Part shown: positions 1 through 64,000 of the stretch, piece after piece
Layout of the letters: every line of letters starts with the position of its first letter
Numbering within the stretch: position 1 is the stretch's first letter
DNA from: Gammaproteobacteria bacterium
GTDB lineage: Bacteria > Pseudomonadota > Gammaproteobacteria > SURF-13
Reading direction: 5' to 3'
Length of the DNA: 64,000 bases
Assembly (NCBI GenBank): GCA_030680605.1
Contig: JAUXUQ010000002.1
Coordinates: 257,536 to 321,535 of the forward strand
Notes under the pieces: generated by a model
Databases searched by the model: none
Seen by the model: the letters and a program-made list of their open reading frames with translations, nothing else
Told to the model about the DNA's origin: nothing
Translations under genes and position numbers: made by a program

Positions 1-7086: not shown

Positions 7087-8646
7087 CTAAGGCGTGCGCG
7101 GCGCGCGGCGCAGGAATAGCGTCAGGCCTAACAGGGCGACGGTAACGAGGCCGAGGGCGAGCAGTGCCATAACAATATCGCGTACCCATTTGTCGGGGCC
7201 GAGCTTATCCAGGAAATGCCACTTGTGCAGGTTGTCGAAGGTCCAGTCTTCGACGGCGACAAAGGTGCTGTCCTGAAAGTGCCCGGCCAGTTGCCCGGTA
7301 GCGATCTCAACATAGTATCGATCGCGGGCTGGTGTAGCGTAATTCACGCGGTAGACGGGTAGCCGCTTGTAAAAGGCGCCATACTCGCCCGTATAGCGCA
7401 TGACGGGGGCTACGGACTCAATGAGGCTGTCTGGCAGTTCGCTGAAGACATCTGACAGGTAGCGGGCGTGTAGTGCCTCACCCTGCGCGAGGGTGGTTCC
7501 GTTGCGGGCGTCAATATAAACCACAGGGGTGTGCGGTGTGGGTGACTCGGTACTGTTTGTATGGTGCGCATCCGCGCTGTGATGTTGCAGGGCTGGCGCG
7601 ATCCGGTAATAGATACCCTGAGGCAGCCGCACGAGCGTGACATGATCGGCGGCGATGGCGTGGTTCTGCATGGCGCTGAAGCCTGCTGGTGTCAACGCTG
7701 TGGCGGGGAAATGGACGGGAATGGCGGGGGCTTGCGCCTGCCGGCGTTGTGCGTCGGTGAGGAGATGCAGCAGGCCGCTCATACTGAACATCAGCGCAGC
7801 GACGGCCACCGTGAGGCCGACCGTGCGATGGTGACGGCGTAGCCCGTGCGGGTTTGTTTGCATGCTGGATGTAGTTGCCCCTCTGCGCCAGAGAAAACCA
7901 TACAGCCACAGCCCGCTGCATGCGCTGATAAACGCCATGCCGACAATGCTCGCTGCAACGGTGACGCGCAGGGGTTCGTTGAAGGCGAGAAATTCCCAGT
8001 TATGCAACGCGCGAAACAAGTTCTGGAAAATGGCCTGACGGTCATCTACCAGCGTGCCCAGTCGTGATGCTTGCGTGTCTATATACGCGAGCATGCCGTC
8101 AGGGCGCTCGAACTCGACACGGTACACAGGCAGGAAACGGTTCACAAAGGTATAGTCGCCGCCAAACTGCGTGACTGGCTCGATGCGGAGGATGCGCGCC
8201 TGCTGGTCACCAAGATAATGGCGCGCGAGAAACTCCGCGTAGCGCTGATCGCCATCGGGAACAGCAGCGCCGGTTGCAGTCTCAAAATAGAGCACGCGGC
8301 CTGCGTGGTTAATTTGGTAGTAGCTCTTGCCGGCCCACAGCAGTGTACGGAATCCATTGATCCCGGTAAGCGAGTGCTGCGCCAATAACTGGTCTAGCGG
8401 TATGGCCTGCGTCAGTTCAACATGCTGGTCGGGCGGTGTATGCGTGGCCTGTTCGGGCTTGAGGCGCGACATGAACGGGTGGAGCACACCGCTCACGCCC
8501 CACATCAGTATCCCGAGGCAGGCGATGACGCCCAACCGGCGGTGCCAGCGAAATAATACGCCAGCAGCAGGTTTACGACCGCTGGATGCGAGACTGTTCA
8601 CTGGCTTACATCCGCCACTCAATGCCTGCGAACACCGATCTGCCAT
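7087..8646 (-). CDS. PepSY-associated TM helix domain protein (PiuB-like siderophore-uptake partner). Start uncertain: ATG at 8646 or GTG at 8601.
   Basis: Typical N-terminal ...FRWHRRLGVIACLGILMWGVSG TM helix, repeated YRVxF/PVY PepSY-like motifs, C-terminal TM helix. The longest ORF (to 8826) would overlap the upstream receptor by 220 bp. Confidence 0.8.
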   Translation of the reverse strand: MADRCSQALSGGCKPVNSLASSGRKPAAGVLFRWHRRLGVIACLGILMWGVSGVLHPFMSRLKPEQATHTPPDQHVELTQAIPLDQLLAQHSLTGINGFRTLLWAGKSYYQINHAGRVLYFETATGAAVPDGDQRYAEFLARHYLGDQQARILRIEPVTQFGGDYTFVNRFLPVYRVEFERPDGMLAYIDTQASRLGTLVDDRQAIFQNLFRALHNWEFLAFNEPLRVTVAASIVGMAFISACSGLWLYGFLWRRGATTSSMQTNPHGLRRHHRTVGLTVAVAALMFSMSGLLHLLTDAQRRQAQAPAIPVHFPATALTPAGFSAMQNHAIAADHVTLVRLPQGIYYRIAPALQHHSADAHHTNSTESPTPHTPVVYIDARNGTTLAQGEALHARYLSDVFSELPDSLIESVAPVMRYTGEYGAFYKRLPVYRVNYATPARDRYYVEIATGQLAGHFQDSTFVAVEDWTFDNLHKWHFLDKLGPDKWVRDIVMALLALGLVTVALLGLTLFLRRAPRTP

Positions 8647-10711
8647 CACCCGGCAGGAACTGGCGTGAGTCAGCCCCGGCCGCATTGGCAATGACGCCAG
8701 TGGTCGCCGCAGAGATTTCATCCGTGAGGTTCTTGCCCTCGACAAACCATGAAAATCCCTGCTTGGTGCGATAACCGAGTTTGAAACCCAGCAGTGCATA
8801 AGCATCGGCAAAGAGTGTGTTGGCATGGTCTACCGCATACTTCTGTGGCGACCATTCCACGTTGGGGCCAAAATAATGGCCATCAGGTGTGTTATAGATC
8901 AGGTCTGCACGGTAAAAATGCCTGGGGATGCCGGCCAAATCATTGTCCCTGTACACCGGGTCGTTGTGAAAGCGAAAATCGTTCCACAAGTAGGTCTGGC
9001 GCAGATTGAGCTTGTGCAGAAGCTGCACATTGAGACCGATTTCCACACCTTGGTGACGGGTGGATGCGGCATTAATCGTGCCGAGGGAGTTGCCGAGACT
9101 GTCGTTCAAGCTGAACAGTTCATCCTTGACCGAAGCCCGGTAGTAGGCGGCTTCCCAGTCCATGCCGTCATCGTGTCCGCGTGTGCCAATCTCCCAAGTA
9201 GTCGCCGTTTGCTCGCGCACCGCCGTTACTGTCGGGCCGCCGCTTAACTCACCGAAGCTCGGGGGTTCGAAGCTGCGGCTGACATTGGCAAACAGTTGCG
9301 CGGCGGGAGTAATTTCATAACGCGCGCCCAGCTTCGGGCTGAAGCCGGTGTAATCCTTGTCAACACTGTTATCCGTGCCGTCTGAGAGAAATTTGTCTTG
9401 CAGCTTGCGCGATGCATGCGACCATTGCGCTCCGGCAATGAGCGCCAGTCTGGGCTGCACATAGTGCTGATTCTCGGCGTATAGATCGAGATTGCTCGAT
9501 GTCTGTAGGCTTTCATTGGTGCGTGCTCCGCGTTGACCACCCACGTTCTGGAAGCGATCGTCTTCAGCGGTGCCGCGCGTCGGGCTGAACCCCACGGTCA
9601 GAATATTTTTCCGACTCATGAGCGGAGCCTCGGAGATATAACGCAGTTCCGCACCGTAATCCTGCGACACAATGTCCAGCACCTGGAAGATGGGATGGAA
9701 TAAATCCTTCCATGAGTAAAAAAAGGTTGCCTCAAGGCGTTGAGCCTGCCATTGATAAGTCGTTTTGTTTGAAACACGCATCAGCGTGAAATCACGTTTG
9801 AAGTTGTTTGTCACATTAGCGGTTGCGGATTGACGCGGATTGGCGTTCATTTCCGCCTTGGTCAGATTGCCGGGAAGCTCTGAGTCGGTGTTCACCAAGG
9901 CAACGTAGAATCGTGACTCCAGTTGATCCGTCAGCCAGCTGCCGTAATGCCCGAACAAACGCTGATTATTCTGCTGGGCGTGATCGCGGAAACCATCCTG
10001 AGAAAAATGTGATAAGGACACGTAGTAATCGGAGTCATCACGCACGCCGGAAAAACTCGCTTGTCCGCGCAGATAACCGAAGCTCCCGGCCTCCAGGCGC
10101 GCTTGTACCGGCGACGCATCGTAACCGGAAGGAGATACAAAATTGACCGCACCGCCTAATGTGGTGGAGCCGTAGGCCAACGCATTGGCTCCACGATAAA
10201 CCTCGATATAGCGCGCGCTGAGAGGTTCCACGGCCTGAAAATCGCCGCCGCCATCGGCCAGGTTAAGGGGTATACCGTCTTGGAGCAATTTGATCCCGCG
10301 CATATGGAAGGTACGCTGGATGCCGGAACCGCGTATCGACAAGCGCGCTTCTTCGGCGCCAAAGCGTGGTTGCACAAAGACGCCGGGCGCAAAACCCAAG
10401 GCATCCTGCAAAGTCGTAGCGCGCCCCGTTTTATAATCCTCAGCATCAACAATATTTGCCCCGCCGGGCGTGAGGGTAATGCGCTGACGCGCGATTTGCA
10501 GTGAGGGCAGGGTGAGCGTGGGTTCGCTTCCCAACCGGGATCCTGTGACGACGACCTCCGGCAACTGTGTAGCACCGGACAAACTATCGGTAGTATCAGT
10601 CGCCGCGACAGATGCCGCATATTCGGCATAGCTGTAGCCGGGTAAAATCAAGCAGGTGTGTATTATAATTACATGCAATAACCGGTTTCTCAGGGTATTC
10701 ATCTTGCGCAT
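8606..10711 (-). CDS. TonB-dependent outer-membrane receptor (siderophore/metal type)
   Basis: 701 aa. Signal peptide, TonB-box-like region, plug domain (RGANALAYGSTTLGGAVNF), 22-strand barrel region rich in aromatics. Paired with the downstream PepSY gene. Confidence 0.9.
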   Translation of the reverse strand: MRKMNTLRNRLLHVIIIHTCLILPGYSYAEYAASVAATDTTDSLSGATQLPEVVVTGSRLGSEPTLTLPSLQIARQRITLTPGGANIVDAEDYKTGRATTLQDALGFAPGVFVQPRFGAEEARLSIRGSGIQRTFHMRGIKLLQDGIPLNLADGGGDFQAVEPLSARYIEVYRGANALAYGSTTLGGAVNFVSPSGYDASPVQARLEAGSFGYLRGQASFSGVRDDSDYYVSLSHFSQDGFRDHAQQNNQRLFGHYGSWLTDQLESRFYVALVNTDSELPGNLTKAEMNANPRQSATANVTNNFKRDFTLMRVSNKTTYQWQAQRLEATFFYSWKDLFHPIFQVLDIVSQDYGAELRYISEAPLMSRKNILTVGFSPTRGTAEDDRFQNVGGQRGARTNESLQTSSNLDLYAENQHYVQPRLALIAGAQWSHASRKLQDKFLSDGTDNSVDKDYTGFSPKLGARYEITPAAQLFANVSRSFEPPSFGELSGGPTVTAVREQTATTWEIGTRGHDDGMDWEAAYYRASVKDELFSLNDSLGNSLGTINAASTRHQGVEIGLNVQLLHKLNLRQTYLWNDFRFHNDPVYRDNDLAGIPRHFYRADLIYNTPDGHYFGPNVEWSPQKYAVDHANTLFADAYALLGFKLGYRTKQGFSWFVEGKNLTDEISAATTGVIANAAGADSRQFLPGDGRSVFAGIEWRM

Positions 10712-10886
10712 GGATAACCTTGGATACCTTAACTTTGAAATAGATGTAAGCCTTGAATCCTAAAACAGATTAAGCCCATATAGAATGCGGTATAATGCCG
10801 CGCGACAATTTGCCGCAGGAGCAGGGTGGGGGATCGGCTGCTATACTTTGGCACCTTGATCGGGTGCCTGCGCCCATGAGTGAGAG

Positions 10887-12158
10887 ATGTTTGAAATGAA
10901 GCCAACCGCGGTTTCTCCAGCAGTGCCGCCAATGAACCTGCGACGGGTGCTGGTGCTCAAGAATATCGCCGTGGTCGGCCAGACGCTGGCGGTGCTGGTG
11001 GTGGCGCAAGGTTTGGGCATGCCACTGCCGTATGTGGTGATTGGCAGTGTGCTGCTGGCGCTCAATCTGTTCACCTGGCTGCGGCTCAGGTTCCCCTGGC
11101 CGGTGCGCGAGGCCGAGGTGTTTGCCCAGCTGCTGCTCGACGTGTTGCTGCTGAGCGGGTTGCTGTATCTCGCGGGTGGCGCCACCAATCCCTTTGTGCT
11201 GTTGTTTCTGTTGCCGCTTACCATCACCGCCGCTACGCTGTCGGCTGTCTATACGCTGCTGTTGGCGGTGGCGATCGTGGGCTGTTACACCCTGCTGATG
11301 TTTGTTTACATCCCGCTGCCGCATTTTCATATCACCTACGATGCCCGCTTCGACCCGAGCGCGTGGGGCATGTGGTTCGGTTTCGTGCTGGGCGTGGGGC
11401 TGGTCGCGTATTTTGTGGTGAAGATGGGTAACACGCTGCGCGAACGCGAGCGTATGCTGGCGGAGGTGCGCGAAAATGCGCTGCGTGACGAGCGTCTGGT
11501 AGCGCTCGGGGCGTTGGCAGTAGGGGCAGCGCACGAGCTGGGTACGCCGCTGGGCACTATGGCAATAGTGCTGAAAGAGCTGGAACATGAATATGCACAG
11601 CAACCTGAGCTGACGGACAAACTTCGTTTGCTGCGGGATCAGGTCGCCCGCTGCAAGGGCACAATCTCCAGCATGCTTTCTTCCACCGAGCAGGCGCGGG
11701 CGGAAAGTGGCTACAGTGTGGCGATCGACACCTATCTGGAAGATCTGCTTGCGCAATGGCGTTGTGTGCGCCCGGCGGCGCAGTTGAGTTATCACTGGGG
11801 AAGTCCGACTCCCGCGCCGCAGATAGTGGCTGAGCAGGCGTTCGGACAGATCATCACCAACCTCCTCAACAACGCCGCTGATGCCTCGGAGCACAGCGTC
11901 GAGGTCGAGGCGAGCTGTGATGACGGGCAGTTAAAGGTTGACGTGCTGGATCGTGGCGCCGGATTGACGCCAATGGTACAGGCCCATGCAGGGGAACTGT
12001 TCTTTACCAGCAGGGAAAGTGGCCAGGGACTCGGACTGTTTCTGGTAAAGGCGGTTTTACGCCGTTTTGGCGGCGCGCTTACACTGTCGAACCGTGACGG
12101 TGGCGGCGCTTGTGCCGAGGTTACCGTGCCGCTGGCGCGGCTGCGCGCAACCGCATAG
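10887..12158 (+). CDS. regB: Redox-responsive sensor histidine kinase RegB/PrrB
   Basis: Six TM helices. H-box AAHELGTPLG. Redox-box GGATNPF with downstream Cys. HATPase_c motifs. Followed by its cognate regulator. Confidence 0.8.
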   Translation: MFEMKPTAVSPAVPPMNLRRVLVLKNIAVVGQTLAVLVVAQGLGMPLPYVVIGSVLLALNLFTWLRLRFPWPVREAEVFAQLLLDVLLLSGLLYLAGGATNPFVLLFLLPLTITAATLSAVYTLLLAVAIVGCYTLLMFVYIPLPHFHITYDARFDPSAWGMWFGFVLGVGLVAYFVVKMGNTLRERERMLAEVRENALRDERLVALGALAVGAAHELGTPLGTMAIVLKELEHEYAQQPELTDKLRLLRDQVARCKGTISSMLSSTEQARAESGYSVAIDTYLEDLLAQWRCVRPAAQLSYHWGSPTPAPQIVAEQAFGQIITNLLNNAADASEHSVEVEASCDDGQLKVDVLDRGAGLTPMVQAHAGELFFTSRESGQGLGLFLVKAVLRRFGGALTLSNRDGGGACAEVTVPLARLRATA

Positions 12159-12184
12159 CTATGGCCTGTGCCGAGCCGGAAAAC

Positions 12185-12727
12185 ATGTCACCCAGCAAGT
12201 TGCTGCTGGTTGATGACGACGTTACATTTTGCAAGGTGCTGGAGCAGGCATTGTGCAGGCGCGGCTTTGTGGTGAGTGTGGCGCATAACGTGGATGAGGC
12301 GAAACTGCTGCTTGCGCAGGTACTGCCCGGTTATGCAGTGATCGACCTCAAGATGCCCGGACCGTCCGGGCTGGCGCTGGTCGCATATTTCAAACAGCAG
12401 GTTCCGGCTGCGCGGATAGTGGTGCTTACCGGCTATGCGAGTATTGCGACCGCCGTAGAGGCCGTGAAACTGGGCGCGACCCAGTATCTGGCCAAACCCG
12501 CCGATGCGGATGAAATTGTCGCGGCGTTTGGTCACCAGCCCGGCACCAAAGATACGGAGGTTGCGATGCGACCCATGTCCGTGGAGCGGCTGGAGTGGGA
12601 GCATCTGCAGAAGGTGCTTGCCGAGTGCGACGGCAACATCTCAGCTGCCGCCCGCACGCTGGGCATGCACCGGCGTACGTTGCAACGCAAGCTGCAGAAG
12701 CGTCCATCTCCACAACGCAGCAACTAG
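12185..12727 (+). CDS. regA: Response regulator RegA/PrrA/ActR (REC domain + Fis-type HTH)
   Basis: LLLVDDD receiver start. C-terminal ...[22 protein letters not shown] Fis-type HTH. Confidence 0.8.
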
Positions 12728-13647
12728 CTGCCGCCGAGTGCCTCCTGGTAGTCTGTTACCTGCTCCTGCGTGAGCAGAAACACACCACCACCACCATGTT
12801 CGAATTCGGGCCACACGAACGGCACATCCGGAAAGGACTCCAGCAGCGCCTGCTCGCTGTTACCGACTTCGACCACCAGAATGCCGCCCGGGTTGAGGTG
12901 GCGGTGTGCCTGGCGCAGGATGCGGCGTACGATGTCGAGACCATCCTTGCCCGCTGTGAGGCCGAGTGACGGCTCGTGATGGAATTCCGCCGGCAGTGCC
13001 GCCATGTCGGCAGCATCGACATAAGGCGGGTTGCTGATGATGATGTCGTAGGTTCTATCCTCGAGTGCGTCGAAGACATCAGAGAGCACGTCATGGACAC
13101 GGTCGCTGACGCCATGGCGTGCGATGTTGATGGCAGTGACTTCAAGCGCGGCGGTCGAGATGTCGGTGGCATCGACAACCGCGTGTGGAAATGCATAGGC
13201 GCAGGCAATGGCGATGCAGCCGCTGCCGGTGCAGAGATCCAGGATTTGGTGTACCGCTGACGCGTCGATCCAGGGTGCAAACTGGTGTTCAACGAGTTCG
13301 GCGATGGGTGAGCGCGGCACCAGCACGCGCTCATCGATGTAAAAGTTCAGGCCCGCGAACCAGGCCTCATGTATAAGATAGGGGGCGGGCAGGCGCTCGT
13401 CAATACGCCGCATAAGCAAGTCCACGACCGTCTGTTTCTCTCGCTGCGTGAGGGTGGCGAGCAGGGCGTCAGGCGGTGCCCCATACGGCAGGTGGAGCGC
13501 GTGCAGCACCAGGCTCGCGGCTTCATCCACGGCATTATCCGTGCCGTGGCCGAAATGCAGGCCGGCCTCATTGAAGCGGCTGGCACCCCAGCGGATGAAG
13601 TCGCGCGGGCTGTGCAGTTCCTCGACGGCTTCTTGTGGGCTGCTCAT
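12724..13647 (-). CDS. prmB: 50S ribosomal protein L3 N5-glutamine methyltransferase PrmB
   Basis: SAM-dependent methyltransferase fold ([12 protein letters not shown]) and NPPY motif. N-terminal PrmB-specific domain. Confidence 0.85.
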
Positions 13648-14369
13648 GCGCGGAACGGCAACTGACTGAGCATGAAACCGTGTGCGTCGTGTGTGAGTAC
13701 ACTGCCTTGCTCGTACCAGTCGCCGAGTACGATGCGGCGCACCGGCTCGCCATCCAGCGTGAAATCATGCATGGCGGGGCGGTGTGTGTGACCGTGAATC
13801 ATCAGATTGACATGGTGGTCGCGCATGACATGTTCGACCGTCTGTTGGTTCACATCCATGATCTGCTCTGGTTTTTCGCGCGTTCTCATCTGCGATTCAT
13901 CGCGCAGGTGCTGGGCAATCTCGCGCCGTTGCGACAGGGGCTGGGCAAGAAACTTCTGTTGCCATTGTGGATCGCGCACGGTAACGCGAAACTCCTGATA
14001 TTCGAGGTCGTCAGTGCATAGCGTGTCGCCGTGCATGATGAGGGCGGGTATGCCGTCGAGATCAATCACGCTCGGGTCAGGCAGCAGCCGGCATCCGGTG
14101 TGACGCTCGAACTCGGTACCGATCAGGAAGTCTCGGTTACCGTGCAACAGGAAGACCGGTGTGCCTTTGCTCACGCACGCGTGTAGCGCTTGGGTAATTT
14201 CGCTGTGAAAGTCACTCGTGTCGTCATCACCCAGCCAGGCCTCGAACAGGTCACCAAGGATGTACAAAGGGCCTGCATTACGGGCATCCTGCTCCAGAAA
14301 GCGTATGAATCGCCGGGCAGGCACGGGGCGCTGCTCGCACAGGTGCAGATCAGAGATGAATAGCGTCAT
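13644..14369 (-). CDS. lpxH: UDP-2,3-diacylglucosamine hydrolase LpxH
   Basis: Calcineurin-like metallophosphoesterase motifs DLHL, GDLFE, GNRD. 241 aa. Confidence 0.85.
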
Positions 14370-14430
14370 GGGGAGGTTGCGCTGATCCCGCGCATTTGCG
14401 CGGGATCAGCGCAAGTGCTGCGGCAGCCGG

Positions 14431-15105
14431 TTATTTGTTATTCTGACTGGTTTTTGCACCTGTGGCGCGGTTAGGTTCTGCGGTGGTTTCTGCTTCAAGC
14501 TGTGCCGTCATCAGTGCTGACGGCGGCACAAGGCTCGCCTGAGTGATCAGGATAGGCGACTGGGGAACATCCTCCGGAAACGGGCCGCCCTTTCCGGTAG
14601 CGGACTGGCCGATGCGGTCCACCACGTCCATGCCCTGCACGACCTTGCCGAATACGGCATAGCCCCAGTAGCCCGGCGTAGGTGCATGATGGTTGAGGTG
14701 AATATTATCGCTGAGATTAATGAAAAACTGGTTGGTCGCAGAATCATGATCTTTGTTGCGTGCCATGGCTACCGTGCCGCGTTTGTTCAGGAGACCATTG
14801 GTGGCCTCAGTGGGGATGGGGCTGTGTGTGGGGCGTTGCTCGAAGTCGGACGTGAAACAGCCGCCCTGGACCACGAAGTCGCCAATCACGCGGTGAAAGA
14901 TGGTGCCGTTATAGCCGCCTTCGCGCACATAGGTCAGAAAATTCTCGACGGATTTGGGCGCGCTGGCGCTGTCGAGTTCGATCAGGATGTCACCCTGGCT
15001 GGTCTGGATACGCACATAAGAGGGTGTGGCTTCCCCAGCCTGGGTGTAGACCCCGGTGGAGGCAAGCAATGCAGCGAGAACCAGGGCTGTGAACGAATGT
15101 CTCAT
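14431..15105 (-). CDS. ppiA: Periplasmic cyclophilin-type peptidyl-prolyl cis-trans isomerase (PpiA-like) with a C-terminal extension
   Basis: Signal peptide and cyclophilin core (FHRVIGDFVVQGG, GTVAMAR, GYAVFGKVVQGMDVVD). Confidence 0.85.
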   Translation of the reverse strand: MRHSFTALVLAALLASTGVYTQAGEATPSYVRIQTSQGDILIELDSASAPKSVENFLTYVREGGYNGTIFHRVIGDFVVQGGCFTSDFEQRPTHSPIPTEATNGLLNKRGTVAMARNKDHDSATNQFFINLSDNIHLNHHAPTPGYWGYAVFGKVVQGMDVVDRIGQSATGKGGPFPEDVPQSPILITQASLVPPSALMTAQLEAETTAEPNRATGAKTSQNNK

Positions 15106-15220
15106 GGCACGGTACTCCTTTGGTTTACTCCCGGTATGGTATCCGGTAATCATAATCCGTCTCAGCCCGGATGGAAAGACCCTGCATTTTTGTTAGTATG
15201 TCAGGCCAAAATGACAAAAC

Positions 15221-16626
15221 GCATGAAAACACGTTTCGCACCCAGCCCGAGTGGATTTCTGCATATCGGTAACACCCGTATTGCGCTCTTCTGTGCGTTG
15301 CTTGCGCGACACACGGGCGGTATTTTTCTGTTGCGGATTGAAGACACTGACCGCGAACGCTGCGAAACACGCTATATCGAGGCGATTGAGGAGGATTTGC
15401 ACTGGCTCGGGCTTGATTGGCAGGAGGGTCCGTGCGCAGGGGGTGCGAATGGCCCTTATATGCAGTCTGAGCGTACGGCCATCTATCAGGAGTATTTTGA
15501 GCGCCTGGAGATAGCCGCACGGGTGTACCCCTGCTTTTGCAGTGCGCAGGAGCTTGCGCTGTCGCGCAAGGCGCAGATGCAAGTGGGCAAGCCACCACGC
15601 TATGCCGGCACCTGTGCGGAGCTTGCGCCAGAGCTGATCAGGGCGAAACTCGCCAAAGGCGAATTACCCACATTACGCTTTCGTGTGCCGCGCGGCGAAC
15701 AGGTGGAATTTGAGGACATGGTGCGCGGCCCACAGCGTTTCGCAAGCGATGACATCGGCGACTTTATCGTCCGCCGGGCCGACGGTACGGCAGCGTTTTT
15801 CTTCAGCAATGCAGTGGATGACGCCTTGATGCAGGTGACCCATGTGTTGCGTGGCGAAGACCATCTCACCAATACGCCGCGTCAAATCCTGCTGCTGCGT
15901 GCGCTGGGTCTGCGGATACCCCAGTACGGACATTTGTCTCTGATCGTAGGCGCCGACGGCACGCCCCTGTCCAAGCGCCATGGCAGCAGTAGCGTGCGCG
16001 AGTTGCGGGATGCGGGCTATTTCGCGACAGCGGTGACCAACTACCTCGCGCGACTGGGACATCACTATACAATAGACGGCCTGCTGAACCTGAATGCGCT
16101 GGCTGCAGGATTTCATGTGGATAAACTGGGGCGCGCGCCGGTGCATTTCGACAGCGTGCAACTGCGGCACTGGCAACAACAGGCGGTTGCACATGTCGAC
16201 GCAGATGTCCTCGGGTGCTGGATGGGTGCTGAGGTGCAGGCACTGGTGCCAGAGTCGCAGAGGCAGGATTTCATCGAGGCCGTGCGGCCCAATATCGAAC
16301 TGCCGCCGGACGCCCTGCTGTGGGCGCGTATCCTGTACCACGACCCGCTGGAGTTGAGTCCGGCGGCACGTGCCGTCATAGGGCAAGCCGGAACACGCTT
16401 CTTCGAGCACGCGATGCGTGCGCTGGAGCAGCAGCCGCAGGACTTCAAGGCGCTCGCGCAGATGTTGAAGGCCGCCACGGGCGCGAACGGAAAGGCGCTC
16501 TATCAGCCGTTGCGCGCGGCACTCAGCGGCGAACTCGACGGGCCTGAGATGGTGCGACTGTTGCCGCTGATGGGCGCGGAGCGCGCCCGTAACCGTCTTG
16601 AAGCGGCACTGATTATTAAAAAGTAG
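15221..16626 (+). CDS. gltX: Glutamate--tRNA ligase
   Basis: Class I aaRS N-terminus RFAPSPSGFLHIGNTR, KMSKS-type (LSKRHG), ~468 aa with an anticodon-binding C-domain. The ORF-track start at 14686 is an artefactual extension. Confidence 0.9.
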
Positions 16627-16654
16627 GGTGGGAATGCCTGTTTTCTGCAAATAC

Positions 16655-16734
16655 TCAACGCAAAGTCGCCAAGACGCAGAGAACACCAAATTTATGTTAA
16701 TAAAAATCTTTGCGTCTTGGCGACTTTGCGTTGA
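16655..16734. repeat. Perfect 24-bp inverted repeat (TCAACGCAAAGTCGCCAAGACGCA ... reverse complement) with ~30-nt AT-rich loop between gltX and cysS; REP-like or terminator
   Basis: Read directly. A related motif ACGCAAAGNCGCCA.GACGCA recurs at 51232-51260. Confidence 0.6.
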
Positions 16735-16786
16735 AGTTTTTAATCAAGCATTATGGCCTCGATGCGAAGACATGTGACTGCGTTTT

Positions 16787-18172
16787 ATGCTGCATATTCA
16801 TAACAGCCTCACCAGGGTCAAAGAGCCGTTTGCCCCCATCACGCCCGGCAAGGTGCGCCTCTATGTCTGCGGCATGACGGTCTATGACTACTGTCATCTG
16901 GGGCATGCGCGGGTGCTGGTGGTGTTTGATACCGTGGTGCGCTACCTGCGCAGCCAGGGTTATGACGTGACGTATGTGCGCAATATCACCGATATCGACG
17001 ACAAGATCATCCGGCGAGCGCAGGAGAATGGCGAGGCCATCGACACCCTGACAGAACGTTTTATCCAGGCAATGAATGAGGATGCGGACAAGCTGGGCGT
17101 GAAGCGCCCCGATGCAGAGCCGCGCGCCACCCAGCACATTGCTGACATCGTCGGATTGATTGCTGCACTGGTGAAGAACGGCTACGCCTATCAGGCAGAC
17201 AATGGCGATGTCTATTACGCGGTGAGCAAGTTCAAGCAGTACGGCAAACTGTCAGGTAAACACCTGGAAGACCTGCGCGCAGGCGCGCGGGTAGGAATCG
17301 AGGAGGCCAAGCACGATCCGCTGGATTTCGTGTTGTGGAAGGCCGCCAAGCCGAATGAGCCATTCTGGGATTCACCCTGGGGCCGCGGCCGCCCCGGCTG
17401 GCACATCGAATGCTCCGCCATGTCCATGCACTGCCTGGGTGAGCACTTTGATATTCATGGTGGCGGCCTGGACCTGATGTTTCCGCATCATGAAAATGAA
17501 ATCGCCCAGTCCGAAGGCGCCAGCGGCCACAAATTCGTCAATGTGTGGATGCACAACGGCTTTGTGCGTGTAGATGATGAGAAGATGTCGAAATCGCTCG
17601 GCAATTTCTTTACCGTGCGCGAGGTTTTGAAGCACTATCATCCCGAGGAGATACGTTACTTTATCCTGTCCAGTCACTACCGTGGCCCGCTGAATTATTC
17701 CAGTGAGCACCTGGACAATGCACGGGCTGCGCTTACGCGGCTGTATACGGCATTGCGTGGGTTGTCTGAGACTGAGGCTGACGACAGTGGTGAGTATGGT
17801 GTGCGTTTCCGCGCCGCCATGGAGGATGATTTCAATACCCCGGTAGCGTTTGCCGTGCTGTTTGATCTGGTGCGCGATATCAACAAGGCGCGCGCGCATG
17901 ACATGACGCAAGCGGCGCGACTGGCGATGACCTTGCGCCATCTGGGCGCGATCCTCGGTCTGTTACAGGCCGATGCGGAACTGTATCTTCAGGCCGGTGC
18001 GCCGAAACACGGCGAGTTGTCGCAGGACGAGGTCGAACGGCTTATTACCGAGCGTGACAGTGCGCGTATGCACAGCAACTGGGCAGAATCCGACCGCCTG
18101 CGTAACTTATTGGGTCAGAATAATATTATTCTGGAAGACAGCGCCAGCGGCACCACTTGGCGCCGCAAATAG
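16787..18172 (+). CDS. cysS: Cysteine--tRNA ligase
   Basis: HLGHAR (HIGH) motif, KMSKS, zinc-binding Cys residues. 461 aa. Confidence 0.92.
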
Positions 18173-18311
18173 CCCGATGGCGTGACACCGGGGCACCATC
18201 CGGGCGGATTCCATGCGCAACGTAGTGTTTTATAATGCATTACTTTACTTCCCGGTAAGGCAGAGTGTAGGATTGATGCACTCGCCCAAACGGCAACCCT
18301 GAAGGCTCGCT

Positions 18312-19058
18312 ATGCTGCTTCAAAGCATTCCCATCAAGGTTACCCTGGCCAACCTCAAGTCCAGTTGTGCAAGCTGCCCACTCCATGAACTGTGTCTGCC
18401 CATGGGGCTCAGCGCCGGTGATACCGAACGGCTTGACCAGATCGTCAATGTGCGTCGCAAAAACAAACGTGGCGATTACCTGTATCGCAGCGGGCGGACA
18501 TTTGGCTCGCTGTACGCCATCAAGAGTGGATTTTTCAAGACTTTCAGCCTGAGTGATGAAGGGCAGGAGAGGATCACCGGCTTCTACATGACCGGTGATC
18601 TGCTGGGTATGGATGCCATCAGTTCCGACCGGCATCACTACAATGCCGTTGCACTGGAGGACGGCGTGGTGTGCGAGATTCCTTTTACGGATCTTGAACG
18701 CCTGGCTGGCTCGATACCCGCGCTTGGACATCACTTTTACAAACTCATGAGCCGTGAGATTGCCCAGGAGCAGCAGCACATGCTGTTGCTCGGCAAGATG
18801 AAGGCCGAGCAGCGGCTGGCTGCATTTCTGCTGAATCTGTCGCAACGCTTTACGCTGCGCGGATTCAGCCCGACCCGGCTTCATCTGTGCATGACGCGTG
18901 AAGAGATCGGCAATTATCTCGGGCTTACACTGGAAACGGTAAGTCGCACCCTTGCCCACTTTCAAGCCGAAGGAATGATAAAGGTCAGCCGCCGCGACGT
19001 GACACTGCGCGACTCTGTCCGTCTCGCGGGACTGCTCGATCACTGGAGTCAGGTATGA
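18312..19058 (+). CDS. fnr: FNR-type oxygen-sensing transcriptional regulator (CRP/FNR family)
   Basis: N-terminal Cys cluster C-x2-C-x5-C (CASCPLHELC) plus a central Cys. cNMP-binding-like fold. C-terminal HTH (ETVSRTLAHFQAEGMI). Confidence 0.85.
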   Translation: MLLQSIPIKVTLANLKSSCASCPLHELCLPMGLSAGDTERLDQIVNVRRKNKRGDYLYRSGRTFGSLYAIKSGFFKTFSLSDEGQERITGFYMTGDLLGMDAISSDRHHYNAVALEDGVVCEIPFTDLERLAGSIPALGHHFYKLMSREIAQEQQHMLLLGKMKAEQRLAAFLLNLSQRFTLRGFSPTRLHLCMTREEIGNYLGLTLETVSRTLAHFQAEGMIKVSRRDVTLRDSVRLAGLLDHWSQV

Positions 19059-19213
19059 GGGGCAGGTTTCGCTGGCCACTGCCAATTTCTGCCCTATCTC
19101 GGTGTGCATGAGGCGCAGCTAAATCCCTGTGCGCCGGAAGCGCTGCACAGGCTGCGTGCTCCACATGCTGAAAGATGCTTTTAAACTGATCCTCCAAATT
19201 TACGCCTGTGAGA

Positions 19214-20560
19214 TTAAATAGCGCAAGATCGGTCATGGGAGTGCTCCCTGAGCGCAGAGGATACGGCTGCATCGACATCGGCCGGCATCATGGTTGCAAG
19301 ATTCAATCCGCGCGCGATACGCAGGCCGTAGTCGTTGTCGGCCTGCGTGAAATGCGCCAGCTGTCGTAACTGGATATCGCGTTCGGCAAGCTGAAGTGCG
19401 TGAACGATATTGGTCGCGAGATGTGTCTTCGCATCTTCGCTCAGCGCCCGGAAGTACGCACCGGCCTGGGCGTAGTCGTCATGTGGCCTGGTCGCTTCAG
19501 TTGTCGCCTTGAGCATGTGAGGGTTGTCTGCGTCCAGACCGTCCAACTGAGGCTGCAAATGCAGCGGTGTGGCATTGCGTGTGTTGGTGTGCCAGGCCGC
19601 CAGGTAGGGCAGCATGCTATTGGCAGGCAATCCGATGCCGGGTACCACATGGGCAGGCGAGAAGCTGGCCTCGCCTACTGTGCGGGCGTAATCCTCCGGG
19701 TTACGATTGAGCACGAGACGACCTGCCGGGATGAGTGGATAGTCGGTGACAGGCCATATGCGGGTCGGATCGCAGGGGTCAAAGGGGCAAGCGGCCGCAT
19801 CCTCGTCCGGCATGATCTGCACGAGCATCCTCCACGCCGCTGTACCGCCCTTGTTCAGGGTCGTCAGCAGGTCCCAGGTTGTGTAATTGGGGTTATCCGC
19901 CGCACGCTGCATGGCCCGTTTTAGGTCGATGTTCTCTTTCCCCTGCTCTGTTTCGAAGTGGTACTTCACCCACACTGTCTCGCCTGCTTGATTAACCCAC
20001 CTCGCTACGTGTGCGCCATATGCATCCATGTGCCGGAAAGACCTGGGTGTGCCATCGTCGGAAAACAGCAGCGTCAGCAGGGAGGTTGCCTCGGGCGTGC
20101 GCGAGAGAAAATCCCAGATCCGGTTCGGGTCTTTGCGGTTGAGCACGCTGTGCGTTTTCTGGCTGCGCACCAGGGACTCATATTTGGCCGGGTCGCGTAT
20201 GAAAAACAAGGGCATATTGCCGCCGATGATGTCGTAGACTCCTTGCTCCGTGTGCAGCTTGAGTGCGATGCCGTATATTTCGCGCGCGCCGTCGGCCACA
20301 TGCCTGCCCCCCGACGGTACGGTAAACCGCATGAATACGGGTGTGCGCTTGTGCGCTTTGGCAAGAAACTGCGCGCTGCACCAAGGTGTGAGGTCGTCGG
20401 TGGCCTCGAAATAGCCATAGGCGCCGGCACTGAACAGCTGTGGTACGCCCCTGGAGCAGGCCGCGCTGGGTGTGGGCTCTGCGTGGCCTGAAGACTGGGG
20501 GCGTCTGTTTTCAGGGCGCGAGGCAGGTTTTAAAGCGACTACATTGGCTGTCGTGCGCAT
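19214..20560 (-). CDS. Catalase-family (catalase-related) protein lacking the canonical N-terminal distal-His RERIPERVVHAKG segment
   Basis: Strong similarity to the catalase core (YGYFEAT, PLFFIRDPAKYESLV...KDPNRIWDFLS, FSDDGTPRSFRHMDAYG, WVKYHFETEQG). The normally upstream heme-distal His motif is not evident. Start chosen at MRTTAN. Confidence 0.7.
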   Translation of the reverse strand: MRTTANVVALKPASRPENRRPQSSGHAEPTPSAACSRGVPQLFSAGAYGYFEATDDLTPWCSAQFLAKAHKRTPVFMRFTVPSGGRHVADGAREIYGIALKLHTEQGVYDIIGGNMPLFFIRDPAKYESLVRSQKTHSVLNRKDPNRIWDFLSRTPEATSLLTLLFSDDGTPRSFRHMDAYGAHVARWVNQAGETVWVKYHFETEQGKENIDLKRAMQRAADNPNYTTWDLLTTLNKGGTAAWRMLVQIMPDEDAAACPFDPCDPTRIWPVTDYPLIPAGRLVLNRNPEDYARTVGEASFSPAHVVPGIGLPANSMLPYLAAWHTNTRNATPLHLQPQLDGLDADNPHMLKATTEATRPHDDYAQAGAYFRALSEDAKTHLATNIVHALQLAERDIQLRQLAHFTQADNDYGLRIARGLNLATMMPADVDAAVSSALREHSHDRSCAI

Positions 20561-20637
20561 GCGTCTTTCCTCCCTGGCTTGGCCCAACTCGGGATGTACA
20601 TCTTTATTCAGAATAATCCGGCCGCAAATGTGTCGCC

Positions 20638-20651
20638 TTGATGTAGATCAA
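20638..20651. promoter_or_regulatory. Perfect FNR/CRP-family box TTGAT-GTAG-ATCAA upstream of the catalase-like gene
   Basis: Exact palindromic consensus, centred ~45-85 bp upstream of the candidate start codons of the minus-strand gene. Confidence 0.55.
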
Positions 20652-20805
20652 ACAGAATGGATTCTCCAATGGTGCTTCAGGGGCCGCTGTTTATCTGTAC
20701 CCGGTGGATAAGGCGTGCGACTGTAGGAGAGGCCGGGCACATGCCGCGTGCATCATACGCAAGGCAGCCCGCGCCAAATGAGCGATCAGCTCTTCATCGA
20801 GGAAG

Positions 20806-20819
20806 TTGATCTATATCAT
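20806..20819. promoter_or_regulatory. Near-perfect FNR-type box TTGAT-CTAT-ATCAT upstream of the alpha-glucan phosphorylase gene
   Basis: 9/10 match to TTGAT-N4-ATCAA, centred ~71 bp upstream of the ATG at 20884. Confidence 0.45.
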
Positions 20820-20883
20820 GCTACGGTCGTGAAGAGTCGCTGTTAGCGTAAACTATGCGTCCCATTCACTGTAGAATTAAACA

Positions 20884-22575
20884 ATGCTCAACCAATTTAT
20901 TCATGAACCCCGCATCGCCTATTTCTCCATGGAGATTGCGCTGCGCAAGGAAATTCCAACTTACAGCGGCGGGTTAGGGGTGCTGGCGGGCGACACGGTG
21001 CGTGCGGCGGCTGATCTTGAATTGCCGCTGGTCGCCGTGACGCTGGCAAGCCGCGCAGGTTATTTCCGCCAGGAAATCAATGCCCAGGGCCGGCAGGTGG
21101 AGCATCCGGATACATGGGAGCCGGCCCGCTGGGCCTCGCGTCTCACGGCAGCGGTGGCTATCCAGATAGAAGGACGTGATGTATGGGTGTGTGGTTGGCT
21201 CTACGAGTTGCAGGGCCATATGAACGGACGCATACCCGTTATCCTGCTCGACACCAGTCTGGCTGAAAACAGCGCGGAGGATCGCGCCATTACCGATCAC
21301 CTGTATGGCGGCGATACCGCCTATCGCCTGAAGCAGGAGATCGTGCTGGGTATTGGGGGTGTGCGCATGCTGCAGGCGCTGGGCTTTACCATTCGTCAAT
21401 ATCACATGAATGAAGGTCACTCCGCGCTGCTGGCGCTGGAGTTGTTGCGCCGTTACGCCTATCCGGCGGAGGATTTGCGCCCCGGCGAGTCACCCTACGA
21501 TGTCCCGCGCGTCAGGGAGCTGTGTAATTTCACTACCCATACGCCGGTCGAGGCGGGGCACGACCAGTTTCCTTATGATCTGGTAACCCGGGTGTTGAAT
21601 GATTTTATTGATCGCGCCACGCTCCAGTCGCTGGCGGGAAAAGACGCGCTTAACATGACCCGGCTGGCGCTCAATCTCAGCCAGTTCGTCAATGGTGTGG
21701 CCAAGCGCCATGCCGAGGTGTCACGGAAACTTTATCCGGGTTACCGTGTGCATGCCGTGACTAACGGCGTGCACCCGTACTCATGGACGTCGCCGCCATT
21801 TGCGAAGCTGTACGATCATTATCTTCCAGGCTGGTGTCATGAGCCGGAGCTATTGTCACGCGCCGATCGTATCCCGGACGAGGCGATCTGGATGGCGCAT
21901 GCCGAGGCGAAGCGCGCGTTGATTGACAAGGTCAAGGAACTGACCTCCGTAGCACTGAGTCCGCACGTCCCCATTCTCGGCTTTGCACGCCGCATGACTG
22001 CCTACAAACGGCCAGACCTGCTGTTTTCAGATCTCGCGAGGCTCAAGGCGATCGCCGACGAGCGCCCGTTTCAGCTGGTGCTTGCGGGCAAGGCGCATCC
22101 GCGCGATGAAGGCGGCAAGCGCCTGATCGCGCTGCTCCATCAATATATGCGTGAACTCGCGGGGAGTATCACCATCGCATACCTGCCCAACTATGACTTG
22201 GACATTGCGGCGGTGATGACGGCAGGCGTTGACGTGTGGCTCAACACGCCGCTCCGCCCCATGGAGGCCTCAGGCACCAGCGGCATGAAGGCCGCCTTCA
22301 ACGGCGTGCCGCAGCTGAGCGTGCTGGATGGCTGGTGGATCGAGGGTTATATTGAGGGTGTAACGGGCTGGGCCGTCGGTGATTCCAGCGAGAAGCATAA
22401 TGGAGAAGATGCGCAATCACTGTACCAGCAGCTGGAGGATAAGGTGTTGCCGCTGTATTACAGCAACCGCGCCGGGTGGATAGGCATGATGAAGGGCGCG
22501 ATCACCAAGAATGCCTCGTATTTCAACAGCCACCGCATGATGCGGCGCTATGCCACGGAAGCCTATATCCGCTGA
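20884..22575 (+). CDS. Alpha-glucan family phosphorylase (short archaeal/MalP-like glycogen phosphorylase)
   Basis: 563 aa. YFSMEIA...[10 protein letters not shown]-terminus. PLP-lysine region ...[15 protein letters not shown]. Confidence 0.8.
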
Positions 22576-22585
22576 ACGTGCGCCT

Positions 22586-23665
22586 TCATTCGGCATGCAT
22601 GGCGACCGGGATGCGGTGGCGCCCGAAGTGGCCGGCCTGTGTGTCGAACCTTCCCGCCAGCGGCGTGTGGCATTGCGGGCACTGGCCCTGCGGCGTTACG
22701 CGGTATTCCAGAATCTCGTACCAGTCACGCACAATAAGCGGCGTCCGGCACTGCGCACAATACGTCGTGTCGCCCTCGGGGTCGTGCACATTGCCGGTGT
22801 ACACGTAATGCAGGCCGGCATTCATGGCGATGCGGCGCGCGCGTTGCAGCGTTGCGGCGGGTGTGGCAGGGATATCGAGCATCTTGTAGTCGGGGTGAAA
22901 GGCGCTGAAGTGCAGCGGCACGTCGGGGCCGAGGTTTTCCATGATCCACTCGCTCATGCGGGTAAGCTCTTCATCGGAGTCATTGTGGCCCGGGATGAGC
23001 AGGGTGGTGATTTCAAACCACACCTGGGTCTCGTGCTTTAGATACTTGAGCGTTTCCAGCACCGGCGCGAGGCGGGCGCCGGTGAGCTTGTAGTAAAACT
23101 CGTCGGTGAACGCCTTCAGGTCGACGTTGGCCGCATCTATTTTGGCGTAGAAATCACGTCGCGGTTCGGCGTGCATATACCCTGCGGTTACTGCCACGGT
23201 CCGAATGCCGCGCGCGTGGCAGGCGTCCGCAACGTCCATCGCATATTCGGCGAAGATCACCGGATCGTTATAGGTAAACGCCACGCTCTTGCAGCCGAGG
23301 TCGCGGGCCTTGCGCGCGATGGCTTCCGGACTTGCCTCGTCGGTCAGGCGGTCAAAGTCGCGCGATTTTGAAATATCCCAGTTCTGGCAAAACTTGCAGG
23401 CGAGATTGCAGCCTGCGGTGCCGAAGGAAAATACGCTGCTACCGGGGTAGAAATGGTTGAGCGGCTTCTTCTCGATCGGATCTATGCAGAAACCGGATGA
23501 GCGCCCGTAGGTTGTCAGCACCATCTGGTCGCCGATGCGGCTGCGCACAAAGCAGGCGCCGCGCTGGCCCTCGTGCAGCTTGCAGTCGCGCGGGCAGAGA
23601 TCGCACTGGATGCGTCCGTCGTCCAGTTTGTGCCAGTAGCGGCCGGGAAAGTTCTCGTTAGTCAT
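22586..23665 (-). CDS. amrS: AmmeMemoRadiSam system radical SAM enzyme (AmrS)
   Basis: CDLCPRDC and CNLACKFCQNW radical-SAM cluster motifs. C-terminal CxxC...CxxC. Last gene of the amrB-amrA-amrS trio. Confidence 0.85.
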   Translation of the reverse strand: MTNENFPGRYWHKLDDGRIQCDLCPRDCKLHEGQRGACFVRSRIGDQMVLTTYGRSSGFCIDPIEKKPLNHFYPGSSVFSFGTAGCNLACKFCQNWDISKSRDFDRLTDEASPEAIARKARDLGCKSVAFTYNDPVIFAEYAMDVADACHARGIRTVAVTAGYMHAEPRRDFYAKIDAANVDLKAFTDEFYYKLTGARLAPVLETLKYLKHETQVWFEITTLLIPGHNDSDEELTRMSEWIMENLGPDVPLHFSAFHPDYKMLDIPATPAATLQRARRIAMNAGLHYVYTGNVHDPEGDTTYCAQCRTPLIVRDWYEILEYRVTPQGQCPQCHTPLAGRFDTQAGHFGRHRIPVAMHAE

Positions 23666-24246
23666 AGTGTGCCCGATGCTGTCCCGGCTTCAGCCAATGA
23701 ATCCCGTTCATGCCATTTGCGTACGGTGTAGCGGTAGACCTCGATTTCCTGCGCCCAGAAATCAGCGGGCAAGCCCGCTTTTTGCTTGAGCTCGCGCAGG
23801 AAATCGCGCGTACCGGGCAGGTGTTGCCACACCTGCGGCAGGAAGGTGCCGCGTTGCGCGCCGTAGCGCAGCACCACGCCATCGGTGTGAGGCCGCAGTT
23901 GCGCGTGCAGATCGGACTCGTCCTTGAAATCCAGCGGCTCCATCCGCGAGAGCAGTGAAATCTCGATGCACGTGTGCGGCAGTTCGGGGGCGGTCAACGG
24001 TATAAAGCGCGGATCGTGGAACGCGGCGGCGACCGCGTTGGCGCGCACGTCTTCCATGAGCGGGCGATGTGCCTCAAGTGTGCCGATGCACCCACGCAGC
24101 CTGTCATGCTGCGTGAGCGTGACGAAGCACGCACCGCGCTCGCGGAGCCAGTCCGCCGCAGCTGGGTTGGCGGCTGGCCCACCCAGCGCCGCGTGGATAC
24201 TGGCGCGTGCAAGGCCAAGCAGGATTGCGCCTTGCTCAGTGTGCAT
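23662..24246 (-). CDS. amrA: AMMECR1-domain protein (AmrA)
   Basis: AMMECR1 core ...GACFVTL...LRGCIGT.... Sits between the Memo-like and radical-SAM genes. Confidence 0.8.
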   Translation of the reverse strand: MHTEQGAILLGLARASIHAALGGPAANPAAADWLRERGACFVTLTQHDRLRGCIGTLEAHRPLMEDVRANAVAAAFHDPRFIPLTAPELPHTCIEISLLSRMEPLDFKDESDLHAQLRPHTDGVVLRYGAQRGTFLPQVWQHLPGTRDFLRELKQKAGLPADFWAQEIEVYRYTVRKWHERDSLAEAGTASGTL

Positions 24247-25051
24247 GTGTCTCGTCCTCATAAAATGCAAAGGCGCTGTAGCCCACGACCTGATCGCGCG
24301 GCCCGGCGGTGTCGCCGGAATTGCGCAGATCGAGCAGCGTGGAGCGCAACCGGCGTCTGCGCGCGACCGCCAACAAGCCGTTTACCGGCGTGGCGCCGCA
24401 GGCCTGTTCGTGCGTCAGCGTTCCCGGGCCGAGGGCAAGAATCTGCTGCGCCGTTGCTCCGTCCACGTCGCACGCGGTGGCGTAGGACAGATAGTGTGAA
24501 AGGTCGGAACTGATTACGATGAGGGTTTCCGCCCCGCCCCACAATGCGTCTATCACCTCGGCCACCTCGTCGGGCGTGGCATCGCCCACGGCCAGTGGCA
24601 CTATGCTGAAATCACCCAGCAGGCGTTGCAGGAACGGCAACTGCACTTCGAGTGAGTGCTCCAGCGCGTGCGCGGCGGCGCTTACGCCGACCTGCGGCAG
24701 ATGCGCGATGGCATGCATAGCATCAGCATCCACCGGGATCACGCCGAGCGGCGTTGCCAGGGCCTGCGCCTCCGGCAGCGCGAGTCCGCGTATCGGCACG
24801 CGATGTACCGGCCCGAGCAGTACCACGCGGCGGATCCTGTGTGCCGCCTGCCTCAGGCGCGCATAGGCGCTCGCTGCGACTGGCCCGGAGTACACATAAC
24901 CCGCATGCGGCACGATGATCACTTTAGGCGCTGTCTCGGAAAATTCATTACTCACGGCACTCAATAACTCATCTACCGTGCGTACAAGCTCGGTGGGGCG
25001 GGCGGGGTAAAAACTGCCGGCAACGGCAGGTGGACGGATAGTATGTGACAT
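24236..25051 (-). CDS. amrB: AmmeMemoRadiSam system protein B (MEMO1-family)
   Basis: Start motif PAVAGSFYP, HAGYVYSG, HSLEVQLPFL, typical of Memo-like proteins. Confidence 0.8.
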   Translation of the reverse strand: MSHTIRPPAVAGSFYPARPTELVRTVDELLSAVSNEFSETAPKVIIVPHAGYVYSGPVAASAYARLRQAAHRIRRVVLLGPVHRVPIRGLALPEAQALATPLGVIPVDADAMHAIAHLPQVGVSAAAHALEHSLEVQLPFLQRLLGDFSIVPLAVGDATPDEVAEVIDALWGGAETLIVISSDLSHYLSYATACDVDGATAQQILALGPGTLTHEQACGATPVNGLLAVARRRRLRSTLLDLRNSGDTAGPRDQVVGYSAFAFYEDETHAH

Positions 25052-25154
25052 AGGGCAGATATGGGGGCGTACGGCGCCTATCTCAAGGTTGCAGCGCACC
25101 GGTGCGAGTGTTTTCGAGGCTGGACCAAGCGTAGTCGAAGGGCTCAGGATGAGT

Positions 25155-26879
25155 TCACAGCGTGCGCGCCAACAAGGCGCGCAATTCCTTGAGCGGGCGC
25201 GTGTTCAGGACGTCGCCCTTCTCCAGCCAGCCACGCCGCGCCTGGCCCACGCCAAAGCGCAAATTGTCGAACTGGTTTGCGCTGTGTGCATCGGAGTTGA
25301 TGGCGACCAGCACGCCTTCCTCTTTTGCCATCTGGGCGTAGATGTCGAGCAGGTCGAGCCGTTCCGGGTGCGCATTGATCTCCAGAAAACAGCCACGTTC
25401 GCGCGCATGGCGGATGATGCGCAGCATGTCGGCATCATAGGGGGCGCGCTCCTCGATCAGGCGCCCGGTGGGGTGGGCAAGGATGGAGAAGTGCGGATGA
25501 TCCATCGCCTTCAGAATGCGTGTAGTCTGTTTGGCCCGAGAGAGATTGAAGTGGCTGTGCACTGCAGCAACCACGATATCGAGTTGCCCCAGTAAATTAT
25601 CCGGCAAATCCAGCGCACCGTCTTCCAGAATGTCCACCTCGATGCCCTTGAGCAGCGTGATGCCTTTGAGTCTGGCATTCAGCCGGTCGATCTCGCCCAT
25701 CTGTGCCAGTAGTCGTTGTGGAGTGAGGCCATGAGCGATTGTGAGGTGGCGAGAGTGTTCAGTGATGGCGAGATATTCAAGGCCGTGTTGCCTCGCCGCC
25801 TCTGCCATTTCGCGCAGCGTATTGCGCCCGTCGGTGGCCTTGGTATGCGCATGCAGGTCGCCGCGCAGATCGGCGAGTTGGATCAGCCTGGGCAGCCGGT
25901 GCGCGCGCGCCGCTTCGATTTCGCCACGGTTTTCGCGCAGCTCCGGTTCGATATAGGGCAGGCCGACGGCTGCATATACCGATTCTTCGGTTTGGCCCGC
26001 GATGCGCTGTTTGCCGCGGAATACACCGTACTCGTTGATCTTGAGACCCATCTCCTGACCGATCTTGCGAATCGTGATGTTGTGCGATTTGCTGCCGGTA
26101 AAATAGTGCAGCGCGGCGCCGTACGCCTGTTGCGCCACCACGCGGATGTCCACCTGCAGTTTGGAGCGAAGGCGCACTGTGGCGCGCGTGGTGCCCTTGG
26201 ATACAACTTCCGCCACTTCGTCATAGTTGACGAAACGATCCATGACCGGGCTGCTACGACTCGCGGTGACGAGGATATCGAGGTCGCCCACGGTTTCCTT
26301 GCAACGGCGAAAACTTCCCGCCACGATCACCTGCTGTACACTGGGCACGGCCTTGAGGTAATCCACCAGCCGTTCGCCATATTGTGCCGCCAGCGCCAGC
26401 TTGAAGCGAGCGGTGGTACCGGCTTGCATATCGATGGCATGCAGTATTTTTGCTTCGGTCTTCTCGCCAAATCCGTGCAGAAGTCGGATGCGTCCGTCGC
26501 GCGCGGCGCGCGCCAGTTGGTCGAGCGAGTGGATGTCCAGTTCGTGGTAGAGAACCTTGACCTTCTTCGGGCCGAGGCCGGGGAGTTTGAGCAATTCGAC
26601 GAGCGCGGGCGGAGTCTGTTTTTTCAGCTTGCGCAGCAGGGCGCAGGTGCCGGTGTCGACGATCTCGCGTATTTTTGCGGCAAGGTCGTCGCCGATGCCG
26701 GGCAGATCGGTGAGATCGGCACCGCCCGCGATCATGGCGCCCGCTTCGCGGTTGAGGTCGCTGATCACGCGCGCGGCATTGCGGTAGGCGCGGATCCGGA
26801 ACGGATTGGCGCCTTCGATTTCCAGCAGGCCCGCGATCTCCTCAAACACCGCTGCGATGTCAGTGTTATGGACGACCAT
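25155..26879 (-). CDS. polX: DNA polymerase/3'-5' exonuclease PolX (family X polymerase + PHP phosphoesterase domain)
   Basis: 574 aa. HhH and PolX core (GSFRRCKETVGDLDILV). C-terminal PHP domain (DLHAHT...EHS...HP). Confidence 0.9.
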   Translation of the reverse strand: MVVHNTDIAAVFEEIAGLLEIEGANPFRIRAYRNAARVISDLNREAGAMIAGGADLTDLPGIGDDLAAKIREIVDTGTCALLRKLKKQTPPALVELLKLPGLGPKKVKVLYHELDIHSLDQLARAARDGRIRLLHGFGEKTEAKILHAIDMQAGTTARFKLALAAQYGERLVDYLKAVPSVQQVIVAGSFRRCKETVGDLDILVTASRSSPVMDRFVNYDEVAEVVSKGTTRATVRLRSKLQVDIRVVAQQAYGAALHYFTGSKSHNITIRKIGQEMGLKINEYGVFRGKQRIAGQTEESVYAAVGLPYIEPELRENRGEIEAARAHRLPRLIQLADLRGDLHAHTKATDGRNTLREMAEAARQHGLEYLAITEHSRHLTIAHGLTPQRLLAQMGEIDRLNARLKGITLLKGIEVDILEDGALDLPDNLLGQLDIVVAAVHSHFNLSRAKQTTRILKAMDHPHFSILAHPTGRLIEERAPYDADMLRIIRHARERGCFLEINAHPERLDLLDIYAQMAKEEGVLVAINSDAHSANQFDNLRFGVGQARRGWLEKGDVLNTRPLKELRALLARTL

Positions 26880-26920
26880 GATTCATGCTCATGTGACGCA
26901 ATGCCAACGCTGTAGCCTGG

Positions 26921-27370
26921 CTACACCTTTCTCTTTTTCTCCTGCGCCTGCTCGCGTGAGATGAGCTTGGCTAGCGCCGACAGTTCCTCGGCCAGCAGCT
27001 CGATAATATCGTCCAGTGCGAGTATGCCGACCAGACCACCGCTGGCATTCACTACCGGCAGTCTGCGTACGCCCTTCATGCGCATGAGCTGAATGGTTTC
27101 GAAGACGCCATCCGTGTCACGGGCGCTGGCGAGCTCGAAGCTCATGATATCGCCCACGCTGACCTTGTCGAGATCAACATTTTTTGCCACTACCTCAACG
27201 ACGATGTCACGATCGGTCAGGATCCCGACCGGCACTCTCTGGGCGTCTTTCTCGTCCACCACCAGCACATTGCCGACATGATGCTGACGCATGAGTTGCG
27301 CGGCCTCGCGCACGGAGTCTTCCCGGCGCACGAATACCACTGCACGACTGCAGAGTTCACCGATGGGCAT
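26921..27370 (-). CDS. CBS-domain pair protein
   Basis: Two CBS motifs (VGILTDRDIV, GLVGILALDDII). 149 aa. Confidence 0.8.
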   Translation of the reverse strand: MPIGELCSRAVVFVRREDSVREAAQLMRQHHVGNVLVVDEKDAQRVPVGILTDRDIVVEVVAKNVDLDKVSVGDIMSFELASARDTDGVFETIQLMRMKGVRRLPVVNASGGLVGILALDDIIELLAEELSALAKLISREQAQEKKRKV

Positions 27371-27499
27371 AATGCCTCCTGTTGCGTAGGATTACCCTGC
27401 AGATCATGAGGGCAGACAGGCAGGGCTGCAAGGCCGCTGCTAAAATTACGGGCGCGACAAAGCAGCAGGGTGCAGGTAACAAAGGTAGGGCTTGCTGAA

Positions 27500-27645
27500 A
27501 AATGGCGTCCCCAAGGGGATTACTCGCGCCATCCATGGCGCTCGCCCTTCGGGCCAGCGTCGCTTCACGACGCTGTTCCGCGCACGCTCCCGGCGTGCGC
27601 AGGTCGAACCTTCGGTTCTCATCCCCTTGGGGAAAGCAGTACACA
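27500..27645 (+). ncRNA. Candidate structured RNA or tRNA-Glu-derived element. A 13-bp long-range helix (TCCCCAAGGGGAT/ATCCCCTTGGGGA) encloses five hairpins, two of them capped by C(UUCG)G tetraloops on the + strand. Starts with a 21-nt duplicate of the tRNA-Glu 3' end.
   Basis: Hairpins read directly: GCGCCA..TGGCGC; GCC-cTTCGg-GC; CAGCGTCG-cttca-CGACGCTG; GCGCACGC-tcccg-GCGTGCGC; GAACC-TTCG-GGTTC. AATGGCGTCCCCAAGGGGATT at 27500-27520 equals 27689-27709. A bidirectional terminator follows. Confidence 0.35.
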
Positions 27646-27647
27646 AA

Positions 27648-27688
27648 AAAGCGGGGCGCCTGAAAGTAGGCGCCCCGCTTTATTTGTT
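27648..27688. terminator. Bidirectional rho-independent terminator (GCGGGGCGCC-tgaaagta-GGCGCCCCGC flanked by A-run/T-run)
   Basis: 10-bp GC stem with U-runs on both strands. Terminates the minus-strand tRNA-Ala/tRNA-Glu unit and potentially the plus-strand structured element. Confidence 0.75.
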
Positions 27689-27690
27689 AA

Positions 27691-27766
27691 TGGCGTCCCC
27701 AAGGGGATTCGAACCCCTGTCGCCGCCGTGAAAGGGCAGTGTCCTAGGCCTCTAGACGATGGGGAC
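27691..27766 (-). tRNA. tRNA-Glu (anticodon TTC), CCA encoded
   Basis: Reverse complement GTCCCCATCGTCTAGAGGCCTAGGACACTGCCCTTTCACGGCGGCGACAGGGGTTCGAATCCCCTTGGGGACGCCA. Near-identical to E. coli tRNA-Glu. Confidence 0.95.
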
Positions 27767-27800
27767 TGATAATGATGTGTGAACCTGTCGTGTAGCAACG

Positions 27801-27876
<76 letters not shown>

Positions 27877-27953
27877 GAAATCAAGGCGCTATTCTAGGTG
27901 GCGGGGTGGGCAGCGTCAAGAAATTGCGGGAAAAGCTGCCGGGTGTGCGCTGC

Positions 27954-29210
27954 TCACATGTTTTTAATCACCGCGTCACCAAACCCTGAGGTGCTGACCA
28001 GCGTGGCATCAGGCATCAACCGGGCGAGATCGGCGGTCACGGTTTTGGCGGCGATGGCCCCCGACACGCCTTTAATGACCAGGTCAGCGGCCTCTTTCCA
28101 TCCCAGATGGCGCAGCATCATCTCGGCGGAGAGGATGATCGAGGCCGGGTTGAGCTGGTTCTTGCCGGCGTACTTCGGCGCCGTGCCATGGGTGGCCTCG
28201 AACATGGCGACGGCATCGGATAGATTCGCGCCCGGTGCCATGCCAATGCCGCCGACCTGTGCAGCCAGCGCATCGGAGATGTAGTCGCCGTTGAGGTTGA
28301 GTGTGGCGATTACGCTGAAATCTTCCGGGCGCAGCAGTATCTCCTGTAAAAAGGCGTCCGCAATCACGTCCTTGATGATGATTTCTTTATCAGTGTGCGG
28401 ATTTTTCATTCGGCACCACGGCCCTGCATCTATCTGCGATGCGCCGAACTCACGCTGGGCGAGTGCGTAGCCCCAGTTGCGGAAGCCGCCCTCAGTGAAC
28501 TTCATGATGTTGCCCTTGTGCACCAGCGTCACCGAGTCGCGATGGTTGTCGATGGCATACTGGATCGCCTTGCGCACCAGCCGCTCCGTGCCCTCACGCG
28601 ACACCGGCTTGATGCCGATGCCGGAGCTTTCCGGGAAGCGGATTTTCTTCACGCCCATCTGATGTTGCAGAAAGTCGATGACTTTTTTTACCTCCGGCGT
28701 GCCCGCCGCCCATTCGATACCGGCGTAGATGTCTTCCGAATTTTCGCGGAAGATCACCATGTCTGTTTTCTCCGGCTGTTTCAGCGGGCTGGGTGTGCCG
28801 GTGTAGTAGCGCACCGGGCGCAGGCAAACATACAAGTCCAGTTCCTGACGCAACGTGACGTTGAGCGAACGCATGCCGCCGCCGACGGGTGTCGTGAGCG
28901 GCCCCTTGATGGAGACCACATAGTCGCGTAGCGCGCGTAGCGTTTCCTCGGGTAGCCAGGTGTCACCACCGTACAGCTTTACCGCCTTTTCACCCGCATA
29001 TACCTCCATCCAGACGATGCGGCGGCGGTTGGCATAGACCTTGGTCACGGCGGCATCGACCACGTGGCGCATTACGGGGGTGATATCCATTCCGATGCCA
29101 TCGCCCTCAATGAACGGAATGATCGGACGCTCAGGCGTTTGCAGGCTGTAGTCAGCGTTGACGTGGATGCGCTCACCTTCGGAAGGGACAATGATATGCG
29201 TGTCAGCCAT
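27954..29210 (-). CDS. icd: NADP-dependent isocitrate dehydrogenase
   Basis: 418 aa, homodimeric Icd motifs ([14 protein letters not shown], phosphorylation-loop region). Confidence 0.95.
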
Positions 29211-29331
29211 GGGGATTTCCGGTCAATTTAAGGTAAAGAACGGCTGAATTTTAGCATTAACGGCTGGAGTGGCATAAGATTTGTATCACCTATACCTTCA
29301 GCAGTGCCCACACACGGGACAGGAGGCTGAC

Positions 29332-29979
29332 ATGAAATTTTTTATCGACAGTGCAAATCTGGATGACGTACGCAAGGCAGTAGAACTCGGCATGGCGGAC
29401 GGCGTGACCACCAATCCCAGCCTCATGGCCAAGGAAACCGGGATCAGCTTTCACAAGCAGATTGCCACCATATGCGCCTTGGTCAGTGGCCCGGTAAGCG
29501 CTGAGGTGACCTCGCTCGACTATGCCGAGATGCTCAGGCAGGGCCGTGAGCTGGCCAGTATCGCGCCCAACGTCACGGTAAAGCTGCCACTCACGCCCGA
29601 CGGCCTGCGCGCCTGCCGCGATCTCGCGGATGAAGGCACCCAGGTCAATGTGACGCTGTGCTTTTCAGCGGCGCAGGCGATACTCGCGGCCAAGGCCGGC
29701 GCGAGCTTTGTCTCGCCCTTTGTTGGGCGACTGGACGATGTGGGCGAACACGGCATGAGTCTGATTGCCGAGATTGTGGACATCTACAACAACTACGACT
29801 GGCCGACAGAGGTGCTGGTGGCCTCGGTGCGCCATCCCACGCACGTGCTGGAGGCCGCGCGCATCGGCGCTGATGTAGTGACTCTGCCATTCAAGGTGCT
29901 GGAGCAGATGTACAAGCACCCGCTGACGACCATGGGAATCGATCAGTTCATGGCCGACTGGAAGAAGAGCGGGCTGTAA
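29332..29979 (+). CDS. tal: Short-type transaldolase / fructose-6-phosphate aldolase
   Basis: [13 protein letters not shown] start, NPSL, catalytic Lys region VTVKLP, ~215 aa. Confidence 0.85.
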
Positions 29980-30051
29980 AACTAAGGCACAAGGGGCAAA
30001 TCAGGGCAGCGCCCTGTTGCCCTCGTATCCAGTTATTACTGCTGCTTCTAA

Positions 30052-30396
30052 TTAAAACGTGTCGCCATTCCAGCCCCAGAGCGCGCCCTTGGCGTTGGCA
30101 AACTCGATATATACCCGTTCCTGTGGAATATCCGTCTGCTCTGCCATCAGATCACACAAGGCCTTCGAGAGCGCTGCGGTCTTGCTCTCCGGCAGACCGA
30201 TGCTTTTGAGTTCGAGATAGGCGAGCGGCGCGTCCGTGCCCGCAAACAGCATGGACAGGGGCGGCTCCAGCGCCACCATCACATAGCTCTCCGGCTTGCC
30301 GAGTTCACTGGCCACCGTGCGCGAGGCCTGTGCCAGCAGTGCCTTGGCGGTATCCGGTGCAAGCGGGGTGTTGGTTTGTATTTTGAGGTAGGGCAT
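30052..30396 (-). CDS. MIF/tautomerase-family protein (phenylpyruvate tautomerase-like)
   Basis: N-terminal MPYLKIQTN (Pro1 after Met removal), ~114 aa. Confidence 0.7.
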   Translation of the reverse strand: MPYLKIQTNTPLAPDTAKALLAQASRTVASELGKPESYVMVALEPPLSMLFAGTDAPLAYLELKSIGLPESKTAALSKALCDLMAEQTDIPQERVYIEFANAKGALWGWNGDTF

Positions 30397-30566
30397 CGCA
30401 GCTCCTGTTGTGGGTGTGGCCAAACGGAAATTTACTGGGTTTGCGGATAGTTCAGTTCCATCCCGCGACTTTATCGTTTATTCTTACTGGTTTACGAGCT
30501 TATTACAAAAGTTGGCGTCATGGCAGGCGTCGGTTTGCGGGTTTTCTTGGTTCAGGAGTGGTGGCA

Positions 30567-32279
30567 GTGGAATTAACAGGCGCAGAGATACTGGTGCGGT
30601 CGCTCAAGGACGAGGGCGTGGAGTATGTCTTTGGCTATCCCGGCGGCGCGGTGTTGCACATCTATGATGCGCTTTACCGGCAGGAGGATGTGAAGCACAT
30701 CCTGGTGCGCCACGAGCAGGGCGCAACCCATGCCGCCGACGGCTACGCACGCTCCACCGGCAGGCCCGGCGTGGTGCTGGTGACTTCGGGGCCGGGTGCG
30801 ACCAATGCCGTGACCGGCATCGCCACCGCCTACATGGACTCCATCCCGCTGGTGGTGATCACCGGGCAGGTGCACACCTGGGCCATCGGCAGCGACGCCT
30901 TTCAGGAAGTGGACTCCGTGGGCATTACGCGCCCGTGCGTGAAGCACAATTTTCTGGTCAAGGACGTGAAAGACCTCGCGACCACGATCAAGAAGGCCTT
31001 TTACATCGCCACCACGGGTCGCCCCGGCCCGGTGGTGGTGGACGTGCCCAAGGATGTCACCGCCCAGATAACGGAGTACGCCTACCCCAAAAAGGTGGCA
31101 TTGCGCTCCTACAAGCCCGTGGTTGAAGGACATCCGGGCCAGATCAAGAAGGCGGTGGAGCTGCTGCTCGCTGCCAAACGCCCGATGATTTACAGTGGCG
31201 GCGGCGTGATTCTGGGTGAGGCATCCAAAATCCTTACCGAGTTTACGCGTCTACTGGGTTGCCCCATCACCAACACGTTGATGGGTCTCGGCGCCTATCC
31301 CTCCAACGACAAGCAGTTTGTCGGCATGCTGGGTATGCACGGGACCTACGAAGCCAACATGGCGATGCACGAGTGTGATGTGCTGATTGCCATCGGTGCG
31401 CGTTTTGATGACCGCGTGGTGGGAAAGGTGGAGTTGTTCTCGCCCGGCTCGAAGAAGATACACATCGACATCGACCCATCGTCGATCTCGAAGAGCGTGC
31501 GCGTGGACGTGCCTATCGTGGGTTCGGTGGGCAATGTGCTGGCTGAAATGCTCAAGCTCATCAAGGCGGCCAGGAAACAGCCCGACAAGACGGCGCTGGC
31601 GGCGTGGTGGAAGCAGATCAACCAATGGCGCGCCAAGGACTGCCTGCGTTACGACCACAAGAGCAAGCTCATCAAGCCGCAGGCGGTGCTGGAGAAGCTG
31701 TACCAGTTGACCAAGGGCGATGCCTTTGTCACCTCCGACGTGGGCCAGCACCAGATGTGGGCGGCGCAGTTTTACCGGTTCGACAAGCCGCGCCGCTGGA
31801 TCAACTCCGGTGGGCTCGGCACCATGGGTTTCGGCCTGCCGGCGGCGATGGGCGTGCAGTTGGCCCACCCCAAGGCTACGGTGGCCTGTGTCACGGGCGA
31901 GGCCAGCATCATGATGTGCATACAGGAGCTGTCCACCTGCAAGCAGTATGGCCTGCCGATCAAGATCATCAACCTCAACAACCGTTATATGGGCATGGTG
32001 CGGCAGTGGCAGGAGTTCTTCTACAAGGGCCGCTATTCGCACTCCTACATGGACGCGCTGCCTGATTTCGTGCAGCTGGCGGAAAGCTTTGGCCACGTGG
32101 GCATGAAGATCGAGAAGCCCGGTGACGTCGAGCCTGCTCTGAAAGAGGCGCTGAAGCTGAAAGACCGGCTGGTATTCATGGACTTCATCACCGATCAGAC
32201 CGAGAATGTGTATCCGATGATTGAGGCGGGCAAGGGGCATCATGAGATGCATCTTTCACCCGAGCGGGAACTGGCGTGA
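30567..32279 (+). CDS. ilvI: Acetolactate synthase large subunit. GTG start at 30567 with AGGAG RBS at 30555-30559.
   Basis: MELTGAEILVRSLKDEGVEYVFGYPGG matches the IlvI/IlvB N-terminus. ThDP motif GLGTMGFGLPAAMG. FAD-binding region. Confidence 0.9.
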   Translation: MELTGAEILVRSLKDEGVEYVFGYPGGAVLHIYDALYRQEDVKHILVRHEQGATHAADGYARSTGRPGVVLVTSGPGATNAVTGIATAYMDSIPLVVITGQVHTWAIGSDAFQEVDSVGITRPCVKHNFLVKDVKDLATTIKKAFYIATTGRPGPVVVDVPKDVTAQITEYAYPKKVALRSYKPVVEGHPGQIKKAVELLLAAKRPMIYSGGGVILGEASKILTEFTRLLGCPITNTLMGLGAYPSNDKQFVGMLGMHGTYEANMAMHECDVLIAIGARFDDRVVGKVELFSPGSKKIHIDIDPSSISKSVRVDVPIVGSVGNVLAEMLKLIKAARKQPDKTALAAWWKQINQWRAKDCLRYDHKSKLIKPQAVLEKLYQLTKGDAFVTSDVGQHQMWAAQFYRFDKPRRWINSGGLGTMGFGLPAAMGVQLAHPKATVACVTGEASIMMCIQELSTCKQYGLPIKIINLNNRYMGMVRQWQEFFYKGRYSHSYMDALPDFVQLAESFGHVGMKIEKPGDVEPALKEALKLKDRLVFMDFITDQTENVYPMIEAGKGHHEMHLSPERELA

Positions 32280-32776
32280 ACGATATGCGACACATCATTT
32301 CAATTTTGATGGAAAACGAATCCGGCGCACTATCGCGGGTCGCTGGGCTGTTCTCCGCGCGCGGCTACAACATCGAGTCACTCACTGTGGCACCGACCGA
32401 AGACCCGTCGCTGTCACGCATGACGCTGGTGACCAGTGGCACCGACAACATCATCGAGCAGATTACCAAGCAGCTCAACAAGCTGGTGGACGTGGTGAAG
32501 CTGCTCGATCTTACCGAAGGCGCGCACATCGAGCGCGAGATGATGCTGATCAAGGTCAAGGCAACGGGTGCGGCGCGCGAGGAGATCAAGCGTCTGGCGG
32601 ACATCTTCCGTGGCCACATCATTGACGTCACGGATGCCAGTTATGTCATCGAGTTGACCGGCACCGGCGAGAAACTCGACGGGTTTATCCAGGCGCTCGA
32701 CGGCAAGTCCATTATCGAGGTCGTGCGTTCCGGTGCCTCGGGCATTGCGCGCGGCGCGAAGAGTTTGAAGGTTTAA
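32276..32776 (+). CDS. ilvH: Acetolactate synthase small (regulatory) subunit
   Basis: ACT domain (HIISILMENESGALSRVAGLFSARGYNIESL) plus C-terminal domain. ATGA overlap with ilvI. Confidence 0.9.
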   Translation: MNDMRHIISILMENESGALSRVAGLFSARGYNIESLTVAPTEDPSLSRMTLVTSGTDNIIEQITKQLNKLVDVVKLLDLTEGAHIEREMMLIKVKATGAAREEIKRLADIFRGHIIDVTDASYVIELTGTGEKLDGFIQALDGKSIIEVVRSGASGIARGAKSLKV

Positions 32777-32847
32777 TAACAACAGTAACGAGTAGCCAGG
32801 AAAAACAAAAGCCTTTGCTCGCCACTCGCTACTGTATTTATATATAG

Positions 32848-33873
<1,026 letters not shown>

Positions 33874-33889
33874 GGCCGCTGGCTGCCCC

Positions 33890-34726
33890 GTGCCGGATAA
33901 CGCGAACGAAGAGCACCCCACAGACAGGCGTATACTGCGCCGTCGGCGCGGCATTTACCTGCTGCCCAACCTGTTTACCACCGCCGGACTGTTCGCAGGG
34001 TTCTACGCCATCGTGGCCGGCATGAACGGGCGCTTTGAGGCCGCCGCCGTCGCCATCTTTGTCGCCATGGTAATGGACGGCATCGACGGCCGCATTGCCC
34101 GCCTCACCAATACCCAGAGCGACTTCGGCGCGGAGTACGACAGCCTCGCCGACATGGTCTCCTTTGGTCTTGCCCCGGCGCTGGTGGTGTATTCCTGGGG
34201 GCTGCATTTTCTCGGCAAGTTCGGCTGGCTGGCGGCCTTTGTCTACGCCGCCTGTGCCGCACTGCGGCTGGCCCGCTTCAATACCCAGATCGGCATCATC
34301 GACAAGCGCTACTTTCAGGGGCTGGCCAGCCCGGCGGCGGCAGGAATCATCGCCGGCATGGTCTGGAGCGCCCATGACTTCGAGTTGGAGGGCACGGCCA
34401 TCATGGTCGTGGCGCTGCTGATTACCGTGCTGGTGAGTGTGCTCATGGTGAGCAAGATGCGTTATTACAGCTTCAAGGACTTCAACCTCAAGAACAAAGT
34501 GCCGTTTCTGGCGCTGCTGGGGCTGGTGTCCGTGATTGTTCTGATTTCCAGCGACCCGCCGCGCATCCTGCTGGCCGTGTTTCTGCTCTACGGTATCTCC
34601 GGCCCGATACTGACCCTGATGCAGTTGCGCAGCAAGCGGCTGGCACGCAAAATCCAGGCTGGGGGTGGTGAAACCACGGAGGCCGGAGACACGCGGCCCG
34701 AAGATGTACGCAAGGACGAACCTTGA
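33890..34726 (+). CDS. pssA: CDP-diacylglycerol--serine O-phosphatidyltransferase
   Basis: CDP-alcohol phosphatidyltransferase motif DGIDGRIAR...G...D...D. Multiple TM helices. Confidence 0.85.
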   Translation: MPDNANEEHPTDRRILRRRRGIYLLPNLFTTAGLFAGFYAIVAGMNGRFEAAAVAIFVAMVMDGIDGRIARLTNTQSDFGAEYDSLADMVSFGLAPALVVYSWGLHFLGKFGWLAAFVYAACAALRLARFNTQIGIIDKRYFQGLASPAAAGIIAGMVWSAHDFELEGTAIMVVALLITVLVSVLMVSKMRYYSFKDFNLKNKVPFLALLGLVSVIVLISSDPPRILLAVFLLYGISGPILTLMQLRSKRLARKIQAGGGETTEAGDTRPEDVRKDEP

Positions 34727-34776
34727 AAAATCGCCGTAGCAGCCGTATAGTTAGCCTGCGGATTTAGAAATTACCC

Positions 34777-34890
34777 ATGACACACGCCAACCACACAGCT
34801 GTTGCCGCCCATGCCGCCGCCCGTCGGCAGGCCGTGTTGCGCGTGGCCACTGCACTTAATCTCCTGCCGCTCCTGCGACTGCTGCCCTAG
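34777..34890 (+). CDS. Candidate leucine-operon leader peptide (37 aa, MTHANHTAVAAHAAARRQAVLRVATALNLLPLLRLLP)
   Basis: 8 Leu, 6 of them in the last 10 residues. Located 140 bp upstream of leuA, with hairpins between. No clean U-run terminator seen, so an attenuation mechanism is unproven. Confidence 0.45.
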   Translation: MTHANHTAVAAHAAARRQAVLRVATALNLLPLLRLLP

Positions 34891-35031
34891 GGCAGATACC
34901 GTCGAACTCCCTGGCGAGGGAATACCCACGCGAACCAATCCTGATAAACAAGCCACGCGACGATTACCAGCGCGTCGTGTAGCATATGGGCACCTCTAAA
35001 AATGCGCCCATAGCAGCAGCGGAGAATGCAG

Positions 35032-36579
35032 ATGAGCGACAAGTTAATCATATTCGATACCACCATGCGCGACGGCGAGCAAAGCCCCGGCGCATCAATG
35101 ACGCGCGAGGAAAAGATACGCATCGCGAAGGCGCTGGAGCGCATGCGCGTTGATGTGATCGAGGCCGGGTTCCCAATCGCCAGCATCGGCGATTTCGAAT
35201 CGGTAAAGGCGGTGTCCGAGGTCATTACCGAAAGCACCGTGTGCGCCCTGGCGCGCGCGCTGGAAAAAGACATCGACCGTGCCGCCGAGGCCATCAAGCC
35301 CGCCAGGCGTGGCCGCATTCACACCTTTATAGCCACCAGCCCGATCCACATGCAGCACAAGTTGCGCATGACACCGGACGAGGTGCTGGAGCGCACCGTG
35401 CAGATGGTCAAGCGCGCGCGGCAGTATACCGATGACGTGGAATTTTCAGCCGAAGACGCCGTGCGCTCGGAGATGGATTTCCTCTGCCGCGTGTATGAGG
35501 CGGCGATCGATGCAGGCGCGCGCACCGTCAACGTGCCCGACACCGTGGGCTACAGCATTCCCCATGCGTGGGGCGAACGCATCAAAACCCTCATAGAGCG
35601 GGTGCCCAACGCCGACAAGGCCATCTGGTCCACCCACTGCCACAACGATTTGGGGTTGGCCGTGGCCAACTCGCTGTCGGCGGTGTTGAACGGCGCGCGT
35701 CAGGTGGAGTGCACCATCAATGGCCTCGGCGAGCGCGCGGGTAATGCGGCGCTGGAAGAGATCGTGATGGCGGTGCGCACGCGGCGCGACATCTTCACCT
35801 GCGATACCGGCATCGACGCCACCCAGATCGTACCTGCGAGCCGTTTGGTCTCCGGCATCACCGGCTTTCCGGTACAGCCGAACAAAGCCATCGTCGGCGC
35901 AAATGCCTTCGCCCATGAGTCCGGCATCCATCAAGATGGCGTGCTCAAGCACCGCACGACCTACGAAATCATGCGGGCCGAAGACGTGGGTTGGGTCACC
36001 AACCGCATGGTGTTAGGCAAGCACTCCGGACGCAATGCTTTCCGCGCGCGCCTGCAGGAGTTGGGCGCCAGCTTTGCCACGGAAGAGGCCTTGAATGAAA
36101 CCTTTGTCCGCTTCAAGGAACTGGCCGACAAGAAGCACGACATCTTCGACGAGGATTTGCAGGCGCTGATTACCGAGGCCAACCTCAACGCTGAAAACGA
36201 GCGCATCAAGCTGGTCGCGCTCAAGGCCTGTTCCGAAACCGGCGAGATACCCAATGCCGCTGTGACATTGTCAGTGGACGGTGTCGAGCAGCACGCCAGC
36301 GCACCGGGCGGCGGGCCGGTGGACGCCGCCTTCAAGGCCATCGAGAGCATCGTGCAAAGCGGCACGACGCTACAGCTTTACTCGGTGAATAACATCACCA
36401 GCGGCACCGATTCGCAGGGTGAGGTGACGGTGCGGGTGGAGAAGGGCGGGCGGATTGTGAACGGGCAGGGCGCGGATACCGACATTGTGATTGCATCGGC
36501 CAAGGCCTACCTCAACGCGATGAATAAAATTCTGCAAACCTCAGAGCGCGAGCACCCGCAGGCCGGGCAGCCGATCTAA
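35032..36579 (+). CDS. leuA: 2-isopropylmalate synthase
   Basis: [19 protein letters not shown]-terminus, [15 protein letters not shown]-terminal LeuA dimerisation/regulatory domain. Confidence 0.95.
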
Positions 36580-36721
36580 GCGTGAAATGGTTGAGTGGGC
36601 AGGGTGAGCCTGTAGGGTGCGAAGCGTAGCGCATTGCACCGGATGGTTGCCAAGACGTATGCGGCGCAATGCCATTTTGTTATTGCGCCCTACTACGCGC
36701 TGGAGCGCCTTGTTAACCGTT

Positions 36722-37630
36722 TTAACCCTCAATAAAGTAATCGCTGTCAATTTTCTTCGTTTCATACGACGTGACAGGAGTAACTCCAACATTGTGGTCG
36801 ATCATGAGTTGGGATAACTGCTCGCCGTCTATAAGCACGATCTTAGAATCGATTTTCGCCACATAATCCACAGCTTCGCGGCTGAAGTCGGAAGTGGTGA
36901 TAAAGATTCCTTTCTTTGCGCGGTGCCCTTGCAGGGCACCCGCAAACTTCTGTATTTCAGGGCGCCCGATCGTAGCCTGCCACCGTTTGGCTTGAATGTA
37001 GATGACATCGAGGCCGAGACGATCTTCGTTAATGATGCCGTCAATGCCCTCGTCGCCGCTGCGGCCAATGGCCTTTCCAGCTTCCTTTCGAGAACCGCCA
37101 TAGCCCATGTTTACGAGAACATCGATGACGAGGCGCTCGAAAAAAGACGGGGAGCATTCTGTTACGGTTTTTAGAAGTTCAGCGGACAAATCTTCGCGAA
37201 GTTTCTGGTATGCCGTTTCCAGAAGCTCGCCTGGTGTTTGGAGGGTTTCGGTTTCAGTCGACTCTGTAGTTTCTACAGGTTCTCGGTGTTTCGACCGGAA
37301 CTCTACAAACTCGGGAAATTGCTCTAAGAATTTCACATTGATTTCGGGCGGATTCTTGGATAGGACTTCCCGACCACGTTGGGTGATGCTAAAGTGCCCG
37401 CGTCGCGTTGACTCCAGCAGAGCCGCCTTACTCATATAAGATCGCGCCCATGCAACACGGTTGTTGAATCTTGGCTGTTGTCCGCTCGGCAACAGCTCAT
37501 TCTTTTCTGCGTCCGTAAGCCCGAACTGTTTGGACAAGCCCTCGATTGCTTCCCGCAGGGGATGTTCGTTTCCGTCCGTAGCGAAACGAAGCAAGGGAAG
37601 CATAATTGACTGGTAATCAGGTATCGCCAT
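36722..37630 (-). CDS. mrr: Mrr-like type IV (modification-dependent) restriction endonuclease
   Basis: Near-colinear with E. coli Mrr. N-terminal winged helix (MLPLLRF...). Catalytic Mrr_cat core (GGSRKEAGKAIGRSGDEGIDGIINEDRLGLDVIYIQAKRW). GC markedly lower than the flanks. Confidence 0.85.
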   Translation of the reverse strand: MAIPDYQSIMLPLLRFATDGNEHPLREAIEGLSKQFGLTDAEKNELLPSGQQPRFNNRVAWARSYMSKAALLESTRRGHFSITQRGREVLSKNPPEINVKFLEQFPEFVEFRSKHREPVETTESTETETLQTPGELLETAYQKLREDLSAELLKTVTECSPSFFERLVIDVLVNMGYGGSRKEAGKAIGRSGDEGIDGIINEDRLGLDVIYIQAKRWQATIGRPEIQKFAGALQGHRAKKGIFITTSDFSREAVDYVAKIDSKIVLIDGEQLSQLMIDHNVGVTPVTSYETKKIDSDYFIEG

Positions 37631-37660
37631 GAGTGGTTCTTCTATTGTTGACGGCTAACA

Positions 37661-38953
37661 TCAATTAGGATCGTTTACACTACCCTTTTTGGTCGTGATA
37701 GTCATCCTGCGCGGCTGTTTTTCGAGCGGCTCGGGTGCTTCAATCAGCTTGCCGGTTTCCACGCCCATTTCTGCGAATTTGCGTGCGCCGGGGATGAGCT
37801 GGCGCTCGAAGGATCCGACGGCGGCGTTGTAGTTGTCAACGCTGCTGTTGAGGCTCTTGCCGACCTTCGCCAGATGATCGGCGAACACGCCGAGGCGTTT
37901 GTATAATTCCTCGCCGACATCGCGGATGCGTTCGGCGTTGGCCGCCAGCGTTTGTTGGCGCCAGCCGTAGGCGACGGCGCGCAACAGGGCGACAAAGCTG
38001 GTGGGGGTGGCGAGTATTACCTTCTGGCGCAATGCGGTTTCGATCAGGTCGCGCTGGATGTCGAGTGCGGCGTTGAGGAACTGGTCGCCGGGGATGAACA
38101 GCACGATAAAGTCGGGCGCGTTCTTGAACTGCTCCCAATAGGATTTGGCGGCGAGTTCGCGCACGCGTTTGACGACGTTGCGTGCGTGGCTTTCGAGATG
38201 GACGGCGCGCGTGGCATCGTCGGGGGCTTCAATGGCGCTTAAATAGGCATCGAGCGGGGTTTTTACATCGACGATGATTTCGCGCCCGTCGGGCATGCGC
38301 ACTATCATGTCGGGGCGCATGCCGCCATCCGCTGTGGCCGTGTGCTCCTGCTCGAAAAAGTCGCAATACTCCACCATGCCGGCCAGCTCGGCGAGACGCT
38401 TGAGGGTGAGTTCGCCCCACTGTCCGCGCACTTCCGGGCGGCGCAAGGCCTGCACCAGATTGCGGGTTTCGCTTTGCAGCGACTGCTGGTTGATCGCCAT
38501 GGTTTCGAGGTGTTTGCTGAGCGAGCCGAAGGATTCCTTGCGCTCAAGCTCGATCTGGCGAATCTGTTGCTCGTTTTTCTCCAGCGCTTCCTTGATGGGT
38601 TTCACCAGTTGCTCGATGGATTTTTCCTTTTGCTCCAGATCGCCTTGCGCCTTGATGTGAAACTGCTTGAGGTTTTCCTGCGCCAGCTTGAGAAATTCTT
38701 CGTTGTTGCTGCGCAGTGCATCGCTCGCGAGCGCGGTGAAGGTGTGAGTGAGTTGCGCGCGGGCGGCTTCGAGTGCGGCGATTTTTTCCGCGCCGCTGCG
38801 CTGCTCGGCCTCGAGTTGCGCGCTCAGGGTGGCGTTGTCCCGGTTCAATGCGCCAAGCCGGCGCTGCATCAGGAGATAAACCGTCACGGCACCGCCCGCT
38901 ATGCCGAGCAGTGCGATGACAATCAACGCGAGCGTGGAGACTGGTTCAGTCAT
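37661..38953 (-). CDS. rmuC: DNA recombination protein RmuC
   Basis: N-terminal TM helix, long coiled coil, C-terminal RmuC nuclease-like domain. 430 aa. Confidence 0.85.
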   Translation of the reverse strand: MTEPVSTLALIVIALLGIAGGAVTVYLLMQRRLGALNRDNATLSAQLEAEQRSGAEKIAALEAARAQLTHTFTALASDALRSNNEEFLKLAQENLKQFHIKAQGDLEQKEKSIEQLVKPIKEALEKNEQQIRQIELERKESFGSLSKHLETMAINQQSLQSETRNLVQALRRPEVRGQWGELTLKRLAELAGMVEYCDFFEQEHTATADGGMRPDMIVRMPDGREIIVDVKTPLDAYLSAIEAPDDATRAVHLESHARNVVKRVRELAAKSYWEQFKNAPDFIVLFIPGDQFLNAALDIQRDLIETALRQKVILATPTSFVALLRAVAYGWRQQTLAANAERIRDVGEELYKRLGVFADHLAKVGKSLNSSVDNYNAAVGSFERQLIPGARKFAEMGVETGKLIEAPEPLEKQPRRMTITTKKGSVNDPN

Positions 38954-39650
38954 GCGCCGTAATCCAATCGAGTAACTCAGCCGGGTGCGCGATCATGCCG
39001 TCCGCGCCCCAGCTATCGGGTTGTTCATCTTCGCCGATGTAACCGAACAGCGCCACCAGCGTTTTCATGCCCGCGCGCCTGCCGGCCTCGATGTCGCGTG
39101 CGGCGTCGCCGACGTATAAACACTGATGCGCATCGCTCCCCGCAAGGTGGCAGGCGTGCAGCATGGGCGCGGGATGCGGCTTGCGTTCGGCCACGGTGTC
39201 GCCGCTCACTACGCACGCGGCGCGCGCTGATAATCCGATCTGTTCCAGCAATGGGTCGGTGAGCCAGGCGGGTTTGTTGGTGACGATGCCCCAGTTCATG
39301 CCGCGCTGCTCAATAGCGCCCAGCAGTTCTTCGATGCCGGGGAACAGGCGCGTGTGTCGCGCCAGATGGTTGCGGTAGATGTCGAGCAGGCGCAGGCGCA
39401 GCGACTCGAACGCGGCCGTGCCGGGCTCGATTTCAAAACCGAGGCGGATGAGCGCGGTCGCGCCGTGCGAGACAATGGGGCGGATGGTGTCAAACGGCAG
39501 CAGCGCGCGATCCTGCTCCTGCAACACGGCGTTGAGCGCGAAGGCGAGGTCGGGGGCGGTGTCGGCGAGCGTGCCGTCCAGATCAAACAGGACGGTGCGC
39601 AGGCCATTATTCGCGGCCACGCTTGAGTTGGGTAAGATAGTTGACATCAA
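38946..39650 (-). CDS. gph: Phosphoglycolate phosphatase (HAD superfamily)
   Basis: [10 protein letters not shown] motif I, HAD motifs II-IV. 234 aa. Confidence 0.8.
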
Positions 39651-40326
39651 TATCGCGTCCCAGACGGTAGCGGCGCGTGAGCGGGTTGTAGGTCATGCCG
39701 GTCAGGTCGCGCAGTTCCAGCCCGGCGTGCCGCGCCCAGGCCTCGATCTCGGACGGGCGGATAAAGCGCGCGTAATCATGCGTGCCGCGCGGCAGCATGT
39801 TGAGTACGTACTCCGCGCCGATCACCGCCAGCAGATAGGCCTTGGGCGTGCGGTTGAGGGTGGACAGAAATACCTGGCCGCCGGGTTTGACCAGCGTGGC
39901 GCAGGCCCGCACCACGGAGGCGGGGTCGGGCACGTGTTCGAGCAGTTCCATGCAGGTGACAACATCGAAGGCGGCAGGATGCGCGGCGGCGAATTGTTCT
40001 GCTGTGCCGAGCAGATAATCCACTTTGGTGCCGGACTCGAGCAGATGCAGTTTGGCGACATTGAGGGCGTCTTCGGCCATGTCGATGCCGGTAACGACGG
40101 CGCCATGTTGCGCCATGGCCTCGGCGAGTATGCCGCCGCCGCAGCCGACATCCAGCACCCGCTTGCCGGCCAGTCTGGCGCGGGTGTCGATGTACTCAAT
40201 GCGCAACGGATTGATGTCGTGCAGCGTCTTGAGTTCGCTGTCCGGATCCCACCAGCGTGCGGCCAGGGTGCGAAATTTGTCGACCTCGGCGGGGTCTACG
40301 TTGTGAGTGTGCTGTGTCATGCCCAT
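39607..40326 (-). CDS. ubiG: Bifunctional ubiquinone biosynthesis O-methyltransferase UbiG
   Basis: [16 protein letters not shown] motif. UbiG-specific N-terminus (VDPAEVDKF). Confidence 0.85.
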
Positions 40327-40467
40327 AGAATAACGCAGAATTATGTGATGGCGGTTACGATGTTGTCGAGAAGGAGGTAAGCAGTGCGCGCTCAGGCTGT
40401 TTCTCGCCCTTTCTCCCTCACCCCAACCCCAACCCTTCCCTGAGGGAGAGGGGGTACAAAAAACAGG

Positions 40468-41787
40468 TCAGCCAGCGGGGCGGATTTTCTGCGCCCAGCC
40501 GCGCGCCTTGATCACCAGTTCGGCCTCATCCAGCGTGGTGAGCTGGCGTTGCTTGAGTACATGCTGCCCCGCCACCCACACGTCGGTGACCTTGTCGCGC
40601 CCGGTGGCATAGACGAGTTGCGACACAGGGTCGTAGAGCGGTTGCGTTTCAAGGTCGCCGAGATGTACCGCCGTGATGTCGGCGGCCTTGCCGGGCAGCA
40701 GCGAGCCGGTGATGTCACCCAGCCCCAGCGCCCGCGCGCCATTGAGTGTGGCCATGCGCAAGGCGGTGGCGGCGGGCACGCTGGTGGCATCGCCGCTCAC
40801 GCCCTTGGCGAGCAAGGCGGCGCTGCGCATTTCGCTGAACATGTCGAGGTCGTTGTTGCTGGCAGCGCCATCGGTACCGAGTGCGACATTGACGCCCGCC
40901 TTGATGAGCTTGTCCAGCGGGCAGAAGCCGCTGGCGAGCTTGAGGTTGGACTCCGGGCAATGCACGACGTGGGCGCGGCTGGCGGCGACCTGAGCAACTT
41001 CATCGTCGGTGAGCTGCGTCATGTGCACCGCCTGCAGGCGAGGCGACAATATGCCCAGCCGGGCCAGCCGGGCCAGTGGACGCTCGCCGGATTTTTCCAG
41101 TCCTTGTTCGATCTCAGCGCGCGTTTCATGTACGTGCATGTGGATTTGCCGGTCGAGCACGTCGGCGTACATCACGATCTTTTCCAGCGGGGCATCCGAC
41201 ACCGTGTAAGGCGCATGCGGCGCGAGGGTGGTGGTGATCAGGGGGTGATCCTTGTAGGCATCATGGACTTCGAGCCCCTTGTGCAGGTATTCGTCGGCGT
41301 TGGCCGCCCAGGCGGTGGGGAAGTCGATCAGTATCAGGCCAATGCTGGCGCGCATGCCGCAGGCAGCGGTGACACGTGCGGTGTGGTCGGGGAAAAAGTA
41401 CATGTCGTTGAAACAGGTGGTGCCGCCGCGCAGCATTTCGGCAATGGCGAGCTGGGTGCCATCCTGTATGAATTGAGGGCTGACCCAGGCGCTTTCGGCG
41501 GGCCAGATGTGCTGGTTCAGCCATTCCATGAGCGGCAGGTCGTCGGCCAGCCCGCGCAACAGCGACATGGCGGCATGGGTGTGGGCGTTGATGAGGCCGG
41601 GGATCAGTGCATGCTCGTCGAGACGCAGTGTGGTGGCGGCAGAGTAGCGAAGCTGTGCCTCGTTTGCGGGCAGCAGGTCAAGAATGCGGCCTTCATGAAC
41701 AGCGAGGCAGTGATCGCTGTAAACGGCGCCTGCCGGCTCTACCGGAATGATCCACCGCGCATGCAGCAAGAGGTCAATGGCAAGCAT
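40468..41787 (-). CDS. mtaD: TRZ/ATZ-family amidohydrolase (5-methylthioadenosine/S-adenosylhomocysteine deaminase-like)
   Basis: Metal-dependent amidohydrolase motifs (INAHTHAAMSL, HxH, conserved Asp near the C-terminus). Start set at MLAIDLLLHARWIIP. Confidence 0.75.
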   Translation of the reverse strand: MLAIDLLLHARWIIPVEPAGAVYSDHCLAVHEGRILDLLPANEAQLRYSAATTLRLDEHALIPGLINAHTHAAMSLLRGLADDLPLMEWLNQHIWPAESAWVSPQFIQDGTQLAIAEMLRGGTTCFNDMYFFPDHTARVTAACGMRASIGLILIDFPTAWAANADEYLHKGLEVHDAYKDHPLITTTLAPHAPYTVSDAPLEKIVMYADVLDRQIHMHVHETRAEIEQGLEKSGERPLARLARLGILSPRLQAVHMTQLTDDEVAQVAASRAHVVHCPESNLKLASGFCPLDKLIKAGVNVALGTDGAASNNDLDMFSEMRSAALLAKGVSGDATSVPAATALRMATLNGARALGLGDITGSLLPGKAADITAVHLGDLETQPLYDPVSQLVYATGRDKVTDVWVAGQHVLKQRQLTTLDEAELVIKARGWAQKIRPAG

Positions 41788-41872
41788 AATGTTCGATGAT
41801 AACGGGTGCGCCCCGTATAAAAAAAGCCCCGCACGAGGCGGGGCTGAAGGGGTTTTGTTGAATAGGTTGCGC

Positions 41873-42535
41873 TTAGTTTTCGCGCTGTACCTTGGTCTCA
41901 ACGACAACGCGACGGTTCGGTGCCAGGCAGTCGATGAGGGCAGTGCGACCCTTGACGCCATCACAGCTTACGACCGGCTCTTCTTCACCTTTGGCGGCTG
42001 TCTCAATGCGGTTACTGCTGACACCCTTCTCAACCAGGTAGTTCTTGACGGCGTCGGCACGGCGCTGTGAGAGCTTCATGTTGTAGCTGTTGGTGCCGAT
42101 GCGATCGGTATGGCCAGTGACGAGCAGTACGTCCACTTCCTTATGCTGGTTCATCTGGGTAACGAAATCGTCCAGCTTGGCTTTGCCTTCCGCTTTCACC
42201 ACGGCCTTGTCGAAATCGAAGAAGGCATCGGTCTGCAGGGTGGCGCGGATGGCGGCCGGTTTCGGGCCAGCTGCGACAGGTGCTTCCGGGGCTTTTTCTG
42301 CCATCGGCGGGGCTGCAGCTACGGCGTCGCCACACTCAACCAGGGCATGCTCTTGACTCCACGAGCCGGTGCGGATGCACTTGCCGGAGCCATCACGTAC
42401 CAAGGTGCCGGAGCCGTCTACGACATAGGCGTGATTGTTGGTGATGCCTCCTGCTGCCAAGACACCATTTGTGGCCACCAGAGAGATCACGGCCACAATA
42501 CTGCTTATTAAGAAATTCTTGGTTGCTGTTCTCAT
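41873..42535 (-). CDS. OmpA-family outer-membrane lipoprotein (C-terminal OmpA/peptidoglycan-binding domain)
   Basis: Signal peptide, Ala/Pro-rich linker, OmpA_C motif (TGHTDRIGTNSYNMKLSQRRADAVKNYL). Confidence 0.75.
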   Translation of the reverse strand: MRTATKNFLISSIVAVISLVATNGVLAAGGITNNHAYVVDGSGTLVRDGSGKCIRTGSWSQEHALVECGDAVAAAPPMAEKAPEAPVAAGPKPAAIRATLQTDAFFDFDKAVVKAEGKAKLDDFVTQMNQHKEVDVLLVTGHTDRIGTNSYNMKLSQRRADAVKNYLVEKGVSSNRIETAAKGEEEPVVSCDGVKGRTALIDCLAPNRRVVVETKVQREN

Positions 42536-42843
42536 ATGGTGGGACTCCTTCGCTATGAAAGCTATTTTTAGAAAGCTATTACAGATTCGTTGATATAGTT
42601 ATCACTGATCAGCTGTAAGTTAGCAGTATACTGCATATTATTCTATAGCAACAAGGGGCAACAAGATCTTTTGGCTCTGTGGATAAGTGTCAAAAATGTG
42701 CATATTTGTGACGATATAATAATCTAGACAGTGTGGAATAAGGCTACATCCCCGCGAATGCCGTATCTGTGCGCTGCCGCACATAGAGCGGTCATTTTGA
42801 TTGCGGCTATCCAGTTCCAGCTACAGAGGTTATCCGAGGATAA

Positions 42844-43938
42844 ATGATGGTGTCAAGCGACAACCCGGGTGCCCGATCGAGGCATGCAATAACTGCGCTG
42901 GCGGACAGCGATAGTGTGCGCGCCGTGGAGTGGCGCGGAGGGGCATTGCGTTTGCTGGATCAGCGGGCACTGCCACAGACCACAGCGTATCTGGTGTGCC
43001 ACGATGCCGCAAGCGTAGCCCAGGCCATTACCGACATGGCGGTGCGCGGCGCGCCTGCCATTGGCATTGCAGCGGCGTATGGCGTAGCGCTGGCGGCGCA
43101 GCAGCGCTATGCCGACTCACCCGCCCGCTGGCGGGTCGCTATGGAGCCGGATATCAAACTGCTTGCCTGCTCGCGCCCGACGGCGGTCAATCTGTTTTGG
43201 GCGCTGGAGCGCATGCAGACAGCGCTGGTGGAGGTGGCGGGGGATCCGGGTCCGATCCTGCTCGCCGAGGCGCGGCGCATCCACGATGAGGATGTCACTG
43301 CCAACCGCCGCATGGGCGAGCTGGGTGCGGCCTTGATGGAGGCCGGGGGCGGGGTGTTGACGCACTGTAATACCGGTTCGCTGGCCACGGGCGGTTACGG
43401 CACGGCCTTGGGCGTGATCCGGGCGGCCTATGCGGCGGGCAAGATCGACAAGGTGTATGCCGGCGAGACCCGGCCCTGGTTGCAGGGGGCGCGGCTCACT
43501 GCTTGGGAGCTGGTGCAGGACGGTATTCCGGTGACCCTGATTGCCGACGGCGCAGCGGCATGGCTGATGCGCCAGGGAGGGCTGGGCTGGGTGGTGGTAG
43601 GTGCGGATCGCATTGCGGCCAATGGTGATGTGGCCAACAAGATTGGCACCTACGGCCTCGCGCTGGCAGCACGTCAGCACGGTGTGAGATTCATGGTGGT
43701 GGCGCCCTGCTCGACCCTGGACATGAGCCTGCACAGCGGTGCCGATATCCCCATTGAGACGCGTACGGCGGTGGAACTGCTGACGCTCGCGGGACAGCCG
43801 GTGGCGGCCAGCGGGGCCGAGGCATGGAACCCGGTGTTTGATGTTACGCCAGCAGCACTGGTGGATGTGCTGGTGACGGAGCGCGGCGTGGTGCTGGCGC
43901 CGGACAGGCGCCAGATTGCGGCGTTGGCGAGCGCCTGA
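42844..43938 (+). CDS. mtnA: S-methyl-5-thioribose-1-phosphate isomerase (eIF-2B-like family)
   Basis: MtnA motifs ([19 protein letters not shown], conserved Cys/Asp). Confidence 0.85.
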
Positions 43939-44065
43939 GCCAGCGTTCACGGCCTCATTTTAGGTGCCGGATAGGGGGTGTTTATGCTATCCTAGGCGCT
44001 CACAAAAACAGTGCCTGATACCTTGATTTTTCCAGTTCTGACACACGCCCTACTGAACCTCTCTG

Positions 44066-46624
44066 ATGGTTGATTTCGCCAAAGAAGTCCTCCCCGTCAA
44101 CATCGAAGAGGAGATGAAGCAGTCGTACCTCGATTATGCGATGAGCGTGATCGTGGGCCGCGCCCTGCCGGATGTGCGTGACGGCCTGAAACCCGTGCAC
44201 CGCCGCGTGTTGTACGCGATGAGTGAGCTCGGTAACGACTGGAACAAGCCCTACAAAAAGTCGGCACGCGTGGTCGGTGATGTCATCGGTAAGTACCACC
44301 CGCACGGCGATACGGCGGTGTATGACACCATCGTGCGCATGGCGCAGCCCTTTTCACTGCGCTACATGCTGGTCGACGGGCAGGGCAACTTCGGCTCGGT
44401 CGATGGCGACGCGCCTGCGGCGATGCGTTACACCGAAGTGCGCATGTCGCGCATCGCGCACGAGATGCTGGCCGATCTCGACAAGGAAACGGTCGATTTT
44501 GTCCCCAACTACGACGAATCCGAACGCGAGCCGGTGGTGTTTCCGGCCCGCATCCCCAACCTGCTGATCAATGGCTCCAGCGGCATCGCGGTCGGCATGG
44601 CGACCAATATCCCGCCGCACAATCTGGGTGAGGTGGTCGACGCCTGCCTGGCACTGATCGAAGACCAGGCGCTGGGTGTGCCGGAGCTGATGAAGTACAT
44701 CCCCGGCCCGGATTTCCCTACTGCCGGCATCATCAGCGGTGTGGCCGGTATTCACGAGGCCTATCGCAGTGGTCGCGGACGCCTGATCGTGCGCGGACGC
44801 ACCGAGATTGAGACCGACGAGACCAGCGGCAGGCAAACCATCATCGTCACCGAGCTGCCCTATCAGGTGAACAAGGCGCGTCTGCTGGAGCGCATCGCCG
44901 AGCTGGTCAAGGAGAAAAAGCTCGAGGGCATTTCCGAGCTGCGGGACGAGTCCGACAAGGACGGCATGCGCATGGTCATTGCGCTCAAGCGTGGCGAAGT
45001 GGCGGAAGTTCTGCTCAACAACCTGTACCTGCATACGCAACTGCAAAGCGTTTTCGGCATCAATATGGTGGCGCTGGTGGATGGGCAGCCGCGCTTGCTG
45101 AATCTCAAGCAGGCGCTGGAACTGTTTATCCGCCACCGGCGCGAGGTGGTGACGCGGCGTACCGTGTATGAGTTGCGCAAGGCGCGTGAACGTGCCCATA
45201 TCCTCGAAGGCCTGACGATCGCACTGGCCAATATTGATGCCGTTATTGCGCTGATCAAGGCCGCACCCGACCCCGCGCAGGCGCGCGAAGGCCTGCTGGC
45301 GCAACGCTGGGCGCCGGGTGCGGTGCGCGACATGTTGGCACGCGCGGGCGCCGCCGCATCACGCCCCGACGATCTGGCGCCGGAATTCGGGCTGGATGCG
45401 GAGGGCTATCGCCTCACGCAGGTGCAGGCACAGGCGATACTTGATTTGCGTCTGCACCGGCTTACCGGGCTGGAGCAGGACAAGATTGTCAGTGAGTATC
45501 GTGAACTGCTGGATACCATCGCGCGCCTGCTGGGCATACTGGCCAGCAATGAACGGCTGATGCAGGTGATTCACGGCGAGCTGACCCAAATACGTGAGCA
45601 GTATGCCGACAAGCGCCGCACCGAGATTGTTCTCGACCACCAGGACCTCACCCTTGAGGATCTGATTAACGTTGAGGATGTGGTGGTGACCCTGTCGCAT
45701 GCGGGCTATGTGAAGTCGCAACCCCTGTCACTGTATCGTGCGCAGAAACGCGGTGGTCGGGGCAAGGCGGTGACCAGCGTACGCGACGAGGATTTTGTCG
45801 AAAAGCTGTTTGTCGCCAGCACGCACGACACCATTCTGTGCTTCTCCAGCCGCGGCAAGGTGTACTGGATGAAGGTGTATGAATTGCCGCAGGCGGGGCG
45901 CATCGCGCGCGGCAAGCCGATCATCAATCTGTTGCCGCTGGAGCCGGACGAACGTATCAACGCCATCCTGCCGGTGCACGAATTTACCTCGGACCATTAC
46001 GTCTTCATGGCCACGGCGCAGGGCACCGTGAAAAAGACACCGCTGGTGGAGTTTTCACGCCCGCGTCCGAGCGGCATCATTGCGCTCGATCTGCGCGCGG
46101 ACGACCAGTTGGTCGGCGTGGCGCTCACCGATGGCAAGCAGGACATCATGCTCTTTACCGATACCGGCAAGGTGATTCGCTTCGAGGAGCAGGATGTGCG
46201 CTCCATGGGCCGTACCGCCTGTGGTGTGCGTGGTATCCGCCTGGGCGCAGGGCAGCGCGTGATCTCACTCATTATCGCCGACGAAGGTGCGGTGCTGACG
46301 GCTACCGAGCGTGGCTACGGGAAGCGGACGCCGATAGGGGATTATCCCAGGCATGGACGTGGCGGTCAGGGCGTTATTTCGATCCAGACCACCGATCGTA
46401 ACGGTGCAGTGATCGGCGCGGTGCGGGTGCTGGAGGCCGACGAAATCATGCTCATCACCAACGGCGGCACGCTGGTACGGACGCGTGCCAGCGAAGTGTC
46501 CCAGGTGGGTCGTAACACACAGGGCGTGAAGCTTATCAGCCCGTCGGAAAATGAAAAGTTAATAGGCATCGAGCGCATTGGCGATGTCGGGGAAGAGCAG
46601 GACGCAGGGCCTGCCCCGGAATGA
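44066..46624 (+). CDS. gyrA: DNA gyrase subunit A
   Basis: Active-site region AAMRYTE, QRDR ([11 protein letters not shown]), C-terminal beta-pinwheel repeats. 852 aa. Confidence 0.95.
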
Positions 46625-46648
46625 ATATTTATTGCAATGAGGGGTGTC

Positions 46649-47731
46649 ATGTCACGCGCATATAATTTCAGCGCCGGGCCGGCGGTATTGCCGGAAGAGG
46701 TTTTACGTCAGGCGGCAGACGAGATGCTGGACTGGCACGGCTGTGGCATGTCGGTGATGGAAATGAGCCACCGCGGCAAGGAATACATGTCGATTGCAGA
46801 AGGTGCCGAAGCCAGCCTGCGCGAGATCATGGCAATCCCGGCCAACTACAGGGTGCTGTTCCTGCAGGGCGGTGCCAGCAGCCAGTTTTCCATGGTGCCT
46901 ATGAATTTGCTGCGCGGCAAAGCCGAGGCTGACTACATCCATACCGGCGAATGGTCGAAGAAGGCCATAGCCGAGGGCAAGCGTTACTGCCAGGTGAATG
47001 TGGCAGCGAGCGCGGAAGACAGGGATTTCACATACGTCCCCGCGCAGCAAACATGGCGACTCAACCCTGGCGCGGCCTATGTGCATTACACGCCGAACGA
47101 GACCATCGGTGGTGTGGAATTCCACTGGGTGCCGGAGACCGGTGATGTGCCGCTGGTGGCGGATATGTCCTCGACCATTCTGTCGCGGCCGGTGGACGTG
47201 TCAAAGTTCGGCGTTATCTATGCGGGTGCGCAGAAGAACATCGGCCCGGCAGGGCTGACGCTGGTGATCGTGCGCGACGACCTGATAGGCCAGACGCTCC
47301 CCGGTACGCCGGTGATGTTCGATTACAAAATACACGCCGACAACGGCTCGATGTACAACACACCGGCGACTTACGGTTGGTATTTTGCGGGTCTGGTGTT
47401 CGACTGGATCAAGCGCCAGGGTGGGGTGCAAGGCATGGCGGAACGTAATCAGCGCAAGGCAGACAAGCTCTATGCCGCGATTGACGGCTCCGGGTACTAC
47501 AAGAGTCCGGTTGACCCTGCCTGCCGCTCGTGGATGAACGTGCCGTTCACGTTGCCCGACGAAAAGCTCGACAGCGTCTTTCTGTCCGAGGCCAAAAAGG
47601 CCGGGTTGCTCACACTGGCCGGTCACCGATCGGTGGGCGGGATGCGCGCGAGCATCTATAATGCCATGCCGGAGTCAGGTGTGGATGCGTTGGTGGCGTT
47701 CATGCGCGAATTTCAGCAGCGTCACGCCTGA
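46649..47731 (+). CDS. serC: Phosphoserine aminotransferase
   Basis: YNFSAGPAVLP start, PLP-lysine region, ~360 aa. Confidence 0.9.
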   Translation: MSRAYNFSAGPAVLPEEVLRQAADEMLDWHGCGMSVMEMSHRGKEYMSIAEGAEASLREIMAIPANYRVLFLQGGASSQFSMVPMNLLRGKAEADYIHTGEWSKKAIAEGKRYCQVNVAASAEDRDFTYVPAQQTWRLNPGAAYVHYTPNETIGGVEFHWVPETGDVPLVADMSSTILSRPVDVSKFGVIYAGAQKNIGPAGLTLVIVRDDLIGQTLPGTPVMFDYKIHADNGSMYNTPATYGWYFAGLVFDWIKRQGGVQGMAERNQRKADKLYAAIDGSGYYKSPVDPACRSWMNVPFTLPDEKLDSVFLSEAKKAGLLTLAGHRSVGGMRASIYNAMPESGVDALVAFMREFQQRHA

Positions 47732-47746
47732 GACAGCGAGGTTCTC

Positions 47747-48910
47747 ATGTTCAAAATTCAAACGTTAAACAACATCTCGGATATTGGTCTGGAGCGTCTG
47801 CCGCGCGATACGTATGAAATTGCGTCAGAGATGCGCCAGCCGGATGCAATTCTGCTGCGCTCATTCAAGATGCACGATATGGAAATACCTGCGTCGCTCA
47901 AGGCGGTAGGGCGTGCTGGCGCAGGTGTAAACAACATTCCCGTCGACAAGCTGTCAGCCCGGGGCATTCCTGTGTTCAATGCCCCCGGCGCGAATGCCAA
48001 CGCGGTAAAAGAGCTGGTGATTGCAGGCATGCTGCTCGCATGCCGCAACATCTGCCAGAGCTGGGATTTTGCACGCCGTCTTGAAGGCGACGACGCCACG
48101 CTGAATAAACTGGTCGAAGAGGGCAAAAAGGATTTCGTCGGCTTCGAGCTGCCCGGCCGCACGCTGGGCGTGATCGGGCTCGGCGCCATAGGGCGTGAAG
48201 TGGCAAACGCCGCTCTCGCGCTCGGCATGAAAGTAATCGGCTTCGACCCGGGTATCACCGTGCAGGGCGCATGGAAGCTGTCTTCCAGCGTGCAGCAGGC
48301 CGGCAGCGTGGATGATCTGGTGGCCAAGGCGGACTTTATCTCGCTGCATGTGCCACTCTCCGATGCGACGCGTAACCTCATTAATGCGCAGCGCCTGAAG
48401 CTTATGAAGAAAGGCGTGGTCTTGCTCAACTTTGCGCGCGAAGGCATCATTGATGTCGATGCACTGAATGCGGCGTTGGGCAGTGGCCAGGTGTATGCCT
48501 ATGTATGCGACTTTCCGAGCAATCTGTTCAAGGGTAGCAAGCGCGTCATTGCGCTGCCACATCTGGGCGCATCCACCGGCGAGGCCGAGGATAACTGCGC
48601 CGTGATGGTGGCGGAGCAGGTGCGTGATTTTCTCGAGAACGGCAATATTCACAACGCGGTGAATTTTCCCGAAGTGATGATGCCACGCACCGAAGGTCAG
48701 CGGATCGCCATTGCCAATGCCAACGTGCCCAACATGGTGGGACAGATTTCCACCGCGATGGCCAAGGCCGGGATCAATATCATTGACCTGATCAACAAGT
48801 CGCGCGGCGATTATGCCTATACGCTGGCCGATGCCGAAGGGAAAATTCCTGACAGCGTGGTGCAGGAAATTGCAAAAATTGACGGCGTATTGTCGGTGCG
48901 TACGTTGTAA
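47747..48910 (+). CDS. serA: D-3-phosphoglycerate dehydrogenase (short form with C-terminal ACT domain)
   Basis: 2-hydroxyacid dehydrogenase NAD-binding motif GLGAIG, catalytic His/Glu, C-terminal ACT region. Confidence 0.85.
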   Translation: MFKIQTLNNISDIGLERLPRDTYEIASEMRQPDAILLRSFKMHDMEIPASLKAVGRAGAGVNNIPVDKLSARGIPVFNAPGANANAVKELVIAGMLLACRNICQSWDFARRLEGDDATLNKLVEEGKKDFVGFELPGRTLGVIGLGAIGREVANAALALGMKVIGFDPGITVQGAWKLSSSVQQAGSVDDLVAKADFISLHVPLSDATRNLINAQRLKLMKKGVVLLNFAREGIIDVDALNAALGSGQVYAYVCDFPSNLFKGSKRVIALPHLGASTGEAEDNCAVMVAEQVRDFLENGNIHNAVNFPEVMMPRTEGQRIAIANANVPNMVGQISTAMAKAGINIIDLINKSRGDYAYTLADAEGKIPDSVVQEIAKIDGVLSVRTL

Positions 48911-48931
48911 ACCAGTGACGAGTGACTAGTT

Positions 48932-48999
48932 GCGAGTGGCGAGTAACTATATGAAGAATTCCCCAACAGACTGGTTTCCGCCGGCCACTCGCCACTCGC
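48932..48999. repeat. 13-bp inverted repeat GCGAGTGGCGAGT / ACTCGCCACTCGC (loop ~40 nt) between serA and pheA; terminator or REP-like
   Basis: Read directly from the sequence. Confidence 0.5.
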
Positions 49000-49015
49000 C
49001 ACACGCCACTATTTT

Positions 49016-50095
49016 ATGAGCGACACACTGCAAGCGCTGCGTGCCCGCATTGATGCGCTGGATGAAAAAATCCAGGCGCTGGTGAGCGAGCGTGCTGCGT
49101 GTGCGCAGGAAGTTGCAGAAGTGAAACGCGTCAGTGGCGAGCACAATGATTGTTACCGCGCCGAACGCGAGGCCGAGGTGCTGCGCAAGGTTCTGGAGCG
49201 CAATCACGGTCCGCTCAGTAATGAGGAAATAGCGCGGCTGTTCCGTGAAATAATATCTACCTGCCGTGCGCTGGAGCAACCGCTCAGCATTGCCTATCTG
49301 GGACCTCAGGGTACCTACTCCGAAGCGGCTGCCCTCAAGCATTTTGGGCATGCGGTTACAGCACTGCCGGTGGCGAATATCGATGATATCTTCCGTACTG
49401 TAGAGTCCGGCACGGCCAACTACGGCGTGGTACCGGTCGAGAACTCCACCGAGGGATCCGTCAGTCACACACTGGATATGCTTATGGTGTCGCCGCTCCG
49501 GATCTGCGGTGAGGTAGAGCTGCGTGTACATCACCAATTGTTGTGCAAATCCGGCACGCTGGCCGGGGCACAGCGCGTGTATGCCCATCCGCAGGCGCTG
49601 GCGCAGTGCCGGGTCTGGCTGGATAGCCACTTGCCCGGGGTGGATTTGTTGCCTGTGAGCAGTAATGCCGAGGGTGCCCGCCGTGCTGCACAGGAGACGG
49701 GCGCCGCCGCCATTGCCAGTGATCTTGCCGCGTCGATTTACCAGCTGCAGACGTTGGCGATGAATATAGAGGATGAATCCAACAATACCACGCGCTTTCT
49801 GGTGCTGGGGAAGCAGGACACGATGCCCAGCGGCCATGACAAAACATCACTGCTGGTGTCGACGCGCAACCAGTCCGGTGCGCTGCACCACCTGCTGCAG
49901 CCGCTTGCGCAGCATGAAATCAGCATGACGCGCATTGAGTCGCGTCCTTCCCGCCAGGCGGCCTGGGAGTATGTGTTTTTCATCGACATCGAGGGACACA
50001 TGCAGGAGCCGGCTGTTGCCGCAGCGTTGAAGGAGATACAGTCCGATGCGGCGCTGCTGAAGGTGCTGGGCTCCTACCCCAAGGCCGTGCTGTAA
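49016..50095 (+). CDS. pheA: Bifunctional chorismate mutase/prephenate dehydratase (P-protein)
   Basis: N-terminal chorismate mutase coiled helix (LRARIDALDEKIQALVSERA), PDT domain, C-terminal ACT domain (ESRPS motif). Confidence 0.9.
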   Translation: MSDTLQALRARIDALDEKIQALVSERAACAQEVAEVKRVSGEHNDCYRAEREAEVLRKVLERNHGPLSNEEIARLFREIISTCRALEQPLSIAYLGPQGTYSEAAALKHFGHAVTALPVANIDDIFRTVESGTANYGVVPVENSTEGSVSHTLDMLMVSPLRICGEVELRVHHQLLCKSGTLAGAQRVYAHPQALAQCRVWLDSHLPGVDLLPVSSNAEGARRAAQETGAAAIASDLAASIYQLQTLAMNIEDESNNTTRFLVLGKQDTMPSGHDKTSLLVSTRNQSGALHHLLQPLAQHEISMTRIESRPSRQAAWEYVFFIDIEGHMQEPAVAAALKEIQSDAALLKVLGSYPKAVL

Positions 50096-50106
50096 CCGGC
50101 TGCGCC

Positions 50107-51231
50107 ATGCGTTTCTCTTTTATGGAATTGGCCACGTCGGGCGTGCGCAACCTGCAACCCTATGTGCCGGGCAAGCCGGTTGCCGAACTGGAGCGCGAAT
50201 ACGGTGTGCGCGATGCCATCAAGCTGGCCTCAAACGAGAATCCACTGGGGCCGAGTCCGCGTGTGCTGGGTGCCATACAACAGTCGCTGACTCAGCTGGC
50301 GCGTTATCCGGACGGAGCGGGGTTTGAGTTGCGCGCCGCATTGGCACGCAGACACGGCGTGCAGTTGGACCAAATCACGCTGGGCAATGGCTCGAACGAC
50401 CTGCTGGAGCTGGTTACGCGCGCATTTGTCACGCCGCAGCATGAAGTGGTGTTTTCAGAGCATGCCTTTGCCGTATATCCCATTGTGACACAGGCGGTCG
50501 GTGCGACGGCGCGTGTCGCAGCAGTACACAACTGGGGCCATGATCTGGACGCCATGGGCGCGCTGGTCAATGAGCGTACCCGTGTAGTGTTTATAGCCAA
50601 CCCCAATAATCCTACCGGTACCTGGTTATCGGAATCTGCGCTGGAAGATTTCCTGCAGACGATTCCACCGGCTGTTCTGGTGGTGGTGGACGAGGCGTAT
50701 TTTGAGTATGCACGGGATACCGCTGCCGACTATCCGGACGCGAGCCAGTGGCTCACGCGGTTTCCAAACCTGATTGTGACACGCACCTTTTCCAAGGCGT
50801 ATGGCCTGGCAGGCCTGCGCGTGGGCTATGCACTGTCGCAGCCGGAAGTGGCGGATATGCTGAACCGTGTGCGCCAACCCTTCAATGTGAACAATCTGGG
50901 GCAAGTGGCGGCGCTGGCGGCGCTCGAAGACACCGATCACCTGGCGCGCAGTCTGGCATGTAATCGTGAGGGCATGGCACAGGTAACCTCGGCATTTGCC
51001 TTGATGGGGTTGACGTTCATCCCTTCGGCGGGAAATTTTGTGTGCGTAGATACCGGACGCGATGCGCTGGATGTTTATGACGCACTCCTGCGCGAGGGTG
51101 TCATTGTGCGCCCGGTGGCGAATTACGGCATGCCGCAACACCTGCGCGTCACGATCGGGTTGCCTGAAGAAAACGAACGTTTTATTAAAGCCTTGGAAAA
51201 GGTGTTGGCGAAGAATCAGCCAACTACTTAA
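50107..51231 (+). CDS. hisC: Histidinol-phosphate aminotransferase
   Basis: KLASNENPLGPSP motif, PLP-lysine region (TFSKAYGLAGLRVGY). Confidence 0.85.
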   Translation: MRFSFMELATSGVRNLQPYVPGKPVAELEREYGVRDAIKLASNENPLGPSPRVLGAIQQSLTQLARYPDGAGFELRAALARRHGVQLDQITLGNGSNDLLELVTRAFVTPQHEVVFSEHAFAVYPIVTQAVGATARVAAVHNWGHDLDAMGALVNERTRVVFIANPNNPTGTWLSESALEDFLQTIPPAVLVVVDEAYFEYARDTAADYPDASQWLTRFPNLIVTRTFSKAYGLAGLRVGYALSQPEVADMLNRVRQPFNVNNLGQVAALAALEDTDHLARSLACNREGMAQVTSAFALMGLTFIPSAGNFVCVDTGRDALDVYDALLREGVIVRPVANYGMPQHLRVTIGLPEENERFIKALEKVLAKNQPTT

Positions 51232-51328
51232 CGCAAAGACGCCATGACGCAAGAACGCTAATGCCAGTTGTCGCCTTGCCTGCTATTGTGAACTTTGCGT
51301 CCTTGCACCCTGGCGTTGGGTTTTAATA

Positions 51329-52186
51329 ATGATAAATAAATTAACTATTATCGGCGTGGGATTGATCGGCGGCTCGCTCGCGCGCGCACTCAGGCAGGCA
51401 GGCGCGTGCCGGGAGATCGTCGGCAGCGGGCGCAACGCTGCACAACTGCAAAAGGCCGTTACGCTGGGTGTGATTGACCGCTACGAGACAGACCCGGCGG
51501 GCGCTGTGCAGGATGCCGACCTGGTCGTGCTGGCAGTACCTGTCGGTGCTACAGAGGCGGTATTGAAACAGATCCAGCCCATGCTTGCAGCGCACACCGT
51601 TATCACCGATACCGGTAGCGCCAAGGCAAGCGTGATTGAGGCTGCGCGTACAGTATTTGGTGAGGTGCCTGCGAATTTTGTGCCTGGGCACCCGATCGCA
51701 GGTACGGAGCAGAGCGGTGTCGAGGCCTCGTTTGCTGAACTGTTTCAGCAGCGCCGTGTGGTGCTGACGCCGCTTGCACATACCGATGCAGACGCCATCC
51801 GACAGGTGCGTGCCATGTGGGAGCAGGCGGGGGCCGAGGTGATGGAGATGGGCGCTGCCCGCCACGACGCACTGCTCGCTGCCACCAGCCATCTGCCGCA
51901 CCTGCTGGCCTATACGCTGGTCGATAGCCTTGCGCGCACGGAAAGTCATGACGACATCTTCCGCTTTGCAGCAGGCGGCTTTCGTGACTTCACGCGTATC
52001 GCTGCCAGCGACCCCGTCATGTGGCGCGACATCTGCCTTGCCAACCGCGATGCAATACTGACCGTGCTGGAGCGTTTCAGTGCTGACCTGGGGCAACTGC
52101 GCGCTGCCATCCATGCTGGTGACGGCGCACGCATCCTCGATGTCTTTGCCCGCGCCAAGCATGAGCGTGACCAGTTCAACGGTTGA
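51329..52186 (+). CDS. tyrA: Prephenate (arogenate) dehydrogenase
   Basis: NAD-binding GVGLIGGS, PDH catalytic His region (HPIAGTE). Confidence 0.85.
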   Translation: MINKLTIIGVGLIGGSLARALRQAGACREIVGSGRNAAQLQKAVTLGVIDRYETDPAGAVQDADLVVLAVPVGATEAVLKQIQPMLAAHTVITDTGSAKASVIEAARTVFGEVPANFVPGHPIAGTEQSGVEASFAELFQQRRVVLTPLAHTDADAIRQVRAMWEQAGAEVMEMGAARHDALLAATSHLPHLLAYTLVDSLARTESHDDIFRFAAGGFRDFTRIAASDPVMWRDICLANRDAILTVLERFSADLGQLRAAIHAGDGARILDVFARAKHERDQFNG

Positions 52187-52190
52187 TCGC

Positions 52191-53513
52191 ATGACGGTTT
52201 CTGCGCTGACATATCACGTAACGCCGGGTGGCGCACTGCGCGGGCGCGTGCGCGTGCCAGGGGACAAGTCCATTTCACATCGTGCCATCATGCTGGGGTC
52301 TGTCGCCACTGGCGTGACTGCGGTGAGCGGGTTTCTTGATGGAGAAGATTGCCTGTGCACGCTGGCGGCATTCCGTGCCCTGGGCGTGACCATAGAGCAT
52401 CCCGCTCCGGGCAAGCTCGTGATTCACGGTGTGGGGCTGCATGGCCTGAAGCCGCCCGTGGCGGCGCTTGACCTGGGCAATTCGGGTACATCGATGCGTC
52501 TGTTGTCGGGCCTGTTGTGCGGCCTGCCGTTTGACGTGACGCTGACGGGCGATGCCTCGCTGTCACGTCGACCCATGCGGCGTGTCACTGAGCCGCTGGC
52601 GCGCATGGGCGCACACATTGAAGCCACGGCGCAGGGCACCGCGCCGCTGCTGATACGGGGCGGGCAAGGGCTGACCGGGATTGATTATCAGTTGCCGGTG
52701 GCGAGTGCACAGGTGAAGTCTGCGCTGTTGCTCGCAGGGCTCTATGCGAGCGGTTCCATCTGCGTCACAGAGCCAGCGCCGACGCGGGATCATACCGAGC
52801 GCATGCTGCGCGGTTTCGGTTACGTCGTGGAACAGGAGGGTGCCACAGTGTGCCTGGCCGGTGGTGGTGAGTTGCACGCCACGTCGATTGATGTCCCGGC
52901 GGATATTTCATCGGCTGCATTTTTCATGGTGGGGGCCAGCATTGCGCCAGGATCAGATGTGATGCTGGAGCATGTGGGTATTAATCCGACCCGCATCGGC
53001 GTGATCAACATCCTGCGCCGCATGGGTGCGGACATCACGCTGCTTAATGAGCGTACAGTGGGTGGCGAACCGGTGGCGGATATTCGTGTGCGTGCTGCCA
53101 GTCTGCATGGTGTGCGTGTTCCGGAAGACCAGGTGCCGCTGGCGATAGATGAATTTCCCGCACTGTTTATCGCTGCCGCCTGCGCCACGGGCGAAACGGT
53201 ACTCACCGGGGCACATGAGCTGCGCGTGAAGGAAAGCGACCGCATCCAGGCGATGGCCGATGGGTTGGCGCAACTCGGGATTGAGGCGCGACCCACCCTT
53301 GACGGAATGGTGATCCAGGGCGGCAGGCTGGGCGGCGGGATGATCGACAGCCACGGTGATCACCGCATCGCCATGGCCTTTGCCATGGCAGCACTGTGTG
53401 CGCAGACCGCTATCTCCATTGCTGACTGCGCCAATGTGAATACCTCGTTCCCCGGCTTTGTCGGCCTTGCGCAGCGTGCGGGATTAGCGATCAGCAGCAC
53501 GGACGGCGCGTGA
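52191..53513 (+). CDS. aroA: 3-phosphoshikimate 1-carboxyvinyltransferase (EPSP synthase)
   Basis: [26 protein letters not shown] motifs. Start MTVSALTY five nt after the tyrA stop. The ORF-track start at 52080 is an overlap artefact. Confidence 0.9.
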
Positions 53514-54196
53514 GCCAGGCGGTTCCGGTGTTGACCATAGACGGCCCCAGCGGGTCGGGCAAGGGCACACTGAGCCGTATTCTGGCAGGGCGGCTGGGCT
53601 GGCACCTGCTGGACAGCGGGGCGCTGTACCGCCTGGTGGCATTGGCGGCCGAGCGGCATGGCGTGGCCCTGGATGACGAGGCCGCGCTGGCGGCCTTGGC
53701 ATTACAGCTGAATGCAGACTTTGTGGTGCAGGGCGACGACCCTGCGGCAGATCGGGTGCTGCTGGAGGGCCGCGATGTGGGGCAGGTGCTGCGCACGGAG
53801 GCGTGCGGTAACGCTGCCTCCCGGTTGGCTGCTTTGCCAGCCGTGCGGGCGGCGTTGCTGGAGCGGCAGCGGGCCTTTTGCCGGCCGCCGGGATTGGTGG
53901 CGGACGGGCGCGATATGGGCAGCGTGGTATTCCCCGCTGCCCGGCCCAAGATTTTTCTCACGGCAAGCCCGGCGTGCCGGGCCGAGCGCCGCTATAAGCA
54001 GTTGATCGAAAAAGGGTTGATCACCAATCAGAGCAGTGCTACCATGCCTGATCTTGTTGCCGAGATTACCGAGCGTGATGCGCGTGACAGTGCGCGTAGC
54101 GCCTCTCCCCTCAGGCCAGCGCCCGATGCCGTCGTGCTGGATACCTCCGGGCTTACCATCGAAGCTGTGGTGCAGCAGGTATTGAAGCTGCTGTAA
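53510..54196 (+). CDS. cmk: Cytidylate kinase
   Basis: P-loop [10 protein letters not shown]. 228 aa. Confidence 0.9.
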
Positions 54197-54339
54197 GGAC
54201 GGCGCAAGGCAGTATCAGACGTATTTGTTTTATATACAATTTTTTTAAGGGTGGTTTGCGCCGGATGAGTAGCGCAAACCGGTGATAATTTAACCGTCCG
54301 GGCAGGGCGTCCCCGTTCCGGCGAGAGGTTGTAAGATCC

Positions 54340-56016
54340 ATGAGTGAAAGCTTTGCACAGTTGTTCGAAGGCAGCCAGATCAACAAGTACATGCGTTCTG
54401 GCGCGATCGTTACCGGTACCGTGCTGCGCATACAGGATGACGTTGTCATTGTGGATGCCGGACTCAAGTCCGAAGCCTTAATCCCCGTTGAGCAGTTCCG
54501 CAACGAACAGGGCGAGATCGAGGTCGTGGTCGGTGACCAGGTCGATGTGGCGCTCGACGCCATCGAAGATGGCTTCGGCGAAACCAAGCTTTCGCGTGAA
54601 AAGGCCAAACGTGACCAGTCCTGGATACGACTGGAGCGGGCCTTTGAGTCAGGCGATGTCGTGAGCGGCCTCATCAGTGGCCGGGTCAAGGGCGGCTTTA
54701 CCGTCGAGATCAACGATGTGAATGCGTTCCTGCCGGGTTCGCTGGTGGATGTGCGGCCCGTGCGCGATCCGGGCTACCTGGAAGGCAAGACGCTGGATTT
54801 CAAGATTATCAAGATCGACCGCAAGCGCAACAACGTGGTGGTATCGCGCCGCGCGGTGGTTGAATCCGAGGGCAGTACTGAGCGCGATGCGCTGTTGGAC
54901 AGTCTGCAGGAAGGGCAGATGGTCAAGGGCGTGGTAAAGAACCTGACCGACTATGGTGCGTTTGTGGATCTGGGCGGCATCGATGGCCTGCTGCACATCA
55001 CCGACATGGCCTGGAAGCGCGTCAAGCATCCGGGCGACATCGTCAGCGTAGGCGACGAGATCGACGTCAAGGTGCTCAAGTTCGACAAGGAGCGCAACCG
55101 TGTCTCGCTCGGCCTGAAGCAGATGGAAGACGATCCCTGGGTCGATCTCGCACGCCGTTATCCGCAAGGAGCGCGACTGTTTGGCAAGATCACCAATATT
55201 GCCGATTATGGCTGTTTTGTAGAAATTGAAGATGGCGTGGAAGGTCTGGTGCACGTTTCCGAGATGGACTGGACCAACAAGAACGTACACCCCTCCAAGC
55301 TGGTGCAGTTGGGCGACGAGGTTGAGGTCATGGTGCTGGATATCGACGAGGAGCGTCGCCGCATTTCGCTCGGTATCAAGCAATGCCAGACCAATCCCTG
55401 GGAAGAGTTTGCCGCCACCCATAACAAGAACGACAAAATCACGGGCAAGATCAAGTCCATTACCGATTTCGGCATCTTCGTTGGGCTGGACGGTAGCATT
55501 GACGGCCTGGTACACCTGTCGGACATCTCCTGGAGCCAGCCGGGCGAAGAGGCGGTACGCAACTACAAGAAAGGCGATGACATCGAGGCGGTCATACTCG
55601 CCGTCGATCCGGAGCGCGAACGCATCTCGCTCGGCATCAAGCAGATGGATAAAGACCCGTTCTCCAACTTTGTCGCCGCACATCCCAAGGGGAGCATCGT
55701 GAAGGGCGTAGTCAGCGAAGTGGACGCCAAGGGTGCTGTGATACAGCTGGGTGATGGCGTCGAGGGCAGTCTGCGTGCCTCTGACCTGTCGCGTGACCGT
55801 ATCGAGGATGCACGCACCGTACTCAAGGTGGGTGACGAGGTCGAGGCCAAGTTTGTGGGCGTCGAGCGCAAAAGCCGTGCCGTCACACTCTCCATCAAGG
55901 CCAAGGACACCGAGGAAGAGGCCGAGGCGATGCAGGACTACAGCCGTAGTGGTGGCGGTGGTTCAACGCTGGGCGATATTCTGAAAGAGCATATGGGCAA
56001 TAAGGGCGAGGGTTGA
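54340..56016 (+). CDS. rpsA: 30S ribosomal protein S1
   Basis: Six S1 repeats. 558 aa. Confidence 0.95.
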
Positions 56017-56041
56017 CAGCTAACCCGCGCAATAAAAACGG

Positions 56042-56329
56042 ATGACGAAATCGGAACTCATAGACATACTGTCTGCCAAGCAGACGCATCTCGCGTACAA
56101 GGATATCGAGCTTGCCGTCAAGACCATGCTGGATCACATGGGGCAGGCCTTGTCGAGCGGCGAGCGTATTGAGATTCGTGGGTTTGGCAGTTTCTCCCTG
56201 CATTACCGCCCGCCTCGTATGGGCCGTAATCCGAAGACTGGCGAGCAGGTGCCGTTGTCCGGCAAGTACGCCCCGCACTTCAAGCCAGGCAAGGAGTTGC
56301 GCGAACGTGTCAACAACGGGATAAAATAA
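56042..56329 (+). CDS. ihfB: Integration host factor subunit beta
   Basis: 95 aa, HU/IHF fold ([22 protein letters not shown]). Confidence 0.9.
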
Positions 56330-56374
56330 CGCCAGCGTGCAGCACGTGACGTTGTTCCGCCAGGTATCAAACGG

Positions 56375-56416
56375 CATGGGTTGCATGGCTCATGCCGTTT
56401 TTTTGTTGGAGACGGT
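56375..56416 (+). terminator. Rho-independent terminator after ihfB (AACGGCATG...CATGCCGTT + TTTTTT)
   Basis: 9-bp stem followed by a U-run. Confidence 0.7.
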
Positions 56417-56441
56417 GGTATAGCCCCGAGGGAAATCAGAA

Positions 56442-56735
56442 ATGTTGCGCATTATCCGATTGATCCTGTTACTCGTGATCGGCGTATCCGGGCTGGTTTT
56501 TGCCGCACTGAACACGGGCCCGGTCACGATCAATTACTATCTGGGCCTGTGGCAGGGGCCGCTCGCATTGGCACTCGCATTGGCAGTGGTGCTCGGCGCT
56601 CTGCTCGGCATACTGGCCTGTCTGGGGGGGCTGATAAAATCCAGGTATGAGCAGAGACGATTGCGTGCGGCACTCCAGCGCTGCGAGCAGGATGCAGCCA
56701 GCGCGCGGAAAGACTCACTGGTAGACATCACGTAG
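56442..56735 (+). CDS. lapA: Lipopolysaccharide assembly protein LapA (DUF1049)
   Basis: Two TM helices and a C-terminal coiled segment. Position upstream of lapB is conserved. Confidence 0.75.
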   Translation: MLRIIRLILLLVIGVSGLVFAALNTGPVTINYYLGLWQGPLALALALAVVLGALLGILACLGGLIKSRYEQRRLRAALQRCEQDAASARKDSLVDIT

Positions 56736-57889
56736 TGTGGACGTGGCTGGCACTGCTGTTGCCTGTTGCCGCAGCCTCAGGCTGGTGGCTGGGACGCAGC
56801 AGTTCACGGCGCTATGAGTCTCGTACCGACCTCACCCTCTCGTCACATTATCTCAAGGGCCTCAACTATCTCCTCAACGAGCAGCCTGACAAGGCGATTG
56901 AAGTATTTATCCGTGTGCTTGAGGTGGACAATGAAACAGTCGAGACGCATCTTGCGCTGGGCAACCTGTTTCGCCGCCGTGGGGAAACGGATCGCGCCAT
57001 CCGCATTCACCAGAATCTGATTGCTCGCCCAACCCTGAACCGCGTGCAACGCACCCAGGCATTGCTGGAGCTGGGCCAGGATTATATGCGTGCCGGTCTG
57101 CTCGATCGTGCGGAGAGCCTGTTTCATGAACTGATAGAGCTCGACGAACACATATTGCCAGCGCTACGGCAACTGATCGACATCTACCAGCAGGAGAAAG
57201 ACTGGGACAAGGCCATTACAACTACGCAGAAACTTGCAGCGGTAACCGGGCAGACTGAAAATCATGTGCTGGCCCAGTATCATTGCGAACTTGCTGAACT
57301 GGCCTCCACGCGGGGTGACTGTGCAACCGCAGAGCTCATGCTCAAGCACGCGCTGGGCGAAGACGCAGAGTGTGCCCGCGCCAGCCTGCTTCAGGGAGAT
57401 ATGTCGATCGCTGCAGGAGACTATGCGGGCGCCATCACGGCCCTCAAGCGTGTCGAGAAACAGGATCCTGAATACCTGTCCGAGATACTGGAACCGTTGA
57501 CGACCTGCTACCGTGCGCTGGGCCAGCATGAGCAACTCATTGAATATTTGAAGCAGGTGCATGCGCGTCATGGCGGGGTTATGCTGATGCTCGCCCTGGC
57601 AGAACTTATGAGCGCCCAGCACGGTAACAAAGAGGCTATCGATTTCATCTCCCGTCAGTTGCGGAACAGCCCTTCGGTACGTGGACTGGAGAAATTGATC
57701 GAGCTCAAGCTTGCTGCAGTGCAAGGCGAGGCGCGCGAAGATATGCTGCTGCTGCACGAGCTGACCAGCCAACTACGTAATGGTCATCCGGCATACAGTT
57801 GTGTCCACTGCGGATTTTCCGGAAAGGCGTTGCACTGGCAATGCCCCGGCTGCAAACAATGGAACACGGTCAAGCCGGTGCAAGGTTGA
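56735..57889 (+). CDS. lapB: Lipopolysaccharide assembly protein LapB (TPR repeats + C-terminal rubredoxin-like zinc site)
   Basis: N-terminal TM helix, TPRs, C-terminal [18 protein letters not shown]. Confidence 0.85.
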
Positions 57890-57891
57890 AG

Positions 57892-58593
57892 ATGAGTGGC
57901 TCACGCATCATAGTTGCGCTGGATTACGCGTCACCCGCAGAGGCGCTGGGGCTGGTGGGGCGTCTTGAGCCAGCAAGCTGTCGGCTCAAGGTGGGGAAAG
58001 AGTTGTTTGTGCGCGGCGGGCCTGCATTGATCGAGAGGCTCGTGCACGACGGGTTCGAGGTGTTTCTTGATCTCAAGTTCCATGACATCCCGAATACCGT
58101 TGCCAAGGCGTGTGCCGCAGCGGCAGAGCTGGGTGTATGGATGCTGAATGTACATGCCCTGGGTGGGCGCAAAATGATGCTGGCTGCGCGCGATGCGATT
58201 ACCGCGTCGCGTACACCACCGATCCTGATCGCAGTAACGGTGCTGACCAGCATGGACGAGCAGGCGTTGGCAGAGACAGGTGTGGCGGGTACGGTGGAGC
58301 AGAGCGTACTGCGCCTTGCGACGCTCGCGCAACAATCAGGCATGGACGGAGTAGTCTGTTCGCCGCTCGAGGCGCCTGCGCTGCGACAGTCGCTGGGGGC
58401 AGGATTTTGTCTGGTGACGCCGGGTATACGTCTTCCCGGGGGCGAGACAGGAGACCAGAAACGGTACGCCACCCCGGCACAGGCCCTGCGCAATGGTGCG
58501 GACTATCTGGTGATCGGACGGCCCATTACAGCGGCGCAGGATCCGATGCAGGCGTTGCACGACATCAGCTCCAGTATCACGGCCCGGAGTTGA
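57892..58593 (+). CDS. pyrF: Orotidine 5'-phosphate decarboxylase
   Basis: [17 protein letters not shown], catalytic Lys/Asp motifs. The ORF-track start at 57799 is an extension into lapB. Confidence 0.9.
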
Positions 58594-58594
58594 G

Positions 58595-59152
58595 TCAGCC
58601 CGGCTTTTTGACGGCGCCTTTCCGCTTGCGCGCCTGCTCAATGATGTCCTGATTACGGTTGATGAGGGCAGTATTGTTGCCCGCCAGGTTGTTGGATTTG
58701 GCGGCAAGACTGGCAGCCTGCTCGTAATCACCCTGTTGCAGGCGAACCTCGGCGAGGCGGGTCCACAGCTCGGGGTTGCGGGGTTCGAGCCGTAGTGCGC
58801 GCTCCAGTGTAGCCGCTGCGGTGTCATGCCTGCCTGCGCGGGCCTGCTGGGAGGCAGTGTCGAGCAGGGCGATGACAGCGGTGCTGGGCGGGGAGGACTC
58901 GAACGATTGCGATGGCTCGGGTTGGGGCAGGGGGGTGGCCGCCGTCGCACCTCCGGCCGCAGGATAAGGTGTTACAACGACAGCAGACTCCTCTGTCGAC
59001 ACAGCAGCCGTGGGGGTATCGGCGCCCGACTGAGGCAGGGGGGCCAGTGCGCGGTTTTCCACGGGCGCACGTATAGGCGCAAGTGAGCAGCCCGCCAGCA
59101 TGATCATGCCGAGACAGGCCAGCGACAGTTTCAGTGTGGGTGGTGTCATCAT
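58595..59152 (-). CDS. TPR-repeat lipoprotein encoded immediately downstream of mrcB; candidate LpoP-like PBP1B regulator
   Basis: Lipobox LAGC, Pro/Ala-rich linker, C-terminal TPR (ALRLEPRNPELWTRLAEVRLQQGDYEQAA). Arrangement mirrors the Pseudomonas ponB-lpoP operon. Confidence 0.55.
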   Translation of the reverse strand: MMTPPTLKLSLACLGMIMLAGCSLAPIRAPVENRALAPLPQSGADTPTAAVSTEESAVVVTPYPAAGGATAATPLPQPEPSQSFESSPPSTAVIALLDTASQQARAGRHDTAAATLERALRLEPRNPELWTRLAEVRLQQGDYEQAASLAAKSNNLAGNNTALINRNQDIIEQARKRKGAVKKPG

Positions 59153-59169
59153 TCCTCTCTGGCCTTACA

Positions 59170-61485
59170 CTAAAAAATGTTTTTCAGGAAACGGGAGAGT
59201 GGATTGCCCTGCTCGTGCGCGCAGGGTGCAAATTCCTGTGGTGCCGAGCCGGCGATGAACGGCAACTGTGCGACTTCGCTACATCCTGATCCGGCGCGTA
59301 AATGGGTGGCGGCGTCCAGTGTTATGGTTTCGATGTCGGTTGGCGGTACCGGGCGCAACGGCTGTGTGCCGATACGGCTTATGGTATCACCCCAGACGCG
59401 CAGAGCGCCGCTCGCGCCCGTCAATCCGATGGGGCGATTATCGTCCCGTCCCAACCATGCCACCATCAGGTGCTGCCCACTGAAGCCGGCAAACCAGCTG
59501 TCGCGCAGATCATCTGTGGTGCCGGTCTTGCCGGCGATGGCGAGGCTGGCCGGAATCTGGGTGTAAAGCGAACGCGCAGTCCCCATGCTGGTCACTTCCT
59601 GCATGGCGCTGGTGACAAGAAACACAGGCGCTGGCTCAAATACCTGTCTGATCGACAGGCCATAATGCTGCAGCGGTTCGCCCTTTGCGGTGAGCACTTC
59701 GCGGATGGCGCGTAGCGGCATTTGAAAGCCGCCGCTGGCGAGCGTCTGGTACATCTGTGCAACTTCGATCGGAGCGAGTTCCATGGCCCCGAGTAGCATC
59801 GACGGATAGGGAGGGATGGTGCGCTCAACTCCGAGCTTCTTGAGTGTGTTCACAACATTGGGTATCCCAACCTCGATGCCGAGTCGGGCAGTCGCCACAT
59901 TGAGTGATTGCGCGAGCGCTGTGTGTAGAGCGACTGGGCCGCGATATTCATGATCGTAGTTGCTGGGTGTCCAGACCTTGCCCCCCGGGTTCTTGACTGT
60001 GAGCGGGCTGTCATCAAGCTGTGTCGCCAGAGTGTATTTCTGGGGCTGCATGAGGGCGGTGAGATACACCGCCGGCTTTACCAGAGAACCGATCTGGCGC
60101 TGAGCGTCCAGCGCGCGGTTGAATCCGGAGTAGCGAGTATCGCGCCCCCCTACCACGGCCAATACTTCGCCATTTTCTGTGCGTGTTACCAGTGCTGCGC
60201 CCTCAAGCTTGCGGGCCGGGAGTTGATACTGTTTTTCCAGGCTTGCGATACGGGTACTCAGCGCCTTGTCCACACTGTCCTGTATCCGTGGATCGAGCGT
60301 GGTAAATATCTGAAGCCCCTCGGAGGTCAGATCCTCTTCCTTGTAATCGCGCTGTAATTGGCGTCGCACCAGATCCATGAAGGCGGGGTAGGGTGAAATC
60401 CCGCTGGGGGGGCGTTGGGTGACACCCAGCGTGGTCGCCTTCGCACTGGCCACTTCCTGGATGCCAAGGACACCTTCGCTGGCGAGGGTGTCGAAGATAC
60501 TATTACGCAAGGCCAGGGCACGTGCTGGGTGACGACGCGGATCGTAGAAGGATGCTCCGCGCACCAGCCCGACCAGCAGGGCAAGGTGTGCGGGCTTGAG
60601 CTCCGTCAGGGGGCGGTTGAAGTAGAACTGGCTGGCCAGCCCAAAGCCGTGAATGGCGCGTTTGCCATCCTGACCGAGAAATATCTCATTGAGATAAGCC
60701 TCGAGAATCTCGTCCTTGGAGTAATGTGCCTCAAGCAGCAGCGACATGAGGGCTTCATTAAGCTTGCGCCATAGTGTCCTCTCCGCGCTGAGGTAAAAAT
60801 TCTTGACCAGCTGCTGGGTAAGCGTACTGCCGCCTTGTACTGTGCTGCCTGCGCGCAGATTGGCCCATACCGCCCGCAGAATAGAAAACGGATCGATGCC
60901 GTGGTGCGCGTAGTAGTGACGATCCTCAATGGCGATCAGCATTTTGATCAGCAGCGGCGGGACATCGTTGATCTGCACCAGCACGCGGTCTTCGTGATGA
61001 GAGGGATAAATGCTGCCAATCAGCAATGGATCGAGACGCACCAGATCGACGGCAGTGCCGCTTATGGGGTCGCGTAGCATGCGCACGGTACCGCCATCGA
61101 ATTCTGCCTGTACTGAAACGGAAGACTCTGTGCCATCCCAGAAGCGGAAGGAGCGGGTCACGAAACGCAAGCCATTGGGCATGCGTACAAACGTTCCGGG
61201 TGTTTCCGGGCGCGCCGTATTCACATAGCCAAGATTGACCAACTCCTGGCTGAGCTGCTCGGCGGTGAGGTTGACGCCCTGGAACAGTTCCAGTGGCCGG
61301 GCATAGACGCGCGCGGGTAATGCCCAGCGCTTGCCTTCAAACTGGGTGCGGACGGTGTAGTCGAGATAGGCAACATAGGGTATGCCAATAACCAGCATGC
61401 CGAACATGGCGTAAAGCATAAGCCGCGCCCATGGCCCAAGGGCTCGTGAGGCGTGGGATTTATTGCGTGGTGGTCTGGCTGCCAT
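59170..61485 (-). CDS. mrcB: Bifunctional class A penicillin-binding protein 1B (glycosyltransferase + transpeptidase, with UB2H domain)
   Basis: N-terminal TM helix, UB2H-like region, GT51 motifs (EDRHYYAHHG, GGSTLTQQLVKN), TPase SxxK/SxN/KTG. Confidence 0.85.
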   Translation of the reverse strand: MAARPPRNKSHASRALGPWARLMLYAMFGMLVIGIPYVAYLDYTVRTQFEGKRWALPARVYARPLELFQGVNLTAEQLSQELVNLGYVNTARPETPGTFVRMPNGLRFVTRSFRFWDGTESSVSVQAEFDGGTVRMLRDPISGTAVDLVRLDPLLIGSIYPSHHEDRVLVQINDVPPLLIKMLIAIEDRHYYAHHGIDPFSILRAVWANLRAGSTVQGGSTLTQQLVKNFYLSAERTLWRKLNEALMSLLLEAHYSKDEILEAYLNEIFLGQDGKRAIHGFGLASQFYFNRPLTELKPAHLALLVGLVRGASFYDPRRHPARALALRNSIFDTLASEGVLGIQEVASAKATTLGVTQRPPSGISPYPAFMDLVRRQLQRDYKEEDLTSEGLQIFTTLDPRIQDSVDKALSTRIASLEKQYQLPARKLEGAALVTRTENGEVLAVVGGRDTRYSGFNRALDAQRQIGSLVKPAVYLTALMQPQKYTLATQLDDSPLTVKNPGGKVWTPSNYDHEYRGPVALHTALAQSLNVATARLGIEVGIPNVVNTLKKLGVERTIPPYPSMLLGAMELAPIEVAQMYQTLASGGFQMPLRAIREVLTAKGEPLQHYGLSIRQVFEPAPVFLVTSAMQEVTSMGTARSLYTQIPASLAIAGKTGTTDDLRDSWFAGFSGQHLMVAWLGRDDNRPIGLTGASGALRVWGDTISRIGTQPLRPVPPTDIETITLDAATHLRAGSGCSEVAQLPFIAGSAPQEFAPCAHEQGNPLSRFLKNIF

Positions 61486-61631
61486 CGCTGCAAGTATACG
61501 TTTTTATCATGGACTTGGCATCATGGAGTGCTTGATTTCAGCATGGGCGCGACGTAGTCTAGCCGCACGCAACAGCCTGCCGGGGAGTGGCATGCTGGCC
61601 TGGCTGATTCATTGCTAAGGAGAGTAATGGG

Positions 61632-62174
61632 GTGAGTTTTGGAAATCCCGCCGGCACCTGTACGTTGAGGCTTGCTGCCCTCGTTGTTACGCTCAGCTTC
61701 GAGCTTGCGGCCTGTGGCAGCGTGACGACACAGTCCGGGATGCGAGCGCCCGTGGACGTTCAGGCTGGAGACTCCTCCGGAGCTTCCGTCTCTGCGTCGA
61801 GCATCAAGGTGCTGAGTGTGGCCAGGGAAAAACTCGATAGCCCCTATCAATATGGTGGGGCGGGACCAGACAGCTTTGATTGTAGTGGGCTGGTGTATTA
61901 CGGCTATTTGCAAGCGGGTATCATACTGCCACGCACTGCACTCGCACAGTTTTCCCACACAACCCCAATCAGCGCGGATGAGCTCAAGCCAGGCGATCTG
62001 GTATTTTTCCGCCTGGGCGGCAGCCGTGTCTCGCACGTAGGCATCTACGAGGGTGGGCGCTCATTTATTCATGCGCCTTCCACGGGCAGAAGCGTGATGA
62101 GTGACAGCCTGGATAATCGTTACTGGCGTGAGCGCTGGGTTCGTGGCGGACGTATTGCCCTGGCATCACCATGA
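61632..62174 (+). CDS. NlpC/P60 (C40) family peptidoglycan endopeptidase lipoprotein
   Basis: Lipobox LAAC, catalytic Cys (DCSGLV), His (SHVGIY). Confidence 0.8.
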   Translation: MSFGNPAGTCTLRLAALVVTLSFELAACGSVTTQSGMRAPVDVQAGDSSGASVSASSIKVLSVAREKLDSPYQYGGAGPDSFDCSGLVYYGYLQAGIILPRTALAQFSHTTPISADELKPGDLVFFRLGGSRVSHVGIYEGGRSFIHAPSTGRSVMSDSLDNRYWRERWVRGGRIALASP

Positions 62175-63112
62175 CGCTGACGGAACTCCGTTATATTGTC
62201 GCGGTCGCACGCGAACGCCATTTTGGTCGTGCAGCGGTGGCCTGTCATGTCAGCCAACCGACATTGAGTGTGGCCGTACGCAAGCTTGAGGACGAACTGG
62301 GCGTCATGTTGTTTGAGCGCAATGCCTCCGACATTGCGATCACGCCGCTGGGCCAGCGCATTGTTGAGCAGGCCCAGCGTGCATTGGAGCAGGCGGAGGT
62401 GATCAAACACATTGCCCAGGAGGGCAGGGATCCATTGGTGGGGCCGCTGCGGTTGGGGGTGATCTACACTGTAGGCCCGTATTTGCTGCCACACCTGATT
62501 CCGGGTTTGCATCAGCGCGCACCACGGATGCAGTTGCTGCTTGAGGAAGGGTATACGGCGCATCTGGCGGAACAACTGCGGCGCGGCGACCTGGATGTCA
62601 TCGTAATCTCATTACCGTTTGCAGAAGCAGGTATCGTCACCCAACCTGTTTATGATGAGCCATTCAAGGTGGTACTGCCGGCTCAGCACCCGTGGAAGAA
62701 AGAGAAACAGATCAAGGCGCGGTCGCTGGCGAAGGAAAATCTGTTGTTACTCGGCGCCGGGCACTGCTTTCGTGACCAGGTGCTCAAGGCTTGTCCTGAG
62801 TTGAATCGCGCCAGTGCCAGCGGTAGCCTGCAGCGCACCCTGGAGGGAGGGTCACTCGAGACCATCCGCCATATGGTGGCCTCGGGCGCCGGGATAACCG
62901 TATTGCCCTGTACCTCGGTGCATGGCCATGAGGCGGAGGAGCACATGTTGGCAACCCGGCCCTTCGCGGAGCCTGTGCCCAAGCGTCGTATTGCGCTGGC
63001 TTGGCGCAGCAGCTTCCCGCGGCCGCAGGCGATTGAGACGTTGCGGGCCGCAATATATGGCTCGCCGCTACGCTGCGTTACCATGCTGGACAAGGCATCA
63101 CGCAGAAAATAG
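62171..63112 (+). CDS. oxyR: LysR-family hydrogen-peroxide sensor OxyR
   Basis: Near-colinear with E. coli OxyR, including both redox cysteines (GHCFRDQ...ACPEL) and the HTH SQPTLS. Confidence 0.85.
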   Translation: MTLTELRYIVAVARERHFGRAAVACHVSQPTLSVAVRKLEDELGVMLFERNASDIAITPLGQRIVEQAQRALEQAEVIKHIAQEGRDPLVGPLRLGVIYTVGPYLLPHLIPGLHQRAPRMQLLLEEGYTAHLAEQLRRGDLDVIVISLPFAEAGIVTQPVYDEPFKVVLPAQHPWKKEKQIKARSLAKENLLLLGAGHCFRDQVLKACPELNRASASGSLQRTLEGGSLETIRHMVASGAGITVLPCTSVHGHEAEEHMLATRPFAEPVPKRRIALAWRSSFPRPQAIETLRAAIYGSPLRCVTMLDKASRRK

Positions 63113-63126
63113 CAGTACCCGCGTTT

Positions 63127-63156
63127 TGTTATTAATAGTAAAAAACTATTAATAAC
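63127..63156. promoter_or_regulatory. Perfect 12-bp palindrome GTTATTAATAGT-AAAAAA-ACTATTAATAAC upstream of rubrerythrin; contains an ATAG-N7-CTAT OxyR-like half-site
   Basis: Read directly. Sits between oxyR and the rubrerythrin-rubredoxin pair. Confidence 0.45.
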
Positions 63157-63252
63157 ATCTTTATAATCAATTAGATTTATCGATCTCCCGCCCTTATCAT
63201 TCTCTTCAAGGTCGCACGACAGCGGTCGAAACGACAGTAACAGCAAGAGGAG

Positions 63253-63735
63253 ATGATGATGAAAACGCAGGAATCAGTGACTGTAAAAAATATTGAGGCC
63301 GCCTTCGCTGGCGAGTCCATGGCTCATATCAAGTACCTGTATTTTGCCGGTATTGCCCGTGCCCATGGCGATGTGGATACGGCCAAGGTGTTCGAGGAGA
63401 CTGCGGCGCAGGAAGTTCAGCACGCCTTCGGACACATGGACCTGCTTTATCCGAAGACCGAGATGGATGTGAAGCAGTGTCTGGAGATGGCCATTGCCGG
63501 TGAGACTTATGAATACACCGAAATGTATCCCAGCTTCCGGCACATGGCGGTCGAGGAAGGCAACAGTGCTGCCGTGGCGGAATACGACGAGCAGATTGCC
63601 GAGTCCAGGGAGCATGCTGAACGCTTCCGTGCCACCCTGGAAAAGGCTGCCAAGCGCTTCGCGGCACTTGCCAAGGTGGAGGAGCGGCATGCCAACAATT
63701 ACCGCGCGACGCTTGCCAAGGTCGCAGCTGCCTAA
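63253..63735 (+). CDS. Rubrerythrin-family (ferritin-like diiron) protein without a rubredoxin domain
   Basis: ExxH diiron ligand pairs (EVQHAF, EYTEMY, ESREHAE). 160 aa. Confidence 0.75.
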   Translation: MMMKTQESVTVKNIEAAFAGESMAHIKYLYFAGIARAHGDVDTAKVFEETAAQEVQHAFGHMDLLYPKTEMDVKQCLEMAIAGETYEYTEMYPSFRHMAVEEGNSAAVAEYDEQIAESREHAERFRATLEKAAKRFAALAKVEERHANNYRATLAKVAAA

Positions 63736-63759
63736 TCGGATAACGGAGGAGATGAAATC

Positions 63760-63933
63760 ATGAAGAAATGGAAATGTGTGGTATGCGGCTTTATCTATGA
63801 CGAGGCTGAGGGCCTGCTCAAGGAGGGGATTGCCCCCGGTACGCGCTGGGAAGATATCCCGGAGAACTGGGCCTGCCCGGAATGCGGCGTCGCCAAGGCC
63901 GATTTCGAGATGGTGTTGATCGAGGCGGCGTAA
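63760..63933 (+). CDS. Rubredoxin (57 aa)
   Basis: [10 protein letters not shown]...WACPECGV, classic CxxCG...CPxCG. GGAGGA RBS. Below the ORF-track cutoff. Confidence 0.88.
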
Positions 63934-63947
63934 TAGCAGGGAAGCAC

Positions 63948-63990
63948 GGCGGATGAGGGCAACGCCCTCATCCGCTTTTTTATTGCCTGA
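63948..63990 (+). terminator. Rho-independent terminator after rubredoxin (GCGGATGAGGGC-aacg-CCCTCATCCGC + TTTTTTATT)
   Basis: 11-bp stem followed by a U-run. Confidence 0.8.
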
Positions 63991-64000
63991 ACTACCGGGC

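Follow-up and report, generated by a model that had tools for sequence, protein, structure and literature searches.

The locus described here raises the question of whether the AmmeMemoRadiSam genes work together with the polymerase gene polX, next to which they lie. Conservation of AMMECR1 and MEMO1 extends from archaea to humans, in whom both are tied to disease. A robust bacterial operon partner would be a real lead on the biochemistry of these two proteins. In the window, the whole stretch of 64,000 nucleotides that was analyzed, five minus-strand genes lie head to tail in the order CBS-polX-amrB-amrA-amrS (positions 27370 down to 22586). Comparison with about 180 related loci points to two separately conserved modules, likely juxtaposed by shared ancestry in one clade rather than forming one pathway.

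Gene content and boundaries of the five-gene run

The run opens with a gene (26921..27370) for a stand-alone CBS-pair protein of 149 residues; 5 nt separate an AGGAGG ribosome-binding site from its ATG. The CBS pair is recognized by PF00571 in two stretches (90 bits, above the Pfam cutoff) and by direct reading of the sequence. An orthologue with 89% identity occupies the same position in the related contigs L174 and L176. A search for a riboswitch in the leader of the CBS gene gave only an RtT-like tRNA-associated element in Rfam, below the gathering score.

A gap of 41 nt leads to polX (25155..26879), whose 574-residue product scores 563 bits with NF006375 against a cutoff of 426. PolX enzymes of Thermus and Bacillus fill gaps, and their PHP domain cleans 3' ends. 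The window PolX contains the Pfam domains HHH_8, HHH_5, palm, thumb, and PHP, the profile spans residues 4 to 572, and the enzyme thus shows the Pol-beta-like N-terminal core and the C-terminal PHP domain of bacterial PolX. The motifs GSFRR188, DLD199, and HAH343 are present, and the DxD and HxH motifs can be read in the protein, which as a bacterial PolX would have polymerase and 3'-5' exonuclease or 3'-phosphoesterase activities. The best solved relative, PolX from Thermus thermophilus (PDB 3au2; 501 bits, full length), shows the same architecture of Pol-beta core and PHP domain with the same motifs; PolX from Deinococcus radiodurans (PDB 2w9m) is a further known bacterial comparator.

The Memo-like gene amrB (24236..25051; TIGR04336, 272.5 bits against a cutoff of 26; PF01875, 175.5 bits) is placed at the ATG at 25051 because, in an alignment of six homologues, every N terminus lies three to five residues ahead of the conserved (I/T)RP-AVAG motif. 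This start yields a protein of 271 residues and a polX-amrB gap of 103 nt (25052..25154). The spacing of 56 bp given in the first-pass annotation is wrong, as it derives from a mechanical GTG start at 25099. The AMMECR1-family gene amrA (23662..24246, with its ATG at 24246) overlaps amrB by 11 nt and encodes 194 residues (TIGR04335, 203.8 bits against a cutoff of 99). It overlaps amrS by 4 nt (ATGA), and amrS (22586..23665) encodes a radical SAM enzyme of 359 residues (TIGR04337, 656.8 bits against a cutoff of 220). AmrS carries the CX3CX2C motif as CNLACKFC at residues 86 to 93, with further CxxC pairs at 21, 303, and 329, and its sole solved relative is the PFL-activating enzyme (48 bits). 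The nearest solved structures are human MEMO1 for AmrB and the archaeal AMMECR1 homologues 1wsc, 1zq7, and 1vaj for AmrA. The conserved AMMECR1-family motifs, defined in the part of PMC2034487 drawn on here as RGChG and DxR followed by an aromatic residue, are present in AmrA as RGCIG51 and DPRF78.

All four features of AmmeMemoRadiSam membership are found in the window, namely, the three profile matches above cutoff with their motifs and the adjacent, co-oriented genes; NCBIfam grades the three profiles (TIGR04335, TIGR04336, and TIGR04337) as "hypoth_equivalog." The trio, with its overlapping genes in the order B-A-S, shows no difference from the system in its relatives; only the CBS-PolX pair upstream is unusual, and it is so only in this clade. 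The Memo-AMMECR1-radical SAM gene neighborhood was reportedly also described by Burroughs et al. in J Biol Chem in 2019.

The cluster is bounded upstream by a strong terminator-like hairpin downstream of tRNA-Glu (27648..27681, minus strand), with a 14-pair stem including 10 G-C pairs and a T-run. The downstream bound is a convergent alpha-glucan phosphorylase gene (20884..22575, plus strand; TIGR02094, 548 bits), whose stop lies 10 nt from that of amrS; an orthologue with 81 to 83% identity is found downstream of amrS in three related contigs (L082, L174, and L181). The surroundings are otherwise housekeeping genes, among them gltX, cysS, icd, tal, ilvBN, and leuA. A catalase gene (19214-20587) lies 2 kb from the cluster, with the phosphorylase gene in between. 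The five gene identities proposed in the first-pass annotation are right, the co-orientation and tight packing are borne out by the shared strand and short gaps, and the amr overlaps of 4 to 11 nt are as described. In the source metagenome-assembled genome, these proteins already carry names from the NCBI pipeline (MDP1707988 and MDP1707991 to MDP1707993).

Distribution of the linkage

The tight CBS-PolX-amrBAS order occurs in only one uncultured gammaproteobacterial clade, comprising nine contigs with two near-duplicates (the window, L174, L176, L091, L081/L090, L082, L083, and L181). Identity within the clade is at least 82% for AmrS and at least 80% for PolX, and the adjacency is held down to these values despite insertions and deletions inside the cluster. 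In five of the nine contigs, polX and amrB are separated by a DUF72 gene, which is fused to polX with a junction of 0 to +8 nt or, in L082, L083, and L181, with a 1-nt overlap. The sole report on DUF72 function retrieved is a computational prediction of an endonuclease-IV-like activity for Tm1631 (PMC3828134). The DJ-1 and CBS genes share 10 nt in L081, L082, and L083, and in L181 a spacer of 76 nt lies between them. The DUF72-amrB gap is 72 to 126 nt, so the couplings are tight within modules and not between them. The overlaps are not kept throughout: gaps of 129 to 184 nt separate the same genes in L174 and L081, and two gaps in each of these loci hold copies of a repeat of roughly 150 nt. 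In L090 and L091, polX, amrB, and amrS are each preceded by a shared 32-nt motif, which was considered as a common operator and proved to be part of this intergenic repeat. The repeat is mobile, its copies run in either direct or inverted orientation, and the window has none.

Outside the clade, the AmrS side was surveyed in 80 species-representative genomes with AmrS proteins of 72 to 81% identity, with PolX counted in the amr flanks only. The order amrB-amrA-amrS on one strand is kept in 75 of the 80 genomes, in agreement with the annotation of AmmeMemoRadiSam as a conserved three-gene set. Upstream sequence of at least 2 kb was available for 60 related loci, none of which has PolX before amrB, and PolX lies anywhere in the flanks in a single genome (1/80; L005), where the order amrBAS-hydrolase-UDG-Macro-PolX places it 2 kb downstream of amrS. 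The commonest neighbors are a DLH-type hydrolase gene directly after amrS (27/80) and a divergent IspD gene (12/80). Repair-type genes are sporadic and include UDG in two loci (L002 and L022), LigT-like genes in five, and Archease-RtcB in the order Archease-RtcB-DedA-amrBAS in one (L058).

The nearest outgroups are informative on both sides. The next relatives by AmrS (L085-L089, 81% identity) have amrBAS without PolX, and the next by PolX (L178/L179, 76% identity) have PolX-DUF72 without amr genes. A linkage of PolX and amr genes beyond this lineage, which the repair role hinted at in the first-pass annotation called for, is therefore not borne out. An NiFe-hydrogenase block with 70 to 73% identity lies downstream of both PolX-DUF72 in L178 and amrBAS in Thermithiobacillus (L088), a shared context that fits a reciprocal loss of PolX-DUF72 and amrBAS.

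The genomic partners of bacterial PolX differ by lineage: CBS and amrBAS in the window; DJ-1, CBS, and DUF72 in the fuller form of the clade; and Archease-RtcB in homologues of 60 to 75% identity. Archease-RtcB pairs accompany 12 of the 27 such loci with enough flank and 6 more, and amr genes are absent from the flanks of these loci. PolX is also present in the cultured species Thiobacillus thioparus. A literature search found no paper naming both "PolX" and "RtcB." An AMP-binding gene was considered as a synteny marker between PolX loci of 64 to 67% identity and the clade; the copies occupy nonequivalent places and are therefore probably paralogous.

At greater distance, three unrelated metagenomic lineages carry bona fide Amr genes 3.5 to 6 kb from PolX, against 0.18 to 0.53 such cases expected under a naive Poisson model (P = 0.0008 to 0.016). 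As independent linkages these cases do not hold up. In strains with 96 to 99.9% identity to L137, synteny breaks down upstream of the PolX region, the arrangement in L164/L169 fails in sister strains or relatives, and in L145 AmrS is encoded 6 kb away on the other strand, at the edge of the contig. Terriglobales relatives with AmrS proteins of 74 to 79% identity show no PolX within 9 kb. In phylogenetically independent lineages, the PolX side thus shows only loose, nonconserved proximities in place of adjacency.

The polX-amrB gap

The gap between polX and amrB contains a promoter-like block with TTGAGA (25086-25081), a 17-nt spacer, and CATATC (25063-25058), ending 6 nt before the ATG. The window, L176, and L174 share a 40-nt block with TTGAGA-17-CATAT(C/T) directly ahead of amrB, while its surroundings vary, with 55 nt on the upstream side and about 140 nt on the downstream side gained or lost among these three genomes. 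In L174 a promoter scan scores the block as a sigma-70-like site with 9 of 12 positions. This conservation suggests a separate promoter for amrBAS immediately ahead of amrB. No terminator-like hairpin is present in the 41-nt CBS-polX gap or in the 103-nt polX-amrB gap. A hairpin at 25029-25014 was left uncounted because it has only 6 pairs and lies inside a conserved amrB coding stretch (PAVAGSFYP). Of the separate promoters and terminators that the first-pass annotation named as evidence against a single operon, a promoter-like element is thus seen between polX and amrB and a terminator is not, and cotranscription of the five genes, CBS-polX-amrBAS, is possible. A tblastn search for a DUF72 remnant in this gap gave no match.

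Two modules and competing readings

Under the favored reading of two modules joined by descent, the first would be the ancient amrB-amrA-amrS cassette, in which a PFL-activase-like radical SAM enzyme would act with the AMMECR1 protein, bearing a conserved cleft cysteine, and the Memo-type metal-site protein, presumably in a radical-initiated modification of a substrate. The second would be a DNA-end repair unit around PolX, with DJ-1/PfpI-CBS-PolX-DUF72 as the fuller and probably ancestral order. DJ-1 and DUF72 are absent from the sub-lineage of the window, where they were probably lost, which leaves the compact five-gene run. The cassette probably keeps its own promoter before amrB, and transcription running on from CBS-polX may contribute to its expression. 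A neighborhood inherited within one clade says little about AmmeMemoRadiSam function.

A functional coupling, in which the substrate of AmmeMemoRadiSam would be nucleic acid (for example, a base or end that is damaged or modified), with PolX as its partner in repair and all five genes in one operon, appears unlikely. The co-orientation, the short gaps, and the lack of a terminator between the genes speak for it, as do the retention of the adjacency across the clade, the repair genes near amrBAS elsewhere (UDG-Macro-PolX in L005 and the UDG, Archease-RtcB, and LigT-like cases described above), and the distant cases of Amr genes no more than 6 kb from PolX. Against it stand the missing linkage in the closest relatives outside the clade, by AmrS and by PolX alike, the counts of 0/60 and 1/80 for PolX near amrBAS, the failure of the distant cases in strains of L137 and in Terriglobales, and the fact that the top neighbors of amrBAS are the DLH-type hydrolase and IspD and not repair genes. 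Schizosaccharomyces pombe cells deleted for the AMMECR1 homologue aho1 resist CPT, MMS, HU, and UV as well as the wild type does (PMC6153652), which also argues against a repair role. With the linkage confined to one clade and a promoter-like block before amrB, the repair or nucleic-acid role drawn from the PolX linkage is not supported; weak hints of a repair link remain because repair genes lie near amrBAS in a few lineages.

Those hints allow a looser version, which we regard as quite improbable, with amrBAS as a peripheral member of a shifting neighborhood of nucleic-acid end repair and NAD/ADP-ribose genes in sulfur- and iron-oxidizing proteobacteria (PolX, Archease-RtcB, UDG-family, Macro, and LigT-like proteins, DUF72, and pncA-pncB) and damaged or modified nucleic acid as the substrate. 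If true, it would give a first biochemical lead for AMMECR1 and MEMO1, which are disease genes in humans. Balaji and Aravind described the same Memo-AMMECR1-radical SAM gene association in 2007 and already proposed a nucleic-acid substrate, an RNA base, and the part of their account of the neighborhood drawn on here does not mention PolX (PMC2034487). A literature search found no functional study of a prokaryotic AMMECR1.

A stress island, with shared expression under oxidative or energy stress, CBS as an adenosyl-ligand sensor, and different targets for the proteins, is very unlikely: the catalase gene is 2 kb away, CBS-PolX follows DJ-1/PfpI in relatives as well as in the unrelated L145, and CBS pairs are known ligand sensors, but the rest of the neighborhood is housekeeping, the convergent phosphorylase gene intervenes between catalase and cluster, and the search for a shared operator gave none, the sole motif repeated in relatives being the mobile repeat.

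Under the two-module reading, PolX is not the operon partner sought for AMMECR1 and MEMO1, because its adjacency would be clade-specific inheritance, and repair-phenotype experiments designed from this locus alone would therefore stand on weak ground. Better guides on where to look are the DLH-type hydrolase after amrS, the divergent ispD, and the sporadic contacts with repair genes.

Gene content of the cluster

ORF calling places five genes at positions 22586-27370 of the window, all on the minus strand and in the same orientation, and profile searches identify all five unambiguously. The CBS-pair gene (27370-26921, 149 aa) matches PF00571 in two stretches and is followed by polX (26879-25155, 574 aa; NF006375, 563 bits against a cut-off of 426), with matches to HHH_8, HHH_5, palm, thumb, and PHP. 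The AmmeMemoRadiSam trio amrBAS comes next, with the Memo-like AmrB (25051-24236, 271 aa; TIGR04336, 272 bits, cut-off 26), the AMMECR1 protein AmrA (24246-23662, 194 aa; TIGR04335, 204 bits, cut-off 99), and the radical SAM protein AmrS (23665-22586, 359 aa; TIGR04337, 657 bits, cut-off 220). The motifs GSFRR, DLD, and HAH of PolX, RGCIG and DPRF of AmrA, and CNLACKFC of AmrS are intact. The nearest solved structures are PolX of T. thermophilus (3au2, 501 bits), archaeal AMMECR1 homologues, and human MEMO1 for AmrB; the only solved relative of AmrS is the PFL-activating enzyme (48 bits). The identities and co-orientation proposed in the first-pass annotation are confirmed.

The CBS gene and polX are separated by 41 nt, and the previously described overlaps of 11 nt (amrB/amrA) and 4 nt (amrA/amrS) are confirmed on the sequence. 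The reported polX-amrB gap of 56 bp rests on a GTG start at 25099 and needs correction: all six homologues compared start three to five residues ahead of the conserved (I/T)RP-AVAG motif, which places the amrB start at ATG 25051 and widens the gap to 103 nt. The cluster is flanked on one side by the housekeeping genes icd, two tRNAs, tal, ilvBN, and leuA and on the other by a convergent glucan phosphorylase, catalase, cysS, and gltX. AmrS, PolX, and the CBS protein of the source MAG, labelled Gammaproteobacteria bacterium (386-kb contig), are already named by NCBI; the locus is a further instance of a known, annotated system in a clade-specific neighborhood.

The clade sharing the arrangement

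Close relatives came from exact-protein look-ups and from a metagenome scan anchored on PolX; they lie on uncultured gammaproteobacterial contigs. L174 and L176 (AmrS 94-95%, PolX 90-91% identical) repeat the gene order of the window exactly, from icd to gltX in the former and from icd to the contig end after amrS in the latter. L091 (AmrS 86%, PolX 81%) shows CBS-PolX and amrBAS separated by 270 nt. The order DJ-1/PfpI-CBS-PolX-DUF72-amrBAS is found in L081/L090 (AmrS 87-88%, PolX 83%), L082/L083 (82%, 80%), and L181 (83%, 80%), with the DJ-1/PfpI stretch ahead of PolX at 4567-5588 of L081, 3322-4286 of L082, and 8900-9935 of L181. An overlap of 10 nt joins DJ-1 to CBS in L081, L082, and L083, and one of 1 nt joins PolX to DUF72 in L082, L083, and L181; the DUF72-amrB gap measures 72-126 nt across the five DUF72-bearing contigs. 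This indicates tight coupling within units and not between them, and on gene spacing the arrangement reads as two modules, (DJ-1-)CBS-PolX-DUF72 and amrBAS. For DUF72 (Tm1631), a purely computational prediction points to a DNA repair enzyme resembling endonuclease IV (PMC3828134), which fits a PolX repair module. The absence of DJ-1 and DUF72 from the compact form of the window is most simply explained by loss; no DUF72 remnant is left in its polX-amrB gap. DJ-1/PfpI also adjoins repair polymerases in unrelated contexts, with a 3-nt gap to PolX at 6817-9042 of L145, where an M50 peptidase-CBS protein precedes it, and in overlap with the gene for a Y-family (IMS/DinB) polymerase at 1866-3421 of L085.

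Co-transcription of the five genes is possible judging from the sequence. Terminator-like hairpins are absent from the CBS-polX and polX-amrB gaps, and a strong terminator (27681-27648) follows the upstream tRNA-Glu. A hairpin at 25029-25014 was rejected as a terminator, being inside conserved amrB coding sequence. A 40-nt block with TTGAGA-17-CATAT(C/T), conserved in the window, L176, and L174, lies directly before amrB, with 55 nt upstream and ~140 nt downstream of it variably present. This block resembles an amrBAS promoter, from which the transcript of the window would start at the ATG or close to it. Close relatives show gaps of 129-184 nt where the window genes overlap, so translational coupling is not under strong constraint; two gaps per locus hold copies of a ~150-nt mobile repeat. 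This MITE-like repeat (91-94% identity between copies, direct or inverted) lies in intergenic gaps of the relatives' CBS-polX-amrBAS cluster (L090 7830-7981 and 12045-12196; L174 4247-4394 and 7852-8000; L091 about 2200-2400), often ends just ahead of a start codon, and is absent from the 64-kb window.

Neighborhoods of amrBAS and PolX outside the clade

Sampling one genome per GTDB species gave 80 loci with AmrS 72-81% identical to that of the window, mostly from Burkholderiales and Nitrosomonadales-type genomes. The order amrB-amrA-amrS on one strand is kept in 75 of them. PolX lies upstream of amrB in none of the 60 loci with at least 2 kb of upstream sequence and occurs only once in the flanks of all 80 (966 kb in total), 2 kb downstream of amrS in L005. 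A CBS protein resembling that of the window occurs in two loci, 4-5 kb off. The commonest neighbor is a DLH-type alpha/beta hydrolase encoded immediately 3' of amrS (27/80; e.g., L002 4199-4855), followed by a divergent upstream ispD (12/80; e.g., L007 7804-8514, minus strand), which a LigT-like gene adjoins in five loci. The architecture of the system itself varies: a hot-spring contig (L137 632-2362) encodes a fused AmrB-AmrA of 576 aa, both halves above the NCBIfam cut-offs, and AmrS stands without AmrA or AmrB nearby in Hyalangium (L011) and several Terriglobales loci (L170-L173).

On the PolX side, 78 metagenome loci anchored on PolX fall outside the clade, and none of those with PolX 56-72% identical has amr genes in its flanks. 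Archease-RtcB lies directly upstream of PolX on the same strand in 12 of the 27 loci whose upstream sequence reaches 1.5 kb or more (L092 5979-9725; also L093, L094, L097, L100, L101, L103, L108, L110, L111, L132, and others); three truncated and three convergent cases add to these. PolX is 60-75% identical to that of the window in this group, and gaps are mostly below 160 nt. The arrangement may be a previously undescribed 3'-phosphate end-repair operon; no paper in the literature collection searched mentions "PolX" together with "RtcB". L094 additionally carries an NTPase and a LigT-like 2H phosphoesterase.

Four more distant PolX loci do have Amr neighbors that pass the NCBIfam cut-off, at a distance of 3.5-6 kb, namely, the fused AmrB-AmrA of L137, an AmrS on the opposite strand in L145, and a lone AmrS in L164/L169. 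These represent three independent lineages across 629 kb of flanking sequence versus 0.18-0.53 expected (naive Poisson, P = 0.0008-0.016; roughly P ~0.01-0.02 on the assumption that dispersed amr genes offer three separate targets). Relatives do not keep the proximities seen in L137 and L164/L169: synteny breaks off ~1.6-1.8 kb upstream of PolX in strains 96-99.9% identical to L137, and no PolX lies within 9 kb of Terriglobales AmrS 74-79% identical to that of L169.

The nearest outgroups lack the linkage on both sides. AmrS relatives with 81% identity occur without PolX in L085-L087 (ispD upstream) and Thermithiobacillus tepidarius (L088/L089). The next PolX relatives, L178/L179 (76%), show PolX-DUF72 with a 4-nt overlap and neither CBS nor amr genes; Thiobacillus thioparus (PolX 72%) shows PolX-PGA_cap, with no amr genes within 10 kb. 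The same NiFe-hydrogenase block (Fer4, NAD_binding, Oxidored_q6, NiFeSe, HycI; 70-73% identical) lies just downstream of PolX-DUF72 in L178 (10001-17163) and of amrBAS in L088 (8615-17879). The simplest reading of this shared position would be an old PolX-DUF72-amrBAS juxtaposition with subsequent reciprocal loss. Whichever history holds, the PolX module and amrBAS each persist without the other. Of the first-pass interpretation, the gene identities stand; the functional link to PolX, taken as a hint of a nucleic acid-related substrate or repair role for amrBAS, falls on the annotation's own terms with the confinement of the linkage to one clade and the likely separate amrBAS promoter.

Repair-gene contacts and other features of the window

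Further contacts of amrBAS with nucleic acid genes are scattered. L005 carries amrBAS, DLH hydrolase, a UDG-superfamily protein, a Macro domain, PolX, and PGA_cap on one strand, and in L002 and L022 amrBAS-DLH is likewise followed by the UDG gene. Downstream of the his operon, a Zetaproteobacteria MAG (L058 6050-11077) carries a co-oriented series of genes for Archease, RtcB, and a DedA/VTT membrane protein, then amrB, amrA, and amrS, its RtcB being 68-69% identical to that beside PolX in L092. The NAD-salvage pair pncA-pncB (nicotinamidase-like isochorismatase and NAPRTase) lies beside PolX in L094 (10778-12678), L104 (2109-4066), and L134 (2800-4122; NAPRTase alone detected), ~6 kb off in L180 (17796-19693), and, in the two lineages of L006 (2-1524) and L085 (5507-7431), ahead of amrBAS by 1-7 kb. 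This recurrence hints at a regional synteny that could explain sporadic PolX-amr proximity, and the contacts with UDG, Macro, RtcB, LigT-like, and pncAB genes are compatible with such synteny among related proteobacteria. A place for amrBAS at the margin of a nucleic acid repair neighborhood is judged improbable, and a nucleic acid substrate for the system is an idea already proposed in 2007 (PMC2034487). Deletion of the S. pombe AMMECR1 homologue leaves sensitivity to CPT, MMS, HU, and UV unchanged (PMC6153652); since S. pombe has no radical SAM partner, this argues only indirectly against a DNA repair role.

A 190-nt unit between tRNA-Glu and the CBS gene comprises the terminator and a structured RNA (27503-27643, minus strand), which matches Rfam RtT (RF00391) over the full model length at 39.7 bits (E = 3.6e-5), short of the gathering score (45). 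Folding of the region is favorable (z = -4.2), and at its end the unit repeats the final ~20 nt of tRNA-Glu (direct repeats 27711-27690 and 27521-27500). It is present in L176; L174 lacks exactly this unit, so that no terminator separates its tRNAs from CBS. Elsewhere, an unusually long tRNA-Arg(TCT) of 96 nt (5561-5656, ARAGORN) lies in the sole low-GC stretch of the window (4001-6000; 0.49 versus ~0.59), which tRNA-Asn (3495-3570) adjoins and which may be an integration hotspot or island boundary.

Follow-up and report, generated by a model that had tools for sequence, protein, structure and literature searches.

The question raised by this locus is what kind of element lies in the non-coding DNA 3' of a tRNA-Glu gene, where the end of that gene is found a second time, and on which strand the element is read. 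The window, i.e. the whole stretch of 64,000 nucleotides that was analysed, comes from an uncultured gammaproteobacterial MAG. By a 100% match of its PolX protein, its source is labelled Gammaproteobacteria bacterium, and not betaproteobacterial as assumed in a first-pass annotation of the sequence; the contig is present in run SRR13727517 as well. The locus contains the following features, given in their order on the minus strand.

27891 to 27919, minus strand: candidate sigma-70-like promoter of the tRNA-Ala/tRNA-Glu operon (TTGACG, 17-nt spacer, TAGAAT; 10 of 12 consensus positions).
27801 to 27876, minus strand: tRNA-Ala(ggc), 62.7 bits.
27691 to 27766, minus strand: tRNA-Glu(ttc), 57.6 bits, the host tRNA with the duplicated 3' end.
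27689 to 27709, minus strand: copy 1 of the direct repeat, the last 19 nt of tRNA-Glu (AAUCCCCUUGGGGACGCCA) plus UU.
27648 to 27681, bidirectional in form: intrinsic-terminator-like hairpin between tRNA-Glu and the element, 14-15 pairs (10 G-C), -25.4 kcal/mol.
27503 to 27632, minus strand: RtT-like element proper, 130 nt, five hairpins closed by helix P1, with the end ...GACGCCA.
27501 to 27521, minus strand: copy 2 of the direct repeat, the 3' arm of P1 and the unpaired ...ACGCCA end.

On the minus strand tRNA-Ala is followed by tRNA-Glu, the terminator-like hairpin and the element, which starts 58 nt past tRNA-Glu on the same strand. The tRNA-operon site was the only promoter-like site found in a scan of positions 27300-28000, and its motif was also present 5' of tRNA-Ala in L128 and L135, two relatives that are described below. 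The element is surrounded by housekeeping genes (icd, a CBS-domain gene and PolX), and no recombinase or integrase gene was found among its immediate neighbours. A 95-aa ORF spanning the element on the minus strand (27357-27644) was treated as spurious.

The 21-mer AATGGCGTCCCCAAGGGGATT occurred exactly twice, at 27501-27521 and 27689-27709, while no such repeat was expected by chance (0 of 100 shuffles). The two copies, which consist of 19 nt of tRNA-Glu and TT, were identical at 21 of 21 positions. They lie 188 nt apart from start to start, with 167 nt of non-coding DNA in between. The nearby copy of the tRNA-Glu 3' end noted in the first-pass annotation was therefore exact, and the strong bidirectional terminator reported there corresponded to the hairpin at 27648-27681. 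On the minus strand this hairpin is followed by UUUUUUGUGU.

The element itself consists of the following parts, again given on the minus strand.

27621 to 27633, minus strand: 5' arm of P1 (UCCCCAAGGGGAU), antisense of the T-stem and acceptor 3' strand of tRNA-Glu.
27606 to 27618, minus strand: hairpin P2, GAACC-GAA-GGUUC; helix 100% paired and invariant in an alignment of 10 sequences.
27578 to 27602, minus strand: hairpin P3 with the conserved loop CGGGA (family motif GCCGGGAGC); 7 of 8 pairs changed on both sides.
27555 to 27575, minus strand: hairpin P4, 9 bp with a GAA loop and the conserved linker GAAC on its 5' side; 9 of 9 pairs changed on both sides.
27544 to 27554, minus strand: hairpin P5, GCCC-GAA-GGGC, with the near-invariant motif CCCGAAGGG; one of the plus-strand 'UUCG' loops.
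27526 to 27541, minus strand: hairpin P6 with the loop UGGA; 4 of 6 pairs changed on both sides.

The long-range helix P1 (27508-27520 with 27621-27633) comprises 13 bp, and all 13 positions were complementary. The minimum free energy fold of positions 27495-27645 showed five hairpins inside this closing helix on either strand, in agreement with the 13-bp helix around five GC-rich hairpins that had been described from the sequence. The fold energies were -85.0 kcal/mol for the minus strand (z -7.87) and -82.4 kcal/mol for the plus strand (z -7.89), and none of 200 shuffled sequences folded as well. As both strands folded equally well, the fold energy cannot choose between them.

Read on the minus strand, the element is composed of the antisense 5' arm, GAGAACC, a T-loop-like GGUUCGA into which the 3' strand of P2 runs on, the hairpins P3, P4, P5 and P6, GAGU and finally the tRNA copy. 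The stems of P3, P4 and P6 vary, while their loops are conserved. In the antisense 5' half the T-loop complement AUUCGAA is altered to AUGAGAA; in some family members GGAUUUGAACC is kept. Hairpin P6 is flanked by GA...GA dinucleotides, and a conserved GAGUA lies 3' of it; a tandem G-A motif has been reported for RtT (PMC7657543). The sequence of tRNA-Glu is taken up again at AAUCC and continues to CCA. The two arms pair over 12-13 bp and leave the ...GCCA tail free, so that P1 corresponds to a tRNA acceptor/T-arm minihelix in its length and in the geometry of its end. With the tRNA-like domain of tmRNA and with minihelices the element shares a helix of about 12-13 bp, an unpaired NCCA and a genuine tRNA 3' sequence. 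Unlike in those structures, the partner strand in RtT is an antisense copy that pairs continuously, and there is no intact T-arm.

The Rfam scan that had been suggested in the first-pass annotation proved to be the decisive test. When positions 27350-27800 were scanned permissively, RtT (RF00391) was the sole meaningful non-tRNA match. It extended over the whole model length on the minus strand (27503-27643) and scored 39.7 bits (E 2.5e-6), which does not reach the gathering score of 45 for RF00391. The blocks GGAUGAGAAC, AGGUUCGA, GGCCCGAAGGGCGAG and CGAGUAAUCC were common to the element and the RtT consensus in this match. Two further covariance models were built. Model R1, derived from a curated alignment of 10 sequences of non-enteric relatives, gave 121.9 bits for the element. 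It also recovered four RtT copies from E. coli K-12 with 45-51 bits (E 5e-10 to 2e-8). Model R2, a leave-one-out model of non-enteric relatives only, from which the window was excluded, matched the element in the 64-kb window with 112.4 bits (E 7e-27) on the minus strand only, and no second match was obtained. As R1 finds the E. coli copies and the RtT model finds the element, homology is supported in both directions.

The score of the element was compared with those of other copies. No match at the gathering score was obtained for the clear relatives L003, L005, L010, L042, L046, L085, L110 and L120, while the Lys-type copies (52-98 bits), some Gln-type copies and the Arg-type copy passed the Rfam threshold. 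Since many non-enteric relatives miss this threshold, the sub-threshold score of the element is typical of divergent members. The following features of RtT members were present: a position next to a tRNA and in its orientation, a 3' copy including CCA, a closing helix, conserved blocks and matches of the models in both directions. Judged from its sequence, the element is thus very probably a divergent, tRNA-Glu-associated trailer element of the RtT family that is read on the minus strand. While the RtT family is already known, a sub-threshold member of the tRNA-Glu type is new. Two suggestions of the first-pass annotation held up at this point: that the segment is not random intergenic DNA and that it is a structured, tRNA-derived RNA-like element.

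RtT is a 178-bp repeat of the E. coli tyrT-tyrV locus, where it is present in 3.14 tandem units; a tandem arrangement is common but not universal. The four RtT copies of the E. coli K-12 tyrTV locus scored 133-137 bits, each ended in the last 19 nt of tRNA-Tyr, and one of them is annotated as the sRNA rttR. The element of the window resembles E. coli RtT in its same-strand site behind a tRNA, in the 3' copy of about 19 nt with CCA, in the 5' arm that pairs with this copy, and in the core blocks GGAUGAGAAC, AAGGUUCGA, CCCGAAGGGCGAG and GAGUAAUCC. It differs in its host tRNA (Glu instead of Tyr), in being a single copy and not a tandem array, in a compact P2 that lacks the enteric CUUCGAC insertion, in the P3 loop GCCGGGAGC, which is typical of non-enteric members, and in the strong terminator between tRNA and element.

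A scan of species-representative genomes with the core pattern yielded at least 120 stretches. The matches listed came from Enterobacterales and a wide range of other Gammaproteobacteria, among them Sedimenticola, Thioalkalivibrio, Ectothiorhodospiraceae, Idiomarina, Salinisphaera, Granulosicoccaceae and Lysobacteraceae. In about 150 relatives the core lay 20-60 nt 3' of a tRNA on the same strand (Tyr, Gln, Lys, Arg, Ser or Glu). In the stretches listed, the tRNAs were called with ARAGORN. The pattern match began 40-85 nt past the tRNA, with a spacer of about 20-60 nt to the 5' arm, among the matches listed. The last 19 nt of the element agreed with the 3' end of the neighbouring tRNA at 19 of 19 positions in most of the listed cases, and the anticodon types following this rule among them were Tyr, Gln(ttg or ctg), Lys, Arg(ccg) and Ser(gga or cga). 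Across the family the 5' arm covaried with the identity of the tRNA. As it alters in step with the tRNA, its pairing with the 3' copy is kept.

Other Glu-type copies were searched for in metagenomes. Nothing was found there with a pattern containing the exact AAGGTTCG...CCCGAAGGG...TAATCCCCT, while a relaxed Glu-specific pattern led to L124-L127, of which only L124, L125 and L127 were Glu-type copies. In L124 the same tRNA-Ala(ggc)/tRNA-Glu(ttc) pair was present, and in L125 the element lay 3' of tRNA-Glu(ctc). Compared with the window, these Glu-type relatives showed compensatory changes in P3, P4 and P6, while the loops GCCGGGAGC, GAAG and GGAU were conserved. The elements associated with Gln, Lys, Arg and Ser tRNAs share the architecture and the 3'-copy rule, and some of them also have a terminator; unlike the Glu-type element of the window, several of them pass the Rfam threshold. 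To the same comparison belong the Pasteurellaceae elements Arrc20 and Arrc21; two sRNAs of this group were seen on Northern blots in Actinobacillus pleuropneumoniae (PMC4986893).

The covariation test with homologous loci, which had also been proposed in the first-pass annotation, gave compensatory changes in the stems P1, P3, P4 and P6. In the curated 10-sequence alignment 93% of the cells of the six-helix structure were paired, compared with 31-44% in slid controls. Twenty-three pairs were altered on both sides, and the observed values were reached by none of 500 shuffles. Applied to the fetched loci, model R1 gave 155 and 42 matches, including array copies missed by the pattern. The 144 distinct sequences were paired in 88% of the cells (slid controls, 34-46%), and 34 of 44 pairs were altered on both sides; this larger alignment leans toward structure because it was fitted to the model. 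With MAFFT and RNAalifold on 29 diverse sequences P3 and P4 were missed, because these stems were misaligned, and the curated and model-based alignments were used instead. The compensatory changes in four stems, together with the conserved loops, argue for selection on the folded strand.

The history of the element was examined by comparison with relatives of the window. Two relatives of the MAG are GCA_947085325.1 and GCA_027624315.1. The closest relative found was L128 (GCA_947085325.1), with identities of 92% for PolX, 94% for icd and 90% for the CBS-domain protein. Its gene order is that of the window (transaldolase, icd, tRNA-Ala, tRNA-Glu, CBS, PolX), and the element is absent. The 133-nt trailer of its tRNA-Glu was colinear with the 132 nt that lie 3' of the CCA of the element (99 of 133 matches). 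It scored 136 against this post-element sequence (shuffles, 43 +/- 8) and 46 against the sequence following tRNA-Glu in the window. From this colinearity it follows that the window differs by exactly 188 bp, comprising the terminator and the element and bounded by the 21-nt repeat. The gap in a MAFFT alignment of window and L128 was ambiguous, and its placement was settled by separate global alignments with the shuffle control. In L135 (icd 90%) the same promoter, tRNA-Ala and a tRNA-Glu with an identical 3' end were present and the element was absent, while the downstream DNA was rearranged. The terminator and the element thus form a discrete cassette of 188 bp that is missing from two close relatives.

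L128 and L135 were the only informative outgroups with the same gene order. No tRNA was found 5' of the CBS gene in L129 and L132, and neither the CBS gene nor the tRNA in L131; L130, L133 and L134 end near CBS or PolX, L136 ends just past icd, and L137 represents a different neighbourhood. One gain would be more parsimonious than two losses, a direction that is drawn from two relatives, one of them (L135) rearranged. The empty sites are explained just as well if the cassette was lost through slippage between the direct repeats.

Such a pair of filled and empty sites is also what would be expected if the 188 bp were a selfish, non-autonomous cassette spreading among tRNA genes, by a tRNA-targeting integrase acting in trans or by recombination through the tRNA-derived flanks, with the RNA being incidental. 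This explanation, which partly overlaps with the assignment to RtT, is rather unlikely, although several observations agree with it. The filled/empty site is clean, both relatives are empty, and the 21-nt repeat starts in the T-loop (AATCC...), as at the sites of T-loop-class integrases. The cassette brings its own terminator behind the restored tRNA end, like integrative elements do. A near-identical P3 sequence (AAAATCGCCGGGAGCGATTTT) is joined to Gln, Ser, Tyr and Glu tRNAs in different genomes, and tandem RtT arrays are present in many genomes. In addition, strains of Erwinia pyrifoliae are reported to differ by an RtT insertion or replacement (PMC7542023).

Against a purely selfish cassette stands, however, that the 64-kb window contains a single copy and no tandem array, as is the case for many family members, and that no RtT-like copy was found there 3' of tRNA-Asn or tRNA-Arg. 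The neighbours are housekeeping genes without a recombinase among them. In a viral-contig collection (described as about 2.9 million contigs) the core pattern was found in only one stretch, which resembled the enteric tyrT region; the core is therefore not typically phage-borne. The compensatory changes in four stems and the conserved loops also speak against an incidental RNA. Moreover, the 5' arm must fit each tRNA, which simple cut-and-paste would not supply, and the empty sites are accounted for equally well by slippage. The miniature insertion targeting the tRNA 3' end, as one possibility in the first-pass annotation was worded, stood insofar as the 188-bp site is empty in L128 and L135, while the element is not a classical MITE. 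It shares with MITEs and REP-like repeats the small size, the lack of coding capacity, strong folding, inverted-repeat ends and a short flanking direct repeat. Unlike in these repeats, the arms follow the host tRNA, and the position is always behind a tRNA. A MITE or REP-type repeat was rejected, as the copy search proposed for it gave one copy in the 64 kb searched and the arms vary with the tRNA.

The second alternative concerns the strand. According to it, a plus-strand sRNA of about 150-190 nt would run from near 27450-27500 to the terminator, with two cUUCGg tetraloops as caps and with a 5' arm that is antisense to the acceptor and T arm of tRNA-Glu. In its favour, both strands fold equally well, the terminator has a bidirectional form, and the two plus-strand C(UUCG)G motifs reported in the first-pass annotation were located at 27547-27552 and 27610-27615. 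Of the possible -10 region proposed there, the TAAAAT was found at 27441-27446, but no plus-strand promoter-like site was detected in 27300-28000, and TAAAAT was not conserved in L128. The Rfam RtT model as well as R1 and R2 matched the minus (tRNA-sense) strand only. Wherever a tRNA fell in the fetched stretch, the family members were co-oriented with it and had the sense ...NCCA end, and for E. coli the reported product is an RNA of the sense strand. The internal stems P2-P4 and P6 contained about 59 G-U and about 17 A-C cells on the tRNA-sense strand; over all pairs the numbers were 183 and 136, and as the alignment was fitted to the sense-strand model this test is moderately decisive. The UUCG reading of P2 is not conserved, because the P2 loop, which represents one of the two plus-strand 'UUCG' loops, varies among the relatives; it was not kept in the Glu-type copies L124 and L127. 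On these comparative grounds the element is assigned to the tRNA-sense (minus) strand, and a plus-strand sRNA antisense to tRNA-Glu is highly improbable.

The third alternative, which is scarcely probable, is a relic, either a decayed second tRNA-Glu gene or a pair of att sites left by a deleted island or prophage in tRNA-Glu. A duplicated tRNA 3' end 3' of an intact tRNA is indeed a classic integration scar, and the T-loop-like GGUUCGA and pieces of antisense T-arm are present. However, no tRNA model matched 27503-27643, and only the last 21 nt are tRNA-sense, so that a decayed tRNA-Glu gene, as considered in the first-pass annotation, does not account for the segment. Unlike a random deletion remnant, the 110-nt core is found again, with compensatory changes, next to six types of tRNA in many genera, and it is essentially absent from viral contigs. 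With the scars of tRNA-targeting integrative elements and with cis-mobilizable elements the cassette shares a repeat starting in the T-loop, a supplied terminator and the occurrence of filled and empty sites. It differs in its length of only 188 bp, in a 5' arm complementary to the tRNA end and in a conserved folded core that is common to several tRNA types.

Three further candidates were rejected. A tRNA gene or pseudogene was discarded, as neither ARAGORN nor Rfam gave a tRNA call on 27501-27650 at E values up to 10. For an att-site scar or a phage origin no integrase was found nearby, and the core was present in one viral contig, which was enteric tyrT-like. A hammerhead ribozyme, suggested by a GAUGAG-stem-GA likeness, gave no Rfam hammerhead match at E values up to 10, and by inspection the residues at the core positions C3, U4 and A14 differ.

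How the element would give rise to an RNA can be outlined by analogy with RtT. It would be part of those transcripts of the highly expressed tRNA operon in which the terminator is read through, and it would mimic the acceptor/T-arm helix of tRNA-Glu. The tRNA 3'-maturation machinery would then trim it to CCA; such trimming is expected, since the element ends in the 3' end of a tRNA and a minihelix-like stem closes this end. The product may be a stable RNA of about 130-190 nt, in line with what is reported for rtT RNA in E. coli. In the account of Bosl and Kersten (1991) given by other papers, rtT RNA is set free from the tyrT transcript and is tied to the stringent response; the E. coli literature connects it with the response to amino-acid starvation. 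For A. pleuropneumoniae, a Northern-blot signal was reported for RtT homologues adjoining tRNA genes (PMC4986893). Because a strong terminator stands between tRNA-Glu and the element, co-transcription depends on read-through. Co-transcription is thus seriously called into question by the terminator 5' of the element, a layout found in only a minority of family members.

A terminator between tRNA and element was found at only seven of the loci surveyed, including L004, L018, L061, L120, L124 and L125, while most members have none. In L004, L018, L061, L120 and L124 the terminator was also inside the duplicated stretch. A duplicated terminator of this kind would be the expected outcome of unequal recombination acting on a unit composed of 3' end, trailer, arm and core. 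As tRNA sequence flanks the cassette on both sides, it could be copied into, or deleted from, any gene for the same tRNA by homologous recombination or slippage.

With regard to its movement it may tentatively be proposed that RtT-like elements are portable cassettes specific for tRNA 3' ends, with a folded core and, in some lineages, their own terminator. It is a similarly speculative part of this proposal that the sense and antisense copies of the tRNA 3' third enable moves between tRNA genes and between genomes. The copy at tRNA-Glu would then be a recent acquisition, because the two close relatives are empty. If this proposal were true, the elements would represent small non-autonomous mobile elements of a kind not yet described, and the tRNA end would serve both as homing site and as RNA-processing signal.

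For annotation, the finding means that a segment open to misreading as a new sRNA, a MITE or a pseudo-tRNA can be of the RtT type and score just under the Rfam threshold. The reach of RtT is widened to tRNA-Glu and to an uncultured gammaproteobacterial lineage, and one rule applied to Tyr, Gln, Lys, Arg, Ser and Glu in the survey, namely that the element repeats the neighbouring tRNA at its 3' end and carries the antisense of this copy in its 5' arm. The most useful feature of the element is the occurrence of filled and empty sites in close relatives, which provides a natural indel pair for RtT. It is predicted that the terminator of the cassette, which stands between the tRNA operon and the CBS-domain and PolX genes, should alter the read-through transcription of these genes.

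In some genomes the RtT core was housed in a tRNA-like gene copy, within its T-loop, at the following fetched loci:
L062, 2059-2556, minus strand, tRNA-like copy with RtT core in the T-loop
L083, about 2795-2935, plus strand, likewise
L069, about 3800-3947, plus strand, likewise
L116, about 1418-1554, minus strand, likewise
The genomes behind these loci were those of Salmonella, Yersinia pestis and two MAGs. In Salmonella, three tRNA-Tyr-like units stood in tandem, their anticodon being GCA and their 3' end decayed. Y. pestis contained one tRNA-Lys-like copy, and in the two MAGs the tRNA-Lys-like copies still ended in an intact ...CCCACCA. A deletion between the GGTTCGA of the tRNA and the element's own AAGGTTCGA would explain the arrangement most simply.

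RtT-like arrays of 3-4 copies were also present in non-enteric genomes, for example:
L078, 902-1962, RtT-like array
L003, 3477-4041, RtT-like array
The loci listed as arrays were L003, L004, L078, L009 and L117, the E. coli counterpart being the tyrT-tyrV region (L001). Serratia contained numerous Lys-type copies alternating with tRNA-Lys genes. On these observations together, tandem amplification is not peculiar to tyrT.

Tyr copies of the enteric type were found in assemblies labelled Firmicutes or Pseudomonas:
L021, assembly labelled Vagococcus sp.
L027, assembly labelled Paenibacillus camelliae, contig of 426 bp
L023, assembly labelled Pseudomonas lundensis
The small size of the P. camelliae contig suggests contamination. 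The match in Ekhidna sp. (L013), lacking both the tRNA end and the arm, looks like a chance pattern match.

Every RtT copy of E. coli tyrT-tyrV included an antisense copy of the 3' third of tRNA-Tyr, so that reads derived from RtT RNA in the sense orientation might pass for antisense tRNA-Tyr, a point raised in connection with part of a preprint (bioRxiv 10.1101/2024.11.26.625507).

In the window, an arginine-rich 95-aa ORF with a GTG start (27357-27644, minus strand) crossed the RtT-like element in the tRNA sense. It is reminiscent of the protamine-like tpr ORF, which sits inside the E. coli RtT repeat, and is probably a mere by-product of the G+C-rich hairpins.

Elsewhere in the window, ARAGORN and Rfam both called a tRNA-Arg gene:
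5561-5656, plus strand, tRNA-Arg(tct), 96 nt
Its variable arm was long (GGGGTGTGTTAGTAGCACACCCC), a type-II-like form that is unusual for tRNA-Arg, and its 3' end (...CCCGCCGCTA) did not encode CCA. AT-rich DNA followed, and the gene may be part of an island or phage.

In the element-free relative L135, the sequence downstream of tRNA-Glu was unlike that of the window and contained an ORF:
L135, 2717-3268, plus strand, 183-aa ORF, MARPLRIEFAGALYHVTARGN...
Judged by eye, its putative product is similar to an IS200/REP-associated tyrosine transposase. In this lineage, rearrangements may be concentrated at the 3' flank of tRNA-Glu, making it a hot spot.
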